Shown in pieces: positions 1 to 64,000 of a stretch of DNA of 64,000 nucleotides (positions are counted from its first letter, which is position 1; each line of letters begins with the position of its first letter). The position numbers and the translations under genes were made by a program. The DNA lies in assembly GCF_001194135.2 (NCBI RefSeq), contig NC_068988.1, positions 12,864,274 to 12,928,273 on the forward strand, given 5' to 3'. The notes under the pieces are model-generated. The model was not told the origin of the DNA and searched no databases. It saw only the letters and a list, made by a program, of their open reading frames with translations. This DNA comes from Octopus bimaculoides. Its lineage: Eukaryota.

Positions 1-385
1 ACCTTGGTGGACCCCTACCTTTACCCGGAATTCATTGCTGTACTCATTTCCAACCCTCACCTTACTGGCAGCATCTTTGTACATGGCTCACACAGCTCTC
101 ACTAACCATTCTTCTATCCCAAGTTTCCTCATTGACCACCAGATAAGGGATCGGGGGACCCTGTCAAAGGCTTTCTCCATGCCAACGAAAGTCAGGTACA
201 GAGGTTTATCCTTGGCTAGGTATTTCTCCTGCAGCTGTCTTACTAGAAATAAGGCATCAGTAGTGCTTTTACCTGGCACGAACCCAAACTGCATCTCATC
301 TAAATTGATTCGCTCCCTAATTAGTTGGGCTATGACCCTCTCTGTAACTTTCATAACCTGATCTAACAGCTTGATGCCTCTGCTA
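1..385 (-). mobile_element. RTE-clade LINE reverse transcriptase fragment (young)
   Basis: ORF 88-354: KVTERVIAQLIRER...QFGFVPGKSTTDALFLVRQLQEK...KAFDRVPR, canonical RTE RT motifs. Confidence 0.95.
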
Positions 386-1289
386 TTTAAATAAGTTATT
401 TATGTAATCTAACTAGCCATGCTTAAATTTTGAAACATGATCGAGATGATTATCATGACAATTACTATTTTCAATTTTATCATACCATACTTAACACTAT
501 GACCACAGTAAGATGGAAGCTAGTTGCCAGGATTCTGAATACCAGAGACAATCATGAAATCATATACCACTACCCAAGTAGTCAAAAAAGAAAAAGAAAA
601 AAACAAAAGGAAGAATTTAGGAAACATTCACAGAGCTTTTGACTTGATAATTTGCCTAAATAATAGCCATATTTTATAAGATTTCTTCTCATTAACATTT
701 CTTGTTCAAGTATACCAACAGTTGTTCCTAGAATCACACAAACTTCTAAGAGGAGAAGATATATGCGATGAGATAAAAACCACATATATGCAAGTCAATT
801 ATTGTATACCTATAGACTGAGTGAAGGAGACTAAGTAACAAGAGGTTTCTAAAATGGAAATATGGAGGGAGGTGTTTAAGAAAAGCTGTTTGGAAAGGGA
901 TTACAGGTAGCAATATAAGCAGGTAGACATTTCAGTTACTACCCAGCTGATGTACAACTATCAAAACACCCTAAGAAAGTTACATGTGAGTATCCAGTTC
1001 AGGAGTTTTGTCTGATCTGTTTGACAATGTAGTTGTGTAAAGAATTAGTAAATAACTCGCTATAACAATATGCCATCATAACATTAAATTCTGGAAAATG
1101 ATTTCAGACATAATTTTTATATGCCTGAAATAGTTGATTGTATTATTTAACCAATGTTTAAAAGCTAAAGTTTTAGGAAAACATTAGATGCTAATTCATA
1201 ATATATTAAAGGGTTATATATGGCCCTAGCATTTCAAGATGAAATTTTAAAAAATTTATAGTGATGTACAGAGAGATAGCAATGAAATC

Positions 1290-2240
1290 CCTCTCAAATC
1301 TCACCATATCATCCTACATGGAACAATGTAGCCCAAGGCTCTGCAACAAGAGGGTCAGAAGTATATAGAGTTCCAGATTGCAAAGCCCTGTCACAGCATA
1401 TCAGGACATTGAAGAACAATATGTAAGTAATGATAGCAGTGCACTTGCACTTACTGATGCCAAGAAGAAAGAGGCAAAGAAATATTACAAGAGGTCGCTG
1501 AATTAGAAGAATGCAAACAGAATTCCGCACATTGTACTTATGTAAACAGTGTGTGCAGAAGAGATGTAGTGGGATCATAAGAAACTGACAGAGAACTTCA
1601 TATATGCAGATGCACAAGAGTAGTTAGCAGTCAGAGCACCATGTTAAATTCTCTCAATGCATAAAAGACTCCCTTGAGCTGATAGTAAGCTGTCCTAGTA
1701 GTTAATAGATTCTGTTATCTAGGTGACTTAATTAGCAGTGGAGATTGGTATTTCAAAAGCATAAGAGAAAGAAAGGGTTGGGGAAAGTTCAGGAAGCTAT
1801 TAATTTTGGAAGTAACATAGAAAAGAATAGATTGTATGATGCTTGAGTATGAAGCGTAAAGTTGCATGGTAGAGAAACAAGGCCAAGGGCATGAAATGCA
1901 GAGGCATGAAATAAATGAACATTTTTCTGCTGGATGTGTAATGCTAGTGTGCATAAATGACAAGGCACAAATGAGTAGAGAGAAAATCTGGAATCAGTGT
2001 GCAGAAAAGAAAAGTGTGCTGGTATAAGCATTATACATGAAGGGCAGTTGAAAAAAAGGAGGTCCAAACATTCCAAATACAAGAACTTGTAAAAAGGAAG
2101 ACACCAAGAAAGACAGGGAAACAAGTGGCAAAGATGAATGTTAAGAGGCTGGACCTATGAAGGAAATGATAAAGATTCACAAATAACAAGATGCTGTGCC
2201 AGAGAAGATTCATCAATGCATGCCAGCAGGGAAAACAGAG
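1290..2240 (+). mobile_element. Degenerate RTE LINE (linker and 3' end with tail)
   Basis: 1400-1560 resembles the RTE linker at 26010-26130; 1900-2240 has RTE C-terminal remnants and the catgccagcag..gatg tail. Confidence 0.65.
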
Positions 2241-2690
2241 AGACAAAAATGATGCTTGAAATTTCCCAGATATATAGCACTAAAAACTGTAAAATTCCAA
2301 GCTAGTCAAGGTCAACACAGTGTCGGTCAGAAGGCCAAAGTATTAACAATAACCCACGAAATGCACAACACAGTAACCAAAGAGATTCACTAGTTGACAT
2401 GTAATAGCAATAAAATGAAGTATGATGATTTACTTTCAAGTAGATTATACATACACACACTTTTTAAATAGAACAAAATTTACTAAAAGCCAGTTCTAAC
2501 TGGATTTTAATCAGCAAATATATATATTAAAAAAGTTTAATTTAGTATTGATATATTTTAGTGAACTTTTTTTCTATTTATGTTCCTGATATTGAAGGTG
2601 ACTTATGTAATAAATTTACTTAAGTTGCTGTAGTTTAACTACTGACCAAGAATTTAGCTTATCTAATTTTAGAATCTTCTGAGTTGAGAT

Positions 2691-2695
<5 letters not shown>

Positions 2696-2731
<36 letters not shown>
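2696..2731. repeat. (GA)n microsatellite
   Basis: Direct reading. Confidence 0.95.
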
Positions 2732-2732
<1 letters not shown>

Positions 2733-3244
2733 CAATGTGTGTGGAGAGGGGTTAAAACCAACCATAACAGAAGAATTGAGTATTAATGAGAGCTAGCTGA
2801 AACAAATCAAACTTAAACATGAGACTATCTTTCTATGTGCCATCAAAGATATATTAACTAATAAAAGCAAAGACTTCTAATCCATTTTGATTGTGATATT
2901 TATAAATCTAACAATGATTCCTTTCTATAAATAGGTGCTCTATATAAATTACATGCCAATCCTTGGTTTAATTTGAGGGCAAGTAGTTGAAAGAATACAA
3001 ATAGAGTAGAAGAGAGTAAAGTTGTTGTTTTAATTAATTATATAAAAGCAGTCCAAACATGTGGCCAAAAATCAAAAGCAATTTATGAATAGTAATTTTC
3101 AGAGAAATAGGAGGACAAGTTGTAAAAGTGTTCTATTCCACCATGGCAGTCCATCTATTGCCAAAATACCTGACTAGTTTAAATAGCTGCAAACAGTTGG
3201 ATGGAATAGAAGAATATGTTGTTCTAAAAAGCAAGAACACTGTA

Positions 3245-3390
3245 TGCATGGCTTGGTAATTAAGTTTATTTCACAGATAGATGGTTCAGGGTTGGATCCC
3301 ACTGTGCAACACCTTGGGTAAGTGTTTTCTACTCTAGCTTCAGGTTGACCAAAGTCTTCCAGGTGATATCTCATAGACAGAAACTAGAAA
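3245..3390 (-). mobile_element. SINE head fragment
   Basis: gcatggcttggtaattaag..ggttggatcccactgtgcaacaccttgggtaagtgtttt written on the plus strand; the ORF-track entry 3174-3374 is its antisense reading, so the true orientation may be plus. Confidence 0.6.
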
Positions 3391-3999
3391 CCTTTTGGAG
3401 AGACTGTCCCTTTTACTTGAGTGGCACATTTGATCCATTGCCTTGTGCATTGAGAGAGGTGCATGGCAGGAAGAAGATATAGAAGCACCACTTATTCCAA
3501 TTCAGTTGATTGCAAAGAATATGGCTAAATCATTGGCATTTACAGCAGAAGTTCCATAGATCCAATGATCCTAATTGTGAATGTAAATAAAAATCCCAAG
3601 ATGATGTTCTGTAATTATGAAATAACTTTGGTCAAGTTCTTCATTTCTGCAGCATATACTGATGAACTAGACTGAAATAGATAGTGCTTCTCTTCCTGCC
3701 AGAATCCCCCTTTGCACTACTGTTTATCAAAATAGCAGTCAATGTTATTTGTGGCAAGTATGTACTGTACAACATATTCTGATATATTCCCAAATGCATT
3801 TCTCTTCAAATGTTTAATGTATATACATACAGTACTGTGTGTGTTTAAAAATTAATATTTTCGTGCATAAGTGATGGAATAATGGTTTTGTGAAATTGAC
3901 AAAACCATAAAAGAGACAGGCATGGAAAGATTGGAAGAATGGAGGTAGTAGAGAAATATAATAGGTGGCTAGAAGAGAAGATAGACAGCAGATTTATCT

Positions 4000-4522
4000 C
4001 GCAAGGTGAGAAACAGAAAGGAAGAAGTTTGCCAATGTTCTACAGCGTAAAGATCAGAAGCGTGAGGTTTTCTGGATAGCATGATAGAGAAAAATTATGA
4101 TGTGGGAAAGAAGTATATATGGACGGATGATGGAACACTTGCACTTCATGATTCTGAAAGAAAATAGACAACTACAAAAAGCTAACAGAGGAGAATGCAT
4201 AGGAGAAAGAGAGAGGGACCAGCTATCCTTTAACAGCAATATAACAGATAAAGCAGTTAAGAATATGAAGACAGAGAAAGCTCCTGATCTATCAGGAAGT
4301 ATAAGCGAGATGCTTAAAATATATGGTGGATGGGATAGTGCCTAGTCACCTGTGCAGTTAATCAGACTGAACAGGAAGATATCATACCCAATGACTAGTG
4401 TAGCAGCATTATAGTCAACTGTTACAAGAGAAAAGGAAATGCCTTAGACAGAAGTAATTTAATAGGTATCAAATTACTGGACCCAGTCATGAAAGTTATG
4501 GAAAGGGTTATAGCCCAACCAT
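4000..4522 (+). mobile_element. Degenerate RTE LINE fragment
   Basis: Similar to 26070-26475 (DKAVKNMKTEKAPDLSG, atcataccca atgact, KLLDPVMKVMERVIAQ). Confidence 0.85.
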
Positions 4523-4598
4523 GAGGGTACAGTCCGACATACTTTCACCACCATCTTCTCTCTCCCAGATGGGAGAACTATTTTTCTTCTCTACAGTA

Positions 4599-4845
4599 TT
4601 TTTTTTTAAAGTCCGGTACTTATTCTATTGGTCTCCTTGGCCAGACTACTAAGTCACGGGGACATAAACAAGCCAACACTGGTTGTCAGAAAATGAATAA
4701 ACATACTGGGCTTTCATACAATTTTTGTCTATGAAATTCACTCACAAGATATTGGTTAACTTGGGAGTTATAGTTGAAGATACTTGCCCAAGGCCTCACA
4801 CAGAGTGACATGGTTGCAAAGCAAGTGTCTTAACCACACAGCCAT
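4599..4845 (-). mobile_element. tRNA-derived SINE, CORE-like ccttgggcaagt family (partial inverted duplicate of 6304-6544)
   Basis: ggctgtgtggttaag..ccttgggcaagt head plus accagtgttggcttgttt body. Confidence 0.9.
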
Positions 4846-5457
4846 TAGTTTTTAACCTCTGATCAACTTGCACAAGACCACCTCCCCCGATATTATTTTA
4901 TCCCGAGATAAGGGGCTTTTGTCTTGCAAGCTACTTGGTGATCTCACCAGTGCTGGTGCCATACAAAAAGAACCAAATACACTCGGTAAAGTGGTTGATG
5001 TTAAGAAGGGTATCCAACCATAGAAACCATGCCAAGCCAGACAATAGAGCCTGGCACAATCCTCTGACTTGCCAACTCCTATCAAACTGTCCAATCCACG
5101 CCAACGTGAAAGGAGGACATTAAATGGTGATAATGATAGGATATTTGTAATAAAATGATGGAAGCAGTCATTATCTAAGTGACAACTTCTGGTGAGAAAA
5201 AACAAGGGAAATAACAGGTGTGCAAACACACCTACACAGAATATATGATGTAATTTCACATCATCTACTGCTCAATTGTGAAAATACAACCATAAATGCA
5301 TATATTAGTAGAATTCTTTGCATACCAAATGATTTCTTCTAAAAATGTTGTGCAAGGGGTAGAAGCAGTGGAGAAAGATATAAAGAAACATAAGGGGCTA
5401 TAGTGAGTCACGATTTGTATGTTTAGCTATTTGATGAAGTAATTTAATTAAACCAAT

Positions 5458-5860
5458 AGGTGCAGGTGTGGCTGTGTAGTTGAGAATCATGCCTCCCAAC
5501 CTTGCAGTCTCCAGTTCAGTTCTACTGCACAACACTTGGGCAAATATCTTCTGCTAAAACCCCAAGCCAATCGAAGCCTGTGTGGATTTGGTAGAGTGGA
5601 AGAAATTGGGGAGGTGGGTACGTACATGTGTGTACTCTTATTTTGATATAACATGGTGGTTGTAAGCGAGGAGAGTTATACAAGCCAGGTTGTTCGTTTC
5701 CAGTCTTCTGTGAAAAACATGTCCGGCGGTGGGGAAATATTACCTTACTTGGAAACAGGTGACAATAGGAAGGGCATCCAGCTGTAGAAAAGCTGCCTCA
5801 ACAAATTCCATCTGACCCAAGTAAGCATGAATAAGTGGAAGTTAAAACAACAATGATATA
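5458..5860 (+). mobile_element. Full-length composite SINE (tRNA head, body, RTE-type tail)
   Basis: ggtgcaggtgtggctgtg head; acttggaaacaggtga..ggaagggcatccagctgtagaa..gcatgaa..gatgat tail. Sister copies at 13295-13680, 33378-33780 and 41965-42440. Confidence 0.85.
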
Positions 5861-6297
5861 TCCATATCATCATCGTTTAACATCCACCTTCCATGTGGAA
5901 TAGATTGGACAAATTTTCTGAGGTTGTGTTTTACAGCTGGATGCCTTTCCTGTAGCCAAACCTAGTTATTTCTTATGACATGCAGGGACACAGTGACCTG
6001 TTCTAAAACCAAGATGCACACAGTCAAACAGCACACAGACAACTTCACATGCATGTACTGACATGCAAAATCACACTACTACCTGACAGTATGTGGAGTT
6101 TACTAATTCCTATTAAGCATGTCAAACAAATACTCTTAAATGAATTTAAAATGTCCATAAAAACACAGTACCAGAATTCTAGACAGCAGAAACATCAGGT
6201 TTTCTTGATAATAAAAACAATATACTGAGCAAATGTAATTTTTTTTGGGGGGGGAGGGGAATCATTTAAGCATGTGAACTATCTATCCATTATAGGC

Positions 6298-6632
6298 ACA
6301 AGTATGGCTGTGTGGTTAAGACACTTGCTTTGCAACCATGTCACTCTGTGTGAGGCCTTGGGCAAGTATCTTCAACTATAACCCCAAGTTGACCAATATC
6401 TTGTGAGTGAATTTCATAGACAAAAATTGTATGAATGCCCAGCATGTTTATTCACTTTCTGACAACCAGTGTTGGCTTGTTTACATCTCCATGACTTAGC
6501 AGTCTGGCAAAGGAGACCAATAGTATCAGACTTTAAAAAAAAATTAAATAAGTACTGGGGTCAATTTACTTGACTAAACCCTTCAAGGTAGAACCCTAGC
6601 ATTGTTGCTCTCCAATGACTGAAACAAGATAA
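6298..6632 (+). mobile_element. tRNA-derived SINE, same family, with tail
   Basis: Same head and body; ends in aagtactggggtcaat..gactaaacccttcaag..gactgaaacaag. Confidence 0.9.
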
Positions 6633-6794
6633 ACTTAGGCAACTGAAGATTTATCATATATGGTAAGTTATATGCTAAATATACTATTTCAGATGTAACA
6701 AAAACAATTGGGGATGGATTATTTTTTTATATATTACCAAAAACATTAAAAGCAGAAATAGTAACACAGACAGAAGACAGATTCATATATTTAC

Positions 6795-6946
6795 CTCTGC
6801 TTTATGGTCTTTTTCTTTCTGTTCTTTAATATCCTTATCATTTTTATGATTTTTATCATGATTTTGGTGATTACTGCTATTTTTATTGTTACTGGTATAT
6901 GAATAATGGTTGAGTCTCCTATCTGATGTAGGTGAGTCAGTGGAGC
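6795..6946 (-). CDS. WAC: WAC coding exon (STDSPTSDRR...DHKAE, 152 nt)
   Basis: Acceptor ttctctcttatcag, donor GAG|gtaaat; phase 1 in matches the previous exon; open only in a hydrophilic N/H/K-rich frame. Confidence 0.88.
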
Positions 6947-9900
6947 CTGATAAGAGAGAAAATACATAAAGATTACATTACATTGTGTAAAATAAATAGA
7001 ATTTAAGATATAACTGCAAAGAAAAATTAGACATATGAGGTTATATTTATATTCAATGACAATACATATTTCTTGAAAAATAAATGGAAAAAAGTAAAAA
7101 AGAGTGGGAGAGATTTAAAACACAGTACAATAATGAAAAATTAGTGAAGGAGTAGAAAGGTGAGAAAGAGATGGAAACAATTTTTTATTATTATTATTCA
7201 GTTTAAATACCTGAAAATCAAATGTTAATTAAGGAGGTGAAATTACTAAATGCTTAAAAGAAAATGGGATTTTAGAATTTAGAAATGAAAAATGAAAACT
7301 GAAAATTAAAAAAATCAAATCTTTCCATTAATTGAAACCAACATTTCCCAAGATCTCATGTTTACATTAACAAGATATCGTATACATTTCAAACTTGAAG
7401 ATAAACATAAAACATAACTGAATTTAAATAGCTCTTCAATTCATTTTAGCCACTGTGCCTAAGGCCATGCTGGACTTTCTAAAATAAAATAGAATAATTA
7501 ATTCTTATTCAAATGAAAAAAAAGTTCACCCAATTATGAAATAAAATACAATTTAACCTTTTTTATATACACCAACGCTTTTAAGTTTTCATCGTTAAAC
7601 TAATCATCATAATTTTATGTAAGAATTTTTTGTTATGCTTCAACCAACAGCTTATCTTACTTAATTCTGCCAAATTCTAATTAGTTTTGTAAATTAACTG
7701 CAACACAGAGTATTTTATTAGAAATATGATATATATAATCAGAAAATTCTCAAAGAGAATAGTAACATTTTGTTTGTGTGTGTATTCAATTCTGGCTATT
7801 TATTTAAATTCACATCAAATAAGAAAATCAGATTTCAATAAACTTATTGAGTTCAAATTTATATATTTCTCATTTTAATGAGTGATATATAAAATTTAAA
7901 ATGTGTTTGTAGCCATCTTTACATAAATATTTTAAAATCTAGTCAAAATATTGGTTAAGTTTTTGAATAATTTACTTTTCACCCACAGCTGTGCTAAAGA
8001 CATTAACACAAACAGCATAATTATCACCAAAACATTAATTACAATTCAAAACACGACAAACAATAACATAGATGGCTGATATCAGATGACGAAGGGCCAC
8101 AACCAGGGGCAAGATGATACAATACTCATCTAATCCATACAAAGAAAAATTATTATAAAATGACACTAATTATGAAGATGACTCGGATTTTACCACCTAG
8201 CATTAATGTTGATGAAATCAATTCTCTAGGCACATTTAAAAATTTATGAATTACAATAACATTCACTTGAAAAGTGATATTTAAATTATCAACCAATTTC
8301 ATTTCAAATAATTACAAAAACAAAAATCATTTAATTTTAGAATTTTATGGATATTAACCTACATTAATCTACACAGTATTTCATCTGGTTTTGATCTCCA
8401 ATATTGTACCAGACTTGATTTGAACTAGGGTCTTGTATTTCTAATCTAAAGACATTACTTTGATTTTTTTAAAATTAGTTCAGGAAAAAAAGTTCTAAAT
8501 TCAAACTCAGTCAAGGACCATGCACAGAAGTAATCCACTAATGAGAATGAAAACACTTTACATATAAACTATAAAAAGTGATTAATTGTACAATCTCAAC
8601 TCATTGAAGCATTTAAGATTACCGTAAAGTAGAAAATAAACTTCATATTTAATATCCTGTTATAGATGTTAATCAAACTTATCAGAAATACTTGTATGTC
8701 AGTAAATATTTGAAGTATGATAGAAAAACATTTTTATTTATGAGACAAGCAAACGAAATGGCAACAAAATAACAAACCTATTAAAAACATGTTCAATCTA
8801 AACAAAAAAACTACAGACTGAAAATATTTGAAGACAGTGGAATAAAATCTATTTTTCCTTTCTTCATTGAGTAAAGAAAGATATTCTAAGTNNNNNNNNN
8901 NCCCCCCCCCCCGCCTCATCAAAACCACTTTAATAACTATTTGTTATCAATTTCAAAATATCAAATAACCTTTTAAAAAATCTGAACAAGAATTTTGGCC
9001 AGTGAATTAAATAAGAAACTGTCTCAATAAGATCTAACAAAGAACTGAATTTATTCCAAACTATCAGTAATTCATTACACGAATAAGGTGGACGTCAAAC
9101 AATGATGATAATGATAAGGGGCTAAATTAAAAGGTCTCTATTGATAACCTTACAGAATTAATGCAATGAAATATATAACTAAAAAAAATTAGTAAACAAT
9201 AAATATAACATGCTGAAACAAACTGTGCCCATTAAGAATGCACTTCTAATATGAAAACTATGATTTAATTTATAAATTTACAATTACTTGGAATTTGTTA
9301 ATGTAAAAAGCATTTAGGTGTAAAGATACTCATGCGTTTTCATTTAGGTAAGGGGTAATGTAGTAAGGAGGTGGTGGGAAATTATTTCCAAGAGTTGAAT
9401 AAAGATCAACAATGCTCAGCTATGTACAAATCTAAACAAAAATTTTCATGTTTGCAACCTCATTACAGCTAACCAAATCTATTCTTAAGAACTAGAAGAG
9501 TCAAGTTCTTCAAGTTCTTCCACAGAGTTTTTTTTTTTTTTTTTAATACTTATTTGAAAATTTCAGAAGAGTTCCTTCATTATTTTTTTTAATGAATAGT
9601 TTTGAACATGTTCCTTCACAAGTTATTTTGAAATAAAAACATTTTCAGAATTAACTGACATTTCATATTTTATTGAGGCTCTATCAGTATCTGTGGCAGT
9701 ACTACAGTTTCAAGAGTGATTGAAGGAAAGAGAAGAATAAACCAGAATCCATAAGCTATCTTGAAAATGGAAATCTTGGTCTGAATGTTTGCAACAGAGT
9801 GGATTGTTAAAGGCACACAAGGGCAAGGTGGCAGTATTAAACTGAAAAATAGATTAAATCTAAACCGAAGCCGAGGTCTGTGTCTTTAGATTATTCATTC

Positions 9901-12900
9901 TTTACACACTCTTTTTTAGAACTATTCAATATATAACAAAGACAATTATACCATTGCTATGGGACACATCTCAAATCTAATTAAAGCCACTTCAGATGTT
10001 GGAGCAATTTCAAAATGTAACAGAACAGTCACTAAAGATTTAAGACACAAAAATCAAACAATTCGAGTGACACAAGTTCATTTGCTTCCCTTCCTTACTT
10101 TGGTTTTGCTGTAGGTTGTCAGTTATTATGCATTATGGATATATCTGGGTATACACTAATTTTACTAACGATTCTGAACAGACTGTTATTGTTGTCCCTG
10201 CATGCATGTGTGCACATGCATGCACAAAAGAATAACTATTGTTTTACATCCATTTTCCCATACTTACATGAGTAAGATGGGAATTTGACAATGTCACATG
10301 ATGCAATCCTTTGTCACCTACTTTGTGAGGTTCAAAATTCCAAAATTAGCCTCAACCATTTCAAATATCTTCCTCTTCTGGCATCAATTCATACACCTTT
10401 ACACATCTGTCACATTTTATATAGATCATATATCTATTCCAACAGTTTCCGCTCTTTCACACAACAGCTTATTTCTTTCATACACATCACCATCACTTGT
10501 ACATCTGTTGTCTACATAGGATGGTATAGGTTTGATCAAACTTACTTAGCATTTTACAACTGAATGCAGGGACACATGATACCCTCTCTGAAAAACAGAA
10601 TCACATTCTGCAAATACACAAACATACATATGCACACATACACATACATCCATTTACTAAACTTTTTTAAATCTATTGGCACACTGTAGTTAACAGTATC
10701 ATTGTTAATATGTTGAAACCACAGAATTTCATTCAACAGCTGATAAGGGGAAAGCTGTGTCCTCATTTGTTTTTGCTAAGTTCCACTCATTTTATATTCT
10801 CTATGCTTTATTCCTTTCTAATGCAATGCAGATTTCTTCATTTAACATTATAGTTTACATTCACTCTCTTGCTATCTTTGTCCACTCTTATTTTCTTTTT
10901 CGTTCTTTCTCTCAATTTTCTCTCTCTCTCTCTCTGAAGCTAGTGTGGTCCTGTTGTTAATGTGCTAAAACCACCCAAGTTCAGTCAACAGTTGATGAGA
11001 GAATATTTGTATCCTTGTTTGTGTTTTTCCATATCCCATTCATCTGACTGACCTCTCCCACTTCTCTATATATGTAAGTATACACAAATACATATGCTGA
11101 CATACATATAAATGTATATTCACATCTATACATTCACAAACATCCCCAAATGCATACATATGCATACACATCTCAATCTTATCTGTTTTCTTTGCTTGCT
11201 CTCAGTATCTTCTGAGAGTAAGTACTTTCATAGGTCATATGTTTCACTTTTGACTGTATCACTAATCAGAATGAACAGGATACATTTTATTGTGGTGCTA
11301 GCAATAAAGAGGTTGCTATGTACTTGACATGAAAAGAGTGTATACACAGAAATGCACATACATCTGTACACACACAGACATGTATGTATATATATCATCA
11401 TCATTTAACATCCGCTTTCCATGTTGATGCATAAAAAATATCATGCAGACTCAGATCTTACACCAGCTGAGATGTATAAGCAGCTCAGAGAACAAGAATA
11501 TCTCCAAATCTCTTTGGGATGCCATTCTACTGCATGGTTAATTCTAACCATTTTTTCCATGCTAGCATGAGTTAGATGGGTCGTCATATTTGTTCTTTTC
11601 AGAAGTTACTACTCTTGTAGACAGTTTGGAAGACCATGTCTCAGCCAAACATTTCATATTTAGCTTATTTATTTTCTATAGCTGTACACCATTCCTATCA
11701 CCAACCACTTTACAGAATGTACTGGCTGCATTTCAGTACACTCTGTCGCCATGTCCTTGACAAGACTGAAGAGTCATCTCAACTCTACATTGTCTGCTCA
11801 TTGGCCTGCTACTTTACAGAGTGTAGTGGGCATTATTTTATTAAGACTTAAGTGCTCACAAGGTTGTCTAAAAACTGCAGATTTATCACTATTCTGTGTG
11901 ATCATGTCCTCAATGAGCCAGACTAAGATGAATAAAAGAGTTTGATGACAGAAGAGGGGATGGACAAATGAAAGGAACAAACATATGATGGTAGAAACAG
12001 AGTGAAGTTCAGAGAAGAGGAGTCTGTGCCAACTTTATTTATGCTGGCGCATAGTAGTGGAGAGCATACAGAGAGATAACCAAGTGAAAAGAGAATAAGA
12101 AACCCAAATATACATATCTCCCATCTTCCATTACAACTGCCAGCTTTAATGTTTTTACATTTGCTATGTTTCACAAGCTTTCATCATATGCACTATATCT
12201 TTGCTGTTCATAGTCTGCTTATCTTTGCTGTCCATAGTCTTCTTCCAACATTGCTAGATCTTACATCTTGCTTCACCAGAGAAAATGAGTAAGACAAACA
12301 CCCAGTATCCCTACTCTGTAACACGAAATTGTTTCTTACTGTGGATTACTATCATCATCTGAATGAAATTTACACGAGCGAGCACAGACAAGGCAGTACT
12401 GAGAAGACTCATTAGTCTTTCCAAAGGATATTAGTCTCTTTAATACTGATGCTACAATAAAATGTATTTAGAATGCCCTGTGTTAGAAAAAGCAGCCAAA
12501 TGTAGAAACCATGCCAAAAATGGAAGGTTTTGTTTGATTGAGACATCATTAGCCAATGTTTTTTAGAAAGGCAGAAACTCCAAATAATAATTCTGATCAG
12601 AATGATCCATCCAACCTGTACTTAGCATGGAAAATATACATAAAATTATGAATATTTTATTAACTGTGATGCTTTACACTCATACAACTTTGTGAATACA
12701 TTCTTGCATAATAACTGTGCTGTTATAAAGCATCACCTGATTAAGAAAAGTAATATCAACTTTGCATCAATAATATAGCACATACTATGTTCAGTTAAAA
12801 CTGCCCAGGTAGGTGTGTATGTATCGTTTTAATGTTTACTTTTCCCATGCTGGCATAAGAACTTAAGACAGTTTTCCTACACCAGGAGGCCCTTCTCGTC

Positions 12901-15900
12901 AAGTGTTTCCACAAAAAGTACTATTTCCCCTAAGTCTTTTGAACAACCCATTTGACAGCTAGGAAGATATCAACAAAGACACTGCCTAAATGGTAAAATT
13001 ACTACAGTGAATACACAGCTAGGGATATTTCTGCAGCAAGTGTAAACAATGACACTGTCTACACAGTGACAGTATTTACAGAACACATACACAATGGGAT
13101 CCCTAAAGCATTGGTCAGCCTGAAGCTATAATAGAAGCTAGTTGCCCAGTGCCAGACAGTGTGAACAAACATGAAATTATAAATGATGTGAAGCAAAATT
13201 CTTAACCACACCAACATGCCAGCACATACATACAGCAATATAATCATACAATACACACACTCACACAGAGAAGGATGGACACAAATATACCCATATACCA
13301 ATGCAGGCATGATTGTGTGGATACAGAGTTTGCTTCGTTACTGCATGGTTTTGAATTCTATCTCACCACATAGTACCTTGGGCAAGTGTCCTTTCCTACA
13401 GCTTTGGCCAACCAATGCTTTGTTGAAATGGTAGACAAAAACAGTATGAAAGCTCATAATGTGTGTGCATGTGCGGACGTTGATATTCTCCATCTTCACA
13501 TGACACTAGCTGAGAAAAACAGGGACGTCTAGTTCCTGTAACTAATACATCCCATTGCTCTGTACTTTTAAAAACCAGTAGACTAAAAAAAATATTACTT
13601 TAAAAACAGCTTGAGATTTTGTGGCAGGAGAGGCAGCCAGTCTAAAAATACTTCCTCAAACATGTCTGTCTAACCTATACCGGTATGGAAAAACGGATGT
13701 AAAGTGAACAAACATAAAATTGCACAAGTGCATGCAAAGGTGGGGACTTAATGATTTGTGATTCGAGTGTTGGACTTAAGATAATTAGGTTGTAGTTTTG
13801 ATTTCCTGATCAGGTGATCAATTGTGGCCTTGAGCAAGGAACTTCATTTTACTTAGCTCCAATCCACTCTGTGATGGACTGGCATCCTGTCCAGTGACAT
13901 ATCTTGTATTCTCAGTAACTTAAATAGCACAAGACCAAGTTAAACTGTCCTAATGAACCTGTAAACTCAAATAGTCCTTATGTAAAGAAACATGTATGCC
14001 ATATATACAAGCCTATATTCTTCAAACAGTTACAACTACAACAGGTTTCACCAAGCTGGACCAGAAATCTATTTCCCATTAACTTTGACAAGCCTCAATT
14101 TCATGTTTCTCTGTCGATAACATTAACGTAGTTGAGCAAACCTTGACCTCTACTTGTGTGCACGAAGTTGCCAAGATATAACATCCAATATGGCCTGGTA
14201 TTCAGCACAATAGCAGTAGCTAGCGAGATATACTCTGCATTGTTCAACAACAGTGGAAATAGATGGAATATATACTTAAATCTCCTCTTTCGTTTTATAC
14301 TTACACCATGAGATATTTTGAGACATCAAGGGTTCTCCATAGTCTAGCTTTTAGCTCCATACAGAAGAATATTATCTACACACACATCCTAAAGGAGGCC
14401 AGCCTTGTTTATTTTGAAACAAGACCGCAAAATGTGAAGCTTGTTACTAGCACTCCTGGTTTACCTCTTTCATTTCAGAAAGTCTTTCTGCCAGCCACCA
14501 ACACAGGACCCAAGGTACTTGAAGTCACGAACCTTCTTGCACTATGTACCATTGTTACAATAAATTGCCAAGGAATTTTTGTCCTCCTTGATATGTACAT
14601 TGAGAAACAGGTCAATCTTAGCAACAGCATCCACAATGGATGTTAAGAAATCTTGTGCACCATACAGTTGATGAGCTGTGTAAGCTCATCATACTGAAGC
14701 TCAGATAGATATATCTCAGACACAAAGAAGCATATATATGCGCGCACGCGCACACGCACACACACAGTGACTACTCTGGCATGGAGCCACTTAAATAACT
14801 CAATAATACCATTAAGCAGAGGATATGCACATGTTTGGGGCCCACTAATTTTGATAACATTATCCACGATTATAATATACAGCTTCGTGAGTGTGTGTGT
14901 GTGTGTGTGTGTGCATGTGGTGACTGATGCTTACACATGCATTTCGGTTTATTCCTGTGCTAGGCACAGAATAGAACTTTTGCTTTTACTGTTTTCTTTT
15001 TATTAGCTTTCTAAATGTTTAATAAATCCGACTTCAATTTTGATACTTATATTTTTTTCATCTTAGCTAAAGTTACACCACATCATCCAACCAGTCGATT
15101 GATACCAAATTATCTGGAATTTCATTCTCATATACAAAATATAGCCATGATACTACAATAGTAACTTCCAATTATATAAGTGGCAAACTTGCTTTGATTG
15201 GTAACAACTGCTTCAGTTAATTCACCAATAATTTGGGTTAATACATGAATGTAATAAATTCTTTTTCTTGCCACTACTGTAGAATTTTTTCAACTATCAC
15301 TATTTAGTTTGAAGTGTTTAGCTCATTATTTTGCAATTAACAATCTTAGGTTTCTGACACCAGAATCAGGACCCGACCCACAGCTAAAGGAAGTAGTGGG
15401 ATGTTGTTCACATGTGTTGTGTGTGTCAATTATCGCTTAATTCTTAAAACAGATTTTTATATATGTCAGGGTGGTAACACTGAAAAAAGCTTCTAAGGTT
15501 TACATGATTAACTCTACAGAAAAAAAAGAAAAAAAAACTAGTGTTAGTTAATAAAAATTGTTACTAATCAGAAATAATATAACTTTTTACTAACAGGGCC
15601 AAATTTCATTTGACAACTGAGATTTATAACACATGAAGTTAACTTCTAGAATAAATACACATCAACGAAACTGATATAATAGATAAATAGTCAAATTATT
15701 TTAATTTAAAATAACACATTTTCAAGTTTGAGTGTTCATATGTCTATTTCCTAATGAGCACTTAACATTTTGTTTTAGATGTTGAAAGGATTCTATTTAA
15801 TGATTGGTATTTGAAGAACAAATCAATGAATACAAGGACTAATTAAGAAAACAACTTACTGTAAAGATGAAATAGCAGGAAAGTACTATAAAACAGCAAA

Positions 15901-18900
15901 CCCATACTTTCAATTTGGATAGTTTAACATACACATTTTATCACAATTCTGAAACACTTATCCAATATAGAAATTGATACACATATACCAATAAATAAAA
16001 CCATTTTCCCTCCCTCTCTACAGTTGCCTACTATCGAAAATATTATAGCATGAAGTTAGAGTTCAATTTAGTATACAACTTTGATAATTCCAGTTAATGA
16101 ACTTAATGACTAATGTGTATTTTGCAGAATAAATAATTGATCGAATATAACAAATATGTACATGTAAAGTTAGGAAGATCATCCAGCTATAAGAACTGCC
16201 AAAGGAGACACTGAAGCATGAAAACAGTCCTTGGACCCATCAGATCTTGTCAAACCATCCAACTCATGCCAGCATGGAACATGGACATTAAATGACAATT
16301 CCATTTCATTGTTTGTTTGCTTTTAACTAAGCAGGAGTTTTTTTTTAATGTTTTAAGTCTTGTAAACTGGTATCCTTAGGACAATTTTTTTTAAAATGGA
16401 TTAGCTTTTTTTCAAATGGTAATATGCACTAAAAAAAAACAAAACATATATTTGTAGATTCTACTTAATCTGTTAGCATTATTAAACCTGAAGTCACATG
16501 CATGTTTTAAGAAAATAATTTCGTTAGATTTTAATGTTTCTAAACTACAACACATTATCAACCTTTTCTACTTCACTAAGTAAATAAAGCTGTTTATATA
16601 CAACAAAAAAGGAAAGAAGAAAAAAGGATTTATATTTAACCTTTATAAGCTGTTTAACAAATTTTCTAGAATAAACTTTATCAAATTGTATAAAATTGAT
16701 ACAAGTTTGGAAATAAAAAGATTAAAACAAAAAATTAAAATAAAATGTAGAGATGATATCTATCTATCAATTTGTGTTAACATTAACACAAAGTATGTAT
16801 TACTCTATGAAAAGAAACTATATGGGACAGCATCAGTGTTTAAAGCAAGCTAAGATAAGACTCAAATGACTGGTTCATTAATATGTTAATATCAAATTAA
16901 AGGGAGTTTTGGGTTCAGTCAAAACAAAGTGTTTTAGTCAGAAATTCTTGGTACCAATTACTTTTGTAAACTGCATTTAATTTAAATTCCTTTATTCAAT
17001 CTCCACCACATTCAGCCTTTACAAAGATATGTTTTTAAAACTTTATCAATAAATTTCACCAACATATGTTATTTAGAATATGTAAATATATTTTCATACT
17101 CTAAACTAAATTCTTACAATAAACTTTGAAAAATTATTTGCTATTTTAATGTATTTACGATAGCAAGAAAATGAGAGTTGCACTATTCCTGTATTTTCTC
17201 CATCTGTACAATTTTGTTTCTTAACTTTGTGAACTGCAATTCATTAGGAAACATCAAACTGTCATATCTGACATTATATAACCACAACAATAAGAAATGT
17301 CTTTTTTAAAAAGCTTAGGCAGGAAGATAATACATACTCATGAATTTTTCAGGGCTGAGGTGACTGATGAGAAGTTAAGCTAGACTAAATATCCGACCCA
17401 TATGCTTGCAAAGGAGTGGACTCTGCTAAAAGCATCCAAAGATTACTTGGTCGTGTTAAAACAATCAATAGATTGAGTCTCTCACCCCAAAAAATAAGAA
17501 CAGTCTTTCTGACACTCTTCCAGTTTCCAGCTGCCAAATTTCACTCAAATTTTGACCCAAGGCTATAGAAGTCATTTGCCCAAAGTGCTGTATACTGGAA
17601 TCAATCATAGAATCACATAATTGCAAGGTAAAATTCTTAATCTCACAGCCATGCCTAAAGTTTAAACTTTAGTCTCTGCCCAATCTTTGATAAGATAATA
17701 CAAGCAATTTATTAACTGGGGACCACAAAAATAATTATACATATTGAAGTGAATGAAATCTACAAATACAACCAAGTTTACAAAATAAGCTATCTAAAAA
17801 GAATTCAAAATTACAAACTGTAAAAGATTATAATTTTTAAAAAATTCTTAATGTAGAAATTGATACCAGCAGAAAATAGCAGACAGACAATTTACTACAT
17901 AACAAAAAGCTTAGAGATAATTATCACAATCTTTAACCAAACTATTACCAAATATCTGACCCAAATGCCTGCTAAAGTGCAGACACTGCTAAAGGAATCC
18001 ATTGAAGCCAAACTTTTTTTTTTTTTTTTACACAGTCTAACAATCAAAATGTATGCAACACAAACTCTGCAGAATGAATTTTATTCAATTCAGACATAGG
18101 GAAAATATTATTTTGAAGATTATTTTATGTAATCACTCTAACAGTACTTTTCAACAGAAAATCATGAAATTACTATTGTCAAATATATTGAAGTTTGTGC
18201 TTTCCATAAATACTGGTGAAACCTATCTTGGGACATTATAACTTTATCATAATTTCAAATTTTATAAATAAATCTAACAATCAGCAGTGGATTTGTTAAT
18301 GAGCTGTCTTGTTATTAAAGATGAAATTTATGTACTTTCTGAACAAGCTCTATGATTACAAATGCACCTAACACCTCAACTTCAATGAAATCAAGCCAAT
18401 GCTGGAGCCTCTATGCAATCTTTCAACCTGCTAGCCATAGCAGTCAAGCCTAATTCTAGACCTAGTCTTTTGGCTGACTAATTACACACTATTGATTTAC
18501 ACCCTCAAAACTAACCTGGAGCTACACAGCAAATTCAATAAAATTCAATATTTCAAGAAATCACTTTATCTATAAGTTTCTTGAATTAGAAATTAAGTCA
18601 AAATTTAGCAAAATAAGAAACAAAAATAAGTTTCTTGGGCATATTTCAAAATAAATTCCAGTCACTTATACACATATATTTGACAGCTTTTGAACTACCA
18701 TGCTAGTCTTGATAAATCATTAACTCATAAAAAGAACAGCCAATAAGTCTTAAACAGAAACAACTGATTGAGGCAAAATGACATTTTAAACTAATAAAAC
18801 CTGCTGTATTTATAACTGTTCCTTACATAGGCAGAAGGTCAGAAATGCTTTGTGAGAAAAAATATTAACATTAAGTTTAGTACCAATGTGTTATGGGTTC

Positions 18901-21900
18901 ATTTGAGATGGGAAAGTGAAGTTCATTAGTAAAACAGCTTTAAATTTCTGAAAAATATTAGAAATGTATGGATTTTTAAACATAATTTTACAGGATTTCC
19001 CTCACTCAAATTTGTCATCATCCTCAATCTCTAAAATGTCCATCTCAAATTCATCATCATCATCAACCTCAATTTTCATTACATTATCTGTTTTAATTTT
19101 ATCATCAGCTTAAATGTCATCACTTTAGGTAGGAGGGAGGTTTTTTTTGGTTTTTTTATATGTACCGACATTGTCACATAATTACAAAAAAAAATATAAA
19201 CATTAAGAATGTTTTGTGAAGGATTAGAAGGTTTGCATTATAAAAATTGCCACAGCTTACATTACTGTAAATATACATATATTCAATACAAATGTGCTGA
19301 TGCTACATAAAAAGCATCCAGTCCACATTGTAAAATGGTTGGCATTTGGGAGGGCATCCAGCTATAAAAACTTGGCCAAAACTGACCTCACCTGTGTTTG
19401 TGACACATAAAAAGCAGTTAGTCCGCTCTGCTGGGTGGTTGATGTTATGAAGGGCAACCAGCCGTAAAAACCCTGCCAAAACAGACACAGAAGTTTGGTG
19501 CAGGCTCCTGCTTGGCCAGCTCCTGTCAAACTGTCCAACCCATGCCAGCATGGAAAGGCGGACGTTAAATGATATGTAATATACATACTATATACATATA
19601 TACAACACAAAATATCAAATGAATTAACCTTACATTCATTCTTCCCATTTCTGAACTATTAAATCAACCACAACTTTGGTCTCAGCTTGTAGTCGATATA
19701 TTTATGTATATAAATTACACTGAATGGCACAGGGCTGACCTTGATTACCAAAGATGATTGTGCTGGATTTATGAGAGTTAAATGGGAATAACGCATAAAC
19801 AGTTATTTATTTTTCTCTGATGTATTGTGTATATGTATATACTACATAGTTTTATATACATCTAATGTACTAACTGTATTGTATATTTTTGATAATATAA
19901 GGTGTGGTAATTTTTATTACACAAACCTTGTAATCCATCACAAAACTTTTTCATGTTTACATTACAATTATGTGATAAGAAATCACTGATATCAATGTTT
20001 GTACATGAAAATAAATGGTCCATCCTTCAGAGAAAACATTTAAGATGATGACAACAACATTAAAGTTGATGATGACAATGTAATCAAGACTAATAATGAA
20101 ATGATGCTAATGATGACATGTTGACGGTAACAAGACTATGGTCAATAAAAGAAAATTTGCAGGGAAAACCCTGTAATAGTGAATTTCAATGTCATAAAAT
20201 TGCATCACAATGAGAGAATACATATAAAATGTATGAACAAAATTCTTATGAAAAAAAATCTTGGTGGAATAAAATTAACCAAATATTAAATAAAATTCAA
20301 ATCAATACTAATTAAGTAACCTAAGAATAATAATGTAACAGATTTGATAGCAAGTAAATTATAAAATGATTAAAATGTGTGTGTGCATATATATATATAT
20401 ATAATATACATGCACACAGAATATAGGCAACAATATTCATGATATAAAAATTCATTTTTTAAATAATTTTTCATAGAGAATATAGGATATAATAATCTGC
20501 AATGATAATTGTACATTCAAAGTAATTTATATTAAAAATTTGACAAGACATTACTATTTGGAAAAAAAAAAAAGACTTTGTAATTTATATGTGAAAAATA
20601 AACTAAGAAAATCATATGAAAATTTTGTTTTAAGAAAAGAACTATTCAAATGAAAGAAATGATAGTCTCAGCCAGAAACAATTCATAAAAATCTACAGGA
20701 CAATTTGATCTCCACTTCCAATTCCACCAATTTTATATTCAGTAATAGACATAGATGCAAATTATGTCTGAAAATGGTGGGTACACAACAATGCAAAGAT
20801 TTGAAAAACAAAATTTGTTATAACGATGAGAAAGAATAAACCCAAAGAAATGTAAAAATTAAATTATACATTAATATTTGCAATTTTAAAATGATTCCTG
20901 TTCAAAAAGTAATTAATATGTATAAACACAAGTGAATTAATAGAAGAGAACTCACTTCCTTAACACAATCCCAATTCTTATTCCAATTATATGGACAATG
21001 TCATTTACTATTGTAACTAATTTAAATGGAGATAAAATATCTTACGAGTTCTTAAATTTATGCATGGATCTCAAATTTATAAACTCATTTCTTGAATTCG
21101 AATGTTGAATTTTATTCCAGCAATAACTATAGAAAAATATAAACCTCAACAACAAAAACTTGTCAAGAATTAAAATCATTTTCTATACCATATGAAAAAT
21201 GACAACTCATTATAGAAGTAACTTATTTCAAAATACTAATTCTATGATTTTGTCTCAAAGATTTAGTTTTCAAACTATGAATTACTGAGCCAAACCTTTA
21301 TGCCATGATTATGCAAAGCCAAAAAACTGTATAAGCAGTTAGCTTAATCACAAATTTAATGTTAATTAATAATGTAGCCAGCCTTTAATATATTCAAAGG
21401 CAATATCACCTTTAACTTACTAATATCATTATTTGCCAAATTCAGTTAATATATGCAACTTTAGTCTAGATCAAACATAAGTTTGGTTAAAATCGCCTTC
21501 TTTATCCATGATAAATAAGCTTTAAAAATTCACCAAAACAGATTGGTTAGTCTGAATAACAAATATTAAAAAAATTATAGTATCAACTAGCATAACATGA
21601 ACAATTATTCAGCAATTTGTGATAGAACATTATGGTACAGGATTTGCTGTGTGCTTTATACGTTGAGTTTGTAAATATAATAGCTTTTAGGTTCAATCCC
21701 ACAGTACAGCACCCACAATAGTATCTTTGAATGGAATTTGGTAGTCATGGTCCATCATGTGTGTATATGTGTGTGTGTTCTGGTGGTGGTGTTTATGTCA
21801 TGTCCCTAAACTGAAATAAATACTGGAATCAATATGACTGACTAAACCCTTGAAGGCAGTGCCCCAGCATGGCCACAGTTCGATGACTAAAACCAGTTAA

Positions 21901-24900
21901 AGAATAAAAGAAGAGTTAGATAATTATGTTGATTTAACATGTGAAGCAACCAGAAGTAAATCAAAACAGCTGCTGTATATTTTCAACAGGAGATATACAA
22001 TGAAATAAGATTTAAGAAAATCTTAACAGTCACAAGAATCTAAAAAAAAAAATTCTTTTTAATTAAAAAAAAAAGTAGAAACAAAATTTAACAAAAATAA
22101 TATAAACAGCAGCTTTGCAATACTAAAATTTCTCACTTGTTTTTGGTAATCAGTGGCTATTGTACTCCAGGGGGGGCCAGTCATTAGAATAAAGAGATCA
22201 CACTTACCTGCCTGTACTAATTTCTACATAATAATAATCCATGTATTAATCCAATGTATATAAAGTGAATACAATAAACAATCCTATAGGTGACCAATTC
22301 TGACCTGCCACACACAAGTAATAGTAATATGAAATAGCGCACCTCTTTCCAGTTTTTCCTTAGTTCTTTCAATATAAGTGGTCTTGTTCTGATATCGGGG
22401 ACTATGACGACTTCTGGGGCTGTCATCTCTTGTCCTGTCGTCATCGGGGGAGCTTCGCAGCTTTTCACAGCGACTGGTGATTGTATATGGGTACTGCATG
22501 CCCTAAAATTTAAAAAGAAAAAAATAGCAAAAATCCAGAAATGGGATTATATTAAAGGAAAGAAGATATATAATCATATATTTAATTCTACATGTCATGT
22601 ACTTAATTACCAAAACTGAAATAAGACTGATCAATTTTACAACAGAATCTAATTATTCAGTTTTTTTTAAAAATATTGTATATGAGAAGGTAAGTAGAAA
22701 ATTTTGTTCCTTTCTAATTAAAAAAAAAAAAAACTGAACCTGTCAAATATACTACAAATACTGATGGTTTCCACATCACCCCAGTGGCAATCTCATATTC
22801 TTAACATAATAAAATAAATTATGATAAAAGTTAGAAAATATTTCAACTGATCTATTGATTCTCCACAAAGTTCAAAGTGCACAATGGAAGCTTTCTCCAA
22901 CATTTGCAGCAGTATACATGCACATAACAAACTGAATAAAAATTTTTTTTAATAAAATAAAGCCAACAGACTGATTTGCAAAGATTCATTCACCAACACA
23001 TTACAAACACCCCCAGGTCAACAAGCAGACTCCTTGGACCCCCTGGCTACATAACACTGAAGCTAAGTATCTTGTCCCATATGTTTAGATCAACTGAAGT
23101 CTACCAAGTGAAATATGGTGGACAGAAAGTGCATGAAAATCAATTAGGTGGATATGTGTTTGTTCTAAATGACAATCAGGGCTTCACAAAAATACCTTCA
23201 AATATTTATCATATTTGGGTTACACTCAGGCTGACTTTGCTGGTTCCAGCTTACAAGGTTGATAAATTTGTAACATGCACAATCAACTAAAACTCTGAAC
23301 ACAAGTAATCCAATGAAACCAGTAAATAAAAGATCTATTTTCCAAAAGATTTATTCTGCCAAGACTAGGATTTAAATTTCAGATATACTCACAAATGAAG
23401 TCGAACATTTATTAGAAAATTTTAATTTTTCCCACACTAAAAAGTAAATATTTTTAAGCTTTGGTATATTTTTTCTTTTCTCTTTCTTTTTATCTCTATG
23501 CTTAATACAGTTTTTTTTTTTTTGTTTTAAATTTTTTTAATTATTTAACTATTAGTACTCCACAAATTTCATGCCCTTTTTTCTTACAGCCACACATTTT
23601 GCACCTGCCAATATCAAAGACTGAATTTAGTATGGATCTTTTTTGAATTCAAATTCTTCACAATTTCTTTGACATTGTCCTTCAAACAATATTGATTAGT
23701 TATAAATAGATCACCCACTGTACCAAAATAAAGCTTAATAGGTATCTGTACATGATAAACAAATCTTTAAAAACTGCTGTGATGGTTGTATATGAAAAAT
23801 TGTAAATTTAGATTTCTTACAGAAATTTTTTTTTATTTTAAAAATACGAACATAGATTATAAAAAAGTGGCATTTTAATTATTTATTAATGATTTATTGA
23901 AATAGCTGAAGTAAAAAGATGAAAATAATCAAATTAAATTAATGTACATTAAATAAAATTTGTGTCAAAACAAAAAATAATTTGAATAGTAAAGAATTGC
24001 CATTTAGATGTGATTTGAGATTGAATACAAATAACATTGTATGTTGTGGCTTATACAGAGTGTTATTTTAATAAACTAAGCTCCATAAACTTTAAGAGTC
24101 ACAAATAAAAAATAATTCATTATGGCAATTTAAAATTTTGCTGTATTTGAGTCTAATAACAGTATATATAACTCTTTAAACTGCCAATACAAAACATTTT
24201 TATACACTGTATCCACCAAGTACTGTAAAAACTGACTATGAAAATCTTTCTTGTTATGTAGATTTTTTTGGAAGTCGCTTTTAGCAATAAGTATACAAAT
24301 TTTGTACAAAATAAGAAGTATAACAAGTAAGAAATTATAAAATATTAGATTTCAATAATTATTTACACTAAGGGAAAAAATTACAACTTTCCAGTGCTAT
24401 CAGACAAGTAGCACAATTTGTCTTGTTAACTATTTATTCCTGCCTTAAAGTGGTTCTTTGAAATCATAAATTCTTGTAATTTTTTTCTTTGACATTTTCT
24501 CTATCATTTTTTAAAAATATGACCTATGTATTTCCATTACTAAATAAAGATACCATGGGTTGTTCAGACAAGTCTAACTTTTCAGTTGCTTTTGAATTAG
24601 TTATAATCTATATAAAATACTCCCAGAGTAAGTTTTCTTTCTATATTTCCTATAACTTCCTCTATGTTTCAAAACTACATTTCCTTAATATAAAATTCTC
24701 CTTCATATTATTTTCATTACATTTGTTATTCAAAAGTATTTTTAGCAAAGCTGATCCATGATAGAACTATCTTGCATAAGATACAATTTGAGTGTAAAGT
24801 TGTTTCTATTGACATAATTTAACTTTTTAGTCAAAAACAAACAAATTTACTTTGCATTTATTAATGTCTGACAGGATTCACACTTTGCAGTCTGAGGATT

Positions 24901-27900
24901 ATAAAAGAAAAAAAAAAAGAAAAAAAACAGATGTAGACAAATGGCTTGTGAAAGCTGTATTAAATGCTACTGTTAACAAGTTCAGGATTAGCAATAAGCC
25001 TAATGAGAACTTGGTGTACAAGTAAATGTTGACCATACTATCATAAACCCCCTTATATTCATTATAGACACTGAAGCTATTAGAGTTCCAGCCTAACTGT
25101 CCTTGCAAGCATTTATCAAGTTCTCAGAGGAATCCGTCTCAAAGAATTGCAGAAAAAGTTCTAAAATTAGAAGCATGGCATCGAGCTTAAAAGTCAACAT
25201 GATGAATGCTTAAATATTAAACACTAACATTAAATAGTGTACATAAAATCCGGCTGTCAAATGGGAAGTCGATTGATATGTAGAAAGGAAGTTGGTAGGA
25301 ACTTGATATTGCATATTTAGTGCAGGCAATGGGTACAAAAGGGGTGCCACGGGATTTCTGGCACATTAACAAAGATCCAAGACTTTACATGTGATACAAA
25401 CAGTAGTAAGAATAAGAAGCATCCAACAGTTGAATTTCATAAATTGCTGACAGATAGACAACTAAGATATAGTTGAAAACTTGTTGCCACAATAATCTAG
25501 TGGTAGTTGCAGCAAAATTTGGAGCTTTAGTGCATCTGTTGGCAAAAAATGGTTTCTCTCCTCATGTAGACTGTAAAAAGTATGCACAAGTGTGATACAG
25601 CAGAGTAAGATATGGTTACTACAATGAAACACATGCACTGAAAGAAATGATCTGTTGGATGTGAACAGTTAACCAGCATAGAAAACGGAACGAAAGTGTA
25701 AAAGAGAGAGGGGAAAATATGTGCTATCAATGGAAAGAACCAATGGAAAAGGCAAGATGTAAGAATACGGTCAGACCTCACAGAAATTATGAAAACCCAA
25801 AATGCTTGTTAATTATGCCTTACATCAAACCCATACAACTATGAAGGGGGGAAATGTTAAAACAATTACTACACAAATTATATGCAAGAAATATTCCTTC
25901 TTTGAACATTAAATGAAAAAAATCCTTCCACATTATTATTTTACTGTGTCGTGAGGATCAAAGACTTGAAGTATTTCGTGTTGCAAGACAGTGTGTGAGA
26001 GAGAATCGTGATGTCGTAGGAGAGAAATGTGTTCGCATGGATGATGGTATGCTTGCACTAAACGAGGCTGCAAAGAAAGAGGTTTGGAGACACCACTACG
26101 GAAGATTGCTCAATAAAGAGAATGAATGGGAGAAAGAGAGTCTGCCGAATGTCGACCCAACAGAGGAACCAGCTATCCGAGTTGACAGTACCATAGTAGA
26201 TAAAACAATTAAGAGTATTAAGACAGGGAAAGTCCCCGGCCCATCAGGAATCACTGCAGAGATGCTCAAAATATCTGTCAGTGTCGGCTATAGCCTAGTC
26301 ACCCGTATTGCTAACTAGGTGATACACGAAGGAGTCATACCCAATGACTGGTATAGCAGCACCTTAGTCAACTGCTACAAAGGTAAAGGTGACGCTTTAG
26401 ATACAAATAATTACAGAGGTATCAAGCTGTTAGATCAGGTAATGAAAGTCACAGAGAGGGTCATAGCTCAACTAATTAGGGAGCGAGTCAGTTTAGATGA
26501 GATGCAGTTTGGATTCATGCCAGGGAAAAGCACCACTGATGCTATATTTCTGGTAAGACTGCTGCAGGAGAAATACCTAGCCAAGGATAAACCTCTGTAC
26601 CTGGCTTTCGTTGACATGGAGAAGACCTTTGACAGAGTCCCCCCGATCCCTTATCTGGTGGTCAATGAGGAAACTCGGGATAGAAGAATGGTTAGTGAGA
26701 GCTATGCGAGCCATGTACAGAAACGCTGTCAGTAAGGTGAGGGTTGGCAACTAGTACAGTGAAGAATTCCGAGTAGAGGTAGGGGTCCACCAAGGTTCTG
26801 TCCTCAGCCCCCTCCTACTTATCATAGTCCTCCAGGCGATAACAGGAATTCAAGACAGGATGCCCCTCGGAGCTCCTCTATGCTGATGACCTTGCACTAA
26901 TTGTTGAGTCACTATCAGAACTAGAGAAGTTTCAGGTGTGGAAGAAGGGACTAGAATCAAAGGGCCTTAGAGTCAACCTAGCTAAAATCAAAGTACAAAA
27001 TGCCTAACTGTGATTCAGTGATAAGTTACTTGAGCAACAACAAATCAGTACATGAAAATAAACAGGAATAAAATGTATGTAATACTTTGGGAATTTAACG
27101 TGATTAAATATAGGTTTGTACAGCAATTTTTACCCCTGACATAAGGAAAATCAAAACACTACACTGAGAAACAAAAAATATGGAATAATATTTTACTGTA
27201 CACTTAGTAAAAATACATGAACATAAAAAACAACCATTAAAATTAAAAGAATAAAGAATAAAAACAATACAAATATTACCTGTACATTATAAGGAACGCT
27301 TTTAACCTTCAAATTCTGAAAATTGTCTCTTGTTATCAATATCCTTAAATAAAAATATCTTTAAAAAAAAAAAACAACCAAAATTCACTGATGTTATCTA
27401 TATCACTAATACTATCAAGGTTATCAATGTTGCCCACCATCCAAAGCCACAATTTTAAAGAAATTTTGCAACTATTTTGGTTTTTACAGCATTCCATGAT
27501 TTTAGGACCTACTCACAGACCTGAGTGATTAACTGTTGGCCTTTTTGGGCCATCTGTTGGTATCAGTCACGATTTATGGTGCTCATCTAGTGATTCCACT
27601 CTTCTTAAATGTCTTAAAAAGCTAGATAATGGCCACATCAGTCATAACTGATTTGTTACTGTACCATGGACCTTTGCCATTTTCATCTCGACTCTGTGCA
27701 CCCTTTCTTTGATACTCATGCTTTATTAAAAACAAAACTGAGGCAGCATGAGTAAGGATACTTTTTAAGGAGGACACTAGAAAACGCAGGTCAGATTTTA
27801 TCCAGAGCTTAATCCCCTTTTTATCCATTCGCTCCTTTAGATGGATGTAAACAAATTCCACATGGAATTTTGTCCTTTGGTAAAGTTATTCTCTTAAATA

Positions 27901-30900
27901 TCAGCAGTGGTAGCAATTTTGTTCCATCAGCACATCATGACAGCACCACAGTATATAATGGGGTTTCTCCAAATCCAGATGTCTTAGCAGTTAGTTTTGG
28001 TCCCTTCAAGATCCATGTCCAATTTGAAATAAAATCAAACATTAATGGCACATCAGCCATGATTCGATCTTACCCAGTTCATAGTCTTCTTTCTTGCACT
28101 GTGAAATTAAATTACTACTTTGTTCTTACAACACTATGGTATTTGTTGTACTATTCTCAAAAATAACCATGTCTTTTCATAAAACTGTAGCATCAACTTG
28201 GCATGTCATGAAAATCATTCAGACCTCATGCTACTGTTTTCAGTTTAGATTAATAGTTTTTGTTGATGTTGAATTTTCTCCCAACACTATCCAATCCATT
28301 TTTGCCTCCAATTCTTGCAGTTTAGCTACAGGCTTATGCAAGTTATGTATACTTCTTCATACTGGCTTCAACAGATTCTTTTACTTCCTCCAGTAGCATA
28401 TCATTTTCTCAGTTGGAGGTGGTCCAAAATACCTCTTCAGCTCAGTCGCCATGCTGTTTGGCATATTTAAATTTTTTGCAGCTTATAGCCAATGGTGTAT
28501 GAGTGCCTTTTAATTCCAGATGCTATAATATAAGTGTTAGAAATTTCAAGTCAAAAGTTTTTTGAAGCTGTAGAACAAACCTAACTAGAACATATTTGAA
28601 TTTAAACTGATCAAAGGCAATACTTTTTAGACATTGAAGAGAAAGCCCATATTGATAAATTTTTTAAAGTATTATCTACATGTTATTAATCTTAGTATTA
28701 TCTACATGTTATTAATCTTAGTGCAGCATGCACAGCTAACAACTGAACATTTTTAGATTGAGAAACATTTTCAAGTAGTTTTTAACATACATTAATCTAC
28801 AACTGCAGTTGTCTGCTAAATTCAAGATTCTCATAGCTTGAGTGAGCCTGCCCTGAGACTGGCTGTTATGTTATGACAAGTCAGCAACACCACATGTACA
28901 ATGAAATAGTGCAATAGTATCGTTACATATACAGAGATACAAGAAATAAATCTTAAACTTTTCCAGAAAGATGCAAAGCATTTTTAAACAACTAAAAACA
29001 GCAACACTGTATAACAGTATTCCACAAGTGCACTCCATGTATCCTTTCAAGTTGAAACTTTTTCAAATACAAATCACAAGTTTTTGTTTTATGATCTAAG
29101 CTGTTTCTTTAATATGAAGTTCTATATTTAAAACTTCTTCAAACCATTTGCCAAGCACTGCTGACTGAATACATTTCATCACAGAATAACAAAATACTAA
29201 CAGATGAGTGTCTGGTTATTATGGTTTTAATAAGATTTACTAAATAACACAGTACAATTTTACATTTTTTTTTTTTTGTCACCTGATATTACCCCACTTA
29301 AAGTCAGGGTTCATAGATGTAAACAAAATTGATTAATTTTTAGTATAATTTACACACTTCATTCAGAGGTCATATACAAGAGTTCAAATTACTAACACAA
29401 ATCTTCCTCTAGGGTTAAAATAGATTATGAAAAATATAACCATCTTCTAGAAATTCACGGTATATCTTGAAGACTTATTTCAGGGGTAAAGAATAGCATC
29501 CTCACTGCCAGAAAATATGGTACATAAAACTAGGAAGGTAACAAAAACCTAATCTGCCAAATGTAAAAGAAAGGTCTTTGGTTCAATGGCATCATCAGAA
29601 ATGTATAAATGATACATGGTTAGTTCTGGGTTTTAATCTAATTAGAATTAATTTAGCCTTTTTAATACACCAGAATCATTAAATATCAGTAACACATTCT
29701 TTTTTTAACTACTACTATGCATTTAGTTAATTGGGCTTATGTGATTGCTTCATTTCATTTGAATTGCATAGTCAAGTGGTGTTCTTAGCCCTCAAGGAGT
29801 TTAGCTGAGGTTCTCCTCCATCTTACTTCTTGTACACAGTATACATCTACTTGCCCTCTTCTAGCATCTCTAGAATCTACAATCTCAAGAAAGAAGCAAC
29901 TGTAGAAATATCAAACTGATAGATCAAGTTATAAAAGTAACAAGTGTTTTAGAATAAATGTTCTGGCATCTCTAGAAATGATAATGAGATGCAGGTTGGA
30001 GCACTACTGATATAGATGAGAAGTTCTTAAGAATAAGCTATTCTTCTTAGCATATACAGAGTTCAAGAAGACCTTTGACATAATAGCATACTCTATAATC
30101 TGGTGGACATTAAGACAACTTGATATAAATGAAAAGTGTGCAAGTCATATACAAAAATGCTTTCAACATCAAGAGAGTTGCCAATGAGTTGAGAATTTAG
30201 TGGGAGGTTAGATGTCCACCAAGGATTAGTTCTCACTAGGCTCATGTTTACTAAAGTTCTCCAGGCCATAAAAGAGGAGTTGATGATCCAGTACTTATAA
30301 CTGAATCTGTGAAATATTCAGATGAAATCCAAGATATGGAAACAAAACCTCCAATTGAGAGAAGTCGAGTAAACTTTGCAAGGATTAAAATCTTAGTAAA
30401 TAAGAATAAAGACAGGCACTCCAATCATTAGAGAAATGGTTGTAATCAATATGGAGAAAAAGAACAGATAGAAACTGCATACATATTACTAAGGGTGTAC
30501 ATTCAGGTCTGCCAGGCTGCCAGAGAAAAGAGTCTCTGCATGTGACATGTATAAGAGTTACTAGCAGTTAGAGTACCAACAAAATAAATACTTTCCACGC
30601 CTCAAAATGGCTCCAGAGAAGTAACTGAGTTTCTGTGACCTAAACAGCCATGGAGAAATGTGCTGACAGACAGTAGTAGCCAAAATAAGAAGAGGGTGCG
30701 AGGTAAATTCAGAGAGCTATTAGCAAAGGGATTGTTTCTTCAAGCAAAGAACATTAAATAATACCTGTATATAAAGTGCAATGTTGCAATTTTGTGACAC
30801 CAGTCGTGAGTGTAGATGAGCAAAGGCTGGAAAGAAAGGAAGTATGCTCTACTGGCTATGTAATGAGAGTGGATATGGTAGATAGAAACTGTGCGGAAAC

Positions 30901-33900
30901 CTGCAGTATGTGTGTGCATGTTTGCCTTCCGTCACCACTTGAGAATTGGTGTTGGTTTGTTTATGCTCCCTTAACTTAGCAGTGCAACATAAAGAGACCA
31001 ATTGAATAAGTACCAAGCTTGAAAACAAACAATGGTGTCCATTTGTTTGACTAAACTTCTACAAGATGGTGCCCCAGAATGAATGAACAAGTAAAATATA
31101 AAAAGATAAAAAAGAGAAGATTGCATTAGTACAGTCTTGTAATGCATGTGGATTTTTGATAGTTGAGTAAAGGAGTCCCAGGTGATCCAAGTGAAAGGAA
31201 GGTGTGGAAGAGAAGGGTCAAAGAAGACAAGGGCAGGAGTAGTGAATAAAGAAAAAGAAAAGCAATAAGAGGTAAAATGTTATGGTAGCGAAGACCAGTC
31301 CAACCCACAACCATATGGAAAAAGACAATTATGATGAAAGCCATTTATGTTAATAACAAATGTTTCAAATGAAATATTCAAGTATAACTGAGTTTTCAAT
31401 AGTTTAAGTATAAAACATATCATATTTATGGAGCAATACTGATACAAGGAATAATTTTCAAAATCAGAAATGTTTACAATATGCAACCTCACAATTTGTT
31501 TTTGATAGTAAATCCACAGAATTTGCTAGGCATATTAAGTCAGAAAAAAATTTTAACAATAACAAATGAGTAGGAAAAAAAATTTGACAATAACAAATGA
31601 GAAGTAGACAAAAAATGATATTTTGGATTTAATAGGCTGCTTGATGGAGTGTAGTTCAGAGTCTGTTAGCTTGATGCTTCACTTTTTTTTTTTCCTACTC
31701 ATCACCATCAGCCATGCTGACACCACAAATTTACAATTACTATTGTTGCCAACTTTTACCAAACATACCATTTCATTCTCACCAGTACTTGTTAACCTAC
31801 CTATCGTTCAATATAATATTTATTCCTTTGGTGGAATGCATTAGAAAACAATACTCTTGCATTAAATCTCAACATCGCATTTAATAGATCATATATTAAA
31901 TCATAAATTTGTAACAGAGAATGGTACCCAGATCTAAAGTAATAACCTCTTTTCATTTCAATAACATAGTTACGTATTTTATTATTCAAGGTATTCATAA
32001 TAATCTAAATGTGAATTAACTCTCATCAGAATTGTCATTTCAAATTTAATTACGAAATGCTTTGTAGATTATTTACTCCATTATTTACATTTTTACATTT
32101 AGATTTTACTCAATTAGCAGGTACAAATTTCTGATAATTGGAAGGAAAAATTTTATGAAGATCTAATGTCCTAATCAGCAACACTTGTGTTTATGTATTT
32201 AAAGTGAAACATGCTAATATAAAGACAACTCACATAAGAACCTGATAGGAACCTACATTTTACCAAAACTACAGTACAATGACCACTTATAACATGTTAT
32301 GTTCAAATATCTAAAATGGCCCCAAAATTCTATGGTACCTGGTATAGGGATGATGGTGTAAATAATTTATTCCTGCTGAAGCATCAATGAGGTGTCCCAC
32401 AAATTAGTCACATATTCTTTATTTGTATTATCCTAGGTTTTGTTTTTAAAAATACCAATATTTATATGTCCTTTCAATCACAATTAACCAACAAATTTGC
32501 GTATTTGTTAAATAGTTCATTTTAAATTTGTGTTGAAACATCAAAAGAACTAGTTATCAGACCTGATAAAATGAACAGTTAAAATCTGAATTAATAGATA
32601 TAGCTACACCAACATATTTAAATTAAAAATTTTGAAGCTGATAAATGAAATTAATCTAATGAAATTTCTTTTTTCTGATAAATGGATACAAATATGAATG
32701 TAGTATGACTGACAAGTCAAATGCCAAACAGAAAAATCTTCAGAACAGCTGTTGTGATAACAATGATTAAAAAGTATGAAATAGTTCATGTAAGTACTGA
32801 GACTAATGCACTTTAAAGGAGGGAAAAAGAGGGGGGGAAATGAAAATCATTGATAACGCACATGGAATTTATAGAAATTAAGATAAACTACTCTTGCTTT
32901 GATCTAAAAGTGGAATTAGTAAATGGTATAAGATAATTTATAGGTAGATGAGGCTTTAATAAATTACTGAGAGAACCCTATTAATAACACCTTCAAAAAT
33001 ACAGGACATTTTATAAGGAACTTTATAATCCTCAAAAAAATATAAAACTAATCAATAAATTCTTTTTGTAAACATGTACTATCTATTATCAAATCCTTTA
33101 TATTCTAACAATTATTTTGGTAACCTGTGTGCAAGAATGAAGATAATTTGAACAATTCACAGCTAAGAGGAATGTAGAATAAAACTGGCAGCTTTTCTTG
33201 TCAAGGCCAACTAAACACAAACTTAGACATGAAAAATATACCACTTATCAACTTCTGATGACATTGAAAAATAAATACAAAACTATACTAGTTTCAGGCA
33301 CTGGACAGTGCTCATGCTGGAATAATGTCTTATAAGGTATAGTCAATTTCAATGACTCCATCAAATATTTTATGGACTGGCCTAGTATGGCTGTGTGGTT
33401 AAGAGGTTTCCTTCCAAACCACATGGTTTCAAGTTCAGTCCCTACTGTATGGCACCTTGGGCAAGTGTCTTCTATAATTACCTTGGGCCAACCAAAGACC
33501 TGAGTGGATTTGGCAGATGGGAACTGAAAGAAGCCCATCATATGCGATTGTGTGTTTCCACATCTTGACATACCACAATAGTTGCAAACAAGTTTCATCA
33601 TCAAATAAGCAGTGTTGTTGTCAATCTTCAGTGTAAATATGTCTGGCTATAGAAAGGAAATTCTTTGCTTGGAAACAGGTGAGGGTTGGCGACAAGAGCA
33701 TCTGGCGATAGAAAAATCTAACTCAATAAATTCAATCTGACCTATGCAAGCATGGAAAAGTGAACATTAAAACAATGATGTACGTATTTTATTGACAATA
33801 GAAGGATGGAAAGCAACGCAGACCTGCGCAAGACAACCAATTACCACAAGATGTTTTGTCCAACATTTTACTGACTCATTCATCCACTCGCAATTTTTGA

Positions 33901-36900
33901 AGATAAACCTGTAATATTTCTAAGAAAGCGATAAGCTGGAAAAAAATTCTTTAGAAAATATTGGTATTTATAATTACAGCAGCAAAATAAGAACATTTAC
34001 CAAGCCACAATTTACTGGTCACAGCTTGAACACAGCTAAAGGAATAGTAATGTGTATAAAGCACCTTTATAACTGGGTGATATGATGTGTAAAACAATAA
34101 AGCAGAGCAGTCAATTTTAATTTGTTAGAATGAATTCTATATTTATTATTTATTTATAAAATGAAACAATGACAGAAAGTGCTCGGGATGGGCTTCAATT
34201 CCCAAAATTGTTTAATAAAAACAACAGAAGCAGTATTAGACTAATAAAGTAAACATCTGTATATCATACTTCAACCAATTACATCACGAAAAGGCAAATT
34301 AACTATGGTATTCATCCAGAGACGATATCGCTTCTGGACAGACTGCATTTAAAAACACATATATATATCAACAGATGAAAATTATCCAGCAGCATGTACT
34401 CACTGTTAAATGTACCACATGCTAAGACAAAATCTGTTGTCACTGATATAGGAAAACAGTGACTGAAAAACCACTGGTCTGACAATTAGCTGCCTGGCCA
34501 AATAAAAAAACCTTTTATATACAACAGCAATATTAGATTAAAATAGCCTTAAGAGAAAATACATAAAGAGAGACAAAGCACAAATAACCAAGGAACATGT
34601 GCATGTTACATTTTAGATTGGCTGCAGTACAGAAGGCTCAAACAAGTGCAAAGACATGGAACAGTTGGCAACACATCCAGCTGTATTTATCCAAGAGGAA
34701 CTCGGGGATATGTCTAGTACCATAATATCAGTCTTACTTGAATACCACTCTCTTCAATGATTTATAAACAGGAGAAATGAAAGTATTGAAAGAACAAAAG
34801 TATTCAATACAAGTAAATCAATAAGGACTATTTTGTATAGTAGTGCCAAAAATTATTACACATGAAATAAAAATTAGTAGTAATACACTTAATTTTCAAA
34901 AATTAAAATCTGGGTAGCAGCAAAAATTTTCAATAAAAAATTTGAAATTTGTCTAAAGACTTCTCATACGAATGGGACTGTCCTGGGACTTCAACCTTGT
35001 TGATAAGATGATAAAAATTTATATTCTGAACGGTTGTCACCTAATTTTCAAATAAGTCATAGTGCTGACAATTTCAATATTTTAATACTACTCTCCCTTA
35101 ACGAAAAAATATTTTTAATACTCGAAATGAATACTAATAGTTTTAAATAAATGAAAACTCTAAACTGATTTATTGCTAAACATGTTATGATACAGTCAAT
35201 GGAGTCTCGCCAAATTTATTGCCCAACTTTATCTTAAAGCAGATTGTCGAACATCTGTTTATGTCAACAGTGAAAACCACATAAACCAATTGATTGAAGT
35301 ACTGGAGTGCTTATTGTTTGTGAATTACTGAGTTTTTATAAATATTGCATAATCAAAGTAGTTTCACTTACCAGCTAGTGAAAGGACTATCAAGAGTGCA
35401 AAATGTACGAAATAACATGCTCTACTTGCTGCTGTATCAAGGAGATTTTCTCCAGTTCCTCCATCCAGCTTTGCCTCATCTGCTTCCCCATCATTTCCTA
35501 ACAAACTCAGACACTTGTTTCTAACGTTCATGCATATAAATCTTATGGGGCATCCTATTGCCAAACTGCTCTTTTCAACACGTTTATAAATGTCAAAGGA
35601 AACAAAGGTCTCATTGTTCCTTGTTCAACACTAAGCATAAGTTAATACAAAATACATCAAACATCATAAAATAGTGCCAATTCTTGCTAAGCTCTTCCAT
35701 ACTCTTCTCTATACAATATACACATGTACCCTCATTTTCAAAGAGAACAGCTCCTTGAACCCAATTCACTTTTGCTCTTACAAAAATGATCATGATTGAT
35801 AACCACCAGTATAGGTTCCAAAAAGCCCATTAGACAGCTCATGTCCATCATAATGAGTTCTCTTGAATCAACAACCACACACTCTTATGTTGACATGCTC
35901 CCTAAATTCCTTCAAATCATCAAAAGCTATTATTGGACATAAACTTCTTCCATTAATAACCCTTTCTAAATATGTTGCAATAATGATATTGTGGAAAATA
36001 GTTCATTCAATACCACCAAATAACAGGCAATACACAAAAGATCCCAACTCCTTTATCTCCTCTACAAATAATGCAAAAACTAGTAATCTGAACCCCTCAT
36101 AGTGGTTACTCTTCAGCAAAATTACACTGTAAAAGTTGGATTTTCTTTTCATGGTCAAAAAACACTTCAACCACAAGCCTTGCATAATCAAAAATCCATT
36201 TCACACTAGAACCATTAATATATCAGCAATAATGCAATAAAATACATTCTATACCACAAATTAAAAATTTCCTGCATCTTCTACACTAACAATAAATACT
36301 GGGCATTGAACTTTAATTTGCAAAGTAAACACCACCTAAATCTACTTTTGCTTCATTATATTTTGTTTCTTATTCTCTGTACTAAAATACTCCAATCCTT
36401 TCACATGCTCTCTTTTCAAGCACTAACCAACAATAATCCAAATTAGTTTGTTAATCTCAAATTGTTCTAATTTACCAAATTAGGTGAACCTAGAAAAGCT
36501 CTATTATAAAAATGTAAACTCAGTTTAACAAAGGAAAAGTTTCTAAACCTAAAACTCTATACTTTAAAAAATCATTAGTCATTTAACACAACCATGGAGT
36601 GCATAACTCAGCCAACTAGATCAGGAGTTAAAAAAAACTACCAAAAATTCATACATCTTAAAACGAACACCAAGTGCACTGTAATGAAGATGAACTTAGG
36701 ATATCATACTATAAAATATCAAATGTTTTGTCCATCCTCTAAGTTACTAAAAATTCTCCAGAATCAGATGAGTTTTATCCCACTATTTCCAAAACTTCAA
36801 TAAAATGTTTTAAAAATCTGGAATCAAATGATTAATTTGTTTAGCAGATGTTAGTCTTCTATTGAATTACAGCAAGGAACCTGCTTCAAGCAAGGATTAG

Positions 36901-59925: not shown

Positions 59926-61831
59926 GGTTTGTTATGTGGTTAGTTTTTAACAAAAGAGTTAAAAATAAAATTAGAGAAAAATATTACATCTGTAACCTAA
60001 AATAAATATGTTACTCCTCCACACCCACAAAACCCACTAAATCAGCCGCTACGTGGTCGCCTGGTCTGCTAGAAATAATAGTCACATTCCTCTGAAATTA
60101 CACTTTGTTATAAATGAACGATACATAGAAAGAGAAAGAATATAAGTGAGAAAAAACCTGCTAGAAATAACAGTCACGTTATTCTGAAACTACACTCAAC
60201 CATATCATAAGAGAAAGGATACGTTGGATAATGTAAGACTTGATACTTTGTCCGAAAATAAAATAGGATTACCATGGCCGGATGCTTTGATAATATATTT
60301 GTGTTAGATCAGAACGGACCTAGGTTGGAATTAATAAAACAACCACCACTCAGTTATTGGGGAGAGGAGTGGGGAAGAAATGGAAAGTTTTGACGTTTGC
60401 CTTTGTCAAGGCCATAAAGTCAAATGCACCAAGAAGCGAACCACTGAAAAATCTACTTGCACTCAGTTCTTTCAACCTCAATCTCTCCCTTCTTTCTCTC
60501 TAACAGATGTATACACACACACGTGTGTGTGTGTGTGTCTTTGAATTACAAGCATTTTTCTTTCATTTCTTTTAGTTAGATCATGTTTAAATGTTATATA
60601 CAATATCTATTCACTAATCAACTCTTTCTTTTGCTAGTCTATATTTTCCTTCCATGTTCTATTTTCTTTTCACTTCTTTGCACTGACGTAAAAACAGGTC
60701 TAACAACGATTTGAAAGCCAGGTTCATTTGGAGCAACTCTTGTTATATATTTCTTGATAATCGTCATGATGACGATAGTCGTAGTGCGGGTGGGGTGATG
60801 ATATGCAAAGAAACAAACATTGCGATAACAATGATTGCAGAAAATTAAACCTTCCATCTTGTAGGTACTCACTTAAAACAAAGATCGTTTTTATTTCAGT
60901 ACTTCTTTACAAAGTCATCGTGAATTTAGCTGCAGGTCAACCCTGGATCGAGCAGATCTATAATCAAAAACATTCCACTCATGATCGTACTCTATTTTTG
61001 TTTATCAGGAACAACTATATTACCCTATGCGTCCCTTTATTTTTAAGACGGCATGGTGGGTGTGATTTGAGTTAGATTTAGCTGCTATTTTTAGCATTTT
61101 CGGCGACTACGTAGAGGCTGTGTTGTTGGCTAGTTCTTTACAAAGTCTAAGTCTTCAGGAGGAGCACTTATAATGTCAGCGCCAAAAAGAGTGGCGGGAT
61201 GAGCAATTATTAAGACGGACATGCCGACTTAAATTAGTTCAACACATAGGTACGCACCACAGCAATTATACAAAAAAACCCCCCACTTCATATTCACACA
61301 AGCATACGCCTCTATTTTCTTAATTACATATATACACTCACGTGTACTTTCTCCTCGTTTGTTACTAAAAGAAAAAAAATTGGGCGACTTCTTTGCTTGC
61401 TAAAACAATTAAGTAATTTCCTAGTATAGAGTTGTACTGTGTCTGTATGTTTGACTATAATGTAACTCAACAACAGAAAAGTATATATACACACAATTCC
61501 AATGACAATTATGGCAATTATTTTCTTCCTGGGAATTACATGTTTTACAAACAGGCATCGTCAACTATCATTATATTTACAAGTAAATCCAAGCCTTAAA
61601 ATTAACGCTTATTTTAAATACAATTTATTACATTTCCTTTCCTTTAAAACTATGGGGAATAGGTCGAATGTAATTTCATTTGAGATTACAGACAAAAGAG
61701 AAAAAACACTTCCTTTTCAGAAAAAAAAAAAAATGAAGAGTTATCTCCCGAGGTTGTTTTTATGGTACACTGACAGCCTTTCAAATTTGATTTTATATAT
61801 ATATATATATATAAGGCATAACTACAGATTG

Positions 61832-62134
61832 CTGCCCCACGACTTTGTTTCTGTATAACTTTTTGAAAAACGCATATTTTTTAACGAAACTCTGCAGAGG
61901 TACGTTTTTGATGGTGTAGATTACGATTGTTCTATTGACAAAAAAAAATTCTCCGAAGGAATTTCGAGCCACTTTCTCCCAATTTGTTTGAAAATAACTT
62001 TCTTTAAAATCTGTTTTCAAATTACATTATACAGAAATACGCTTTCGTGAGGTGTAGATTACATATTATTGATGTTTAAACCATATATAAAAATGCTTGA
62101 GTTACGAAAATTAGTGGTAACAAAGTTGGGGCAG
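61832..62134. mobile_element. ~300-bp MITE
   Basis: TIRs ctgccccacgactttgtt and aacaaagttggggcag; internal direct repeat gtgtagattac occurs twice. Confidence 0.55.
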
Positions 62135-64000
62135 GAGAAGGGAAGAACGCACCGAAATTCTTCCAAAGAAATTTTTTTTTAAATAAATTTTACCAGCATG
62201 ATTGTAATCCACACTCTGGAAAACGTATCGCTGCAAAATCTTAAAGAATAATGTATTTTACAGACAGTTATAAGGAAACAAAATCGGTGAAGTGAGGGCA
62301 CCACCAGTCTGCAGATCTATCTGTCTCTCTGTCTTTATATAAACACACACATACATATATATACACAGATAAGTACGTATATACACATACGTGTGTATAT
62401 ACGTATTTTACATATATGTATATTCATATATCTATGTACATATATATGTATGCAAATACACACACACACACATATATATATGTGTGTGTTTGTGTATTCA
62501 CTTGTGGTTTTTAGTCGAAACAAAACAGCACTCAACTATATGAATATCATCTTTTACTTCATTCATTGGATTGTGGCCATGCTGGGGCACCACCGAAAAG
62601 GATTTAGGCAAATAAATCAACCCTAGTATTTATATTTCCTTAAAGTTTGGTACTTTTTCTGTCAGTCACTTTCGCCAAATCGCTACGTTACAGAGATGTA
62701 AACAAACCAACACCAGTTATCAAGCGGTGGGAAGGAAAAATACAAGCAAAATATACACGCCCACACACACTTACGCATGATCGGCTTCTTTTAGTTTCTG
62801 TTAACCAATTTCGTTCACAAGGCTTTGGTTGGTCTAAGGTTATAGAAGACACTTGCCCAAAGTAACAGACAGTGGTACTAAACCCAAAACTACGTTTTCA
62901 CTACCATCTTTATCTCTCCAGCCCCCCACCCCCACCCCCGATTACTCCTACCCACTCTTGTAAATGTGACTAGCCATGCAGCCACCCTACAGCCCCTGCT
63001 TTTATCTCTAACCTATTATCACCTGCCATAAAATTACCTCCCACTTTATTGTAGCTCCACTTGTTCAAAGTCGAAAGGGATCTTAATCTTGCAAGCTACA
63101 GGTTGACATGTTGGTGCCACAATAAAAGCACCCAGTACACTTTGTAAAGAAGTGGATGTTAGGAAGGGTATCCAGCTGTAGATAGCAGGTCAAAGCAGAC
63201 TTTGGAGTATGATGCAGGCCTTCAGTCCATCAGATCCTGTTAAACTGTCCAATCCATGCCAGTGGCATGTAAAAAGCATCAAGTACACTGTTAAGTGGTT
63301 AGCGCTAGGAAGGGCATCCAGCTGTAGAAACCATGCTAGCTCCATGTCAAACTATCTAACCCCTGCTAGCATGGAAAACAAATGTTAAAAGATGAAGATA
63401 ATAAATATATCATCATATATATGCTTATATACGTTATATAAGTTTTATTTATATATCATCATCATTTAACGTCTGTTTTTCATGCTGGCAGGGGTTAGAC
63501 AGTGTACTGGAACTGGATGCTTTTTACTTGCCACTGTCATGTATATATATATTCATATATCATGTCAAGCTAAGTAAAATCTTGGTCCCTGCATCCCTCT
63601 TCAGCTGACCAATCCTAATCTTTTGGGCTCATGGATGCTGGTGCCATGTCAAAAGCAACCATGCTGGTGTTGCATAAAGGCATCCAGTACATTCTGTGAA
63701 GTGGCTGGTGTTAGGAAGGACATCCAGCTGTAGAAATCATGCCAAACAGACATGGAATCCAGACATCTCTTCAACTGGCCAGTTCTTGCCAAACCATCCA
63801 ATGCATGCCAGCATGGAAAACGGAGGTAAAATGGTGATAATATACATGTATATATATATATATATATCATCATCAACATTTGATAGCTGTTTTCTATGCT
63901 GGCATGTATATACATACATACCTTTATTTGTGAATTAAGGTTACCATTGGTTTCATGTCAAGAAAAACAGAAAACTATCTGAATATCGTAACAATTTTTC

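What the first reader, a model, noticed from the sequence alone, without database searches (positions are those of the whole stretch)
22208..22342. Weak/strong 5' splice-site pair: a poison extension of the WAC exon
The in-frame donor at 22343 is weak (AG|GTGCGC), while 135 nt downstream lies a perfect consensus donor CAG|GTAAGTG (22210-22201). Using it keeps the frame length but adds two in-frame TAG codons; the first (22284-22286) is 76 nt from the new junction, beyond the 50-55 nt NMD rule. A third donor, CAG|GTCAGA near 22304, would shift the frame. This layout is typical of AS-NMD autoregulation. WAC is dosage-sensitive (human haploinsufficiency causes DeSanto-Shinawi syndrome) and links RNF20/40 H2B ubiquitination to Pol II elongation, so elongation-coupled feedback is plausible. 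Both stops are UAG, which A-to-I editing could in principle recode to Trp; that part is speculative.
Basis: partly seen in the sequence, partly recalled or inferred. Interest (0 to 1): 0.7.

Follow-up and report, generated by a model that had tools for sequence, protein, structure and literature searches.

The report
Conserved alternative splice donor, octopus WAC
Right after one coding exon of the octopus WAC gene lies a 135-base non-coding stretch ending in a perfect splice signal; it stays conserved across distant octopus relatives while the rest of the intron does not, so it most likely lets the cell make a self-destructing version of the message to tune WAC levels, though nobody has yet seen that version.

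Summary
The window is Octopus bimaculoides WAC on the minus strand. Exon 3 (22502-22343) ends at a weak donor, GAG|GTGCGC (U1 duplex -5.4 kcal/mol). A perfect CAG|GTAAGT lies 135 nt downstream (-14.0 kcal/mol), the best U1 match of 3878 GT sites on the gene strand. Using it would add stop codons in every frame.

The 135 nt plus about 25 nt beyond the distal donor are 94.8% identical in Argonauta hians and 81.4% identical in a more divergent unidentified cephalopod contig. The surrounding intron falls to about 35% (noise). Both donors are invariant. Frame-breaking indels and shifting stops rule out coding constraint.

Four non-cephalopod molluscs have stronger proximal donors, no distal donor and no similar sequence.

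All 12 annotated isoforms and one assembled transcript use the weak proximal donor. Use of the distal donor is therefore unshown.

The best reading (about 0.5) is a conserved alternative-5'-splice-site module giving an unproductive, NMD-prone isoform, built like RPL10A/rpl-1. The third donor, the frame-keeping length and the UAG-editing idea are not supported. Autoregulation remains inference.

Novelty: new member of a known kind.

The parts
54288..54328 (-). WAC exon 1, coding part (MVMHARKLPRLNDG; ends in phase 2, donor TGG|GTACAA)
   Evidence: the exon 1-2 junction is seen in transcript contig L009
54055..54088 (-). WAC exon 2, 34 nt ((G)YGDKKETHLYQ), donor CAG|GTAAAT. It resolves the apparent phase conflict between exon 1 and exon 3.
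   Evidence: tblastn 100% match; present in P0003/P0018 and in L009
22343..22502 (-). WAC exon 3, 160 nt (GMQYPYTITSRC...TKEKLER + first base of Gly)
   Evidence: Nucleotide identity is 97.5% to Argonauta and 93.1% to the ENA cephalopod contig.
22337..22345 (-). Proximal (productive) 5' splice site GAG|GTGCGC: weak, and invariant in three cephalopod genomes
   Evidence: U1 duplex -5.4 kcal/mol, rank 248 of 3878; PWM 2.5 bits; invariant GAAAGAG|GTGCGCTATTT; junction used in all annotated isoforms and in L009
22208..22342 (-). 135-nt conserved non-coding interval, the putative poison extension of exon 3
   Evidence: 94.8% (Argonauta) and 81.4% (ENA contig) identity against about 35% beyond it; indels -1/+5 and stops in all frames; single copy; no Rfam family
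22299..22307 (-). Third donor-like site CAG|GTCAGA (+38 nt, frameshift), specific to Octopus
   Evidence: present; GT lost in Argonauta (CAGGCCTGA) and in the ENA contig (CTGATCAGA)
22284..22286 (-). First in-frame TAG of the extension (codon 20 after the junction), 76 nt before the distal junction
   Evidence: It is kept in Argonauta, but an earlier TGA arises there. It is not kept in the ENA contig, where a TGA comes after 12 codons.
22224..22226 (-). Second in-frame TAG
   Evidence: TAA in Argonauta
22233..22257 (-). Invariant 25-nt core ACATTGGATTAATACATGGATTATT (two copies of CAT(T)GGATTA), a candidate regulator binding site
   Evidence: identical in all three genomes; no exact match in the JGI metagenome or GTDB collections
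22202..22210 (-). Distal 5' splice site CAG|GTAAGT: perfect consensus, invariant in three cephalopod genomes
   Evidence: U1 duplex -14.0 kcal/mol, rank 1 of 3878 GT sites; PWM 8.8 bits; CAGGTAAGTGT invariant
22183..22207 (-). Conserved 25-nt tail after the distal donor. Conservation ends here.
   Evidence: 84% identity in both comparisons, then 32-44%
6795..6946 (-). WAC exon 4 (STDSPTSDRRLNHYS...DHKAE), the acceptor for either donor
   Evidence: Conservation extends only 8 nt (Argonauta) or 2 nt (ENA contig) past its donor.

Best explanation
Exon 3 of octopus WAC carries a conserved two-donor module.

The productive mRNA uses a weak donor, GAG|GTGCGC. A perfect U1 site, CAG|GTAAGT, lies 135 nt downstream. 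When it is used instead, exon 3 gains 135 non-coding nucleotides with a stop codon after 12-19 codons. That leaves ten or more exon junctions and about 1.3 kb of former coding sequence downstream of the stop. Such a message should be removed by nonsense-mediated decay, or at most yield a protein of about 95 aa lacking the WW and coiled-coil domains.

The conserved interval between the donors, including an invariant 25-nt core and a U/A-rich stretch just after the weak donor, would hold the binding sites that set the ratio of the two donors, and so the WAC dosage.

Shown:
- the two donors and their strengths;
- the premature stops;
- strong non-coding conservation bounded exactly by the exon and the distal donor;
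- use of the proximal donor.

Inferred:
- that the distal donor is used at all;
- that the product is degraded by NMD;
- that the ratio is regulated, whether by WAC itself or by other factors.
For: 1. Donor strengths. The distal site is the best U1 match of 3878 GT sites on the gene strand.

2. Conservation of the interval.
   - Exon 3: 97.5% (Argonauta) and 93.1% (ENA contig).
   - Extension: 94.8% and 81.4%.
   - First 25 nt after the distal GT: 84% in both.
   - Beyond that: 32-44%.
   - In 28.7 kb of the distant cephalopod contig, only exons 3 and 4 and this interval align with the window at orthologous positions.

3. Within-gene baseline, Octopus versus Argonauta.
   - Conserved flanks downstream of the other exons are 6-30 nt, with two exceptions.
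   - The known alternative cassette exon 8 has 177 nt at 78%.
   - The promoter-proximal exon 2 has 230 nt at 82%.
   - Exon 3 has 174 nt in a block that is 93.6% identical.

4. No coding constraint: indels of -1 and +5, an extension of 139 nt in one species, different first stops, and stops in all three frames in both species examined frame by frame.

5. Not a repeat, not a known RNA family, not a stable structure.

6. The orthologous donor in four non-cephalopod molluscs is stronger (3.5-7.8 bits). None has a strong GT within 500 nt, and none has sequence similar to the interval. The weak/strong pair and the conserved block therefore go together.

7. Precedents.
   - Conserved sequence between two alternative 5' splice sites drives autoregulated AS-NMD in rpl-1/RPL10A, and alternatively spliced introns of nematode ribosomal-protein genes are exceptionally conserved (PMC4937301).
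   - WAC localises to nuclear speckles and regulates alternative splicing (PMC11904943).
Against: - No transcript or protein model with the distal junction was found. All 12 annotated isoforms (O. bimaculoides, O. sinensis, O. vulgaris, Argonauta) and one Logan RNA-seq contig use the proximal donor.
- Exact look-ups of the predicted read-through ORFs found nothing. This is uninformative rather than negative: NMD targets are rare, and raw reads could not be searched.
- The stops themselves are expected by chance in AT-rich sequence.
- NMD rules have not been established in molluscs (my knowledge).
- WAC is not known to bind RNA directly.
- Only three genomes carry the block, and one of them is unidentified.
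- The donor PWM was recalled from human data.
Confidence: 0.5

Rival explanations
1. Splicing enhancer or U1 anchor that is never itself spliced. The weak proximal donor cannot recruit U1 efficiently on its own. The perfect U1 site 135 nt downstream, together with proteins bound to the conserved U/A-rich interval (TIA1-type or others), defines exon 3 and hands splicing to the proximal GT. The block is conserved because constitutive exon 3 inclusion depends on it, not because an unproductive isoform is made.
For: Every annotated isoform and the assembled transcript use only the proximal donor. The proximal donor is the weakest among six orthologous donors, so it plausibly needs help. The conserved block ends about 25 nt after the U1 site. 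That U-rich sequences downstream of weak donors act through TIA1 is established knowledge, not tested here.
Against: A perfect consensus donor that lies closer to the acceptor would normally be used at least sometimes. Keeping a 9/9 U1 match unused would need active repression. This model does not need the whole 135 nt conserved at 81-95%. It cannot be separated from AS-NMD with sequence alone.
Confidence: 0.2
2. Two-step (recursive or nested) splicing. The weak donor is first joined to the AG at 22209-22208, removing the 135 nt as a mini-intron. This regenerates GAG|GTAAGT, a strong donor that then removes the remaining 15.2 kb.
For: The distal site has the AG|GTAAGT juxtaposition typical of recursive sites. 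The intron is long, 15.4 kb. A branch-point-like UUAAU and an AU-rich tract lie 30-55 nt upstream, inside the invariant core.
Against: - Three competing AGs lie between the putative branch point and the AG|GT in Octopus, and they vary between species.
- The 20 nt just upstream of the AG|GT are purine-rich and the least conserved part of the distal half.
- Known recursive sites sit deep in long introns, not 135 nt from the exon (my knowledge).
- The first step would still depend on the weak donor.
Confidence: 0.07
3. The block serves something other than donor choice. It could be a DNA-level conserved non-coding element (enhancer) that happens to abut the exon, or an editing-complementary or other structured RNA.
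For: Other non-coding blocks near exons 1-2 are also conserved between Octopus and Argonauta. Coleoid cephalopods conserve sequence around RNA editing sites (my knowledge).
Against: - The block starts exactly at the exon and ends about 25 nt after a sense-strand perfect donor. Both donors are invariant.
- There is no stable or covarying structure: z-scores are +0.2 to +2.4 and 0 of 47 predicted pairs show compensatory change.
- Accessibility of the distal donor is no different from shuffled controls.
- There is no Rfam hit.
- Identity (94.8%) is well above that of the other non-coding blocks (78-86%).
Confidence: 0.08
4. Chance. A cryptic consensus donor in an intron with no function.
For: Donor-like motifs are common in long introns. 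The exact 9-mer is expected 0.4 times per window on both strands.
Against: Syntenic conservation in two other genomes whose introns are otherwise unalignable with the window.
Confidence: 0.02

Closest known systems
rpl-1 / RPL10A autoregulated AS-NMD through the L10ARE element (Takei et al. 2016, PMC4937301)
   Same: One exon has two alternative 5' splice sites. A conserved non-coding stretch lies between them. Use of one site gives an unproductive, PTC-containing mRNA. The conserved alternative intron region stands out against unconserved constitutive introns.
   Different: In rpl-1 both junctions are confirmed, NMD sensitivity is shown, and the protein binds the 39-nt element directly; conservation reaches from nematodes to vertebrates. 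Here only the productive junction is seen and no binder is known. WAC is not a known RNA-binding protein. The whole 135 nt plus a 25-nt tail is conserved, so far in three cephalopod genomes only, and it is absent from four other molluscs.
Ultraconserved poison cassette exons of SR-protein and related splicing-regulator genes (e.g. SRSF3, TRA2B; abstract of PMC13228269)
   Same: A non-coding, stop-containing exonic segment is conserved as well as or nearly as well as coding sequence, in a gene tied to nuclear speckles and splicing.
   Different: Those are separate cassette exons with their own acceptor. Here no conserved internal acceptor exists (TGTAG becomes TGTAA in Argonauta), so the segment would be a 5'-splice-site extension. 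The depth of conservation is far smaller.
Recursive (ratchet) splice sites AG|GTAAGT in long introns (Drosophila Ubx and others; vertebrate RS-exons). From my knowledge.
   Same: An AG sits directly in front of a consensus GTAAGT, in a 15-kb intron.
   Different: It sits 135 nt from the exon rather than deep in the intron. It has a weak, purine-rich upstream context with competing AGs. The entire interval is conserved, not just the site.
U-rich intronic enhancers downstream of weak 5' splice sites (TIA1/TIAR-dependent U1 recruitment). From my knowledge.
   Same: A weak donor is followed at once by conserved U/A-rich sequence (GTGCGCTATTTCATATTACTATTACTT).
   Different: Such elements are short, within about 30 nt. 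They do not explain a 160-nt block ending in a perfect donor.

Membership tests
[quoted passage not shown] | The exons encode a protein with the conserved N-terminus, a single WW domain and a C-terminal coiled coil, named WAC by curated sources. | tested here: met
   Window exons 1-4 match P0003/P0018 at 98-100%. NCBI and UniProt name them WAC for O. bimaculoides, O. sinensis, O. vulgaris and Argonauta. Pfam WW E 2e-10. Window bases 17000-28000, the stretch compared, are 100% identical to the O. bimaculoides WAC locus.
AS-NMD (unproductive splicing) by alternative 5' splice site | Two competing donor sites follow the same exon. | tested here: met
   The motifs are present and invariant in three genomes. 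Strengths are -5.4 versus -14.0 kcal/mol with U1. This shows the sites, not their use.
AS-NMD (unproductive splicing) by alternative 5' splice site | The alternative isoform carries a premature stop far upstream of the remaining exon junctions. | tested here: met
   The in-frame stop comes after 19 codons (Octopus), 14 (Argonauta) and 12 (ENA contig). All three frames are closed in Octopus and in the ENA contig. Nine further coding exons lie downstream.
AS-NMD (unproductive splicing) by alternative 5' splice site | The alternative region is conserved at nucleotide level without coding constraint. | tested here: met
   94.8% and 81.4% identity against an intron background of about 35%. Frame-breaking indels are present.
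AS-NMD (unproductive splicing) by alternative 5' splice site | The alternative junction is actually made. | tested here: inconclusive
   It is not present in 12 annotated isoforms or in one assembled transcript. Exact ORF look-ups were negative. Raw RNA-seq reads could not be searched with these tools.
AS-NMD (unproductive splicing) by alternative 5' splice site | The isoform is stabilised when NMD or translation is blocked. | not testable with these tools
   This needs an experiment (cycloheximide or emetine, or UPF1 depletion).
Autoregulatory AS-NMD | The gene's own product shifts the donor choice. | not testable with these tools
   There is only indirect plausibility: human WAC sits in nuclear speckles and affects alternative splicing through RBM12 (PMC11904943).
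Recursive splice site | AG|GTAAGT preceded by a strong polypyrimidine tract and branch point, deep in a long intron. | tested here: not met
   The juxtaposition is present. The 20 nt upstream are purine-rich with competing AGs that vary between species, and the site is only 135 nt from the exon.
A-to-I editing substrate (exon paired with an intronic complementary sequence) | A long, stable duplex involving the region. | tested here: not met
   Folding energy is no better than shuffles (z +2.44, +1.53, +0.90, +0.38, +0.15). There are no compensatory pairs.

The most novel reading that the evidence does not exclude
Octopods evolved, in the lineage leading to Octopus and Argonauta and to at least one deeper cephalopod branch, a dedicated dosage sensor for WAC. 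It is a 135-nt RNA element between a deliberately weakened productive donor and a perfect decoy donor. WAC-dependent speckle or elongation state is read out there as donor choice and fed back through NMD. This would be a lineage-specific analogue of the RPL10A L10ARE switch, in a chromatin and splicing adaptor whose haploinsufficiency is pathogenic in humans.
Probability: 0.15. Interest if true: 0.65.

Novelty: new member of a known kind. Interest (0 to 1): 0.5.

Why it matters
If the distal donor is used, this would be a clear sequence-defined candidate for regulated unproductive splicing in a cephalopod. That group's post-transcriptional regulation has been studied almost only through RNA editing.

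It would also show that WAC dosage is buffered at the splicing level. WAC is a dosage-sensitive adaptor between H2B ubiquitination, transcription and nuclear speckles.

The element is small, sharply bounded, and has an invariant 25-nt core. A junction RT-PCR with and without NMD block, plus a minigene, would settle it. The conserved core gives a direct handle for finding the regulator.

If the distal donor is never used, the block is still a well-defined case of a conserved U1 anchor supporting a weak donor.

Tried and rejected
1. An apparent phase conflict. Exon 1 ends in phase 2 and exon 3 starts in phase 0. This suggested a missing exon or an internal start codon. A 'QPYQA' candidate at 47330 was a chance match. 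The real 34-nt exon 2 lies at 54088-54055.

2. The +1 frame of exon 3 is also open and slightly better conserved at amino-acid level. Dual coding was rejected. The annotated proteins and the transcript use frame 0. A hydrophilic frame 0 rarely has T at codon position 2, which keeps the +1 frame open (my reasoning).

3. The word-indexed homologue search returned only P0001 and missed the annotated WAC proteins. A six-frame concatenated query gave nothing. The orthologous exon was reached by walking the ENA contig with a neighbouring ORF. The annotated proteins came from the representative search.

4. Protein-pattern scans of the JGI metagenome and GTDB collections and a scan for the invariant 24-mer found nothing.

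5. An exon:intron duplex, an editing-complementary sequence and a donor-masking helix were considered.
   - RNAalifold drew a helix between the extension and the distal donor.
   - It has no covariation, z-scores are at or above 0, and accessibility of the distal donor is within the shuffled range (22% of shuffles at or below the observed value).

6. A micro-exon cassette (TGTAG|AAATTAGTACAGGCAG|GT) was considered. Its acceptor is lost in Argonauta.

7. Repeat or transposon origin was excluded: the block is single copy in every locus.

8. Rfam gave no hit.

9. Exact look-ups of the predicted read-through ORFs were not in the collection.

10. The O. sinensis locus could not be fetched because the gene range is 108 kb. 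No close-relative intron baseline was obtained.

11. The run and assembly accessions of the unidentified contigs were not found in the paper library.

12. Literature searches for a WAC poison exon, unproductive splicing, or ultraconserved/NMD links found no report.
Full report
**What is there**

The gene lies on the minus strand. Window bases 17000-28000, the stretch compared, are 100% identical to the Octopus bimaculoides chromosome record CM046608.1. NCBI and UniProt call the encoded protein WW domain-containing adapter protein with coiled-coil, and it has a Pfam WW domain.

Four WAC exons fall in the window:
- exon 1, with coding sequence 54328-54288;
- exon 2, a 34-nt exon at 54088-54055;
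- exon 3, at 22502-22343;
- exon 4, at 6946-6795.

At first I saw a phase conflict between exon 1 and exon 3. It disappeared once exon 2 was found.

The annotated proteins read ...TKEKLER|GSTDSP.... An assembled RNA-seq contig (Logan SRR3401912, L009) carries GGAAAGAG|GCTCCACTG. The weak donor at 22343, joined to 6946, is therefore the productive junction.

**The observation**

Every coordinate in the finding is correct.
- The proximal donor is GAG|GTGCGC.
- CAG|GTAAGTG follows 135 nt downstream, so an exon would end at 22208.
- In-frame TAGs lie at 22286-22284 and 22226-22224. The first ends 76 nt before the would-be junction.
- CAG|GTCAGA at 22305 would add 38 nt and shift the frame.

The difference in strength is large.
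- Duplex energy with the U1 5' end is -5.4 kcal/mol for the proximal donor and -14.0 for the distal one.
- The distal site is the best of all 3878 GT dinucleotides on the gene strand of the window. The proximal site ranks 248th.
- A consensus matrix, whose frequencies I recalled from human data, gives 2.5 versus 8.8 bits.
- The exact 9-mer occurs once on this strand, and twice on both strands against 0.40 expected.

Two points in the finding carry little weight.
- Stops are expected by chance here. The local composition gives about 0.07 stops per codon, so about three per frame in 45 codons. All three frames are closed.
- The 50-55 nt distance to the new junction hardly matters, because nine more coding exons follow.

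No cephalopod genome collection was directly searchable, so I reached orthologues indirectly.

First, the exon 4 peptide hit an ORF called on a 261-kb contig of an ENA metagenome assembly (ERZ21867824, ctg120803l). Only exon 4 and about 25 nt of flank aligned with the window, and the introns did not. I then walked 8.4 kb up that contig through a neighbouring ORF. This reached the orthologue of exon 3.

There the alignment runs from the exon start, through the proximal donor and the whole 135-nt interval, to about 25 nt past the distal donor. Then it stops dead.

Second, the representative search returned the annotated WAC proteins. The Argonauta hians protein gave its whole 65-kb locus. The only syntenic matches to the window are the exons with short flanks, the promoter and exon 1-2 region, and a 373-nt block at 93.6% covering exon 3 plus the interval.

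Identity to Octopus in the three-way alignment:

| Segment | Argonauta | ENA contig |
|---|---|---|
| Exon 3 | 97.5% | 93.1% |
| 135-nt interval | 94.8% | 81.4% |
| 25 nt after the distal GT | 84% | 84% |
| Next 25 nt | 44% | 32% |
| 30 nt upstream of the exon | 83% | 45% |

- GAAAGAG|GTGCGCTATTT and CAG|GTAAGTGT are invariant.
- A 25-nt core, ACATTGGATTAATACATGGATTATT (22257-22233), is also invariant.
- The ENA organism is further from Octopus than Argonauta is (exon 3 protein identity 88.7%; Argonauta has 2 amino-acid differences from Octopus in exon 3). It remains unidentified.

**Conservation is not coding**

- The distant species has a 1-nt deletion and a 5-nt insertion, so its interval is 139 nt.
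- The first in-frame stop is TAG after 19 codons in Octopus, TGA after 14 in Argonauta, and TGA after 12 in the distant species.
- The second TAG is TAA in Argonauta.
- The third donor is lost in both other species (CAGGCCTGA, CTGATCAGA).

The frame-keeping length, the particular TAGs and the third donor are therefore Octopus details, not conserved features.

**Within-gene baseline**

I located all 13 coding exons in the O. bimaculoides locus and chained its matches to Argonauta. The conserved stretch downstream of each exon is:
- 6-30 nt for exons 4-7 and 9-12;
- 230 nt at 82% for exon 2, which is promoter-proximal;
- 177 nt at 78% for exon 8;
- 174 nt for exon 3, in a block that is 93.6% identical.

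Exon 8 is the 36-nt cassette ELNRETSITKVK, which is present or absent among annotated isoforms. In this gene, then, a long conserved downstream flank marks the one known alternative exon. The exon 3 flank is the best conserved non-coding sequence of the gene.

**Outgroups**

Four ORF calls on genomic contigs of unidentified non-cephalopod molluscs read through the orthologous donor (P0008, P0010-12; loci L003-L006). They are 41-64% identical to bivalve, gastropod and octopod WAC in this exon.
- Their donors are GTACGT, GTAAGT, GTAGGC and GTAAAC, scoring 3.5-7.8 bits. All are stronger than the cephalopod GTGCGC.
- None has a strong GT within 500 nt downstream.
- None has any similarity to the interval.

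The weakened proximal donor, the perfect distal donor and the conserved interval thus appear together, and so far only in the three cephalopod genomes.

**What it is not**

- It is single copy in every locus.
- It matches no Rfam family.
- It is not a stable structure. Exon plus interval folds worse than or equal to shuffles (z +2.44, +1.53, +0.90, +0.38, +0.15).
- RNAalifold finds no compensatory pair among 47 predicted pairs.
- The predicted accessibility of the distal donor lies within the shuffled-interval range.
- This removes the basis for an editing duplex and for a donor-masking helix.
- A micro-exon cassette reading fails, because its acceptor is lost in Argonauta.

**How it most likely works**

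The best-supported reading, at about 0.5, is a conserved alternative-5'-splice-site module.
- Default splicing uses the weak donor and gives WAC mRNA.
- Use of the perfect distal donor keeps 135 nt with an early stop.
- That yields a message that should be degraded by NMD, or a product of about 95 aa without the WW and coiled-coil domains.
- The conserved interval would carry the sites that set the ratio.

The architecture matches rpl-1/RPL10A. There, a conserved element between two alternative 5' splice sites binds the protein and switches to the unproductive site. Alternative introns of nematode ribosomal-protein genes are likewise exceptionally conserved (PMC4937301).

Human WAC sits in nuclear speckles and regulates alternative splicing through RBM12 (PMC11904943). 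Feedback is therefore conceivable but untested.

The donors, the stops, the conservation and use of the proximal donor are shown. Use of the distal donor, NMD and regulation are inferred.

**Rivals**

- U1 anchor or intronic enhancer that supports the weak donor and is never itself spliced (0.2). Sequence alone cannot separate it from AS-NMD.
- Two-step splicing through the AG|GT (0.07). It is weakened by the poor and variable acceptor context.
- A DNA-level element or another RNA function (0.08). It is weakened by the exact fit of the block's boundaries to the exon and the donor.
- Chance (0.02).

No transcript with the distal junction was found. Raw reads could not be searched, and NMD targets are rarely assembled or annotated.

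**Novelty and verdict**

I found no report of a WAC poison exon or of unproductive WAC splicing.
- The kind of mechanism is well known, so this is a new member of a known kind.
The conservation prediction held strongly, and the usage, NMD and autoregulation steps remain open.
- The third donor, the frame-keeping and the editing ideas are not supported.
- Interest is 0.5.

Noticed in passing
window 4619-4845 and 6304-6529: An inverted pair of a roughly 230-nt repeat lies in WAC intron 4. The arms are 92-99% complementary and about 1.5 kb apart. It could form a long intramolecular dsRNA in the pre-mRNA, the kind of substrate ADARs hyper-edit.
   Followed up: partly
window ~95-330, minus strand: Fragment of a retrotransposon reverse transcriptase (Pfam RVT_1, E 3e-6, just below the gathering score). 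It has an in-frame stop and sits in intron 4.
   Followed up: partly
window 19400-19573, 39910-40068, 46360-46499, 63294-63841: A dispersed repeat of about 150 nt (SINE-like). Many copies also occur in the Argonauta hians WAC locus at 70-93% identity.
   Followed up: no
window 54055-54088 (minus): WAC exon 2 is only 34 nt and lies 200 nt after exon 1. Its downstream intron is conserved for about 230 nt (82%) between Octopus and Argonauta.
   Followed up: partly
L008 82114-82149 (O. bimaculoides, outside the window): The 36-nt cassette exon ELNRETSITKVK is included or skipped among annotated isoforms. It has 57 nt upstream and 177 nt downstream of conserved intron (78%) versus Argonauta. It is a second candidate regulated splicing event in WAC.
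   Followed up: partly
window 22343-22502 and 6795-6946 (minus): The +1 frame of exons 3 and 4 is also free of stops. In exon 3 it differs at fewer residues between species than the true frame does (4 versus 7 of 53). This is most simply a by-product of hydrophilic codon composition and nucleotide-level constraint, not dual coding.
   Followed up: partly
window 8892-8901, 53072-53081, 55600-55609: Three runs of exactly 10 N (assembly gaps).
   Followed up: no
L001/L002 (ENA ERZ21867824 ctg120803l); L003 (ENA ERZ25069853); L004 (JGI 3300040954): Long animal (cephalopod or mollusc) contigs sit inside assemblies deposited as metagenomes. Their introns have been given prokaryote-style ORF calls. 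This was useful here, but it is a source of spurious 'proteins' in metagenomic protein collections.
   Followed up: no
window 54341-54349 (+): The only other CAGGTAAGT in the window lies on the opposite strand, 13 nt upstream of the WAC start codon, within the WAC 5' UTR or promoter region.
   Followed up: no
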